NCBI RefSeq assembly: GCF_001194135.2
Contig: NC_069005.1
Span: 20,987,139 to 21,051,138 of the forward strand
Direction: 5' to 3'
DNA from: Octopus bimaculoides
Lineage: Eukaryota
DNA length: 64,000 nt
The notes under the pieces were generated by a model, which made no database searches, was not told where the DNA came from, and saw only the letters and a list, made by a program, of their open reading frames with translations. The first letter of the stretch is position 1. The number at the start of each line of letters is the position of its first letter. Positions 1-64,000 of the stretch are shown piece by piece. The position numbers and the translations under genes are program-made.

Positions 1-300
1 CCAACTATGGCCATCTCATCATCATCATCATCGTTGTTGTTTAATGTCCAGTCTCCATGTTAGCATGGGCTGGATGGTTTGACATGGAGCTGGCTAGCGA
101 GGAGCTATCCAGACTCCAACTGTCTGTTGTGACATGGTTTCTATGGCTGGATGCCCTTTCTAATGCCAACCACTTAACAGAGTGTGCTGGGTGTCTTTCA
201 TATGTTACCATCATAAGTACGTTTATGCAACACTAGCACAGGTGTGTTAACGCAGCACTGGCGCGGGTAGCACCTGTAAAGACAAGCCTGTATGTGTGGA
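1..300 (-). mobile_element. RTE 3'UTR/(GAT)n-tail fragment (also near 1570+, 10640-, 12790+, 16910-, 21610-, 24790-, 32000-, 32250-, 37170+, 38170-, 53940+, 56210+, 60340-)
   Basis: Shares ggaagggcatccagc...aacccatgc(t/c)agcatgga...gatgatgat with the coding-linked copy at 8188-8990. Confidence 0.8.
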
Positions 301-1206
301 AGACAGCGATTTTACTTAACTTGACCTGTCTTACACTATTTTTCAGATACAGTACAACTAAGGCCATATTATCACTTTACTTACTTAAGCTCTTCACGTA
401 TGAAGCAGAGGCCATCAATAACTTTTTCCCAAATGATGATGATGATGCTGTTCTCAACACTGGGCTGTCTCTCTCTGCTTCTCTTCAATTGGATCCCCAC
501 TTTTTCAGTTCTGCTTCAGTACCCTTCTTCCAGATATATTTAGGGCATCCTCTCTTCTGTCTCCCCTGTGGGTTCACTGTGTCATATGTTTCCCTGAGGG
601 AAGGCCTTCCCTCTCCTAGATCTTGTTGGTTTTGTATTGTAATCAATGTTTCTTTGGAGCACCACCTTAAAGAATTTTAGTCGAAGAAATTGACCCCAAG
701 ACTTATTCTTTGTAAGCCTAGTACTTATTCTATCAGTCTCTTTTGCTGGACCACTAGATTAAGGGGACATATACACACCAACATCAGTTGTCAGGAGATT
801 GCGGGGGGAAAGAACATTTCTAAATGATTAAAATATTGTGTATGTCAAAAAGTCAACGTTTTTTACTTAGAGACTATGAAGACTATGTGTTTGTATATGT
901 CACAGATAGCGGACATGTGTTTGTGTTGATTGACACGCCATGACATTCATTATATGTGTGTGTATTCTGCATGTGTGTATGTGTGTTGATGTCATGGAAG
1001 CCATGTATTTTTCCATCAATAAATAACGAACAAAAATTCCGTTTAATTGTTTTCCTTAATAAATAGAGGTCCAAATATCACAAAAATTTGTACTGCACTG
1101 CTGAAGGTATGTATGAAAATAAATATGCACAAAAAATTGAGAAAAAATATACTATTTCTGAGATATTTCAGGTACACACAGTTTTTAATATTATTAAGAT
1201 ATATAT

Positions 1207-1550
1207 AAGGCGGCGAACTGGCAGAAACATTAGCGCGCTGGTGAAGAAGGTTAGTGGTATTTTGTCTGTCGTTACGTTCTGAGTTCAAATTCTGCTGTGG
1301 TCGAATTTGCCTTTCATCCTTTCGGGGTTGATAAATTAAGTACCAGTTATGCACTGGGGTCGATGTAATCAACTTAATCCCTTTGTCTGTCCTTATGTGT
1401 CCTCTCTATGTTTAGCCCCTTGTGGGCAATAAAGAAATAAGTATTTTGTCTGTCTTTATATTCTTAGTTCAATTCCGCTGAGGTCGACTTTGTTATTCAT
1501 CCTTTTGGGGTCGATAAATTAAGTACCGGCTTCATACTAGGGTTGATCTA
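1207..1550 (+). mobile_element. SINE family B, full copy plus partial tandem copy (others near 13600-, 17570-, 27905-, 41014+)
   Basis: Head ggcggcgaactggcagaa, B-box gagttcaaattc, conserved central domain. Confidence 0.8.
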
Positions 1551-2187
1551 ATGCATATACATACATATATATATATATAAATAATACCATTCGAGTGTGA
1601 TCGTTACCAGTGTCGCCTTACTGGCACTTGTGCTGGTGGTACGTGGAAAACACCATTTGAGCGTGGCCATTGCCAGTACTGCCTGACTGGCCCTTGTGCC
1701 AATGACATGCAAAAGCACCCACTACATTCTTGGAGTGGTTGGTGTTAGGAAGGGCATCCAGCTGTAGAAACTCTGCCAGATCAGATTGGAGCCTGGTGCA
1801 GCCATCTGACTCACTAGTCCCCAGTCAAACCATCCAACCCATGCCAACATGGAAAGCAGATGTTGATGATGATTATGATACATATATATATGTATGTATA
1901 TATATATATATATTCATTCAATAATAGGATAAAATCTTTTACAAGAATTTTATCAAGAAGCATGCGTGAAAAAACTCATAAGGGAAATATATATATATGT
2001 ACATGAATATATGTATATATATACATACGTATATGCATGTGCATGTGTGTGTGTGTGTGTTAATACTGAACAATGGGAATGATTGCTCAACACCATATTG
2101 GTGGATAAATATTCTTTATATGTGGGTTAATCAGGCTACCATGTTGAGAGAGACATCGTTCAACAATTATTGAACAAAGTCCCATGA

Positions 2188-2343
2188 GAAGAAGAAGAAG
2201 AAGAAGAAGAAGAAGAAGAAGAAGAAGAAGAAGAAGAAGAAGAAGAAGAAGAAGAAGAAGAAGAAGAAGAAGAAGAAGAAGAAGAAGAAGAAGGAGAAGA
2301 AGAAGAAGATGAAGAAGAAGCAGAAGAAGAAGAAGAAGAAGAA
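2188..2343 (+). repeat. (GAA)n, about 52 units, lightly interrupted, followed by (CAA)n
   Basis: Read directly from the sequence. Confidence 0.97.
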
Positions 2344-2373
2344 CAACAACAACAACAACAAGAAGAATGTTAC

Positions 2374-2458
2374 CTGCTAGAAGGAGATGTTTCCATGTCT
2401 GAATCGACCTCTTCACACTCTTCAGACGTCTTCAAATCTTTGGATTCTAAATCTTTTA
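2374..2458 (-). CDS. XRCC4: XRCC4 coding exon 6 (VKDLESKDLKTSEECEEVDSDMETSPSS), acidic tail
   Basis: Acceptor ctttttccttttcag, donor CAG|gtaac; 85 nt, open in the phase set by the previous exon. The gene continues beyond this exon. Confidence 0.75.
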
Positions 2459-2717
2459 CTGAAAAGGAAAAAGATCTTGAGTTTTAGGATTTCTTTTTGA
2501 ACATTATACAGGTAGTAGGCATGCACACCCACACCACCACAACCACCAGTACCATCACAATCTGTGCTATTCCATATCACTGGAATAAAAACCCAATACT
2601 ACTACTACTACCACCACTTGGTACAAAGGATGTAAACCCAGGTATTTCATTCCAAACATCAAAAGACATATCTTATTTAAGGCAATGGATTAGAAACAGA
2701 AAAAGTCAAATATTACA

Positions 2718-3110
2718 AATAGGCACAGACGTGGCTATGTAGTAAGAAGCTTGCTTCCCAGCATGGTTCTAGGTTCAGTCCTACTGTATAGCACCTTGGG
2801 CAAATATCTTCTACTAGAGCTCTGGGCCAACCAAAGCCTTGTGAGTGGATTTGGTAAACTAGAAGCTAGTTGTATTTGTGTGGGTGTGTGTGTGTGTGTA
2901 TGTGTTTGTGTCTGTGCTTGTCCCCTGCCTATTGCTTGACAACAGGTGTTGGTATGTTTAGGTTTCCATAACCTAGTGGTTCGGCAAAAGAGAACGATAA
3001 AATAAGTACTAAGCTTACAAAGAATAAGTCCTGGGGTCGATTTATTTGACTAAAACCCTTCAAGGCAGTGCTCCAATGTCAAATGACTGAAACTAGTAAA
3101 AGAGTAAAAG
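2718..3110 (+). mobile_element. tRNA-derived CORE-like SINE (family A)
   Basis: A/B-box-like head (tggctatgtagtaag, ggttcagtcc), CORE-like accttgggcaa, internal (GT)n, tail gtaaaagagtaaaaga. Confidence 0.8.
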
Positions 3111-3354
3111 ATGCCTTCTACGTCAACTACAAAACTGAAACAAAGTACATTTTATATAGGTTTATGATAGTAATGGAAGGAGCGGCAGTGTTCTTGACCT
3201 TCCTAGACCATTCTCCTCCTTCCAGGCTGAGGAGAAACTGGAAGTGTCTTGTCTTAATATTGGTAAGAAAACTGAGCAATGGCCTTTGAGCAGGCAGTGG
3301 TGGCGTTAAACATGATAATGTACAATAGGTGCTAAGTCAAATATGTATTCTCAC

Positions 3355-3409
3355 CTTTTTCACGAAGTGTCGAAATTTCAGTCTTTTTGGAATTTAGAAC
3401 AAGCAAGAA
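3355..3409 (-). CDS. XRCC4: XRCC4 coding exon 5 (FLLVLNSKKTEISTLREK), Ligase IV-binding region
   Basis: Acceptor tattttgcag, donor AAG|gtgaga; 55 nt. Matches the conserved human FILVLNEKKTKIRSL motif. Confidence 0.92.
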
Positions 3410-3501
3410 CTGCAAAATATACATTAGTTTATATAAATATAGAGAATATAAATGCATATACACACACACTAACCATATAAACATTCCATATATGTCTGTC
3501 C

Positions 3502-3545
<44 letters not shown>

Positions 3546-4081
3546 TGGCCAATAAATTTCTTAACGTCTGCCTCACGTGGTCTTGATGTCGCATGGTCAA
3601 AATTAATGTGAGTTATTTAGACATTAGCAAATTTATTAGAATATTTAGCTGAAGATCAGAATGGAGTATTCTTTGCTCTTAACTGTGAAACGATCGTACT
3701 AAATTAACTAAAGGCAAGTGGTTTTTTTACTCTTCTCTACTGTTTTTTGTTCTGTGTGTATCAAAAATATCGCTATCAATTTAGAGTAAAATTTGTAGTT
3801 TTGGAATCAGTAGTTCTTTGGCTGCTATTTCTGAATTCTCAGTATGTTGGAGAAGCAGGTTACTGTCAATCCCTATATATTTATGATTATTTATTTATTT
3901 ATTTATATATAATTCTATATACATATATAGATTACAGATAAAATTATGTCTAATGACGTAATGTAATACATATGTATACAATAAGTGCTTTGACTTGAAC
4001 TGTGACTAAAACAAAAGTGGTGTTGTAGCTGCCTAGCAATGGATGGCTATAAGTGGTTCATCCTTGAGTGGTAGTTATATA

Positions 4082-5362
4082 CAGGTTGTTCAAAAAGTCT
4101 CTCTGCAGTGATTCTTTTTCATCCTGTGCATGCACAGCTGGACTATTACTGCATGAGTGGCCGAGCATCAGCCATTGTACCTCAGTCATTGTGTACCCTT
4201 CAGCATGTCAACATGCGAACCGTTTAAGAATATATGTTTTTAGTTGAATGATTGTTTCGAGCTGGAAACAAATACATAGAAGTTCAGTGAAACTTTTCCA
4301 AATACTGTTGTTCCATATCGTGACACTTTATGGGATTTGATAAGAAAATTTAGAAACACAGGCTCAGTGAAGACACAGCAAGAAGCGGTAGGCTTAGTGT
4401 TCTTTCAGATGAAACACTCTCCAATATTTCTGATAAACTGTTGGAAAGCCCATCAAAGTCCTTACACAAATTGTTACAGGAAACGGAAATTAGCCTAGGA
4501 AGTGCTTACATGGCAGTAAAAAAGAAATTAAATTTCTTTCCATACAAAGTGCTGGCCATTCAAGAATTGAAGACTATGGATAATGCTAAAAGGCTTCATT
4601 ATTGTTATTGGTTCCAAAACTTTGTTGCCGAAAAAGGCATAGAAGTGCTGGATGGGTGTTTTTACACTGATGAGACTTGGCTTCATCTGTCGGGACACAT
4701 AAATTCGCAAAACACAAGGTAATGGAGCACTGAGAATCCACATGCGATGCATGAGCGACTCCTGCATCCCGCAAAAGTTGGAATATGGATAGCAATTTCG
4801 AGAAAGCATATTGTGGGACCGATATTGTTTGAAGACACCATCAACACTGAGAAATATTGCTCAAATATTGTCTATCCATTTGTAGGCCAACTCAGTGAAA
4901 GTGAAATTAATAATGCATACTTTCAGCAAGATGGAGCTATAGCACATACTTTGTGCATCACTATGGCACTACCTCAAGAGATTTTCAGTGAACGGATAAT
5001 TTTGAAGGGATTTTGGCCACCAAGATCGCCTGACTTAACACCACCAGACTTTTCTTTCTGGGGAGCAAGTAAAGGATCAGTGTACAAGAATCACCCGAAA
5101 ACCATTAGTGAGCTAAAAGACACAATCATAACCTTCACACGGTCCACGCCACATCAGACTCTCCAAGATGTATTTCAAAATATTTTGTAAAAGAGTCAAC
5201 TTATGTATTGAAAAATGAAGGATGACACTTTCAACACTTCTTATAAAGTTTTTTAAAGTCTTGTAAAGTCTAATATATATTCTTTTGTAGTCTTTACACC
5301 ATCTTAAAAATATTTATTTTGCAATAAAATACTTATTGCGGAGAGACTTTTTGAACACTTTG
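4082..5362 (+). mobile_element. Full-length degenerate Tc1/mariner element, rosa-like transposase
   Basis: TA-flanked 28-bp TIRs (caggttgttcaaaaagtctctctgcagt, 23/28 match). Transposase motifs YTDETW, FQQDGA, WPPRSPDLTPPDF; in-frame TAA at 4720 and frameshifts near the 5' end. Confidence 0.92.
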
Positions 5363-5381
5363 TATTTGAAAAGAACAAACA

Positions 5382-5884
5382 CTGAACAGGCAAAACATGT
5401 GGTATCAAATTAGAGCATTGAATTTATAATTCAAACATAATTGCAGAGTTGTTAGAGTGATTAAGAAGCTATACACAACTTCTTAATCCCTTATTGACTC
5501 TAACAACTCTGCAATTATGTTTGAATTATAAGTTCCATGCTCTGAAGCAGTGGTTCTCAACTGGAGTTTATATGGCCCCTGAGGGTTCATATAAGATTTT
5601 TGAGGGTCCACAGAACAAAATAGTAAACTGGGGATTCACAATAGTATTTTAAGGGCCGTTGGAAAAATTTTCTTTCTCTAACATTTTACGTAGTTCAACC
5701 TACACAAGTTGATGTGTGAAAAATAAAAGAGGAATCTTGAAAGAAGTTTCTATAAAACTAGTTTTTAAACATCGAATAGTTGTGGGGGTCCACCAGAATA
5801 AAATGGCAATGAAAGGGGTCCGTAGATAAAAAATGGTGGCGAAACCCCTGCTCTAAAGTGATTCCACATGTTTTGCCTGTTCAG
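5382..5884. mobile_element. Foldback (long palindromic) element with a nested hAT MITE; possibly Penelope-derived
   Basis: 5382-5468 is the reverse complement of 5479-5543 plus 5851-5884 once the insertion is removed; 10-nt central loop. Confidence 0.75.
5548..5850. mobile_element. hAT (Charlie/Buster-like) MITE
   Basis: Ends cagtggttctcaac / gaaacccctg; 8-bp TSD ctctgaag / ctctaaag, close to the NTCTAGAN target preference. Confidence 0.82.
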
Positions 5885-6010
5885 NNNNNNNNNNCTTTTA
5901 GTTCTCTTTCCCTTTTTTTTTTCCTCTCAATCCTTTCTGTTGAAAAGTGTAGACTCAAAACGTCATAACGTATAATACTGTACCTTTTAGACAAAATATA
6001 TATATATATA

Positions 6011-6411
6011 TATATTTGAAAAAGGAAAAGAATGACTTCTCTGGTAGTTCTAATCAATTTAATTTTCTAATAATATAATTTTACAGTTTGGTTTTTAGAT
6101 CTAGTACGTTCTTTGTTAACTTCAGTGGAGAGATTTTTTAAAGATTCCTTCTTAACTTTTCTGGAAAACTTTCTCCTGAATTCGTCAGTGGTGATTGTCA
6201 AACTAATCTCAGGTTAAGATCAGATTGACAATTACCACCAACGAATGCGAGAGAAAGTTCTCCAGAAAAGTTAAGAAGGAGTCTTTAAAAAATGTCCCCA
6301 CTGAAGTTAACAAAGAACTTACTACATCTAAAAACCAAACTGTAAAATTATATTATTAGAAAATTAAATTAGAACTACCAGTGAAGTCATTGTTTTCCTT
6401 TTTCAAATATA
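6011..6411. mobile_element. About 400-bp foldback element (arms about 190 bp)
   Basis: tatatttgaaaaaggaaaagaatgacttc... is mirrored by ...gaagtcattgttttcctttttcaaatata; short central loop near 6200-6225. Confidence 0.85.
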
Positions 6412-6449
6412 CCTAACTGTACCAAGGATTTCACACATTTTCCAGTATG

Positions 6450-6493
<44 letters not shown>

Positions 6494-6507
6494 CATACAT
6501 ATACATA

Positions 6508-6674
6508 CAGGGTGCAGCAGAAGTGACGCCCTTTTTGCATTTAATAACTTTTATGGTATATTTTTTTCTAAGTAATTTTTAATTGAACACAATTTATTGC
6601 ACTACTTAAGGAAATGAATAATAATAATAAACTAATGAAAAAATCAAAGAAGGTTTAGGAAATAAAAAAGAAAC
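6508..6674 (+). mobile_element. Probable left end of another Tc1/mariner element, running into a gap
   Basis: TA-cagggtgcagcagaagtgacg start resembles Tc1 TIRs; the partner end is not visible. Confidence 0.35.
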
Positions 6675-6962
6675 NNNNNNNNNNNNNNNNNNNNNNNNNN
6701 NNNNNNNNNNNNNNNNNNNNNNNNNNNNNNNNNNNNNNNNNNNNNNNNNNNNNNNNNNNNNNNNNNNNNNNNNNNNNNNNNNNNNNNNNNNNNNNNNNNN
6801 NNNNNNNNNNNNNNNNNNNNNNNNNNNNNNNNNNNNNNNNNNNNNNNNNNNNNNNNNNNNNNNNNNNNNNNNNNNNNNNNNNNNNNNNNNNNNNNNNNNN
6901 NNNNNNNNNNNNNNNNNNNNNNNNNNNNNNNNNNNNNNNNNNNNNNNNNNNNNNNNNNNNNN

Positions 6963-7715
6963 TATAGTACTGGATTTTTGCAGCATTTTGAATTTTTTTA
7001 AAACATATTCTTGCAATTGTCTGATAATACAGACATAGACTTGCCCAAATAAATTAACATTGATATTTTTTTCACCGTTGTTACAATCATCAGAAATGGA
7101 ACTGTCAAAGCGTGATATTCTGCTATTCAACTTCAAAAAAGGATGTAAAACAGCTGAAACTGCTCGCGATATCAACGAAATGTGACTGTTTGGTGGTGCA
7201 CTGCTGGACTCATCCACTATAACTTCTTAAAACCTGGAAAAACCATTACTGCAGAAACACATTCCCACGAAATTGCCAAATTGAACGGAAAGCTGCTACT
7301 CTTCCATCCCAGACTGGTGAGGAGAAGAGGGCCAATCATTCTTCATGACAATGCTCAACCACACGTTTCATAATGATGCTCCAGAAGTTGAGGGAACTTG
7401 GCTAAGAAGTCCTTCCCCACCCAGCTTACTCCCCAGACCTTTCCCCTAGCAACAACCACTTTTCAAGCACCTTGATGGTTTCCTGCGAGAGAAGGAGTTC
7501 AAAAATCAAAGCGATGCTGAAAGTGCATTCAAAGAGTTCATCATCTCCAGAACTCCTGATTTTTATGATACCGGAAAAAACAAACTTGTAATTTGTTGGC
7601 AAAAATGTGTTGATTGTAATGGTACTTACTTTGATGAATAATATTTCTGCATTGTTGAAATATATTGTGATGAATTTCATATTTCAAAACATTGCTTACT
7701 TTTTATTCAGCCTGA
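6963..7715 (+). mobile_element. Internally deleted mariner (DD34D, Hsmar1/cecropia-like)
   Basis: MELSKRD...ARDINE is fused to TVWWCTAGLIHYNFL...LHDNAQPH...HPAYSPDLSPS...WQKCVDCNGTYFDE-stop. The right TIR (rc TCAGGCTGAATAAAAAGTAAGCAATG) is followed by TA. Confidence 0.88.
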
Positions 7716-7953
7716 TATATATATATATATAAGACTCCCAAGCATATAATATATTCATGTCAGCTTTGTCAGGTCATTTCATAACATAAAGCCTTAGACA
7801 CAAAATAAAGAGCAAATCAATGAGAATACCTTGCCACCATTTCCTACATAACCTATGGCCATGGGGGCCACAAAAAAATTCTTTAATCTCCTAATTAATA
7901 CATAAACAAATAAATGAAATTTTTCGAAAGAAAGCTTTTGATGAATCCATTAC

Positions 7954-8010
7954 CTTGGAATACAGCTCCTGTTCCATTGTCTCTTTGGTACCAACAAGTT
8001 TATCTAAACG
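7954..8010 (-). CDS. XRCC4: XRCC4 coding exon 4 (RLDKLVGTKETMEQELYSK)
   Basis: Acceptor ttttgttttccag, donor AAG|gtaatg; 57 nt, phase 0/0. Matches human RFEKCVSAKEALETDLYKR. Confidence 0.9.
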
Positions 8011-8187
8011 CTGGAAAACAAAATACATCAATACATCAATATAGGCACATTGTGGGTGTGTGATAAAAAGCTTGCTTCCCAACCACATGGTTCCAGATTC
8101 AATCCTATTGTGTGGCACCTTGGGCAAGCATCTTCTACTACAGCCTTCGGGCTGACCAAAGCCTTGTGAGTGGATCTCATAGATAGA

Positions 8188-8990
8188 AATGGGCATAAGA
8201 AGCATCAAATGTGGTGTGCAAGACAGACAACTGGGCTGGAATGGTCATGTACTGTGGATGGACGAGGAGAGCTGTGTGAAGAAGTGCCATTCCCAAACAG
8301 TGGAAGGAATCCAGGGCAGAGGGAGACCCAGGAAGACATGGGATGAGGTGGTGAAGCATGACCTTCGAACGTTGGGTCTCACAGAGGCAATGACAAAAGA
8401 CCGAGACCTCTAGAGATGTGCTGTGACTGAGAAGACCCGGCAAATAAAGTGAGCCCACAGCTGTAACCTACACCAGTGTCACATGACCAGCCCACTCAAA
8501 GTACTTTGGATCATAGGGCAACATGCCATGCTTGAGGAGACCTGTTGAGTCAAGTACATCAACATCAGCAATATCAAAATCAAATCAAATGGAAATTGTA
8601 GTTGTGAGCCCCATGCTGGTAGCATGTAAAAAGCACCATCCGAACATNNNNNNNNNNTAGTTGTGAGCCCCATGCTGGTAGCATGTAAAAAGCACCATCC
8701 GAACATGGCCAATGCCAGTGCCGCTTTGACTGGCTTCCGTGCCAGTGGCACATAAAAAGCACCATCTGATTGTGGTCGATGCAAGCTCCTCTGGCCCCTG
8801 TGCCGATGGCATGTAAAAAGCACCCACTATGCTCTCCGAGTGGTTGGCGTTAGGAAGGGCATCCAGCTGTAGAAACATTGCTAAGATCAGATTGGGGCTT
8901 GGTGCAGCCTCCTGGCTTCCCAGACCCCAGACGAACCGTCCAACCCATGCCAGCATGGAAAATGGACATTAAACGATGATGATGATGATG
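8188..8990 (+). mobile_element. 5'-truncated RTE-clade LINE 3' end with 3'UTR and (GAT)n tail
   Basis: GHVLWMDEESCVKKC...GRGRPRKTWDEVVKHDLRTLG, then a tandemly repetitive 3'UTR ending aacccatgccagcatggaaaatggacattaaacgatgatgat. Confidence 0.88.
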
Positions 8991-9459
8991 ATACACACAC
9001 ACACATAAGGTGTTCTGACTAAATTTGATGATTTTTTTATGTTTCTTTTTTCAAGAAGATCTTGGTGTATTCATGAATATGTGATGGCATAGGAGAGCAT
9101 AAAGATTAAAGTTGTGCTGAAGAAACACTTAGCTGACATGGATGATTGGAAGCCATCTCAATATCAGAACAGAGTTACATGTATCATGATGGTTTGTGTA
9201 ATGTCATTAGAAGGCTCAAAAGAGCAATGCCTTCAGAAGAACCAAGGGTGCTGGATGGAAGAAAGAAGCAGTAATATGATGTATGGTGCAACGTCACCTG
9301 GGGTGAAGCCTGGTAGGGAGTAATTGGCAAGGGTAAGGGTTGTGTTGATGGGATAAGGCAAAGAACAGGAGTGGGGAGGGGCAATAGAAAAGAATCTATA
9401 TCTGGTGCATGTTAGTGCATATTACTTCAGGGCATCTTCCACGTACAAAGCCTCCAGAT

Positions 9460-9753
9460 CAGTGTTTCTCAGCTGGGGTCTTTATAAGATTTTTGGGGTC
9501 CACACAACAAAATACTACATTTGGGATTTACAATAGTACTTTAAGGGTCCCTGAAAAAATTGTGCTTTAGGTGTATATGTTGGTACGTATTGCAAGAAAC
9601 AGCTAGGTTTCTTTCCCTAACACTTTGCATAGTTCAACCTATACAAGGGAATGTGCGAAAAACAAAATAGGAATTTTGAAAGAAGTTTCTATAAAACTAG
9701 TTTTTAAACATTGGAAAGGGGTCCACAGATTAACAATGGTTGAGAAACCCCTG
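9460..9753. mobile_element. Second copy of the hAT MITE family seen at 5548
   Basis: Internal similarity to 5548-5850; ends cagtgtttctcag / gagaaacccctg; flanks ctccagat / ctctatag. Confidence 0.75.
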
Positions 9754-10084
9754 CTCTATAGGGTAACTTGGCCTGCTAAAAATAACAAGTCCATCAAATT
9801 ATAACCCTTGTCTTTAAAGAAAAGAAGAACACTATATAGTGTGGTCCTAGATATTCTATGTCTAAATAAAAGACAGGATGGTCACCACTTGAACATATTT
9901 GATCATGGTTTTTACACTGCTGACCTGGGGGTTAAACCACAGCAACCCCTTAGACAAATAATATCTGTAGAGCTAGTTAGTTAAGGTTACAAAGGTTACT
10001 ACAGTCCAAAATTGGAGCACTCAGTGCGATCGTAAATGTGCAAAGTATATGATAAAATGAGGTAGTATCTATGCCTGTTAAAAA

Positions 10085-10335
10085 TAGCAGCCAAATTGCT
10101 CTTGAAATTACAGCCTAGTGTCCTAAAAATAGAAGGATACATTGAATGATGGAATGATACACGATGGAATGATACATGATAGAATGGTCATAGTTGTTAG
10201 AAATAGAAGCCAAATTGCTCTTGAAATTATAGTTTAATGTCCTAAAAGTGGAAGGATATGTTGAATAATGAAATTATCAATAAATATGATGGAATGGTCA
10301 AAGCTGGAACGTCTTTGGTTATAAGTCTGCTCAAT
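10085..10335 (+). repeat. Unclassified interspersed repeat, here as an about 120-nt tandem duplication
   Basis: agcagccaaattgctcttgaaatta occurs twice; related tagcagccaaatctccctc segments occur near 9770, 17850, 18370, 27240, 30420, 33540 and 55450. Confidence 0.6.
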
Positions 10336-10408
10336 ACGAGCTGAATTTGTGGCTTATCGACACCAACAATGACAACAACACATGTGAGATGTCAAAATGA
10401 GATATTAC

Positions 10409-10573
10409 CTTGAGTGTATCAGCTTTCTCTTGTAATAACATATCTTTATCTTTCTTCACTGACGTTACTTCCTGGTTTATATTCGATATCATATTTACAC
10501 AATGGTCAAAAATTCTCTGCGTCATACACCTGATGTCATCGATTTTAGAAAGTGTTGCTGAACCAAGAATAAA
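10409..10573 (-). CDS. XRCC4: XRCC4 coding exon 3 (FILGSATLSKIDDIRCMTQRIFDHC...EKADTLK)
   Basis: Long polypyrimidine acceptor ...ctacttcag, donor AAG|gtaat; 165 nt. Aligns by eye with human [29 protein letters not shown] and the coiled-coil stalk. Confidence 0.92.
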
Positions 10574-12587
10574 CTGAAGTAGAAAAGGTTGGAAAAAAGA
10601 AAAGATTAGTAAAAAACTACATCAAAACAAGATATACTAATCATCATCATCATCATCATCATCATCGTCGTTTAACGTCCGCTTTCCATGCTAGCATGGG
10701 TTGGACGATTTGACTGAGGACTGGTGAAACCAGATGACTACACCAGGCTCCAATCTGATTTGGCAGAGTTTCTACAGCTGGATGCCCTTCCTAACGCCAA
10801 CCACTCCGAGAGTGTAGTTGGTGCTTTTACGTGCCACCGGCACGAAGGCCAGTCAGGCGGTACTGGCAATGGCCACGCTCAAAATGGTGTATTTTATGTG
10901 CCACAATATTTCATTTTAACATCCCTAGTATAAATACAGGCACCCATATGGTTCTGGAATTAATCCAACTGCAGAGTACCTTGAGCAAGTGTCCTCTTAT
11001 CATAGCTCTAGGCTGAGCAACTGTTTCAGAGTCAGTGAGTTAATACAAAAAGTGTGACAATTAAAGTACGTTAATGATAAAGAAAGTGACATTTATTTAT
11101 TCAAGAAGCAGAAATTGATAAAATATGTACCAGATTGTAATAGGTACTGAAGTTGACACGAATAATTAAAAACCCTTGAAAGCTGGCCCCCAACAAGGCA
11201 GCAGATTGCATCGATAACCAACTGAAGGAAGTGTCTTTCTGGGGTTAAAATAGTTGTAACATTGGTTCATACGCAACGGCCATGTTAAAGTGGTGATAAA
11301 CAAAAGAATATGAGTTTTTTATTTTATCTTGGCCACCTCAGTGCTCAGTTCTTTGATTCTTCCATCAGTTTTGATGGAGAGTTTGATTAATGGAACCATC
11401 TACTCATTGTATAACAGTGTCAATGTTTGAGTATTCAACAGACTAATTATTGCAATCTTCTTTCCAAATCAGTTTGGCACTAAATGTGAGACTAGCTCTT
11501 TGAATTACAGAATCCATCTTCTATTGCTTTGCAAGCGGTTGAGTATTCCACAGGCACTTGTGCATTTAATTACTCCTCAGACAAAATAAATCATTGTTAC
11601 AAAGCTGGATTACATTTACATTCATCCTTCACTCATAATACTCTCTCTCTCTCTCTCTCTTTCTTCTTGAGTCGGGGTGCATGTACACGTGTCTTGAATG
11701 AAGAGATAGAGAGGATCTGTATACATATGGGTGTGTATTTGAACTTACACTACTTTTCATATATGTGTGGATGTGTATGCTTAGACATATGAACATATAT
11801 ACATGTCAGTAGATGTGAATAAATAAAAAGTTATATATGTCTATGGGTGTGTGTGAGCATGATGTGTGTGTGTATGAGTAAATTGTTACACACAGCTATT
11901 TCTCATTAACCAAATCACAGTCTGTTTATCATCATTAAGTTGAAATATCCTTTGATCTATGACAGTTTAGATGTTGAATTAACCATTCTTCTTAAATATC
12001 CTGACTACAGTTATTCCTCTTCTTTCTTTGTATCTTTTGATAAAATAAAAATAATAACCTTCCTTTTCTTAAATGCTATATATAGAATGTTCTAAAATTA
12101 CATGCAGTTTTATTTAGCAGTGTCAACCAACTGATGTTGATAAATCTTACTATAATGGGCATTATGCCCGTCTGTGTGTCTGTTCCCTGTTCACAGTCAA
12201 ATGGCTGGACCGAAGGAGATAATCAGGAACGTTTTTAGCAAAAACATGTGGAAAAGTATGAGTATTTAGTGGATATTGAGAGCAATTGTTCAGTTTACAG
12301 GCGTAAAAAAAGTAAATAAAAATTAAGGGGGAGATAATTAATAAAAGAGGTAAAGGGAAGTAAGTCAACTTACTTCACTGAATTATACTATACACGAAAG
12401 TTTTAGTTTAGGATAGCTTTATAAAGGAAAGATTGTGATGGCTTTGGCTCATCTTTAATCGGTGTATGAACAATTACCGATATTGAGTTTTGTATCACCT
12501 TTGAGTTTTTTCTGTTAAAATTCCAGCGATGAAGGATTAACTCTGGATTTCTCCCTGTATAGTTCATGAATTTAGAAGGTTTGGATT

Positions 12588-12780
12588 TGCGATACTATTC
12601 CTTTATTTCCCATTGTAGATGGGCAGACTCCTAAAGATTTCGCTCGCTCATCCACACCAAAAAAGGTACTGAGCCAGACTTTAGATCGTGTAGGTGTATT
12701 TTCACTGACTCCGATGTTTACACATGGCCAGTTATACGTTGCCATGAATAGAGCAATGGACTCCGGTAATTTGAAAGAGC
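12588..12780 (+). mobile_element. Helitron PIF1-type helicase C-terminal relic
   Basis: Translates as IPLFPI...SQTLDRVGVFSLTPMFTHGQLYVAMNRA, matching the motif KSQGQTLxxVG...FxHGQLYVAxSR. Confidence 0.7.
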
Positions 12781-12874
12781 CTGGTGTAGCCATCTGGTTT
12801 CACCAGTCCTCAGTCAAATCGTCCAACCCATGCTAGCATGGAAAGCGGACGTTAAATGATGATGATGATGATGA

Positions 12875-12910
<36 letters not shown>

Positions 12911-13898
12911 TAGCTGAATAGCCCGTTGTTGCCAGGCAATTTTTACAATAGAATGTCTTATATAAATTTTTATTTAGTCCATGTCAGAGCATGCCTTCCC
13001 CAACAGATAGGCCTCTTGATCAGGACAGATTTGTGAAATTTTTCACCAAAAGACTTTGTTGAGGATTTTTTTCTGCTTTAAATTACTTACATGTCTGTTC
13101 AACTGTTTCACATGACTTTCTTCATTAAAACTTCAGAAGTTCTTACAACTTTGGTCATTGTAATGCTTTGCTTTTGCTTGTTTAATAAAAATTTCTCCTC
13201 CTAATGATTTTGCTTTCATTTTGTGATTGACAGCTATCATGCAGAAAATGCCAGCTTTCAAATCCTGTTTCTGATTAGGTAAAATTGATTTTTGGTTGTT
13301 TCCATGTGTTAGATTGAACAAAGTAACAAACACACCACTCACACACATGTAAAGAAAGAGGACTCAGTGAAAATGAAATGAAGTGTAGTTAAAGAACTTA
13401 GAAGAGGGATATGGATCACTTTCACCAGCTAGGCTTTTTATACTACCATTGATAGTATTCACAGTAAAAAGTGAATATTGCTGATGTTTTTATAGCCTGT
13501 TCAGCTAGGGTTTGTATTTATTTGTGTTTGATCTGTGGTATTATCTGTATGTTGATAAAGTAGGAAGATAATATATTTGGGAAATTTGTTTTTTGCACAT
13601 ATAAGAGTGAGAAGTAAGTTGATTACATCAACACCAGTGCTTAACTAGTATTTCTTCTGTGGACCCCAAAAGGATAAAAGCAAAGACAACCATGGCAGAA
13701 TTTGAGCTCAGAATATAAAGAACCAGAAGACATGTTGTCTAGCATTTTGTCTGAAGTAATAATGATTCTGCCAGTTCGCAATAATAATAATAATAATAAT
13801 GATAATGATGATGATGATGACAATGATGAGGATGACAATGATGATGATTATGATGATATTTTCTGCATCATCATCTGTTGGTGTCTTTTGGAACTTAC

Positions 13899-14053
13899 TT
13901 TGAGATCTTCGGCTGCATTTTCCTCCTTCCACCTGAATAGAATCTTTTCGTTAGAAAAATGATCTATTTCATAGCTAAAACTTCTGTCCTGATAAGATAT
14001 TCTGGTTAATGGTAGGAAATCTGAACATCGATTATTGCTGTCATTCTTCAACA
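13899..14053 (-). CDS. XRCC4: XRCC4 coding exon 2 (VLKNDS...SYEIDHFSNEKILFRWKEENAAEDLK)
   Basis: Acceptor tattatttccag, donor AAA|gtaagt; 155 nt, phase 1 to 0, joins both neighbours in frame; head-domain beta strands preceding F-x-LGS. Confidence 0.8.
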
Positions 14054-14142
14054 CTGGAAATAATAGGAAATATTAGCATATATATTTACACACACACACA
14101 ATTTAATTATATACATACATACATACATAACAACATATATAT

Positions 14143-14146
<4 letters not shown>

Positions 14147-14185
<39 letters not shown>

Positions 14186-14209
14186 TAATAATAATAATAA
14201 TAATAATAA
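14147..14209 (+). repeat. (AAT)n microsatellite
   Basis: Read directly from the sequence. Confidence 0.95.
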
Positions 14210-14524
14210 TTCTTGCATTGAATTTATAAATATTTTAATGCATCACTACGTGTGTTTTCACAGCTCATGTTTCTTAAGATCAAAGTCTGTATGTTCATGG
14301 ATACCACAGTGCAGTCTGTCGTATCCATGGACATTAAGTAGATCATGTTCATGCATTCATTTCTTCAAGCTATAGACTTTGCCAGTTGGCATCATTAGGC
14401 TGTAGCCAGCATAATAGAATAGGAACTTTTATATCCATATTCAAAGGCATTAAGACAATATGACTCACCCCACACAACATATTTAAAACGTTTCTCATAA
14501 ACGAACTTAAAGGATATATGTGCG

Positions 14525-14557
<33 letters not shown>

Positions 14558-15189
14558 NNNNNNNNNNNNNNNNNNNNNNNNNNNNNNNNNNNNNNNNNNN
14601 NNNNNNNNNNNNNNNNNNNNNNNNNNNNNNNNNNNNNNNNNNNNNNNNNNNNNNNNNNNNNNNNNNNNNNNNNNNNNNNNNNNNNNNNNNNNNNNNNNNN
14701 NNNNNNNNNNNNNNNNNNNNNNNNNNNNNNNNNNNNNNNNNNNNNNNNNNNNNNNNNNNNNNNNNNNNNNNNNNNNNNNNNNNNNNNNNNNNNNNNNNNN
14801 NNNNNNNNNNNNNNNNNNNNNNNNNNNNNNNNNNNNNNNNNNNNNNNNNNNNNNNNNNNNNNNNNNNNNNNNNNNNNNNNNNNNNNNNNNNNNNNNNNNN
14901 NNNNNNNNNNNNNNNNNNNNNNNNNNNNNNNNNNNNNNNNNNNNNNNNNNNNNNNNNNNNNNNNNNNNNNNNNNNNNNNNNNNNNNNNNNNNNNNNNNNN
15001 NNNNNNNNNNNNNNNNNNNNNNNNNNNNNNNNNNNNNNNNNNNNNNNATATATATATATATATATACATACATATATATAATTTGAACAGAAGGGAACTC
15101 AATGCAAAAATTTAGAATCTAATGTTTTACTTAACAGCTCAATTTTCCTTCAGCCTTATCAAAACAAATAGTTTGACATGGAGAGGGAA

Positions 15190-15650
15190 GACTGTGATAT
15201 CATATCCATGGAACATCACAATATTACACACAGATGACATTTTGATATCATAGGAAGGACACCTCAATTTTGAAGTTAGAACATCTTGATAACAAAAAGA
15301 AGACACCTGATGCATCAATATTATCGAGGGTATACTTCAGTATCACACAGGAACACTTCAATATCACACAGGGATACTTCAATATCATACAGTGAATACC
15401 TAGATAGTACACAGAAAACACATTGATATCACAGAGAGAAAACATTTTGAAATTCTTAAAAGAGCATCTTTGATGTCTTGATTTTGATATGGCAGGGAGG
15501 GTACCCTGATATAATAAGAGAATACCCCTCAGTCTCACTGTTGAGAACAATTAAGAATACCACAATATCACAGTAGGTAACACATGGATATCCCAGATCA
15601 GAAGACCTTGATACTATAGGTGGGACACCTTGATATTGCTGAAAAGATAC
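15190..15650 (+). repeat. Degenerate about 21-nt minisatellite (aatatcacacagg.acacttc)
   Basis: Clearest units lie at 15335-15400 and decay on both sides. Confidence 0.6.
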
Positions 15651-16305
15651 ATTAAATTTTCAAGCTGTTCATTCTAATGCTCCATTTGTCATTTCACCTA
15701 GCTGTCACATAACTCTTAGTTCATCTATCTATCATTTCAGTCAACAGTGAGTTCACCTATCTGTTAATCTATCCAACTGCCAATTCATCTCACCTGTGTT
15801 CACCCTACTATCACTTCACCCAACTGCCAGTTCACCAAGGTGTCAGCTCACCTAACCATCAACTCGCCCAGATCTCAGCTGTTAGTTAACCTGTCTGTAC
15901 AATCATTCAGCTATTATTTATCACCAGGACATTTTTGAACTTACATTTGTTAGACTGACATCAAACTCTTCAAGTTTTACCTCTCATCTACTTCACACTA
16001 GACACTACCTTAACCACTAGATACTAGCTCAACACTTTAGCATTTATTCTGACCACATCTGACCTAGATATTTGCTCATTGTTAGGTTAACCCATTAGTA
16101 TTCAGATTATTTGTTCACATTGTTTTGAATTAATTAGGCATTATCTCATAGCTTTGAGAGTTCAATAGTGCGATTGTTGCATTTTTGGAATGACATTGTA
16201 AGGTAGGTGAGAGAGATCAGATCTGGTTGGTTTTAACATAAAACAGATAAGATATTTGAGCTGGATATGGTTTGTTTAAATGACAGAGGTTCATAATATA
16301 CTTAC

Positions 16306-16429
16306 CGAATCCACTCCAAAAGTCTTGACAATCTGTTATAATCAAATCGTAGCCCTCATCTTTAATTGTAGTGAAGAGGTAGAATTCTCTGTTATTGGCT
16401 ATTACCTTAATAAATGTCATATCTTCCAT
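16306..16429 (-). CDS. XRCC4: XRCC4 first coding exon (MEDMTF...ITDCQDFWSGF)
   Basis: Acceptor tctcttctag|A directly precedes the ATG; donor G|gtaagt; 41 codons +1 nt. ITDCQDFWSG resembles human XRCC4 LTDGHSAWTG. Confidence 0.87.
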
Positions 16430-18894
16430 TCTAGAAGAGACAATTAAAGAGAAGATTTAGTTGCTTTGATTATCAATTTTTCGCATCAATGATAACGGCA
16501 TATCAGTACATTATATAGATGTTACTAGAATAGTAGTGCCATACCAGCATGCCAAACCTAGCATACGAATTGTAGGATTATATTAATATGTCACATCAAT
16601 GGTAGTATGACTGGTATATCTAGAGTATAACTAGTATATAAAAGCTATATGTAATATTCAATATAATATATAGTGCTGTGTACCATAATGTAAAGTATGT
16701 TTCTAGCAATATAATATATAGTATAACTGGCATATCTAGTGTGTGTGTATGTGTGTGTACATACCTACACTTATCACACACATGTATAATGTATGTATAT
16801 ATGATATGTTTAGTAGACAGTATGATTAGTACATACACATGTATATGTTCAAGTTAATATCGAACAGTGGAGGAGAAACTCATTTCCCAGTTGTAAATAT
16901 ACATACATCATCATCATCAACATTTAATGTCCATTTCCCATGCTGGCAAGGGTTAGACAGCTTGACAGGAACTAGTAAGGCCAGGGTCACACTAGCTTTG
17001 GTTAGGTTTCTACAGCTGGATGTCCTTCCTAACTCTAGCCACTCCACTGAATGTACTGGAAGCTTTTTACATGGCACTGTTACCAGTGCTTTTACATAAC
17101 ACTATCACCAGTGATTTTTATGTGGTACCAGCACCCACACCAAAGATTTTTACATGGCATCTTGGTCTTAGGATCTCTGCAGATAATATACAGTATGTAA
17201 TATATAGTATAACTGGTATACATAGTTCAGTTTTGATCAAATTGACTTATTATTAAAGAGTGTTTCAGCCATGATCATTTTGGAGTACAAGGTGTATAGG
17301 ACTATGTTGTGGTTAAAACTCAGTTTGGAATGTATAGAATAAATTATGCAAAAAGTTGTCTACAAAATGAAATTCACCTGAAAGAAAAGGGGAATTAATT
17401 TTGAGAAAAATTAATTAAAAAGCAATTATTTATTATCTTGCTTAAGAAGAAAATCTGATTCTTTTAGTAAGCAAGATGGCAGTTATAGATATGTTCCTAT
17501 CTTATTTAGTAATATTACTGCTAAATGAGTTAAGGTGTCCAACAGAATAAAGTACTCTGATATTGGTTTCAAATCTTGACATGAGGCCAGTAGTTTTGGG
17601 GCAGGGATCGAGTTGATTAAATCAACCCCAGCATTCAACTGGTACTTATTTTATTGACACCAAAAGGGTGAAAAGCAAAGTCAACCTTAACAGAATTTGA
17701 ACTCAGAACATAGGCACAGATGAAATGCCACTAAGCATCTTGCCTAGTGTGCTAATGATTCTGCCAGTTCACTGCCTTATAAAGTACTATAATATTGGAA
17801 AAACAACAAAGGACTCTCCTCACAGTCACTCCACATGCTAAAAACAGCAGCTAAATCTCCATCATATCAGACCATTGTGTTTTAAAAAGGAAACAAATAT
17901 GGCCACATGTTGGAGCTCCTTTGATCATTGGCCTGTTCAAAGAAGGCAGACAAGTGCTCTGGGTTCATGGCACATTATATTTTGGCTGAGGAAATTCCTG
18001 GAATCTCAGGAAATGCTTGTATATATTGAAAACACACATCTACATTTTGTGAAAGAAGCAATCCCCAAGAGAAACTTGGTACCACCTGGTAAAATTTCCA
18101 CTCAGAAGCCATGTCTGGGGCTAACCAACAACAATAACTACGAAATTTTATCTAATTTATGATTGCATTTGTCTAAGTTTTTTGTAATTCTAGAAAGGAA
18201 GGAAATGGAAATTGTGAGACTGTGAAATTCATGGCCTTTGACCAAGGATGTTAGTGATGAGTGTGCAACGAAATGGGAGCAGCTAGTTCTTTATAGACCT
18301 TTATAAAGTTAGTTGAAGTGGAGAGGAGTGGTGAGCATAACTTTTCCAAGATCCTCCTCCCCAGAGGTTGATGTTTAGCTCTATATTAGCCATGACTATA
18401 TAAAACTATGATCAAAGCCATTCCCTATGTCCTGTAAGCCCAGAACCATATTATCAAACATGTTCCTTTTTAAGATGGTGCGATTTTGAGGTAGATTTAA
18501 CTGCTTTTTTTTTTTAGTAAGTAGGGTGGTGGTGCATTCATGAGGGGTTACCAATTTAGGGATAAAGGATTGGGTATTTAGTGCAAGATCAGGTGCTGCT
18601 CACTTGATCTGGTAGAAATAGCAGCTAAAGCTTTTCTTTTAAATTATTCTCTAACATTTTAAAAATTGCAAAGGATGCTGTAAATAGTATAATCCAAGAT
18701 AGCTTTTGATCATAAGCCTGCTGGACCAGGGCTGACATGGAACTAAACTGTAACAAGTGCAATAAAAACTGTACTTGCTGTGGTTTAGTCCCAAATCAGC
18801 CCTAATCGAAGGTTTCTGATTCTGGAGTTTAGGAGGGAGTTACAAATGTATTGTCACATAAATGTCACATGTAAACACAATTATATTTACTTAC

Positions 18895-18994
18895 CTTTCG
18901 TTGTATTGGAGGAGCAGATTCAATATTTCATTTAAAAGTAAAAATCATATGTTTGTTATTTATATTTCACATTGAACTTCCAAAATCTTCAGTC
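18895..18994 (-). other. XRCC4: Candidate non-coding 5'UTR exon of XRCC4
   Basis: Acceptor tttattttttaatcag-type and donor AAG|gtaagt bound 100 nt. It has stops in the XRCC4 frame. The ATG exon starts with an acceptor, so an upstream UTR exon is required. Confidence 0.5.
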
Positions 18995-20009
18995 CTGATT
19001 AAAAATAAATAAATAAATAAATAAAAAATGTCCCCGTAACTTAGCGGTTCAGCAAAAGAGACTTATAGAATAAGTACTAGGCTTACAAAGAATAAGCCCT
19101 AGGGTCGATTTGCTCGACTAAAAGGCGGTGCTCCAGCATGGCCACAGTCAAATGACTGAAACAAATAAAAGAGTAAAAGAGTAAATCCTTTTTAACAAAT
19201 AATTACAAAATAGTTTGATTGTGAGATGTGGGCACTGAATATAGAGGATGGCCTATAGGCTGTGCACCAGTAAATGTTTCGACTGAGGTACATTTACGGC
19301 CTTATGGCTTAACTAAAAATAAATGGAGCTACACAAACTTCTGGCTTTGTGCTACAGTAAAGTCATCTTGCCTTACATCCTCCTGCAGTTGATAAAATTA
19401 GTGTAACTAGCTATATTCAACTACTAGAATTTGTAGTCTGGTGTCTGTGTCAGAAATCAATGTAACTCTCATTGACAGCTCTGTACAAATATGAAACTTT
19501 CAAAGATTTGCCGAAAGTTATAAAAAAGTACATAAGTTATTTTATTAAATCATATCTTATAAAATATATCTGTTTTACAATATAAAATATAAAGAAAAAA
19601 GTGTAAAAGTTGGAGAGAAACGAAGTGAGTATGATCTGCTGGATGTAAAATGTTAATGTGCATGAAGATAAGGCTTAGATAAGCAGTAAGAGGAACTGGG
19701 TTTGAGAGGAATAAACTTTAGTATGCAGGAAGGACAGCTGCACTGATATGGACATATAATAGATATAGAAGATGACAGATCAGTCAAGAAGTGACAGGAG
19801 GGCAGATGGATATAATGTAAGAGGAAGATTAAGGAAAATATGAGCTGAGGTGGTGAAGGTTGATCTCATGATCTCAGGAAGCTGAACCCCACACAAGAGA
19901 TGACAAAGGAATGTAACAAGTGGTGGGAAGCTGTTTTTGGAGAGGACCCATCTAAATCATGCTAGTATAGAAAAAAAATGATGATATATGTACATATATA
20001 ATCCTCTCT

Positions 20010-20110
20010 ATGTATGTATGTATGTATGTATGTGTGTATGTATGTATGTATGTATGTATGTATGTATGTATGTATGTATATATGTATGTATGTATCTATC
20101 TATCTATATA
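20010..20110 (+). repeat. (TATG)n/(TATC)n microsatellite
   Basis: Read directly from the sequence. Confidence 0.95.
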
Positions 20111-21120
20111 TATCCACACACACATACATATATGTATATACTTATACATACATATGCATACACACACATCTTTTACTTGTTGCAGTCATTAGACTGTGGC
20201 TATGCTGGAGCGCCACCTTTAAGAAATTTTAGTTAAATGAATCAAACCCAGTACCTTTTTTTTTTAAGCCTGATAATTATTCTATTGATCTCTTTTTCTG
20301 AACTGGTAAGTTACAGGGACATGCCAACACCGATTGTCAAGCAGTGGTGGGGAACAAACACACACACACACACATGATGGAGTTCTTTCAGTTTCTGCCT
20401 ACCAAATCCAAGGCTTTGATCAGTGCAGGGACGGTTCTGAATGTGGTGAAGTATAAACAATAACACAGATGGATTGAGTTTTACTACCGTGGTTTCAGAT
20501 GTATTTTTTATTGGTGAACAAATCAATCACATAATATATATCATCATTTTAACATCAATTTTTCCATGCTTGCATGAGTTGGGTAGAATTTTTTGAGGCA
20601 GATTTTCTACAGCAGGATACCCTTCCTGTCACTAACACTCACTTGTTTCCAAGCAAGGTAAAATTTCTCCATGGCCAGACTGGAAATGAAAAACACCACA
20701 TGCATGACAGTGATGCTAGTTTATGATCATCACTTAATGCCAAGGTAAGGAGAGTAACACACACATGCACACATATACAAATACACTCACATGAACCGCT
20801 TCTTTCAGTTTTTCTCTATCAATTTCACTTACAAGACTTTGGTTGGCCCAAGGCTATAATAGAAGATATTTGCCCAAAGTGCCACGCAGTGGGACTGAAC
20901 CCAAAACCATGTGGTTGGGAAACAAACTTCTTATCACATAGCTATGCCTGCACCAGGTATGTCCAACCCATGTCAACATGGGACATAGATATCAAATGAT
21001 TATGATGAGGGTGATTCAGGCATATCCTTTACAACCATATTGCCCCCACCGACTCAGTCTCTCTGCTGAGATGTCCTTTTCTTGTGGGCTTGCAGGTCCT
21101 GGTACCATATAAAAAGCATA

Positions 21121-21600
21121 AAAGTCACCTGTGCTGGTGCCATGTAAGAAAGCACCTCTGCCAGTGCCATGTAAAAGAAGGGCCTGTACTGGTGCCACAC
21201 AAAAAACACCTGTGCTGGTGCCAAGTATAATAGTGCCCATACTGGTGCCATGTAAAAAGCACCTGTGCTGCTGCCATATAAGAAAGTACCCATTCTGGTA
21301 CCGTGTAAAAAAGTGTCTGTGCTGGTGCCACATATAATAGCACCTGTGCCAGTGCCACACAAAGAGCACCCACACTGGTGCCATGTGAAAGGCATCTGTG
21401 TCAGAGCCATGTATAAAGCATAAAGCACTTGTGCCAGTGTCACACGAACACCACCAAATACACTCCGCAAAGTGGTTGGTGCTAGGAAGGGTATCTAGCC
21501 ATAGAAACCATGCCAACTGGAAACTCAGAAGCTCTCTGGCTGACCAGCCATCCAACCCATGACAGCATGGAAAACAAACACTCAATGATGATGGCGATGA
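21121..21600 (+). repeat. RTE 3'UTR with an expanded about 27-nt tandem array (about 12 units)
   Basis: Repeated gcacctgtgctggtgccatgtaaaaa from 21121 to 21440, followed by the standard RTE tail. Confidence 0.8.
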
Positions 21601-22229
21601 TACATCATCTTTTCTCATCCATCTTCCATGCCAATGGTCTAAACGTTGTATTGCGTTCCATTGTCTACTTTGCACGGATTCTATGGCTGGATGCCCTTCA
21701 AAATACCAACCACTTTATGGAGAGTATTGGCACCAGCATATTTGAAGTTGATATACAGCTTAAACACTAAAATCCCCAAATCTCCTTCAACTGAGTGGGG
21801 TTGTAGTAGAGAGATAGAGGTGGTTTTATGCTAGGAGATGAGAGGTTAAAGTACAAGAGAGCAGAACAAGGTTTTTTGCTGCAAAGGAGCCACATGGCAA
21901 TGCATATTATTGAAGAGAGAACAAGAGTAACTCGGGTGGGTCTGGAAAGAGAGATAAAATACTGGTGATAAGTTATCAGTGTGGAAATAGCTGTTTGTAC
22001 CTATTTATTCAAACATGCATGCATCATGCTCACACACAACCACAGTCATACATAGTTTTTTTTATTTACTAACACCTACTGACATATGCATATGTCTATA
22101 CATCTAAGCATACATATCTATGCGTACATGAAAAGTAGTGTAAGTTCAAAAACATGCCCACATATACACAGTTCATCTCTAATCTTCATTCAAGACACAC
22201 ATACATGCACCCCAGCTCAAGAAGAGAGG

Positions 22230-22231
<2 letters not shown>

Positions 22232-22320
<89 letters not shown>
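22232..22320 (+). repeat. (AG)n microsatellite
   Basis: Read directly from the sequence. Confidence 0.97.
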
Positions 22321-22324
<4 letters not shown>

Positions 22325-24014
22325 ATGAGTGAAGGATGGAATGTAAAGGTAATGCAAAATCCCAGCTTTGTAACATTGATCCTGGGTGGACTCCAAGGTA
22401 ATGAGGTGAATGAGGAGCAAAGAACAGGGATAGTGGGAGAGTAGAAATTGCAAGGGAGTATAGAGAAGGTGGGGGATGGATAGAGATGAGAAATGAGTGT
22501 TAGGGTAAATATAATGAACAGGGTTCGATAAAGACCCACAGAGGCCCTAAGCACTTAAAAGACTTTGGTGCCCTCCATAGGTATGTAATTCAAAATATAA
22601 ACGATAATAAACCATAAAATAAATTTTCATTTTTCAAAATGAATCGAAACAGTTATTAATGTTATTGATGGAAAATAATGTTTATTTCTGTATACTTCCA
22701 ATTTATTTTATATTTGAAAAGTTTTCTACTTTTTTAATTACTCTTTACTCTTTTACTTGTTTTAGTCATTTGACTGTGGCCNNNNNNNNNNNNNNNNNNN
22801 NNNNNNNNNNNNNNNNNNNNNNNNNNNNNNNNNNNNNNNNNNNNNNNNNNNNNNNNNNNNNNNNNNNNNNNNNNNNNNNNNNNNNNNNNNNNNNNNNNNN
22901 NNNNNNNNNNNNNNNNNNNNNNNNNNNNNNNNNCTTATTCTTTGGAAGCCTAGTACTTACTCTATCGGTCGCTTTTGCCGAACCACTAAGTTACGGGGAC
23001 GTAAACACACCAGCATTGGTTGTCAAGCGATGTTGGTGGGGGACAAACACAGACACACAAACGTATACACACACACATACATATATACAATGGGCTTTTT
23101 TCAGTTTCCGTCTACCAAGTCCACTCACAAGGCTTTGGTCGGCCCGAGACTATAGTAGAAGACACTTGCCCAAGGTGCCACGCAGTGGGACTGAACCCAG
23201 AACCATGTGGTTCATAAGCAAGCTACTTACCACGCAGCTACTCCTACGCCTATTGCCAAATCTTTAATCAGACCCTTACTGTGACACCATGAATACTTTC
23301 CAAATTATATTTCCGAGCATAAAAAAACTACTTTGAATACCATCTTAGCAAGTTTAAAGTGATTTCCCTTTGTTGGTTGTAAACCATTTACCATTTGTGT
23401 GGTGCCCCACCTCTTCCCTTGATGCTCTAAGCATTTGCTTATTTTACATAATGGTTAACCCAGTGTTGATAACGAATGAAGAATAAATGTGAAGCCATGA
23501 CAAATAGGAAGTAAAGTTGGGAAGTGTAGGTCATGACTGGAGAGATTGGTTAGTGTTGAGGGATGGATGAAGTGGTAGATAGGAGGTGGGTTGATCAAAG
23601 ATACATGAGTTACAGGGAGGTAGGGGAGAGCAAGTGATGACTGACAGTGCAAAAAAAAGGATGAAGGGCAGCAAAGTATTAATGAAGCTACAGTAGACAG
23701 AAGGCTGAGAAAAAGGGAGATAATGTGCGGTTGGATAGGTTGCAAGAGTGTGAGGGGAGAGGTAGGTTCAGTACATGGATGGGGGAGTGAAAAGTACATG
23801 GTGGTAAAGGAGGGGAGATAATTTGGTGACCAATGTAAAATGTGGATACAGAAGGATGGATATCAAGTGAAATGGTTCTGAATGAGAAAGATAAGTTAGG
23901 CAGGTGATAGAGGTTTTCAGTGATAGAGAAATGATGGGTGATGGTGATAGTTTGAAGAAGGGTGTAAGGGGCTCAGATGTGTGTGTGTGTGTGTGTGTGT
24001 CTGTGAACATTATA

Positions 24015-24049
<35 letters not shown>

Positions 24050-25034
24050 CAACTTTAAATAGAGCTCAAAACTGATCCATTGAAAATACTTTATAATAAT
24101 AATAATAATAATAATAATGAAATTGACCTTATGTACTCAACTGTGAGTATTTTGCTAAGATTGTTAACAGATACTATATTCTTTTGCCAAATTTTTTTAT
24201 GTAAAAAATATATTTAAACACACACACATACACATATATAAAAGAAAAGAGAGATGGCAACGGAATAAATGGTTATCTTATTCCTGTCATATTACTTTTT
24301 CTTATTACCACTCTATACTCGTCTAACACTTTGTTCTGAAACATTCGTATATTGAGTTCTACACCAGATTATTGACCTTGCAAAGCCAAACCAAATTGTG
24401 TGTGTATATATATTCACACACACACATAACCACCCTTCCTAATGTCAACCATTTCACATGCAAAAACACACACAAAAAGAAAAAAGAATTGGTAGGATTT
24501 GTGTCAGTTTGTGTGTGTGCTCACCATTTTTCTTTTTGCATCAAATTCCAATATAATCGTAATTTATACACTCTGAAATATATTTGTAGAGATTTTTTAT
24601 TTAAAAATATCCAATTGCATTTCATCATGTAGCTCTATTTTATATTTTCTAATAGTCATGTTTGAGTTTCCTTCATGTTACATGTCTTGCCAGTGTTCTT
24701 CCAACATGCTTGCCATATGTATACACTAATGCATGTACACTATAAGAATATGATACAATATCAAATCAATGTAAGACATCGTATATATATCTCATCATCA
24801 TCATTTAACATCCGCTATCCGTGCTGGCATGGGTTGGACAGTCTGACTGGGGTTGGTAAGCTGCACCAAACTCCAGTCTGATTTGGCATGGTTTTCTATG
24901 GCTGGATACCCTATATATATATATAAGGTTAATCAAAAGCGCTCACACACACTAGGAAAAAACTTTTTCCAAAAAGGTTAGTAACATCCTGATAAAAGAT
25001 TTTATAACTTAAAAAATTTCTTTTTTTAAATACC

Positions 25035-25068
<34 letters not shown>

Positions 25069-25187
25069 CATGTTTGCACTACTGTGTANNNNNNNNNNNN
25101 NNNNNNNNNNNNNNNNNNNNNNNNNNNNNNNNNNNNNNNNNNNNNNNNNNNNNNNNNNNNNNNNNNNNNNNNNNNNNNNNNNNNNNN

Positions 25188-25222
<35 letters not shown>

Positions 25223-25974
25223 TTTAACACTATTGACACCAACTCGGCTGAAACCGCCTCTGGCTCTGTAGTACAAATGTCTTGTTTTCATGAGTTTTGA
25301 ATTAAAATCTTCCACCAAACCTTAGTCACAATTTATGTTCCTAACACTAGCTTAATGATAACTATTTTACTAAATTCTTTGTTATATTTAAAATTAATTG
25401 AAAGAAACACAGAGCATCTCAAAATACATACGGTAATGTATTGTGTACAGGAAATGTTCTGCATATGCAAATAAAGCTTCTATTCTATAATGCTGGCCAC
25501 AATCTAATGATGTTGACAGGTGAACCAGTATTTTAGGGTTGCATCAAGCTGTACCGATATAATGTAGGATGAATATAGTAATAATAACATTTGACTGTAG
25601 CCATGCTGGGGCATTAAAATATTTATAAATTCCATCCAAGGATTATTGTTATTATTACTATATTTATCCTACATTATATCAGTACTGCTTGATGCAGCCC
25701 CAAGAAACTGGTTCACTTATCAGCATAATAGAACAGGAGCTTTATTTGCACATTCAGAACACCACCTTGAAATTTTAGTCAAATGTATCAACGCCAGTAC
25801 TTATTTTCTTAAAGAGCCTGTTACTGACTCTACCAGTCTCTTTTGCTGAACTGCTAAGTTACTGTACTGGAAACCCACCAACGCTGGTTGTCACGCAGTG
25901 ATGGAGGACAAACACAGACACACACACAGATACATACATACATTATATATACACGATGGTCTTCTTTCAGCTTC

Positions 25975-26204
25975 TTATTTCTTTACTGCCCACAAGGGGC
26001 TAAACATAGAGGGGGCAAACAAGGACAGACAAAGGGATTAAGTCGATTTCATCAACCCCCAGTGCGTAACTGGTACTTAATTTATCGACCCCGAAGAATG
26101 AAAGGCAAAGTCGACCTCGGCAGAATTTGAACTCAGAACATAACGGCAGACGAAATACTGCTAATTATTTCGCCCAGCATGCTAACGTTTCTGCTAGCTT
26201 GCCG
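25975..26204 (-). mobile_element. SINE family B copy nested in a family A copy, with TSD
   Basis: 14-bp TSD cttctttcagcttc (25961) / cttctttcagtttc (26205). Central gcctttcatcctttcggggtcgataaattaagtaccag domain (Meta/Sauria-like, from memory). Confidence 0.85.
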
Positions 26205-26524
26205 CTTCTTTCAGTTTCTGTCTACCAAATCTACTCACAAGGCTTTGTTCAGCCAGAGGCTATAGTAGAAAACACTTACCCAAGGTGCCATGCAGTGGCA
26301 CAGAACCCTGTACCATGTGGTTGGGAAGCAAGGTTCTGACTACACATGCGCCTATATATGTATTTATGTGTGTGTGTGTATATGTGTTTCCAGAATCTGA
26401 TTTGTCAAGATGGGCAGGTTTTCTGAAATGCCATATATTGCCAGTCATCCTGTTCCTTTGGTCATTTACTCAGTGAGGTCCTGAGATCTACTTTCACTAC
26501 TTGGTTCCATCTCTATTTGGGTCA

Positions 26525-26900
26525 GTGTGGTATGTAGCTTGCTTACCAACCACATGGTTCTGGGTTCAGTCCCACTGTGTGGCACTTTGGGCAAGTGTCT
26601 TCTACTATAGCCTCGGGCTGACCAAAGCCTTGTGAGTGGATTTGGTAGACGGAAACTGAAAGAAGCCCGTCGTATATATGTATATATATATATGTGTGTG
26701 TGTGTGTTTGTATTTGTCCCCCCAACATCGCTTGACAACCGATGCTGGTGTGTTTACGTCCCCGTAACTTAGCGGTTCGGCAAAAGAGACTGATAGAATA
26801 AGTACTGAGCTTACAAAGAATAAGTCTTGGTGTCGATTTGCTCGACTAAAGGTGGTGCTCCAGCATGGCTGCAGTCAAATGACTGAAACAAGTAAAAGAG
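26525..26900 (+). mobile_element. SINE family A, full copy (other + copies near 19030, 51980, 55905, 59690)
   Basis: Same head/core/microsatellite/tail architecture as 2718. Confidence 0.85.
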
Positions 26901-26904
26901 TTGT

Positions 26905-27215
26905 CTTCATCCATATGCTTCACATGTTTATTTGCACATTTCTTCGTTGTTCAATCATACACTACACATCCAACAGAGAACGCTAGCTTCATTTCTTTCT
27001 AGTCTTCTCAAATCTTCAGCATCCAAAGCTCATATCTCACTACCATGCATCACTGCAATTCAAGGAAAAACATCATACAATCTGCTTTTCAAACTGAAGG
27101 GAAAAAGTCGTTGTTGCTAACAGTGGTAGCAGCTCCATGAACTTTCTCCAATCTGTTCTTACTCTGGCTACTATACTATCAAAGAAATCGCCTTTCCTAG
27201 CCAACAAAAGCTATT
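26905..27215 (-). mobile_element. RTE reverse-transcriptase C-terminal fragment
   Basis: AVMHGSE...AEDLRRLERNEASVLCWMC, with stops. Confidence 0.68.
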
Positions 27216-27634
27216 GACCAAGCAGTCCTAAGATCAAAAGTATTTGAACCGTGACCATCCTGTACTTCTTAGGATGGCAGGGTATGATTTGAGTGCGATT
27301 TGGCTACTATTTTTAGTAAAGTCAAAAGTCAAGTGACTGTAGAGTGTCGCCTCATTTAGTGTTCGAAAAAGATTTAGCTGATACTTCTAACAAGTAGAGT
27401 GACTGGATGAGTTTTTTCAGTGAGATTTGGCCGCTAACTTTGTCTGGTCCAGAGACAGTGCAATGGATCATTCGTTAGATATTTGAGTGTGATTTAGCTA
27501 CTATCTTTTTTTGCCAGTGTCCTCTTCTTAAATTCAGGAGAGCTATAATAAAACACAAACCATAGTTTCGCATGAGCAGTAGTTGAATATGGCGACACCA
27601 ATCTAGACATTGTTTCGTATCAACAATATCTAAC

Positions 27635-27770
27635 ATGGCGACAGCCAGTTTTTCAAAGAATAAGTCTTCGCAACGATCCAGAGTCTTACAAATACCGGGA
27701 ACGAAACCGTCACTATTCAACCACCAACTTCTAGTGTCCTCCGGAGTACCATCGTTCGATAACCTCTTGG
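27635..27770 (+). CDS. ELP4: Elongator complex protein 4, first coding exon (MATASF...QIPGTKPSLFNHQLLVSSGVPSFDNLLG)
   Basis: aacATGG start, donor G|gtaagt (phase 1). Matches the ELP4 motif [27 protein letters not shown]. Confidence 0.88.
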
Positions 27771-28415
27771 GTAAGTACATTCGATATTAACACAATATTT
27801 CATTATCGGAACATTATTGAACTATCGTTTTCAAGTGTACAACCACAACTGTTGTTATCATTAACATCAGTTTCACATAATAACAATAGTAATAATAATA
27901 ATAATCCTTTCTACAATAGGTACAAGGCCTGAAATTTTATGAGAGGGGGCTAGTCGATTACATCAGACCTAGTGCTCATCTGGTACACCGGGCAGGCATT
28001 TTCTAATACTTATTTCATCGACTTGGAAAGGTGGAAGGCTAAGTCAACCTCGGCGGAATTTGAACTCAGAACGTAAAGCCAGAAAAAAATGCCCTCAAAC
28101 ATTTTGTCTGGCGTGTTAACGATTCTGTCAGCTCACCGCAAAACATTGACACAAGGCCTTTTATTTCATTATTCGAGGAGAGAGCTTTTCAGTAATCAGT
28201 TCGTGATTGCTATCGATCTGCCGGTTAGAAGAAAGGTAAAGTTGATCTAATTTTTAATTTTAAACTTCGGCAGCATGTTTAGACATAGAACAAATGTAAA
28301 GGAATAACACTGCTTGTGGTAATAATTACATGGATGAGAAAACTCAACAACGATAATTTTTTTTTTTTTTTTTTACCAAAACAAAATATTAGCAATGAGT
28401 GATATACAACCTTAC

Positions 28416-28560
28416 CGCTCTGATTCGGGGTTGATTCACACTTGATCGACAAGAAGTACCATTAATATATTGAAAAAGAGTTAGTAAACTGCAACTTGTT
28501 TCTACGTCTGTTGACTATTATCATCCTTACTAGCAGTAATATAGTTAAGAGAGAGAGAGC
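28416..28560 (-). other. Candidate first (non-coding) exon of XRCC4
   Basis: Minus-strand donor GCG|gtaagg at 28416, just downstream of a CpG-rich stretch at 28560-28720. The 5' boundary is a guess. Confidence 0.3.
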
Positions 28561-31500
28561 GATGTTGTAGAAACGGTAACACGCCGGACACAGCTGCGTC
28601 GTCTGACGTTTTCAAGAAATGTGCCGCGTATATTCTGTAGTTATGCCGCGCGTATTTTAAAGCGGGTCAGAAAACGCCAAAATATTGAGAAAACCAGTGC
28701 ATGTGGGCTCCTTTGTAAAGTCAAATGCGTGCTACGATTTCTGTTTTAAAACAATTTTAATGTACTTTTTTTTTTATTTATACAGTAGAAACTGCTTATT
28801 ATGATCAGTTTGAGACGAAGCCTTTTATACTATAGTATTCGGGTGATAACATTAATTATACTGAACATGTTTGGGACCTGCTAATTTTAATGTTAACTGT
28901 ATNNNNNNNNNNNNNNNNNNNNNNNNNNNNNNNNNNNNNNNNNNNNNNNNNNNNNNNNNNNNNNNNNNNNNNNNNNNNNNNNNNNNNNNNNNNNNNNNNN
29001 NNNNNNNNNNNNNNNNNNNNNNNNNNNNNNNNNNNNNNNNNNNNNNNNNNNNNNNNNNNNNNNNNNNNNNNNNNNNNNNNNNNNNNNNNNNNNNNNNNNN
29101 NNNNNNNNNNNNNNNNNNNNNNNNNNNNNNNNNNNNNNNNNNNNNNNNNNNNNNNNNNNNNNNNNNNNNNNNNNNNNNNNNNNNNNNNNNNNNNNNNNNN
29201 NNNNNNNNNNNNNNNNNNNNNNNNNNNNNNNNNNNNNNNNNNNNNNNNNNNNNNNNNNNNNNNNNNNNNNNNNNNNNNNNNNNNNNNNNNNNNNNNNNNN
29301 NNNNNNNNNNNNNNNNNNNNNNNNNNNNNNNNNNNNNNNNNNNNNNNNNNNNNNNNNNNNNNNNNNNNNNNNNNNNNNNNNNNNNNNNNNNNNNNNNNNN
29401 NNNNNNNNNNNNNNNNNNNNNNNNNNNNNNNNNNNNNNNNNNNNNNNNNNNNNNNNNNNNNNNNNNNNNNNNNNNNNNNNNNNNNNNNNNNNNNNNNNNN
29501 NNNNNNNNNNNNNNNNNNNNNNNNNNNNNNNNNNNNNNNNNNNNNNNNNNNNNNNNNNNNNNNNNNNNNNNNNNNNNNNNNNNNNNNNNNNNNNNNNNNN
29601 NNNNNNNNNNNNNNNNNNNNNNNNNNNNNNNNNNNNNNNNNNNNNNNNNNNNNNNNNNNNNNNNNNNNNNNNNNNNNNNNNNNNNNNNNNNTATATATAT
29701 ATATATATATCCAAGAAAGTTAGGGGTTGTGAATCCAACCCACTAAGGGATAATATCTATCCAATATACTGCCGGAAGAATACCCACTTATTATGACACT
29801 GGTGTTTGTTTGCAGTACACCGGGCAGGCATTTTCTGGGCTGTTTGTTGTTCGATGGTATTGTTACCCTCGCTACTCCAGTATACTCTCATCCGATCCAT
29901 GCAAGCATGGAAAAGTGAACGTTAGAACTATATATATATGTGTGTGTGTGTGTGTGCGTGCGTAACATTGATGCAAGAAATAACTGTTTACATGCACCAT
30001 AAGAACTATAAATTCCATCGCCTAACATGATAGAAATAGTACGTGGTGCGAAAGTAAAGGATGTACATTACTTGAAAACTTAAAAGGGAAGACGTTTCGG
30101 TCTCAGTACGGATACTTGATCATAGATGTTGTGTTGAGTCGGGGCTAACATGGTACTTTACACTAATAAATACCTAACAATACTTGGTTTTGTTCTCCAG
30201 CTGTAATGGGAAAAAAAATTCAGAATGACTACCAGTAATATACTGACTAAGGTTAAGTATCGACTCGGACTATTGCCGTTACTTTGTAGCCTGTGTGGCC
30301 AATAAATCATAGATGACAGAATCAAGCTTTCAGTTGAGCCGTTCTAATTCCTTTAGGTCAACTCTCGACTTCTGTTACAAATGCGGTTGAGAAAAAGCAG
30401 GAAGTCACTCAAGCATTATCCTATTGTAATTCGCTTAACCAGTTGAAAATAACAGCCAAATCTCATTCAAATTACACACTACGACCTTAAAAAAAACGAC
30501 ATGAAATACGTCAGATAGTCACGACTGGAATGCTTTTGCTCACGTGTCAGTTTGAGCAGGGCTAACTTGGGGCTAAACAACAACTTGCTCGATCTGTTAG
30601 AAATCACAGCCGAATATTCCTTAAATTGATCCCCTACTCAGGTGTGTGACGAAAGATTTCCAGACAATGGGCATAGATAAAATAAGAACAATAATAAATG
30701 AGTGGAGAACGAATATGTACAGCGTGTTTATTTGGCAAGAAAAGAAAATGACCATCTCGAAATATAACAATAATAATAAAGCTAAACTGAAGATCAAATA
30801 AATAGTGAGTGTTTAATTGGCAAAAAAATGACCATCCCCAAGTATAACAATATCTAGATTTTCTCATATTGAAAAGTAAGATTCTTGGGTCATTTTTTAA
30901 AAGGCATCCAAGGAGGATTGCTATTCTTCTGGACAGTCCCAAAGTATTGCAACGCTTTATGGGAAAACTAGTTCATATCTGACACAAGATCTTCAGAGCT
31001 GGGTGATGTGTTCTTACAGTGTCTGGTAGCTCACGCTAGAAACAAAATACATTCTTCAATTTTTCCTTTTGATTCTCTTCCTGACAGTCCAGTTCTGATG
31101 TAGCCCCTTCAGGTTGTCGTTGGATAGTTCTTTGCTCTTCAGCCAAATGATTTATGTCCTGTCCATTCACCTCAAGATCTATAGAACTAGAATAACGTAC
31201 AGTTTCCTCCTCCAGTACAGGCTCGGGTTAAAACATTTCAAATTCTATTGAATAGACAACACGCCAGAATGCTCTCCAAGAAGAGTTCACACATTTCGAG
31301 CTCACCCCATGACTTTCACTATTAAATGCACACCATCTGCAATGGTGAAGGGATTTTTTCCCCCATTTTTTTTTTTTGTTACATCAATAAAGTTTCTTCA
31401 AAGTAAATCCTGTGTATAATTTTTTAAAAAGACACAATCACTTGCTGACCGATGGGCTGTTGCGGAGGAGGAGGCGGCGGTGGCAGGAAATGGAATTTTG

Positions 31501-34260
31501 TAAAATCCATCTTCTCTGGTAGTTTGGTTCACGAAGCTGGACGGGTGTACAGGAACAAGAAGAGCCTTCATTGAGAGACTTTTCTCTTTGCGGTAGTCAT
31601 GTACAGTGGGAGCAAACATGAATGAACCACACAGCAAACAAGCTCTTCGTAACTCGGGCCTGTTTTCTTCTTCTTTTTCTTTCTCCAAAAAGGCCTGTTT
31701 CACGGTTAAAAATCTGATGAGAACAGACTACTCCCTTTCGTAATTTTATAAAATTCTGCACGATATGTTCCTGCAGCGATTGGGTCTGAACTGCTTTCTT
31801 CCTGCCTTGCGACATTGAACATCAGGATGCTTGTTAAATAAATTTGATCCAGCTATTATTGATTTCAAACTTAACTGATTTTCCGTTAATGGTAACAGGA
31901 ACATCTCTTTCAGGCCGTTCGTAAATAGACATAATTTTTTTTCACAAATGTATGAACCACTTAGCGAATCATTAAGCTAATTTTTTTTTCCTCATCATCC
32001 TTTAACGTCCGTTTTCCATGATGGCATAGGTCGGGCGGTTTGACCAGAGCGGACAAGCTGGAGAGCTGCACCAGGTTCCAGTCTGATATGGCTTGGTTTC
32101 TACTGCTAGATGCCCTTCCTAAAGCCAACACCTTTACAGCGTGCTGGGTGCTTTTAATGTGGCACCAGCACAGGGCTCTTGCAAATCAACACTCTTCATA
32201 CCAAATCATACTGTTTAAATTACGATGATGATATATATATATATATCTTCATTATCATCCTTTTTAATGTCCATTTTCCATGCTGGCAAGGGTTGGACAG
32301 TTTGACCGGAGGTGACAAGTCTGAGAGCTACACCAGGTTCCAGTCTGATTTGGCTTGGTTTCTGCGGTTAGATGCCGTTCCTAAGTTTGTGCTGGGTGCT
32401 TTTAATGTGGTACCAGCACGAGTGCTTTTATGTGGTACCCATCCACAATAATATTAGCTTTTGCCATTCCATCTGTGTGTGAGACATAAGAGCCTACGTA
32501 TGCCTTTCCACACCGTTGCGCTTACACTTATTCTTTTTCTTTGAATTATATAAATTATATTTTTGATCAATTGATGTTTCAAAATTAGTTAACTTCTTCG
32601 AAATATGTTGGGGAATATTTTAATTTTAAGAAAAATAAATCTAGCACAACACTAATTTTTCTTTGAAAAATTCTGCTTCTGTTAATGAATGACAATGCAT
32701 ATTCGAAGTTACACATATGATTAACTGAAAGCCATGTGGTTGCTTTTTGTTTATTTCCATTTTCTCTTGATACAAGATAAAAGACTGTGAACAAGGGGAA
32801 GTAATTCAGTTTGACTGTGTAGCACCTTGGGCAGGTGTCTTCTACTATATGCCAACCAAAGCGTTGGAGGACAAACACAGACTCAAATTTGTTACTTTAG
32901 CTTTTCGTTAATTATTTAATTAATTCTGGAAATCGCTCGTAGTCATGGTAATATTATTCCTTGCTGAAGTAATGGAAAAGCATACGTTAACAAAGACTTT
33001 CGTAACCAGAGTCTTCATTTTGTGTGTGTGTATGTGTGTGTGTTTAAAACTGTCTTTCTGAGTTACTTCCCCTCCCTGTATGCTCTGACAATGTCGTCTG
33101 TTGGACTTTTGGCGTCTTTCAGATGAAGCAAAGCGATAAATAGATTTTCAAATACTGGAGTTAAAGGAGTTGTTTAGCTCTCTAGACCAGCATACAGTGG
33201 GACAAATCTATGATCAATAGCGTTCCAACTTAGACAATCCCGCACTACGCTGTGTCTAGTATGCCCTTTTCTGATTTAAAATAAGTGGTGTGTGTCGTGA
33301 AAGGAGTTGTAACAGTTGTGACGTTTTTGTAGGCGAGATTGATGTGGTTAATGTCCAGCTCCGACAGCTTTCAAGAACAAAGTGGACAGAAGTATAGTGC
33401 TTATCTGGTCCAAATGCGTGCAATAATGAACTCAATGACCAATTGTTGTTTAACCCCGAGTCAACACTGTGATCAAGCATATACATTGGTAAAACATTCT
33501 TCACCTTACCATCATAAAATCAATGCATCTTTACATTTTTAAAACAGTTAAAAGTATGAAGGTGAGTAGATTTGGCTGTTATTTCTAGCAGGTTGACTTA
33601 CCACAAAATCACCTATTCCCTACCCACCAAACATGGGGATTTTTAAGGTTGTCTTTTATCTTTTACTTTTATTTGACTGCAGCCATGTTGGGATACTGCC
33701 ATGAAGGGTTTTAGTCGAACGAATTGACACCCTGGACTTACTATTTTTTTAAAAGCTTGTTACTTGTTTATTGGTCTCTTTTGCCAAACTGCTAAGTTAT
33801 AGCAACATAAACACACCCACACCAGTTGTCAAGCAGCGTTGGAGGACAAACACAGACTCAAAAACTCTTTCTCTCTCTCTCTCACACACACATGATGGGC
33901 TTCTTTCAGTTTCCATCTACCAAACCCACTCACAAGGCTTTGGTTGGCATATAGTAGAAGACACCTGCCCCAGGTGCTACACAGTCAAACTGAACCTGGG
34001 ACCATGTGGTAGGGAAGAAGGCTTCTTACCACACAGCCATGCCTGTGTATTTTGAAAACAGTAGTGTTGTATTGATTATAGGTTTACAAATTAGCTACAT
34101 TAGTTTGTGATGGCAGAAGTGGTTAGACAGTGTCAGTGAAGCTTGAACAGAATTACTATTATTCAAGGTACTTTTGTAGGAAGCATAAATTTATTAGTTT
34201 ATCTTACAAATAGTAATAGGATCATCATCAGCAGCAGCAGCAATAACAACAACAACAATA

Positions 34261-34973
34261 CTTTTTACTGAAGGTACAAGGCCTGAAATTTCAGGGGATG
34301 GGGATAGTTGACCACATCGACCCCAGTATTCAACTGGTACTTATTTTATCAACCCCGAAAGGATGAAAAGCAAAGTTGACCCTGGCAGAATTTGAACTCA
34401 GAATGTAAGGATAGATAAAATGCCACTAAATATTTGCCTGATGTGCTAATGGTTTTGTCAGCTCGCCATCTTGATGATGAGGAGGATAATAATAATAATG
34501 ATAATCCCTTCTATTATAGGCACGAGGCCTGAAATTTGTGGGGAGGGGGTAAGTTGATTACATCGACCGCAGTGCATAACTGGTACTTATTTAATCAAAA
34601 GAATGAAAAGCAAAGTTAACCTCAGTGGAATTTGAACTCAGAACGTAGCAGCTGACGAAATACCACTAAGCATTTCACCCGGTGTGCTAATGATTCTGCC
34701 AGCTCACTGCCTAAATAATAATAATAATAATAATAATTAATAATAATTGTGGTTTCAAATTTAGCCACAAAGGCAGCAATTTTGGGGAGGGGATGAGTTG
34801 ATTACATCGACCCCAATGTTCAACTGGTACTTATTTTATCAACCTTGAAAGGATGAAAGGCAGAGTTGACCTCGGTGGAATTTGAACTTAGAATGTAAAG
34901 ATGGACGAAGTGCTGCTAAGCATTTTGCCCAGTGTGCCAATGATTCTGCCAGCTCACCACCTTAATAATACTG

Positions 34974-35006
<33 letters not shown>

Positions 35007-35240
35007 GTGAAAATAATAATTCTTTCTAATTTTGGCACAAGACCAGCAATGTCAAGAGGAAAGGATTAATTGATTACATCAACCCTAGTACTCAGTTGAC
35101 ATTTATTTTATCAACCCTGGAAGGATGCAAAGTAAAGTCAGCCTTGGTGGAATTTGAACTCAGAACTGAAAAGCACCGAAAGGACACACTGCTAAGCATT
35201 GTGTTGAACATGGTAACAATTCTGCCGGCTTGCTGCCTTC
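34261..35240 (-). mobile_element. Head-to-tail array of four family B SINEs
   Basis: Copies at about 34261, 34505, 34749 and 35020, separated by (AAT)n. Confidence 0.85.
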
Positions 35241-35459
35241 AGAAAAAAAATATATATATGAATAAATAACAATGAACAGAAAGAAAAAAAAATGAAAATA
35301 GTAATAGTGAATGTTAAGAGATGAATAAAAGAACTACAATAAGATTAAGAAAGTGGAGATAATTGCTGAAGTGATGAAAGTGGGGGGAAAATAATTGACA
35401 AAGAAATGCAGGGTTAATATACTTTGTTGATATGTTAAGATATGGATTAGATAGCAGTA

Positions 35460-35830
35460 ATTACTGGTGGGTGAGGACCACTTTGTAAAGAAGTGCCGAT
35501 CTCTAACTGTGGAGGAAACCTGTGGAAGAGGTAGACCCAGGAAGACATGGGATGAGGTGGTGAAGCATGATTTTCAGATGTTGAGTCTCATGGAGGCAGT
35601 GACAAGTGATTAAGAACTTTGGCAATTTGCTGTGCTTGAGAAGACATGTCAAGCCAAGTGAAATTATAGTCGTGGCCAGTGGTTGGCATTAGGAAAAGCA
35701 TCCAGCCATAGAAACCCTGCCAAATCAGACAGGAGCCTGGTAGAGCTAGCAGGCTTAAAAGTCCCAGTCAAACCATCTAACCCATGCCAGCATGGAAAAC
35801 AGATGCTAAATGATGATGATGTTGATATGG
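35460..35830 (+). mobile_element. RTE 3' end fragment
   Basis: CGRGRPRKTWDEVVKHDFQMLSL coding end, then 3'UTR and (GAT)n tail. Confidence 0.8.
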
Positions 35831-36321
35831 CAAAAATTGATCATCAGACTAACATCTCAGTGTTATCTTGTTCGTTCAAGTGTGTATACACCATAATGGT
35901 CACTTGGCGTCATTTTCAGTGAACTAGAGAAGAAAACATTGAGGGACATTGAGTGATCCCTGTCAATAACAATTGTATTGATAACCAACAACCACTTTAC
36001 TGGGTACTTTTTTGCAGTACCCTCACTAATGAGGTCATCTAACTTGTGAGACTGAAAAACCCCTCTTAACTAAGTGGGAGCATAGTAGAGAGGCTGAGTG
36101 CTTTATGCAAGGTCTTTGAGAGATTGAAGGTTAGTGTGAAGAGTAAGAACAGGTTTACTGTATGTGGAGGAATGGATACTGTGTATTTTATATGGCTGGA
36201 TAGGGGTAGGTTAGGGTAGGGTTCAAACGGAGGCAAATATGATGATGACAAGGTGCTAGAATGCACCTTCATGGTAATATGTCTGAGAGATGTATACAAG
36301 GGAGCATGGATATAGAAGAAC

Positions 36322-36529
36322 AATCCTTTAGCATTTAAACTGGCCTAAATATTCTACTTGTTTTATGTTCATATTGGCCAGAACCAGCCTTCTACACTTA
36401 CCTTGCAATGTCATTCTAAAAATAAGCAATTACATCATCAAAATCTCAAAGCTGTGAGGTAATGTAGGATTGATTTAAAATAATGTGAATAAACATTACA
36501 TTTGAGAGAGTAATCTGAATGCTAAAGGG
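36322..36529. mobile_element. piggyBac-like MITE family (also 52911-53071 and 60715-60915)
   Basis: Ends (ttaa)ccctttagcatt ... aatgctaaaggg(ttaa); internal sequence is shared across three copies. Confidence 0.7.
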
Positions 36530-38056
36530 ACAAGAAAAGGTGGTCGGGTAATGTATATAAGGGATGAATGAGATGAGCACAGAGGATGTTGAACAGGGAT
36601 GGGGAGGTCGGCATGAGTTGATGACTAGCAGTAGAGAGATGGCAGTATGGCATATAATGAGGTTCTGCTTTAATTTCTTATACCAGTAGATAGGAGAGTG
36701 ATGGAGGGATGGGTGCATAGGGTGGTGGTGGTGGTGGGGTGTGGAGTTGGAGGTTGCAAGTGGGGGAAAGTGAGAAACAAATTCCAACAAGAGTGGGAGG
36801 GAGGCATTGATGGTAAGAATGAGGAGTGCATATCAATAAGAAGTAGCTTAGGAGAAGGGTGGGTCTAGTTGTCTGGGAAAGGTACTCAGTTGTGCGCTAG
36901 GCTTTGAAAACAGTCATAATATGCTAGTAGGGCTGAGTGAGTCTTCTTGAGTACTACGTATCACTAATCATCACAGTCCTTTGTCATATCTTCCATGAGG
37001 CTCAGTAACCTGAGCTCAGCCTGCACCCTCTCAGCCCATGTCTCTCTTTTCCATAGGTTCTATCGACTGTGAGTGTTCAGTAATTCTATACACAACTGTT
37101 CTCATTCATATGCATCATATGTCCAAACTAGTGCAGTTGTCTCTTTTGCACACTGCATCTGATTCGTCTTACTCTGTACAGTGATTGGCGTTAGGAAGGG
37201 CATCCAGCTGTAGAAACCAAGCCAAATCAGACTGGAACCTAGTGCAGCTCTTCTACTTGCCAGCTCTGGGTAACCGTCCAACCCATGCCAGCATAGAAAA
37301 CAGACATTAAAGGATGATGATGATGTGCATTTGTTTTGTTTCTTTTACGTTTTTTCCATGCTAGCAGGGGTTAAGCTAATATTGTATTAAGGCATTGTTT
37401 TACAGCTGTTTTTCAAGTAAAGGCTATTTCATTCCATTGTTCTTTGAAGGAACAAAGCCAGCATATGACCCATTGGAAGAGGGTCCATAGCTGAAGGACT
37501 TTTCTGACGTGCAGATGTAAACAAACACACATATGTACATGCATTCACACACAGTGTAGTTGCATAGTTAAGAAGCTCACTGCCGAACCATGTGGTCTTA
37601 GGATCAGTCCTATTGCATTGCACTTTGGGCGAACGTCCTCTACAATGGCCCTGGCACAACCAAAACTTTGTGAGTGGATTTGGTAGATAGAAACTAAAAA
37701 GGCTGGTTGTCTGCATATGTGTGTGAAAGCATGTGGCTTAGTGATTAGGGTATTTGGCATATGATCATAAGGTTGTGAGTTCAATACCAGGTGGTGCATT
37801 GTGTTCTTGAGCAAGATACTTTATTTCTTGTTGCTCCAGTCTACTCAGCTGGTAAAAATGAGTGGTACCTGTAATTCAAAGGGCCAGCCTTGTCACATTC
37901 TGTGTCATGCTGAATCTCCATGAGAACTACATTAAAGAGTAAAGAGTACACATGTCTGTGGAATGCTCAGCCACTTGCGCATTAATTTCATGAGCAGGCT
38001 GTTCTGTTGATCAGGTCAATTGGAAGCCTTGTCATTGTAACTGACAGAGTCCCAGT

Positions 38057-38089
<33 letters not shown>

Positions 38090-38742
38090 CCCTGTCCTTG
38101 TCTTGGCATTGCATGATAATTGTGAGTGAGTGTCGTTTTCATAGAAGCAGGGTCATCNNNNNNNNNNTCCATGCCTGCATAAGTTGGACAGTTTGACAGA
38201 AGCTAGCCAGCTTGACAGAGCTGTCCATACTCCATGTCTGTTTTGGCATGGCTTCTATAGCTGGATGCCCTTCCTAATGCCAACCACTTTACAAAGTGTA
38301 CTAAGTGCTTTTACATAGCACCAGTATGGGTGCTTTTTATATAGCACCAGCACTTACAATCCTGCAGTATTAATGATGCTCAAGTGGAGAGGGATGTAAG
38401 GGACAATCATAATTTTACTTAGTTTGACGTGTCTTTTCAAGCACAGCAAACTGCCAGGAGTCTTGGTCCCCTGTTTTCCTCTCTGTGAATCCCAGTGTTT
38501 GTAGATCCTTTCTCACCACTTCGATATTCTGTGGAAACATGCCTGGCCATGAGAAGATATTACCTTGCTTGGAAACTGATGAGGATTGATGACAGGAAGA
38601 GTATATGGATGTTGAAGATTTGCTGCAGTGAATTCCATCAAACCGATGCAAGCATGGAAAAGTGGGTCTTAAAATGATAGTGTTGGTATATTCATTTGTT
38701 TCAGTTTTATGTTTTTTCATGTTTAGATGGGTTGGCCTGCCA

Positions 38743-38986
38743 GATCTTTACCCTTTGAATGGCAGTAATTTTATTCAGCTGAATACACGTCATTGATTGG
38801 TTGAAATTACCAAAATACGACTACTTTGACACGAAATAATTTTGAAAATATAAACTTTTCTCAACAACACTAAGAGTAAAAGATGTTTTATATGACACAT
38901 TCTACCAGTGTCCGAAGTTTGAAAGTGTTTAGTTACAAAAAATTAATTTTTTGATTAAAATTACTGCCGTTCAAAGGGTAAAGATC
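38743..38986. mobile_element. MITE with about 30-bp TIRs
   Basis: gatctttaccctttgaatggcagtaatttt ... aaaattactgccgttcaaagggtaaagatc. Confidence 0.75.
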
Positions 38987-41873
38987 CTAATGCCTAATGG
39001 AAAACTACCTTCAAGGTTTTTAGTAGTGCAGCCCACCTGATAAAAAGCTTGCCCATGCCTTGGTTTTTATTTTTTTACTTGTTTCAGTCATTTGACTGCG
39101 GCCATGCTGGAGTACTGCTTTAAAGGGTTTTTTAGTCGAAGAAATTGACCCCAGGACTTATTCTTTGTAAGCCTAGTACTTATTCTATCAGTCTCTTTTG
39201 CCGAACTATATTACAGGGACATAAACACACCAACATCAGTTGTCAAACGATGGTGGGGGGACAAACGACACACACACACATACACACATATATATATATA
39301 CATACATACATATACATGGTGGGCTTCTTTCAGTTTCAGTCTACCAAATCCACTCACAAGGCTTTGGTGAGGCAAGGCTATAGTAGAAGACACTTGTCCA
39401 AGGTGCCATGCAGTGGGACTGAACCTGGAACTATGTGGTTAGGAAGCAAGCTTCTCACCACACAGCCATTCTGCGCATTTAACTAATATAATATTGAGAC
39501 GTTTTACAGCTGTTTAAAAAAAAAATAAATGAATAAAATGTTTTATTTCTTACGTCTTGGAAGGCAGAAAGCAGATGACAGAGGAAATGATTGTCATTGC
39601 CTGCAGCTGAACAAATACGCGCGTGCACACACACAGTGTGGTATATATTTATATATCTTTTATTTTTTTTACTTGTTTCAGTCATTGGACAGCGGCCATG
39701 CTTGGGCACCACCTTGAAGGGTTTTTTAGCTAACCGAATCGAATCCAGTACTTTTTTTAAAAACTTGGTACTTCAAATCGCCAAGTCACGGGGGCATAAA
39801 CAAACTAACACAAGTTGTCAAGCGGTGGTGAGAGACAGACACAAAGATACACACATAGATATATATATAAATGTATATATACGGCAGCCTTCTTTCAGTT
39901 TCCGTCTGCCGAATAGAGCTCTGGTCGGTCTTGGGTAGGGGTTATAATAGAAGACACTTTCCCAAGGTGCCACGCAGTGGGACTGAACCCGGATCCATGT
40001 AGTTGGGAAGCAAATCTTTTATCACACATCCAATTTTTATACACACACACCGTTATACATGCATGCATACATATTCATACATATAAAACATTCCACGTAC
40101 GCGCTTTTTATGACCTGGAAAATCTTGGCTATCGATATAAGATCTGGCTCCTGCTGACTAAATACATATCTTTACTCTCTGCTAGCATTCTTCTTATTTT
40201 CTAACCTCTTGTATGTATGCGAGTGTGTTTACAACACCTTTCTTTAAATACATATTTACATACATAATACAAAAGGGATGTAACTCAATAGGCGAACTCT
40301 TCCATTCCATAAATAGTTGAGATGATATAAATAAAAGAAATCCCCCCCCCCTCGAAGANNNNNNNNNNAAGAAATCCCCCCCCCCTCGAAGACAATGCCC
40401 TAGCAAACGAGAGCCCAATGAATGAAAGCAGTAAAATATTATAAGCAATGTAGTTATGTATGTGATATGCAACGTCAATTAAAGCGTTAGCCTTAGTGTT
40501 TACCAAGGGTCCCGTTGTCTGATATTCACCGCCTTCCGCATTCATGGAGTTTTGTGATATTAATCGTAATATCAGCAGCGATTAAACAAACGTCAACTTA
40601 ATATATAAAGTTCTCGTTTTATATTGTATAACTTATATTTATTGTGATACATAACGATGCTGTAATAATTACTCTAACGAATTTTATCTATGCCAGCGAT
40701 AGTATAAACGTTAACAGATATATATATCGATAGATAGATAGATATTGTGCCTGTGTTACAATAGTAAATGTTATAAAAACTTTAGTTCTTCCCCTGTCGG
40801 TCAAAAATAAAGTGAGTTTGAAATATTTCTACAATTGCGTTGTAAAACTAAATGTCTTGCGCTACGATTTATTTTTAGCATTGTACTTGACGTTTTGAGT
40901 TCAAATGCTGGCGAAGTCAACTTAACCTTTTTCATCTTTCATCCTCCTGTGGTCGATCTAATCGACTATATCCTTGAAACCTAAAATCTATCTCTTGTAG
41001 TAATTATTATTATTGGCGAGCTGGCAGAATCGTCGGCACGACGGACAAAATGCTTAACAGCATTTCGTCCGGGTCTTGAACGTTCTGAGTTCAAATTCCG
41101 CCTAGATCTGCCTTTCATCCTTTTCGGGGTCGATAAAATAAGTATCAGTCAAATATTAGGTCGATGTAATCTACTGGTCCCTCTCTCCAAACTTTTCAGG
41201 CCTTGTACCTAAAGTAGAAAGGATTATTATCATTAAATCGACATACCCTTCCTCTGAACTTGCCGGCTTGGTGCCAAAATTTGAAACCACCATTATTATT
41301 ATGACAACTAGATTCTCTGTGTATGCCTGCTGTTTTTGTAATCGGTCCCTGTATTATTCCTTTGTGGCAAAAAGATGGACAAAAACAATCATTATAACTC
41401 AAATTTTAAAATAGTAACGAATGACACGTGTTCAGATTCGAACCCTGGAAGGCAAATTTAGAAAACGATGATGAAAAAAGATGGAAATCAAAATTATGTA
41501 GTAACCCTTGATGTGTTTTCTTTGCGGTATATTTCTTAAAGCTTATACATAAACATATAATAAGTTATATTTTGAACACTTTGTTAGTTTTGTATATAAC
41601 GTAATGTACGTTGTAGTATAAAACTAGGACTTAGTTGTGTTTTTAATATTTCACACACTCATATGATGCGCGTGTGTGTGTGTGTGTGTATATATATATA
41701 TGTAGCTTGCCCTGGATACTGTTTGCTCCGTATCTGTTGGTTAACTTTCGATACCATTGTTCTGTCGTCTTTAAAATTTTGTTCTTTGTTTAAATAAAAC
41801 AATTATTAAAGTGGGGAGTGTATGGAGAGACAAAGGGGAGAGAGAGAGGGAGGCACACGCCACACAACGCGAG

Positions 41874-42191
41874 GTATGTATGTATACCCACCCTTACAAC
41901 AGTCTGTGACATTATAAGGTGGGAAGGAAGGCTGAGGGAAGCGGCTGATGGTGAGGAGAGGACTTTGCCAGGTCTGTGATACAATAACAGGAAGTAGAAA
42001 GGAAAAAAAAGAAGCTGTACTAAGCAAATTAGAATAGGAGGATAAGGTAGTTGTTTGTGGAGGATGAAGTTGGCGTAGTTGGCGAAGAAAAATAATTTGT
42101 CAGATTTACCTCCCCTTGATTTGTAAACCTCACTTCTGTAAATTCTGTATTAATAAAGCACTGCCTTCTTCACTCTGTTTCTCCTGTGTAG
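41874..42191 (+). other. Predicted 5'UTR intron of the PTPN gene
   Basis: Donor GAG|gtatgt at 41874; acceptor cttcttcactctgtttctcctgtgtag ending at 42191; 388 nt of UTR then precede the ATG. Confidence 0.55.
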
Positions 42192-42357
42192 GTCATTAGA
42201 TTGGTCTCGGAACACTACTATTACCAGTAATTGATCTATCAAGACATTCGAATGACCGAAAGGCCTATCAAAGAGTTCTTATTTTTAGTTCGTCATTTAG
42301 TTTAGATTACTTTTTCACCTAATTACTTTGCTGTCGTCGTCAGCCTTTCTGCTGGCC

Positions 42358-42492
42358 ATGGTGCTTGTATTTCCGCCGACCACGCTCGGCAATGTTCGGG
42401 TTACCTCGGAAATACATTGTCAACACAAAGATGGAAGCCGAACATGGTATGTAGTGAAGGCTGACCTTATCTCTTCATCTCTTCATTCTTGA
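42358..42492 (+). promoter_or_regulatory. 44-codon upstream ORF in the PTPN 5'UTR
   Basis: gccATGG strong Kozak context; MVLVFPPTT...SSLHS-stop ends 87 nt before the main ATG. Confidence 0.35.
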
Positions 42493-42579
42493 AATACTAA
42501 AGCAACCAGCCACGCCGACCTCTAACTAAGCGATTATTAACGTTTGTTAGATGAGTGAGGGAAAGTCTACAGTGCAAAA

Positions 42580-45500
42580 ATGCCGTTTAATTTCAAGTTA
42601 AAACGTACGAAACGTTATGAAGTATCGTCGAAGTACGAGTTTGTTGTTGGGGTGCACATGCTAGACAACTCCTACTTGGAATGTTCACTGAAAGCTGACA
42701 GTACCGGACACGATTGTCTCGGAACTATTGCCCATATGTTAAAACTGGAGGAGTTCGAATACTTTGGATTTCGTTACGTGACCAAAAAACTCCAATTCCA
42801 CTGGATTAACCTGGACAAAGCACTAAAGAAGCAGCTGGACAAACACGCTCACATTCCACGTCTCTACTTTGGTGTGATGTTTTACATATCGACTGCCCAC
42901 AGGATTGACGATAACCGAGCTCGCTACAATTATTTCCTACAACTGAAATCCGATGTGTTAGACAGTCGAATCTCATGTTCCAGCGAACAGGCCATCAGGC
43001 TGGCAGCCTACTACCTCCAGGCCGAATTGGGACACCATGATTCGGAACAGCACACAGTCGAGATGTTTAGAGACGTGCAAATTCTTCCCAAACATATGAC
43101 AAAGGACGATAGTATTACGACCGATCTGCTGCAAGATGTACTCTTTCTCCACAATAGTTTGATCGGGTTACATCCTATGGTCGCTGTCATACATTATATT
43201 AAACTGGCTCAAACCCTCGACGGATACGGTATGGAATACTACACTGCTAAGGATGATTCTGGTAAGGAATTATATTTAGGAACTTCCAACAACGGTATTT
43301 TCGCTCGTTATCTTAATGGTCAGCAAGCTTTATCTTTTCGTTGGTCTGTTGTTGCTCATATTGGCCAAAATAAAAAATGTGTTATTATCGATACCCAAAA
43401 GACTTCAATACAATATTATTTAGAAGACACAGAAATGGCTAAATATTTTCAACAAATTGCATGTCTTTTACAGAAATTTTATAAATCATTCAAACCAAAT
43501 AGCTGCAGTTTAACAGATTTAAGTGACATGGGTTCTATAAGTTCTGCTCAAGATTTCCAAGTGGCCCCCACTAACCTTCCGTTAGATTCAGTCGATCCTG
43601 CTGACCCAAACACTGCTTTATATTCTCACAGTCCAAACTATGCGATGGATATGCAGCCCGGTGTGACGAAAGAGAATTTCTGTAATACGCAACCGGGTGT
43701 TGACAGCTTCGCCCCTGACGTTGTTGCACAGCACTACGTGAACCAAACGTCAGATCCATCCCAAGTCGCTAACAATGTGTCATATCCTACACAAATCTCC
43801 GCTCCGGCGCATGTATCTCAACAACAGGACCTCACCTACCGCCAAGCCATGCTTCCGGCTTATCGCCCTAGTCCCGACTATAATCAACTAATGCGTCAAC
43901 GCATTGACAATTCGCTACAGATCAACACTTCCTCCTCCTCCCAACAGTCTCAGCCAGTTTACACAACAGCAATTACAACACCAGTTGTTCTACCACAGCA
44001 AGTAGTGACTACTTTAACCAGTTACACAGACAACATCCCTCACTATGCCAACATCATACAACAGGACTCAAGATACGTAGATTATCAATCAAATTCTTGG
44101 TATAACAATTTCATAGTGAAGCCGACACACAGTTCACCCGAGCTGAACACAGTTGCCACACAAGGAATGCCAGGTCGGGATTACATAGCTGAAGACTTCA
44201 TGCATGATAAAGTGTACTACAAACCGCCTCCTCCTCCACCATCTCCACCACCACCATATCCTCGCGTGAGCAGCAGCACACCAGACCTAGCTGCACAGAC
44301 TGTCCAAATGAACATCAATTACAGCCCAGACTTAGTCTCACGAAAGAACCTCGGTCCCATCTCTTTCGCTGTCCAATCGAAACTTGACAAAAGTTTGGAG
44401 AATCTTGCAGCGGCAGTCAATGAAGTGAGTGTCTCTGATGCTGACAGTTTGTGTAGTTGTAATTCAAACCAGACCGGCTGCAGCACCAAAGACACAGACA
44501 AAGACTTTGAAGACCAGCAAATACCAAGTGAAATTGAAAAAAACAACATCCACGTCCGTTACATTGCTCCAGAAGAGGCTCCCCCTCCTTCTAAATCTAA
44601 AGAAGTTGCCACGCTTCGAGAAAGTTTCAGGAGAATGATGATTGCACGTTCTAGTCCAGCTTGTCTTGGTCGCTTTAAAGAAAAAGCAAAAAAAAGTAGG
44701 CAAGACCAAATACGCGAAGATGATGACGATGATGTCATTGATGATGATGATGATGTTATTACCAATGTCAAAAATGATGAAAGATGTGAAAGTGCTTCGA
44801 GTAATTCATCTTCATTGCTGCAACAGAACAAGGACTCCGACGGGGAAGCTGCTGTAGTTGTACCTGCAGGTCAGGCTGTAGCAGAGAGTGTTCAAACTAA
44901 CAAAACTGAACTAACGACTGATCGAGGGACGGAGCTTCAAAACAACGAAAACCATGATGATGATGTGATGAAACATCAGAACATTGGCCCTTTAAAAATG
45001 GCTGCTATGAATGGATTAACCCTCTCTCGTCCCATAATTTTATCAGCAAGTGAAGATGAGATTCGAGCTCCAAAAGATGAGAGACGTAAGATGCTTGAGG
45101 GTAAAGTTTCGGAAGGATGTGTTCTTGCAGAATTTGAACAAATTGCCAAGAAGGCACCGAACATGGAATGTAGCATTGGTCAGAAGCCAGAAAATGAATC
45201 TAAAAATCGGTTTCCAGATGTCCTACCTTATGATGAGACACGTGTGGAATTATCAGTCACTAAAAATAATGTTCATGGTTATATAAATGCCTCTCACATG
45301 AAGGTGAATCTTGGAGTATTGGAATGGTCATTCATTGCAACTCAGGCCCCACTTGAGAACACAGCTCAAGATTTTTGGCAAATGATTTGGGAACAAGAGA
45401 TAGATGTAATAGCCATGTTAACTGGCATCAAAGAACAAGGAAAACAAAAATGTTACCCATATTGGCCCCAGGAACCAGGCTCTGATCACAAACTTCGGTT

Positions 45501-45954
45501 TGGCCGATATGAAATTGAATTACAATTCAGTAACAATTCCTGGTGTTATTTCACAAACCGTATTTCCATTAAAGAGAGGTCTACTGGAACAGAACGACTA
45601 GTGTGGCACCTGCAGTACACTGACTGGCCAGATCATGGATGTCCAGAGGATACTTATGGATTCCTTGGCTACTTGGATGAAGTTGAATCAGTGCAACGTC
45701 TAGCTGAAAGTGAAGAAGGTAGTGGAAAAAAGTCCCCTATCGTTGTGCACTGCAGTGCTGGTGTTGGACGGACTGGTGTGGTTTTACTATCAATTATAAT
45801 GAAATCCTGTTTGGAACACAACCTTAATGTTGATATTCCTCTTGTACTGGCCAGACTACGCCAGCAACGGATGTACACTGTCCAGACACTTGGACAATAC
45901 AGCTTCGTCTACAAAACTTTGATTCGTTACTTGAAAAATACTCGGCTTATTTAG
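42580..45954 (+). CDS. PTPN14: FERM-domain non-receptor tyrosine phosphatase, PTPN14/PTPN21 (Pez) orthologue; intronless CDS, 1124 aa
   Basis: N-terminus MPFNFKLKRTKRY (human MPFGLKLRRTRRY); FERM domain; linker motifs PAYRPSPDY, PPPPYPRVSSSTPDLA, SPDLVSRK; PTP motifs KNRFPDVLPYD, DFWQMIWEQ, WPDHG, VHCSAGVGRTG, QRMYTVQT; C-terminus TRLI. Equally related to PTPN21. Confidence 0.97.
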   Translation: MPFNFKLKRTKRYEVSSKYEFVVGVHMLDNSYLECSLKADSTGHDCLGTIAHMLKLEEFEYFGFRYVTKKLQFHWINLDKALKKQLDKHAHIPRLYFGVMFYISTAHRIDDNRARYNYFLQLKSDVLDSRISCSSEQAIRLAAYYLQAELGHHDSEQHTVEMFRDVQILPKHMTKDDSITTDLLQDVLFLHNSLIGLHPMVAVIHYIKLAQTLDGYGMEYYTAKDDSGKELYLGTSNNGIFARYLNGQQALSFRWSVVAHIGQNKKCVIIDTQKTSIQYYLEDTEMAKYFQQIACLLQKFYKSFKPNSCSLTDLSDMGSISSAQDFQVAPTNLPLDSVDPADPNTALYSHSPNYAMDMQPGVTKENFCNTQPGVDSFAPDVVAQHYVNQTSDPSQVANNVSYPTQISAPAHVSQQQDLTYRQAMLPAYRPSPDYNQLMRQRIDNSLQINTSSSSQQSQPVYTTAITTPVVLPQQVVTTLTSYTDNIPHYANIIQQDSRYVDYQSNSWYNNFIVKPTHSSPELNTVATQGMPGRDYIAEDFMHDKVYYKPPPPPPSPPPPYPRVSSSTPDLAAQTVQMNINYSPDLVSRKNLGPISFAVQSKLDKSLENLAAAVNEVSVSDADSLCSCNSNQTGCSTKDTDKDFEDQQIPSEIEKNNIHVRYIAPEEAPPPSKSKEVATLRESFRRMMIARSSPACLGRFKEKAKKSRQDQIREDDDDDVIDDDDDVITNVKNDERCESASSNSSSLLQQNKDSDGEAAVVVPAGQAVAESVQTNKTELTTDRGTELQNNENHDDDVMKHQNIGPLKMAAMNGLTLSRPIILSASEDEIRAPKDERRKMLEGKVSEGCVLAEFEQIAKKAPNMECSIGQKPENESKNRFPDVLPYDETRVELSVTKNNVHGYINASHMKVNLGVLEWSFIATQAPLENTAQDFWQMIWEQEIDVIAMLTGIKEQGKQKCYPYWPQEPGSDHKLRFGRYEIELQFSNNSWCYFTNRISIKERSTGTERLVWHLQYTDWPDHGCPEDTYGFLGYLDEVESVQRLAESEEGSGKKSPIVVHCSAGVGRTGVVLLSIIMKSCLEHNLNVDIPLVLARLRQQRMYTVQTLGQYSFVYKTLIRYLKNTRLI

Positions 45955-46744
45955 CTGCTGGTCAAATCAATGTTAAGGTATTTGGTGCAGTGAATAATTA
46001 GATTATTTTTTGCTGTTTCTCATCTGCATTAAGTATTTTAACACTTACTTAACTATTGTTTTTGTTTCATGCGAATGGTATCCTTGAGTACATCATTAAC
46101 CTCAGTGATTTATTATAGAGATACTCTCTGATATACCTGGACATTTATTCTTATGCCTTAAAATTTTCAAGTATTATACAATAACAAAAACAAAAAAAGA
46201 AATATCTGACAAACATACATCTGCAATTTTATCATAAATCATGTTTTTATATATTTTTGAAGAAAGTCTTTTTATAAATTTGAATTTATATATAATAATG
46301 TTTTTTAAAGAATGTCTACTATTTTATCTGTTTCCAATTCTTCTTTTTAATTTTTGAAATATTTAGTGCAATTTTTCATCCCTATTTTGTTTATTTTAAT
46401 TTTTTTTTAGTTCCTGTAATCCACCCCCCACACACACAACCTCATCCCTCTCTTTAGCATTTATTTATTTTTGTGTTTACTGCACTGGTCAGGAATTTTT
46501 GCCATAATATCTTCTTCCACCAGTGCTTCAATACATACTTATACATANNNNNNNNNNNNNNNNNNNNNNNNNNNNNNNNNNNNNNNNNNNNNNNNNNNNN
46601 NNNNNNNNNNNNNNNNNNNNNNNNNNNNNNNNNNNNNNNNNNNNNNNNNNNNNNNNNNNNNNNNNNNNNNNNNNNNNNNNNNNNNNNNNNNNNNNNNNNN
46701 NNNNNNNNNNNNNNNNNNNNNNNNNNNNNNNNNNNNNNNNNNNN

Positions 46745-46898
46745 TATATGCTAGAAATAGATACCGAATCATCTAACCACGGAAAATATGTTCTCAGTTT
46801 CATTTGTCTTGCCCTTTTACAGTCTGTTGTGTCGCTAAATTTTTACTGAGAACATATTTTTCGTGGTTAGATGATTCGGCATCTATTTCTAGCATATA
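46745..46898. repeat. 54-bp near-perfect inverted repeat (46745-46798 / 46845-46898)
   Basis: Arms are reverse complements with 2 mismatches and a 46-nt loop; the left arm abuts an N gap. Confidence 0.9.
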
Positions 46899-47019
46899 GG
46901 AGTCCACTTTTGCTGATCATTCCTCTTATTTTTGTATGTAATATAATTTTAATCTTCGGATTTTCTTAATATGCTAGACCACTGGTTTTAATTGATTAAT
47001 ATCAATTTCTACCCTTATT

Positions 47020-47025
47020 AATAAA
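47020..47025 (+). terminator. Candidate polyadenylation signal of the PTPN gene (second AATAAA at 47130)
   Basis: AATAAA after an AT-rich stretch about 1.1 kb downstream of the stop; part of the interval is a gap. Confidence 0.3.
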
Positions 47026-47797
47026 TTTCATATATATATATATATATATATATTGTAGACACATGTATAATATCTTCTCTCACCAGTGCCTTGATAATAT
47101 TTATATAACAAAAACAACATTAACAACAGAATAAACACCTTCCCTCTCCCACTATTTCTTCGTCTTGTTTTGGATTTTCTCTCAACGACCAGCTCCCACT
47201 TTGATTGTTGTTTGCAGATGATTGATGGTTAAATAACTGATATCATTTATGTAAATAACTGAAGGAGAAAACTGCCTAACAAATTCAACTATGACCAATT
47301 TTTTTTCAGTCAAATTTTGTAAACTCTTTCAGTGGTTTAACTCTAAGGAATCTCCCTTTCCTTCTCTTCTCTCTCTTTCTCTGCATTTCTCTTTTTTCCT
47401 CTCTCACCATGTCTGCTTGTCTCTCCTTCTGCCTCTCTCTCTCTCTCTCTAAATGTCTGTTTATCTCTGTCTTCTGCCCTTTCTGCCAAAACCATGACAT
47501 AAAAACATCCAGTGTGGGGAGCGGGGAGGAATGGGATGCATAAAAGCTATTACACGTGCCTGTGATTAAATAATTGTTGGATTTTTTTTCTCAGAATGAC
47601 AAACTTTCAGTAACTCCAGCTAAGAAGCTTTTTAGTCTACTAGGCAAGAATGCATGACTTTAAAAAAAATTCTTTTGAAATCCCTCTCTTTTGTTCTNNN
47701 NNNNNNNNNNNNNNNNNNNNNNNNNNNNNNNNNNNNNNNNNNNNNNNNNNNNNNNNNNNNNNNNNNNNNNNNNNNNNNNNNNNNNNNNNNNNNNNNN

Positions 47798-48520
47798 TAT
47801 GTATTGGTTAGAGGTCCTGTTTATGTTTTTATTTCTGCGACGAGTCCCCGGGAGATGGGTAAATGGACAATTAAGCTGTAGACATAATCCGTTACGCTGG
47901 GAATAGCGGCAGATTTTAGGGTTCTGTGTAACGGGTGGTTTTTTGATAATTTGATTTAGTATTTGGTGAGGGTGGTAGTGGTGGGAGTGGCATTGTTTTA
48001 GATTGTGCACTTTGGTGGTAGCGGCTGTTGAGAGTAAGAATTGAACATCTAGTCCCTGGTAAATGAGTGAATTTGCAATCAGTGTCAATGCACAACCTCT
48101 TGTGTAGTGAATAGCAGCATATTTTGGGGTTTCATGTGTAGGCTGTGAGAGCGGCATAGATTTTAATTTGTGTTTGGCAAATTCATTAAGGGGTCTTCAA
48201 GTAAGCATTTAGTTGGTTGATCCCAAATTGGGATGGTAGCAGGTTGAAGCTGTATCTGTTGCTGCTTTTGAGGTGGTTGTTGTGGCTGTAATTGTTGATG
48301 TTGTGGTGATTCTTGTTGCTGCTGTTGAAGATTTGATGGGTGGGCAACAAACTCTGGTTGAATGGTCAGCCATCAATTGTGGTTGAATTAAGGAGTGTTA
48401 AAGGTTAAGGCTGGGTCAGTTGTTCTTGCTGTGGTGGTGGTGGTGGTTGTTGTTGTTTTTCCTGAGGTGGTCCCTGTTGTAGCTGTGATGGTTGTTGTTG
48501 TTGTTGCCAAGGTGGTTGTT
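47798..48520 (-). mobile_element. Degenerate LINE (CR1/L2-like) ORF1 with a Q/P-rich region and two CCCH zinc fingers
   Basis: NPKICCYSLHKRLCIDTDCKFTHLPGTR and NPKICRYSQRNGLCLQLNCPFTHLPGTR (both C-x8-C-x4-C-x3-H) lie in different frames; stops upstream. Confidence 0.6.
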
Positions 48521-50548
48521 GTATATGTATACATATATATACATCTTATCTTCGAAACGTCAGGTTAGAATAGAGGCAGCTGATGAAGGAATATTCCAAG
48601 TGGCTTTCCGTTTTCCTATGTGTTCGTTCCGTTGTCTGTAGTTCATTGTTCTAACGTCCTGTACCCTGATATGTATATATATTATCTATGTATATATATG
48701 TATATCTATTTATGTACATATATGCATATGTATCTATGTATGTATCTATATGCATATATATCTATGTATGTATCTATATGCATATNNNNNNNNNNNNNNN
48801 NNNNNNNNNNNNNNNNNNNNNNNNNNNNNNNNNNNNNNNNNNNNNNNNNNNNNNNNNNNNNNNNNNNNNNNNNNNNNNNNNNNNNNNNNNNNNNNNNNNN
48901 NNNNNNNNNNNNNNNNNNNNNNNNNNNNNNNNNNNNNNNNNNNNNNNNNNNNNNNNNNNNNNNNNNNNNNNNNNNNNNNNNNNNNNNNNNNNNNNNNNNN
49001 NNNNNNNNNNNNNNNNNNNNNNNNNNNNNNNNNNNNNNNNNNNNNNNNNNNNNNNNNNNNNNNNNNNNNNNNNNNNNNNNNNNNNNNNNNNNNNNNNNNN
49101 NNNNNNNNNNNNNNNNNNNNNNNNNNNNNNNNNNNNNNNNNNNNNNNNNNNNNNNNNNNNNNNNNNNNNNNNNNNNNNNNNNNNNNNNNNNNNNNNNNNN
49201 NNNNNNNNNNNNNNNNNNNNNNNNNNNNNNNNNNNNNNNNNNNNNNNNNNNNNNNNNNNNNNNNNNNNNNNNNNNNNNNNNNNNNNNNNNNNNNNNNNNN
49301 NNNNNNNNNNNNNNNNNNNNNNNNNNNNNNNNNNNNNNNNNNNNNNNNNNNNNNNNNNNNNNNNNNNNNNNNNNNNNNNNNNNNNNNNNNNNNNNNNNNN
49401 NNNNNNNNNNNNNNNNNNNNNNNNNNNNNNNNNNNNNNNNNNNNNNNNNNNNNNNNNNNNNNNNNNNNNNNNNNNNNNNNNNNNNNNNNNNNNNNNNNNN
49501 NNNNNNNNNNNNNNNNNNNNNNNNNNNNNNNNNNNNNNNNNNNNNNNNNNNNNNNNNNNNNNNNNNNNNNNNNNNNNNNNNNNNNNNNNNNNNNNNNNNN
49601 NNNNNNNNNNNNNNNNNNNNNNNNNNNNNNNNNNNNNNNNNNNNNNNNNNNNNNNNNNNNNNNNNNNNNNNNNNNNNNNNNNNNNNNNNNNNATCTTTTC
49701 ACGACAAAAAATGACAAAAATGTTGACAATTTATTTTTTCTCATTCCCACCACCCCCTCACCACACCAGTCTGAAATGATTTTGGCCATTTTTGTTTCTT
49801 TTTCACGATACACTTAAAATCCGTGAGAGAAACATTATTGGTTTAAAAAATTAATAATTTCAGCAGGCTATGTGTGATTTAAGGGAGATCTGGCTGTTGT
49901 TTCTAGCACATCCCAAAACGCTCCTTGATTCTTTCTTAGACATCTTTTGATACTTTTCAATATTTTTCTCCCCATAAGCAAAGCTTATGGAATGATGATG
50001 TCAAAGTAACACACCTGTAGTCCCAACCGAGCTAGGCCATGTTATGTGTGTATGTCTGAGAAAAAAAAACACTTAAAAACACCTTAATTGTTCAGATTAA
50101 TCTTTCAAATGTAATGCTTATTTGTTCACATTATTTGGAATTATTCAGGTTCAAGAGGGGTGTCCACAATATTTGCTTGTAACTTTCTAAATTTTTTACA
50201 TACAGATTTGAAATTTTGTCATGGGATGCTTTATATACCACTGGTTTATAGTTATGGAATTTTAGCTGATCTTGTTGAGTAAATTTGACTTTTATGGGCA
50301 AGTAAATTTAATTAACAGGTGTATAAGCAATGACATTATAGATAAACACTAAAATTGAAATTCTTAATGCATCTTACCTGTCTGATTTGTTACTAAAATT
50401 ATCCCAGATGTCAACCGACAAAAATTTTGCCACCTTTCAAGATGATGTACATTAATTTGAATCAATTAAAATACAGGTATAATTGGTATAAGATTTTATT
50501 CTTTCGGTAAATATTTTGTACCTTGGTGTGGAATAATTTTTTCCACAG

Positions 50549-50620
50549 ATTTTATCAGGTGCATTCAATGTATCTGATCTCCAAACTTGTCACATGCTAC
50601 TTTTTACCAGAAAATAAAAG
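50549..50620 (+). other. Candidate exon of an unidentified plus-strand transcript
   Basis: Acceptor ttttttccacag, donor AAG|gtgaga; 72 nt. Confidence 0.35.
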
Positions 50621-50893
50621 GTGAGAGGGGTGGTGGAGACTGTTCTCTCTTGACAGGATAAAGAAATTTCCCACTGTCTTTGCAAACAACAAGGGGGTGG
50701 ATTTGGTTTCAAATCCAGGCAGGGCCAAACAAGGTTCTACAAGTTATTTATAATAAGTGGTGTTATATCGGGGTTGAAAGAATGACGCATACAATATTAA
50801 ATATACTACGACAATCTGAAAACAATAGAAACTTTTAAGGGTTTACTGGTTTTTATGAAATTTTTGGGTTAACAGNNNNNNNNNNNNNNNNNN

Positions 50894-50929
50894 TATATAT
50901 ATGTGTATGTGTGTATATATGTGTGTGTA

Positions 50930-50986
<57 letters not shown>

Positions 50987-51115
50987 ATGTATGTGTGTGT
51001 GTGTGTATGTATGTATGTGTGTGTGTGTGTATATATGTATGTATGTATGTGTGTGTGTGTGTGTATATATGTATGTATGTGTGTGTGTGTATATATATGA
51101 ATGTATATGTATGTA
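50894..51115 (+). repeat. Compound (TG)/(TA)/(TATG) microsatellite
   Basis: Read directly from the sequence. Confidence 0.95.
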
Positions 51116-51330
51116 TACAAGCACCATTGACATTTAGAAAGGAAGCCTAAAGAGAGCATGAACAGCAGAAGAACTAAATTCTGCCCCACTGCCAAAGCAG
51201 TTGCCTTTAGAATGCATGGAGAGAAAGTAACAAAGAATTATACAATTCCATTATTAAATAACAGTCAAATGACAAATAGAAGACATGTCGGATATTGTTG
51301 GTGAAAAGAGTGAATATTTTTTCCTTACAG

Positions 51331-51449
51331 TTCTATGAAAATAGAGATATTTCTAATTGCTGTTTCACTTGCATTCCCACAGTATGGATTTAATAGTACA
51401 ATTAGTGAATATTTTCTGTTTTACCATTCATGGCCAACAAATACAGCTG
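51331..51449 (+). other. Candidate exon of an unidentified plus-strand transcript, possible signal peptide
   Basis: Acceptor ttttttccttacag, donor CTG|gtaagt; ATG at 51335 gives MKIEIFLIAVSLAFPQYGF...; phase-compatible with 50549-50620. Confidence 0.4.
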
Positions 51450-51549
51450 GTAAGTCTGTTTTTAATAATTTGAACAGTTTTATTATTGCAAATGAAACTG
51501 AACTGTCAAAATACATAGGACTGCAGAGTCCACTAATGTCAGGAAAATA

Positions 51550-52469
51550 CAGGGTATCCCACAATTAACTATCTATTTCAATGAAATTGGGCAAATTTTA
51601 AATAAACTGATTGAATTTTATGTTTATTACTTAATTATGATGCCAAAACAAATAGTTATAAATCTTACATGAAAATTCTATTGAAACTTTTAAGCATGTG
51701 CTCCATCTGTATTCCTACATATTTCAGATCTATTCTTAGCATTGCAAAGCACATTTTGAAGCATTTCAGGAGTTGTCTCCTGCACTGCTAACTGAATGCA
51801 TTCTCTCTGTTCAGCTAAACTATTACTCCATTCTGGGGATGAATGTAGAGAAAATGGTTGCATCCAAATTGGGAAAAAAAAAAAAAAAAAAAAGCTGTCA
51901 TGTACAGATAAACAGGATCTAACAGGTATGGAAATAAAATTATAAAAGAAATTATAAACAAAATTAAAAATTTATACATTGGCTGTGTGGTAAGTAGCTT
52001 GCTTACCAACCACATGGTTCCGGGTTCAGTCCCCCTGCGTGGCACCTTGGGCAAGTGTCTACTACTATAGCCTTGGGCCGACCAAAGCCTTGTGAGTGAA
52101 TTTGGTAGACGGAAACTGAAAGAAGCCTGTCGTATATATGTATGTATATATATATATATGTGTGTGTGTGTTTGTGTCTGTGTTTGTCCCCCACCAATGC
52201 TTGACAACTGATGGTGGTGTGTTTACGTCCCTGTAACTTAGCGGTTCAGCAAAAGAGACCGATAGAATAAGTACTAGGCTTACAAAGAATAAGTCCTGGG
52301 GTCGATTTGCTCAACTAAAGGTGGTGCTCCAGGATGGCCACAGTCAAATGACTGAAACAAGTAAAAAAGAAATTAAAAAAAAAGATATGAAACATGATAG
52401 AAATAAATAAAAATGAGTTTTAAAAAAATTGTCTGATTTCACTGAAATAGTTCATTCTGAGACACCCTG
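51550..52469. mobile_element. Non-autonomous Tc1/mariner-type element with an internal SINE insertion
   Basis: TA-cagggtatcccacaatt ... cattctgagacaccctg-TA imperfect TIRs; SINE at about 51980-52370. Confidence 0.6.
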
Positions 52470-52509
52470 TAGAGGGATGTGGGTAAGTATTCAAGGTATA
52501 ATACCAAAT

Positions 52510-52900
52510 GTCAAATGAATTAAAGTGCTGCATACATAGAGAAGCATTGGGAGCGAAAAACATGCCAGGAAAATTGAAAGGTGACATTGGAGGAGGCAGT
52601 AAAAGGTGCTACTTTTATAAAAGCTCATCTGTTAAATTCTTATATTTTTACTGTTTTTTTGTCAGGAGATGGGCAGTTCTCATGAACAACTGCTCTTGTA
52701 TTCTCAAGCTGTCTTATAATAATGTATTTAGCTGCATATTTGAGTTACAGGTTGAAACAAGATTGTTTTTTACATGAAAAGTCATTCCTTGAGAGTGAGT
52801 AGTTCAATAATTTTTCATGGCTAGTGATGGTGGCATATATGTCTGACATTTTTTTATGTATTTGAATGACCTAAATTTGAGTCTACAAATGGGATCTGTA
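52510..52900 (+). mobile_element. hAT Buster/Charlie (ZBED5/SCAND3-like) transposase relic, central part
   Basis: CCIHREALGAKNMP, LEEAVK, CQEMGSSHEQLL, AYMSDIF, LNDLNLSLQ across frameshifts. Confidence 0.8.
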
Positions 52901-53176
52901 ACAATTTGTACCCCTTTAGCATTCAAATTGGCCACATTTGGCCTCTCACACCTACTCTACAAGGTTGTTCATTGACATCTTGAAGCTATGGGATAATGCA
53001 AGATTAATTCAAAACAATGAGAATAAATAAACATTAAATTTGACAGAATAATATGAATGCTAAAGGGTTAAAGTTGAAAATAAAGTGGAAGGGGCTTACA
53101 ATGTTTTGGTACAGCCATTTTTGGCATAACCTGATTGGTGTTGCTGATTTGATGCTGCCTTATTTGACATCAGAGT

Positions 53177-53482
53177 GGAGGCGCAATGGCCCAGTGGTTA
53201 GGGCAGCGGACTCATGGTTGTAGGATTGCAGTTTCGATTCCCAGACCGGGCGTTGTGAGTGTTTATTGAGCGAAAGCACCTAAAGCTCCATGAGGCTCCG
53301 GCAGGGGATGGTGGCGAACCCTGCTGTACTCTTCCACCACAACTTTCTCTCACTCTATCTTCCTGTTTCTGTTGTACCTGTAATTCAATGGGAATGCTCA
53401 GCCACTTACACGTTAATTTCATGAGCAGGCTATTCTGTTGATCAGATGAACTGGAACCCTTGTCGTCGTAAGCGACGGAGTG
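53177..53482 (+). mobile_element. tRNA-derived SINE family C (related copies at about 37727-38050 and 56398-56725)
   Basis: A box tggcccagtggttagg, B box gtttcgattcc; shared 3' part gctcagccacttgca.gttaatttcatgagcaggct...gacggagtgcc. Confidence 0.75.
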
Positions 53483-54194
53483 CCAACAACAATTTGACAT
53501 CAGGACATTTTAATCTTTCTCTTATTCTCTTCATCCCTTTCTCTCCCTTCTGTTCCCCTCTCTCTCTCTATTTCTGTGAGCATCTAGTTATGTTTGTATG
53601 TATATATTTATATATGAATATATGTATGTATGTATAATGTTTCTCTTTCTCCCTCTATCTGTATGTGTACGTTATCCTCCAGTGCCAAAACACTATTGCC
53701 AAAGCAGGTTGAATGTCCAATTAGCTATGCGAACTCACCGACACTCAAACAGCTGTACCCCATTGTCTCATTTCAAAGTGGAAATTATGATTATGAAATT
53801 AGAATTATAGTCTGAATTGTTTACAACATTTTATGAATTTCTTGCAACGTCTGATGATGGCCTCTGTGAAGAAATAAGAAAATCTTTCCATTCAATCAAA
53901 TATAAGAACTGTAAAATAAGTCGATATACCCTGCTTGAGAAACCCTGTCAAGCCAAGTGAGATTCTAGTCATGGCCGATGCCAGTGACACGTAACTGACA
54001 CCCATACCAGTGGTATGTAAAAAGCACCCACTACACTCTTGGAGTGATTGGCATTAGGAAGGGCATCCAGCCGTAGAAACCATGCTAAATCAGACTGGAA
54101 CCTGGTGTAACTCCCCTGCTTACTAGCTTTCAGTCAAACTGTCCAACCCATGCTAGCATGGAAAACAGATGTTAAATGGTGATGATGATGATGA

Positions 54195-54378
54195 TGAAAA
54201 TTTTGTTGAATTTTCATGTGACGCCTCATTTGGGTCATGTTTCATTTGGTATAATTTCACAAATTTTTGGAAATATGTGATAACTGAGTACCTAGAATTG
54301 GTATCCAAAGCTCTGAAATATTTAATGCCATTCCCGACTACATTCTTATTCGAGCAGGCTTTCTCACAGCTGTTTTAA
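54195..54378 (+). mobile_element. hAT transposase C-terminal dimerisation domain relic
   Basis: FWKYVITEYLELVSKALKYLMPFPTTFLFEQAFS matches the FW...EYP.L...ALK.LLPF.TTYLCE.GFS pattern. Confidence 0.8.
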
Positions 54379-56950
54379 CTGACTACTATTGCATGTGAAA
54401 TCCAGAACATAGTAGCAACAAAACAGCATCGCTTGTCTCAGTAAACAAAAGTTTTTAAATGCTGCCATTTATTTAATTGCATATTTTATTACAGAAATCT
54501 TTCAGTTGGGAAGATGAAACTGGCAGAATGAGTTTAAATGTTATTTAATAAAATCAATTTGTTGAGTAGTGAAACCTTTCAAAACTCAGGATTTTTCTCA
54601 GCCATTCATTGAAATACAAGAGGTCTTTGGTAATATAAAAGTGCATGTGTATGTATTTATGTAGGCGATATGTTGTATGTATGTATGTATATATTCAATT
54701 ATGTGTGTGTGTTAGGTATGTATACATGCTTGTGTATACATGTATTTGTGTGTATATATAATGTGTATGTTTTTGTGTGTATGTGTAATTATATATATTT
54801 GTCATAAAAAATATTCACACGTTTTTATTACTGCTCAATTCAGCCTTTAGTCTGTGACCCTGCTGGACCACTATCTTTCAAATGCTTTAATCAATCATAT
54901 TGAACCCTAGTACTTCAAACCTATTTCCAATTATATTGAACCCTTGTTTTAGTGTTGCTTCATCAATTTTTGGTAGCATAATACAAACCACATAACTCGA
55001 CTTGAAGATATTATTTCCGTTATTATCAACTCTTTCCTAGTTACTGGTTAAAAAAAAAAAAACAACAGCAAAACGACTTCTCCCCTTAAAAAAAACCTCC
55101 ACAAAATGGGAAGATAATTATGACTCTCCAACCTCTTTAATTTCTCTAGAGAAAAACCTAATTACAATTTTTTTTTTTTTTGTACAAATAGATATGAAAC
55201 ATTTTTAAAAAAGGTATTTGCATCTACATCTATTTTTAAGTATAAAAAATAAACCTGTTTCATCTGTCGTGTGGAAGTTAATAGCCTAAAAATACATGTT
55301 AATTTTATTAGTAACGGCTCATCTCTGACATTAGTTAGACATTTAATTCTATCGAGAATATGTAAAAGTGTTGTGTCTGTGTGAGAAAGTCTAATTATAG
55401 GCAAGTTTCTGGTAAATCTGTTTATACCTGATACCACTACTAACGTATATACAAGCCAGAAAAACAACAGCCAGATCTCCCTCGAAGCATACCCAACAGT
55501 CTCACTAGATAAAGGTATGTAAGATCATCTGATTCCTTTTTGTCTTTTGTTTCCCTACCCTGAGGAAAAAGGATGGGCTGGTCATGGGTAGAGTGGCTTT
55601 GATCATAGATCTGCTCAATCATGGTTGACCTGGGGCTAAACAACAACAAATAACACATGCCTAATTTTTGTCTTGAATTTCTGCAGGTCTAAAGTAGCAG
55701 TTTTTATACTTTGGTACAATATATCCGTCCTGAGTTTGGATGGGTAGATAGCTGGACAGACAAGTATTTGGGCAGACGTGAATTTGAAAGCTACACAGAT
55801 ATATAGATGGATGGCAGGATAGATATGTGGAGGGGTAGAAAAGTAGATAGGTTCATGATGGGTAGCTGGGTGGTCAGATTGTTGGATATATCTTAAAATA
55901 AGTATAGGCATGGCTTTGTGGTTAAGAAACTTGCTTTCCAACTACATGGTTTAGGGTTCAATCCCACTGCATGGCACCTTGGGCATGTATCTTCTATTAT
56001 AGCCCCAGGCCAACCAAAGCCTTGTGAATAGATTTTATTGATGGAAACACCGGAAGCTTGTTGTGTATATATGTGTGTGTGTGTGTCCTTGTGTTGTGTC
56101 TGACCCTTGCCCACCACCACTTGACTGTCTGGCTCCTGCCCACCATCACTTCCTCTTAGTTGTGGGAATTTTTCATTTTCCTAAATCTCTGTTGCCAAAA
56201 GTAACATGGCAACCCCAAAGAAGCACTTGATGCTCTCTGTAAAGTGGTTGGCATTAGGAAAGGCATTCAGCCATGGAAACCATGCCAAAGATGACACTGG
56301 AACTCAACACAGCACTGCAGCTTGCCAGTTCCCTGTCAGACCATCCTACCCATACCAACAAGGAAAGCGGATATTAAATGGTGATAATGATATATAGTGA
56401 AGGCGCATGGCTCAGTGGTTAGGGTATTCAGCTCACGATTGTAAGATCATGAGTTCAATTCTTGGCGATGCATTGTGTCCTCGAGTAAATCATTTTATTT
56501 CACGTTGTTCCAGTTCACTCACCTGGCAAAAATTAGTAGTATTTGTATTTCAAAAAGGGCCAGCCTTGTCACACTCTGTGTTACACTGAATCTCCCTGAG
56601 ACCTATGTTAAGTCTGCCTGTGTCTGTGGAGTGCTCAGCCACTTGCATGTTAATTTCATGAGTAGGCTGTTCCATTGAATGGATAAACTGGAACCCTTGT
56701 CATCATAAGTGACGGAGTGCCAGTTAGTTTATATGTGTGTGTGTTTTGACCTCATGTGATGGTTGTAAATGAACATCACTGTTATACAAGTGGTGTTGTT
56801 CATTTCCACTCCTCTATGGGAAACGTATCTGGCTATGGGTTATATTACCTTGCTTTTTAAAGGTTTGTCAACAGAAAGGACATCTTATCACTCACAATCC
56901 CACTCTTCTGTGTGTGTGTTTATGGGTGTCTAACATATATTTTGTTGTGT

Positions 56951-57228
56951 CCAGGGAGACTCATTATGCCAGTATTAATAACACACACAGAGGTTCAGTT
57001 CCACTCCTTTATTTATTAGTCAGATATCTAACTAAATAATCAATTACTTAAATAGCAACGAAGGAGCTCTGATGGAAAAAGAACAAACAAAAACAAAACA
57101 AATGACTGATTGTTTTAAACCGAGTTGAACAGATAATCGATTGGATATTTCACCAATTGACTAACAATAAGGGAGTGGAATTGGACCAGTGTTTGCGTTA
57201 ATAATACTAACATAATGAATCTCCTTAG
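56951..57228. mobile_element. MITE-like element with about 70-bp imperfect TIRs
   Basis: 56951-57022 is an imperfect reverse complement of 57158-57228. Confidence 0.6.
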
Positions 57229-57304
57229 ATACACCAAAATTTGTTTCAACACACAAATTCACATAAAGAATCTTGCAAACCAAATACAAAAATTGAAGTG
57301 TATG

Positions 57305-57352
<48 letters not shown>

Positions 57353-57844
57353 CGTATATCTGTATATGTGTGTTTGAATATATCACAACATTGACCAGCC
57401 TGTCAGATGTTGTTATACACCACATGTCACAATACACTTCCTTATATTGATGTACCGTTTGAATGATACCTCCCCCTCTGGCTAGGTGGGCAAGACAGCA
57501 TTCACTCTGACTGGAATGCCAGTCTGTTGCAAGGTTACACATTTACATCTGAGTGAACTGGGGCAAAATGAAATGGAATGTTTTGCTCAAGAGTATATCT
57601 AAGTATTGAAACCACATTTTTGTGATCGTGAGTGCAACACCCTAACCACAAGGTCATGTGCCCTCACATATTTGTGTGTGTATGTGCATATGTGTATATA
57701 TGCATCTATCTGTATGTATGTTTGTATGTATATTTTTGTCTGCTTGTTGTCATCTGATTGTTTCTATATCAATGTTTGTCTTATATTCTGTTTGTGTGTG
57801 TGTGTATATATATATATATGTGTGTGTATTTGTATATATACTCT

Positions 57845-58047
57845 TTTACTCTTTTACTTGTTTCAGTCATTTATTTGACTGCAGCCATGCTGGAGCACCA
57901 CCTTTAGTCGAACAAATCGACCCCAGGACTTATTCTTTGTAAGCCTAGTACTTATTCTATCAGTCACTTTTGCCGAACCGCTAAGTTACGTGGACGTAAA
58001 CACACCAGCATTAGTTGTCAAGCGATGTTGGGGGACAAACTCACACA

Positions 58048-58093
<46 letters not shown>

Positions 58094-58260
58094 TACGACG
58101 GGCTTCTTTCAGTTTCCATCTACCAAATCTACTCACAAGGCTTTGGTCGGCCCGAGGCTATAGTAGAAGACACTTGCCCAAGGTGCCATGCACTGGGACT
58201 GAACCTGAAACCATGTGGTTGGTAAGCAGGCTACCTACCACACAGCCACTCCTGCGCCTA
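57845..58260 (-). mobile_element. SINE family A, full copy (other - copies near 650, 20170, 22740, 25780, 33655, 39065, 39660)
   Basis: Reverse complement of family A; retains many CpGs. Confidence 0.85.
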
Positions 58261-58489
58261 TGAATATATTCCTTTGTGTAAGTGTATATTTACAGATATA
58301 TAATTATGTATGTGTATGTACTTGGCCCTGAAGGTTTGAAGATCTGGGAAAGATAGGGGTAACTATAATGTACAAAAAACCTCCACCTGTAGGCAAATGT
58401 TCGTACAAGTCTTTCATTTCATATGCTGGAAGCTGTCTCCTAGTTATTCACTTGCTTCTATCAAATTCATACTTTAGAAGGCCACAATC

Positions 58490-59640
58490 TGCATAGGCAT
58501 GAAGAAAGGTAGGTCTGGTAAGACAGTCGAAATGCTAGAAAGGAGGCATATAAATCTGGAGGGGAGTCTCAGCCAGAATTCTCACAAGCAAAGAACAAAG
58601 GTACAAATTCTTCTGGGTAGGCAGTAGTGATGTGTGGGTGGAAGTGTACATAGTTTTGACCGAGAAATTGGTAGCTGAAGTGATTGAGGTAGCCAGAACA
58701 TCTAAGTATTGAAACCACATTTTTGTGATCGTGAGTGCAACACCCTAACCACATGGTCATGTGCCCTCACATATTTGTGTGTGTATGTGCATATGTGTAT
58801 ATATGCATCATCATGGAAAATTTAACAGTAGCATGATCCTCAATCAGGACTTGAAGATAAACAAAAGGACCAATTTTATGAAGCCTTTTTGCAGATTATG
58901 AATGACAATGACCTTATCTTGTGGGTGACATTAATAGATATGTTGGGCTGCACTGGTATGCATTTGATGGTATACACAAAGACTACAGATTTGGTTCTAG
59001 AAAAGAGGAGGGAACAAAGTTGTTGGAGTTATGTGATTCAAATGACCAAATGATCTGTGATACTGACCTTAGGAAACCAGCCAGTCACTTGATCACTCGT
59101 CAATCTGATGGGCATACAAACCAGATTGACTATATCCTCACCTGAAAACAGGAGAGACAGATGACTGTAAATGCAAAGTCCTACCCTGGTGAAGAATGTA
59201 TAACCAAACATAGGTTAGTGGTTGCTGACTTCAGACATAGAGCTAGAAGGATTCGGAGGCATAAACCAGTATGGAATAGGAAGATATGGAAGAAGCTTCA
59301 ACCAGAGAATTATGTCAGGGAAGCCAGGTGACAGTTTTATTTAGCAATGGGAGAATTATTATTTTTTATATTATGGCTGGGTTCCAACCTATGCCGCAGC
59401 AACAAAATGCAGAAAGTAAGAGCTCTGCCAATATTCTACAGCTTGAGAACTCCAAGCATCAGGTGTTCCAGATTGCAAGACAGTTTATTAAAGAAACTCA
59501 AGGCATGGGAGAAAAGTGTGCACAGATGGATAATAATGGCACACTTGCTTTTGGTGATTCTGAAGAAGTGCTAAAGCAAGTGTAATGTCATTCATATAAG
59601 TTAGCCAATGCTGAAAGATAATCATTAGAGTACATGGAAA
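58490..59640 (+). mobile_element. RTE LINE AP-endonuclease region, degenerate, with a 110-nt insertion
   Basis: GMKKGRSG, YKFFWVGS, GDINRYVG, EGTKLLELCDSN, HTNQIDYILT, KSYPGEECITKHRLVVADF. Confidence 0.85.
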
Positions 59641-60979
59641 CAATGGATCTGTATTGAAAAGGAGAAAAAACAGAATGGAAATTATTTTTAGGTGCAGGCG
59701 TGGATTTGTAGTAAGAAGCTTACATCCCAACTACAGAGTTATGGGTTCAGTCCCACTGTGTGGCATCTTGGGCAAATGTCTTCTGTAGCCTTGGGCCAAC
59801 CAAAGCCTTATGAGAGGATTTGGTAGATGGAAACTGAAAGAATCCTGTTGTGTATGTGTGTGTGTGTGTCTTTGTGTCTATGTTTGTTTATGTCCCCATA
59901 ACTTAGCAGTTTGGCAAAAGAGACCAATAGAATAAGTAGTAAGCTTTAAAAAATGTCCTGGGGTTGATTTGTTCAATTAAAACTCTTCAAGGTGGTGCTC
60001 CAGCATGGCCACAGTCAAATAACTAAAACAAGTAAAAGAATAAAAGAATATATATGTTTTGAGTTAGTGAAAAGTTTGGGAAAAAGTAAAACCTCAATGT
60101 TAGACCTGACCCACAAAACATTCATTACTTTGTCTTTTTCTTTCTTTTTTACTTTTTTCTCTTTTAAGCAATAAAAAAAAAACTATTAAAAATCTGAACC
60201 AAGCTGAAATATTTTCTATTCTTGAACTTTAACATAAAATGAGTTACATTAAAGCTGTTGTTGTAAACCAGCATTGTTTCTGACAATCTTGTTTTTTTCT
60301 CAGGTACATGCATTCAGGATTAGTTCGGTAAAGTGCTCATCATCATCATCATCATCATTTAACATCCATTGTCCATGCTGGCAATTTGATCAGGGCTGGT
60401 GAGCTGAGGGGCTGCACCAGACTCCAGTCTGATTTGGCATGGTTTCTAACACTAAGCACTCCGAGAGTGTAATGGGTGCTCTTACATGCCACTGGCATGG
60501 TTACGAGTTGTGTGACACCAGTATCTGCCACAACTACAATTTCACTTGGCTTGACGGGTCTTCTTCTTAAACACAGCATACTGCCAGAGGTCTTGGTCAT
60601 TTGTCATTGGCTTTTGAAAAAGATAGGATGAGGCTAGGAAGATTTGGTTGCTATTTCTAGCAGGTCAAAATTTCTTCAGTCTGGCCATCCTGCCAGCAAG
60701 CAGGACCAGAATGATTAACCCTTTAGTATTTAAACTGACCATACCCAGCCCAAACAATCAGATCTGATCTTTCACACCTATCCTACAATGTTATTCTAAA
60801 AATAAAAACAATCACATCATTGAAATCTCAAAGCTATGAGATAATGCATGATTAATTCATAACAGAATGAATGAATAGACCTTACATTTGAAAGAGTAAT
60901 CTGAATGATTTTAAGGAGTGAAGTTTTCACTGTCAAATCTTGTTTTTTAAGTTTTTTGATAAACACTTCTGGAGCAACT

Positions 60980-61450
60980 TTCTGATTTTCAACTTCTTTG
61001 CTGCTCTATGTAATGACTGATGTTGATTATCTCTTGATTGGCCCTGATTCAACAACCATGCCTCTCCCTCTGAACAAAACTCATGATGTTCCACATCGTT
61101 GTCATCTCCACCTTGCTTTACACTGGTGTGACATGGACCCTTTATCAAAAAAGACCCGATGAAGCTTGTGCATTTCCAACAAACCAAGCTCTGGCAGATC
61201 CTCAACATCAGGTGGTAGGACTGACACACTGAAAATGAAGTCCTCATTCAGTCAGAAACGCCAAGCATTAAAGCTGCCATCTTCATGAGTTGTTTCAGGT
61301 GGTCAGGACATGTCATCTGAATGGCCCCTTCAAGACTCCTGCGGACCATCCTCTACAGTGAGCATGTCAATGGCAAATGGCACTGAGAAGCCCCAAAATG
61401 CAGATTAAATGACCAATTTAAGTCTTCCCTGCTTCAAGCTATATCAGCCC
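60980..61450 (+). mobile_element. RTE-type LINE RT C-terminal fragment (second subfamily)
   Basis: VVISTLLY..TWTLYQ, QILNIRW, NEVLIQSETPSIKA, FRWSGHV. Confidence 0.68.
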
Positions 61451-61631
61451 TAATACCTGGGAAACAGAAGCTGTTGACTGTCCATCCTGGTGAAGAGCAA
61501 TTTGTTTTGGTTGTCCCAAGGAGAGGAGAAAGACTAAAGTAAAAAGAAGGCAACACAAAGCTTGACAACTCTAGCCAACACTCTACCCACTCCTCCTGAA
61601 TTGTGCTTATAGTAGAAAGGATTATTAATGT

Positions 61632-61960
61632 TTATTACCTCCATCTTAGCAAAGGCGGAAGTATTGTTTTCAATCACTTTTGTTTGTTTGTTTGTTCATG
61701 GACAAGATATCTCAAGAACCGCTGGATGGATTCAGATGAAACTTTCAGGGATGTTTGGCCTTGTGACTGGCACAAACTAATTAGATTTTGGGATTGATCT
61801 GGTGCTGGACAAGGTTTCTGAATCATTTTTCCTGTATTTTTTAATTAATTTTTGAGAGTGGTCGGGTTCATTTTTAGTATTCTTGTTTGTGAAAACAGTT
61901 GAGTTTATTTCAGATATTCTCATTTTAAAAATCATCTTTGGCTAATCATTGTGCTCTTGT
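61632..61960 (+). mobile_element. Non-autonomous Helentron/DINE-1-like element
   Basis: Starts ttattacctcc...aaggcggaagtattgtttt, has a (TTTG)n tract, then ggatggattcagatgaaactttcagg...ttagattttggga. Family recalled from pattern only. Confidence 0.5.
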
Positions 61961-61976
61961 TGTTATTATTATTGAG

Positions 61977-62650
61977 AAGGCGGTGGACTCACAGAATCGT
62001 TAGCACACCAGGCAAAATGCTTAGTGGCATTTCATTCATCTTTATGTCCTGAGCTCAAATCCCAGTGAAGTTGACATTACCTTTCATACTTTTGGGGTTA
62101 AACACTGGGGTTGATATAATTGACTTACTCCCTGCCCTGAAATTTCTGGCCTTGTGCCAAAATTTGAAACCATTATTATCAAAGAAAAAGGCAGCAAGCT
62201 GGTAGAATCATTAGCACCCTGGGCAAAATGCTTAGCAACATTTTGTCCATCCTTATGTTCTGAGTTCAAATTCTGCCAACTACCTTTCATCCTTTTGGTA
62301 TCAATGAATTAAGTACCAGTGAAATCCTGGGGGTCGATGTAATTCACCGGTCCCCTCCCCACAAATTTCAGGCCTTGTGCTCTTAGTAGAAAGGATTATT
62401 ATTATTATTATAATTGTTATTATTATTGAGGAGGTGAACTGGCAGAAGTGTTAGCATGCCAGACCAGATGCTTAGTGGCATCTCCTCTGGCTTTACATTC
62501 CAAGTTCTAATGTTGCCAAGATTGACTTTGCCTTTCAACTTTTCAGGGGTCAATGAAATAAGTAACCCCTGAGCACTCGGATCAATATAAGTGACCTCCA
62601 CCCTTCAATTGCTGCCTTTGTGCCTATAGTAGAAAGAATTACCATTATTG
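61977..62650 (+). mobile_element. Head-to-tail array of three family B SINEs
   Basis: Three same-orientation copies separated by (ATT)n tails. Confidence 0.8.
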
Positions 62651-62824
62651 TAAGATTTTTGATGTATTATGACTGTTTTTGCTATAGATATGATACTTAC
62701 TGTTATTGTTGGAACCGTCTTTGGTGGCATATGCACGTGTGTGGGTTGAATTGGCAAAGTATTCTATCATGGATTATTATCATTTTTGTTTATGTCTGTG
62801 TTTGTATTTGTAGTCATGTATGTT

Positions 62825-62892
62825 TAGGTATGTGTGTATGTATATATATGTACATATATGTATAAATATGCGCATAGATATATATACATATA

Positions 62893-62928
<36 letters not shown>

Positions 62929-62968
62929 ACGCACACACACGCGTTTAGATATGTGTGCATGTGTATAC

Positions 62969-63045
<77 letters not shown>

Positions 63046-63062
63046 GTACGAGTATGTGTATG
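62825..63062 (+). repeat. Compound (TA)/(TG)/(CA) microsatellite
   Basis: Read directly from the sequence. Confidence 0.95.
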
Positions 63063-63073
63063 TAAGGAACTAG

Positions 63074-63614
63074 AAGAGTTGCTGCTAAGTAATTTGGTAT
63101 GCTAACAATTCTGCCAGCCCATCACATTAACAGTAATAATTCTTCCTTCTGTAAGCACAAGGCTTGAAATTTTGTGGGGAGGGGCTAGTTGATTAAAACG
63201 ACCACAGTTTTCAACTGGTATTTATTTTATTTAATCAACCCCGAAAGGATGAAAGGCGAAGTTGACCTCTTTAGGATTTGAACTCAGAATGTAAAGACAG
63301 ATGAAATGCCACTAAACATTTTGTTTGGCATGCTAATGGTTCTGCCAATTCACTGCCTTAATAATAATAATAACAATAATAATAATAATAATAACAATAA
63401 TAATGGTTTCAAATTTTAGCACAAGGCCAGCAATTTCGGTGTGGGTGGGATAAGTCAATTACATCAACCACATTGTCCAGTTGGTGCTTATTTTATTGAC
63501 CTGGAAAGGATGAAAGGCAAAATCAATGGTGGAATTTGAACTCAGAACATAAAAACGGACAAAATGCTGCCAAGCATTTTGCCGTGTGTGCTAATGATTC
63601 AGCCAGCTCACCAC

Positions 63615-63645
<31 letters not shown>

Positions 63646-63863
63646 GTTATAATAGTTATAATGATTTCACAAGGCCAGCAATTTGGGGGAAGGGGTAAGT
63701 TGATTAAATTGACCCCAGTGCTTAACTGGTACTTATTTTATCGATACTGAAAGTATGAAAGACAAAATACTTCAGTGGAATTTGAATTCAGAACTTAATG
63801 GCTGACAATATTCTGCCAACTATTTTGGCCAGTGTGCTAACATTTCTGTCAACTTGCAGCCTT
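63074..63863 (-). mobile_element. Head-to-tail array of three family B SINEs plus one partial copy
   Basis: Reverse-orientation copies separated by (AAT)n. Confidence 0.8.
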
Positions 63864-63891
63864 AATAATAATATGTATGCCTGTATGTATG

Positions 63892-63929
<38 letters not shown>

Positions 63930-64000
63930 AATTAACATTTTTGAAGATGTCACGTTGAAGGTAACACTACCCATGTACCTATCTAAGGAGTAAAGTAACC

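Follow-up and report, generated by a model that had tools for sequence, protein, structure and literature searches.

We analysed a 64-kb stretch of the Octopus bimaculoides genome (assembly GCA_001194135.2, CM046625.1), hereafter the window, in which an intron of ELP4/PAXNEB, a gene on the plus strand, carries a composite insert of 83 bases at positions 32805 to 32887. The insert is made up of two pieces of one SINE copy, one of them inverted and the other direct. We call these pieces A′ and B′ and their templates A and B. The templates lie 948 to 1189 bases downstream of the insert, and all window coordinates are collected in Table 1. On CM046625.1 the insert occupies 21,019,943-21,020,025, and the templates fall within 21,020,973-21,021,132. 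Also nested in an ELP4/PAXNEB intron is an uninterrupted open reading frame of 1124 aa (42580 to 45954, plus strand) that combines FERM and tyrosine-phosphatase sequences and is PTPN14/21-like. It is conserved in Octopus vulgaris (1127 aa, same 90% cluster), and outside Octopus the closest proteins share 65% identity with it and belong to a cluster in which a protein of the cuttlefish Acanthosepion pharaonis is also found. It could be a retrogene, or a gene with a single exon.

Table 1. Coordinates of the composite insert, its templates, and neighbouring candidate patches (window positions)
Feature	Position	Strand	Description
Template SINE	33651..34055 (about)	-	Full-length tRNA-derived octopus SINE; head-to-tail alignment with other window copies
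Template of piece A′	33937..33994	+	
Template of piece B′	33835..33862	+	Ends ~6 bases short of the SINE-internal (CT)n(CA)n run
Sole A/A′ mismatch	33971 (template) vs 32828 (insert)		In SINE sense, template G; insert and all other window copies T
Piece A′	32805..32862	+	Inverted copy of 33937-33994, 57/58; SINE sense on the + strand
Piece A′ shared marks			Template's TTG, T, A, G, T and A substitutions and 6-7 base deletion
Piece B′	32860..32887	+	Direct copy of 33835-33862, 28/28; SINE antisense on the + strand
A′/B′ junction microhomology AGC	32860..32862		Read directly in the sequence
A′/B′ imperfect overlap	32860-32866		AGCGTTG (B template) vs AGCCTTG (A template), 6/7; mismatch at 32863
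Possible third patch AGGGGAAGTAA	32794..32804	+	Reverse complement of 33063-33073
Possible fourth patch AAGATAAAAGAC	32774..32785	+	Reverse complement of 33651-33662, the template SINE's 3′ tail

An initial annotation of this DNA had described the insert as an inverted match of 57 in 58 bases followed by a direct, exact match of 28 bases, with an AGC shared by both. The coordinates and identities stood up to our reading of the sequence and to a repeat finder, which reported the match of A′ as 32805-32866 versus 33933-33994 inverted (60/62). The AGC overlap was also present, and it widens to six of seven bases if one mismatch is permitted. By our own calculation, P(m) = (m + 1)(1/4)^m(3/4)^2, an overlap of at least 3 bases would arise at a random junction with a probability of about 0.05. 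The outer junctions show no microhomology as assembled, the scoring there being dependent on the preinsertion sequence.

Homology to the SINE stops sharply at both ends of the insert, and the flanks are unique within the 64-kb window, which therefore offers no paralogous empty site. Read directly, the insert has neither the SINE head nor the SINE 3′ tail, and the flanking sequences (gaagtaa and tttgtta) have no common repeat that could stand for a target-site duplication. Only two internal stretches of the SINE are spanned, roughly SINE positions 60 to 120 and 195 to 220. Since the 3′ tail, the head, and the target-site duplication are all missing, these features argue against retrotransposition as the origin of the insert. 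Relative to the SINE, the insert joins part of the 5′ third, in sense orientation, to an antisense segment that lies just beyond the (CT)n(CA)n run. Both template stretches lie within one 160-base span, and the ~75 bases between them were skipped.

To place the insert among its relatives, we compared it with the other SINE copies of the window. A sensitive search with the template recovered about 17 copies or fragments of this old family, 64 to 75% identical to the template. For piece A, identity to the insert is 60 to 78% among the 14 other copies of the window and 97% for the template; for piece B, ten other copies match it at 12 to 71%, compared with 100% for the template. A multiple alignment and a comparison with the consensus of the window copies showed that the template of piece A departs from that consensus by nine substitutions and a deletion of 6 to 7 bases. 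The insert has the deletion and all nine substitutions but one, and in piece B it has the template's cctccaacgct and tttgagtc variants. The private deletion and substitutions of the template occur in none of the 14 other SINE copies of the window. A rough binomial estimate of our own, made at the best rival identities of 0.78 and 0.71 per site, puts the joint chance of matches of 57/58 and 28/28 at ~1e-9.

Among the window copies surveyed, the insert thus appears to derive from one old neighbouring copy and not from the family master. The variants of the copy at 33.7 to 34.0 kb, which the initial annotation had called private, are indeed so among the SINE copies of the window, as judged from the alignment and the consensus. 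Its further claim, that the insert is not an independent SINE insertion, is borne out within the 64 kb by the unique flanks, by the lack of a head, a tail, and a target-site duplication, and by the private changes. A self-comparison of the whole window (≥94% identity, ≥20 bases) returned no other SINE-derived pair of this kind. The diagnostic 26-mer GTCTTCTACTATATGCCAACCAAAGC had no match in metagenome contigs, where a SINE-consensus control had none either, so this search was without power. The 94-aa open reading frame of the template had words in common with only four proteins, none of which scored, in a search that was without power on octopus SINEs. Equally without power was a search of the protein collection with a 922-aa concatenation of open frames from 32430-33660, which gave no match.

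We then used O. vulgaris to date the template and its copy. The orthologous O. vulgaris locus (L002, 23 kb, on OX597838.1) begins at window position 33524, ~720 bp downstream of the insert site. It aligns to window positions 33524-33832 at 90.4%, with further blocks at 86 to 91%. With an O. vulgaris ortholog for its 3′ half, the template SINE was in place before the two species split, an event dated at 13 to 33 million years (PMC13282606). The insert differs from the template at 1 of 83 sites, whereas the interspecies divergence is ~9.5%. A copy as old as the split would be expected to show about 7.9 differences, and the Poisson probability of at most one is 0.003. Given this disparity, the copy appears to be much younger than the template, and the two are evidently not sibling insertions. 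The one mismatch also bears on the template's later history: because the insert keeps the family-consensus T where the template has G, the template base at 33971 changed after it was copied.

O. vulgaris is without the sequence from window position 33833 to ~34240 (relative to L002 position 307), that is, the 5′ half of the template and ~190 bases beyond it, and the missing part includes both template stretches. The left break of this absence (after 33832) lies within 3 bases of the start of template B (33835). This proximity is probably a coincidence, as four piece boundaries are available for such a match, which gives a chance of roughly 7%.

Taken as a whole, we consider it likely that the 83 bases were genuinely inserted in the germline of the O. 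bimaculoides lineage, as a local DNA copy that arose by two-step, microhomology-guided templated insertion and was not retrotransposed. The competing explanation that concerns the data themselves is an artefact of assembly or gap closure, in which reads of the SINE 1 kb away were misplaced and stitched into the contig. The assembly, which is Illumina-based, is rich in gaps (13 N runs in the 64-kb window), and gap closures that leave no visible trace are conceivable. True artefacts do occur in the window, as exact duplications at two 10-N gaps (8599-8647/8658-8706 and 40335-40358/40369-40392) that represent unmerged contig overlaps, and the 1.0 to 1.8 kb that separates each of three local copies in the window from its source could mirror a library insert size. 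However, these artefacts abut the gaps and are 100% identical, whereas the N runs nearest to the insert, one ending at 29691 and the other beginning at 38158, are 3.1 and 5.3 kb from it. Furthermore, the insert is not identical to its source and has the ancestral base at the mismatch; it therefore has a history of its own, which disfavours a chimera. Errors of k-mer graphs or of gap walking are not known to join oppositely oriented pieces by a 3-base overlap, and we regard an artefact as unlikely. A biological rival, an independent insertion of a rearranged SINE from a young subfamily with the template's variants, draws on the facts that SINEs are plentiful in this genome and that LINE-driven inversions are known. 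Twin priming, the LINE-mediated 5′ inversion of retrocopies reportedly described by Ostertag and Kazazian in 2001, would be one route, and it resembles the insert in placing adjacent pieces of one retroelement in opposite orientations with microhomology at the joint. Its products, however, begin with an inverted part upstream and continue with a direct part that extends to the tail, whereas the insert has the reverse order of pieces, no 3′ end or tail, no target-site duplication, and a match to an old neighbour and not to an active master. Moreover, although the template is older than the species split, 1 of 83 sites distinguishes it from the insert, and none of the 14 window copies has the variants. 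That an independent SINE should come to lie no more than 1.1 kb from its nearest relative, when the genome measures ~2.3 Gb (PMC10925132), would also be a remarkable coincidence, and we consider an independent insertion to be the least probable of the explanations weighed here.

The two remaining rivals accept a local origin and differ from templated insertion in two steps by the route. The reverse complement of the insert reads as the reverse complement of 33862..33835 followed by 33937..33994, which is exactly the right junction of an allele with the 102 bases of 33835-33936 inverted between the 7-base inverted repeats AGCGTTG and CAAGGCT, and the insert might hence be a single inverted copy of 83 bases from such an allele. 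That route takes two events and an unseen allele, the assembled template is not inverted, and the inversion would itself need the same strand switch, which together make it quite improbable. Marginally less probable again is a larger duplication of the SINE region that was trimmed by deletions and an inversion, or a gene conversion that overwrote an older, rearranged SINE fragment. Either would account for the origin of both pieces from one 160-base template span close by on the same chromosome. A direct or inverted duplication of 33835-33994, however, cannot give the reverse complement of A followed by B without an inversion, so that at least three events would have to fit within the time of one substitution. 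Gene conversion, for its part, should have left diverged SINE sequence beside the insert, yet the flanks are unique.

For local templated insertion, the preferred reading, the sequence shows the local origin of the copy, its two pieces from opposite strands, the microhomology at their joint, and the greater age of the template; we infer the initiating lesion, the order of the steps, and the enzyme. A free 3′ end at ~32804/32888, at a double-strand break or on a nascent strand leaving a stalled fork, would prime on one strand of the SINE ~1.1 kb downstream, and 58 bases would be copied from it (33994 down to 33937). After release, the strand would re-anneal via AGC (6/7 with gTTG/cTTG) to the complementary strand ~100 bases further on. 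There, 25 to 28 more bases would be copied (33835-33862), with synthesis halting just before the SINE-internal (CT)n(CA)n run, and the strand would return and be sealed. The reverse order, with B copied before A, would yield an identical product.

As for the class of event, the initial annotation had named polymerase-theta end joining or an MMBIR-type process. The two pieces taken from opposite strands of one template and joined by microhomology support this class, within which the sequence gives no choice between enzymes. Such a structure is characteristic of nascent 3′ ends that are primed and extended, detach, and are then primed a second time. We lean modestly towards a replication-type switch (MMBIR/FoSTeS-like) because both template strands were used, because the pieces measure 58 and 28 bases, and because ~1 kb separates the insert from the template; polymerase-theta end joining would hold a sizeable minority share of the probability. 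Most probably, the insert is an ordinary scar left behind by error-prone repair or replication of DNA. The mutation is of a known kind, seen here in an organism that is new for it.

Some other routes were considered and dropped. The idea that a template hairpin provoked the switch was abandoned when the DNA fold of 33825-34000 proved no better than that of shuffled sequences (z = 0.18). The geometry rules out snap-back or self-primed cDNA or DNA, as a fold-back copies only sequence that has already been made, and piece A is situated past the point of the switch. Repair templated by RNA, whether ELP4 pre-mRNA or a SINE transcript, would be no simpler, as templates of opposite sense would be required for the two pieces.

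To relate the insert to known systems, we compared it with MMBIR-type templated insertions (MMB-TI), polymerase-theta end joining (TMEJ), and short template switches. Germline MMB-TI use up to five templates and have a mean microhomology of 3.7 bp, or 5.1 to 5.5 bp when scored as microhomeology with one mismatch (Osia et al. 2021, PMC8421209). Like these, the insert is short and comes from a nearby template, has its main piece inverted, and suggests consecutive template switches; its 3-base microhomology at the internal junction is extended by mismatch-tolerant microhomeology, and MMB-TI likewise accumulate as germline variants over evolution (PMC8421209). The nearby template on the same chromosome that is expected of MMB-TI is found here (57/58 and 28/28, with other copies at no more than 78%). 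Unlike MMB-TI, one of the pieces is direct, and the template is 0.95 to 1.19 kb away, beyond the ≤100 bp searched by MMBSearch, a limit that is a property of the search tool and not of the mechanism (PMC8421209). This is also a cephalopod event, seen in a fixed or assembled state and not as a called variant.

The patches of TMEJ are mostly 2 to 35 bp long and can come from many kilobases away (PMC7454005). These patches are described as arising in cis or in trans, sometimes at a distance of kilobases, as would be the case here (PMC7165422; PMC7454005, which cites Schimmel et al. 2019). TMEJ synthesis also begins and stops at microhomology, with repeated priming and release (PMC7454005). The insert is unlike TMEJ products in that its pieces are 58 and 28 bases long, so that A′ (58 bases) falls outside the 2- to 35-bp range (PMC7454005) and B′ (25 to 28 bases) inside it, and in that both strands of an intact duplex were used, which goes beyond what resected ends alone offer. 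The event would be a clean and datable multi-step template switch, with a template that was fixed before a species split and copied after it and with an internal junction that can be read to the base. Short template-switch mutations, reportedly described by Loytynoja and Goldman in 2017, are said to arise when the nascent strand moves to the complementary strand and back, giving inverted local copies. In contrast to the insert, whose product is 1 kb from its template, those mutations replace sequence in place within tens of bases.

Two short, exact inverted matches to the left of the insert, both within 40 bases of it, are suggestive of further templated patches, and we offer them as a lead only. 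The candidate third patch ends exactly at the left junction, and after one mismatch its match resumes with TCAG, the first bases of A′. Shuffles of the flank give P values of 0.01 to 0.04 for these left-flank patches, to be read beside the 4.6% of random window positions that have a match of at least 11 bases within 1.5 kb, a figure that bears on both.

The initial annotation had named two more candidates in the same 64 kb, and at least two further short local copies do exist (112/114 and 22/22). Positions 58700-58812 copy 57597-57710 at 112 of 114 bases, in direct orientation and 1.1 kb apart, with an ATC at the right end that may be microhomology. The source at 57597-57710 consists of the head of a different tRNA-like SINE and a TG-rich, non-SINE flank; because the copied stretch includes this flank, we read the pair as a local copy at the DNA level and not as a product of retrotransposition. 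Positions 27983-28004 are identical to 29815-29836 (22/22, direct), a GC-rich sequence (GTACACCGGGCAGGCATTTTCT) with unrelated flanks; these copies are 1.8 kb apart, and an N gap ends 124 bases from the second. The remaining short pairs of the window have ordinary origins, such as gap-flanking overlaps and terminal inverted repeats. A scan for short pairs in the 23-kb O. vulgaris locus gave an output dominated by microsatellites.

Three events (83, 114, and 22 bases) in ~61 kb raise the idea that kilobase-range templated patching is unusually frequent in the octopus germline, which we consider unlikely. The count is suggestive, but every one of the three is 1.0 to 1.8 kb from its source and the assembly is a short-read one, so a technical cause has to be excluded first. 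If the rate were typical, there would be tens of thousands of such patches genome-wide, and if the other two copies are real, octopus genomes may be good for measuring the rate of these events and the distance between template and break. Interest in this would rise only if a genome-wide count from long reads showed the process to be common.

Within the ELP4 intron, A′ and A form a near-perfect inverted repeat of 58 to 62 bp, whose two arms are predicted to form a long and nearly flawless stem. The stem would be a by-product with no evident function, and the scar would by itself probably be neutral. If such patching is indeed frequent, its inverted products would be near-perfect intronic inverted repeats that pair far better than ordinary SINE pairs and could seed long double-stranded RNA in pre-mRNAs. 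Octopus is known for heavy ADAR editing.

Several other elements were noted along the window. Positions 38743-38986 hold an insert of ~245 bases with terminal inverted repeats of 35 bases (33/35), and the O. vulgaris site (L002 ~4905-4925) is empty and reads ggcctgcctaatggaaa through; this is probably a small, nonautonomous DNA transposon that was inserted after the split. At 4087-5357, inverted repeats of 21 bases (20/21) surround an open reading frame of 147 aa (4747-5190), which had no Pfam match at an E value of ≤0.001. Its motif (WPPRSPDLTPPDFSFWG) is reminiscent of Tc1/mariner transposases. A tandem array at 34240-35360 repeats with a period of ~245 bases; its SINE-like unit opens with a run of the (TAA)n type, and the O. 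vulgaris array (L002 306-1130) is made up of fewer units. In the O. vulgaris locus, positions 5223-5265 and 5431-5473 of L002 form a direct duplication of 43 bases (93%) of SINE sequence around an element inserted in that SINE, a length that is unusual for a target-site duplication.
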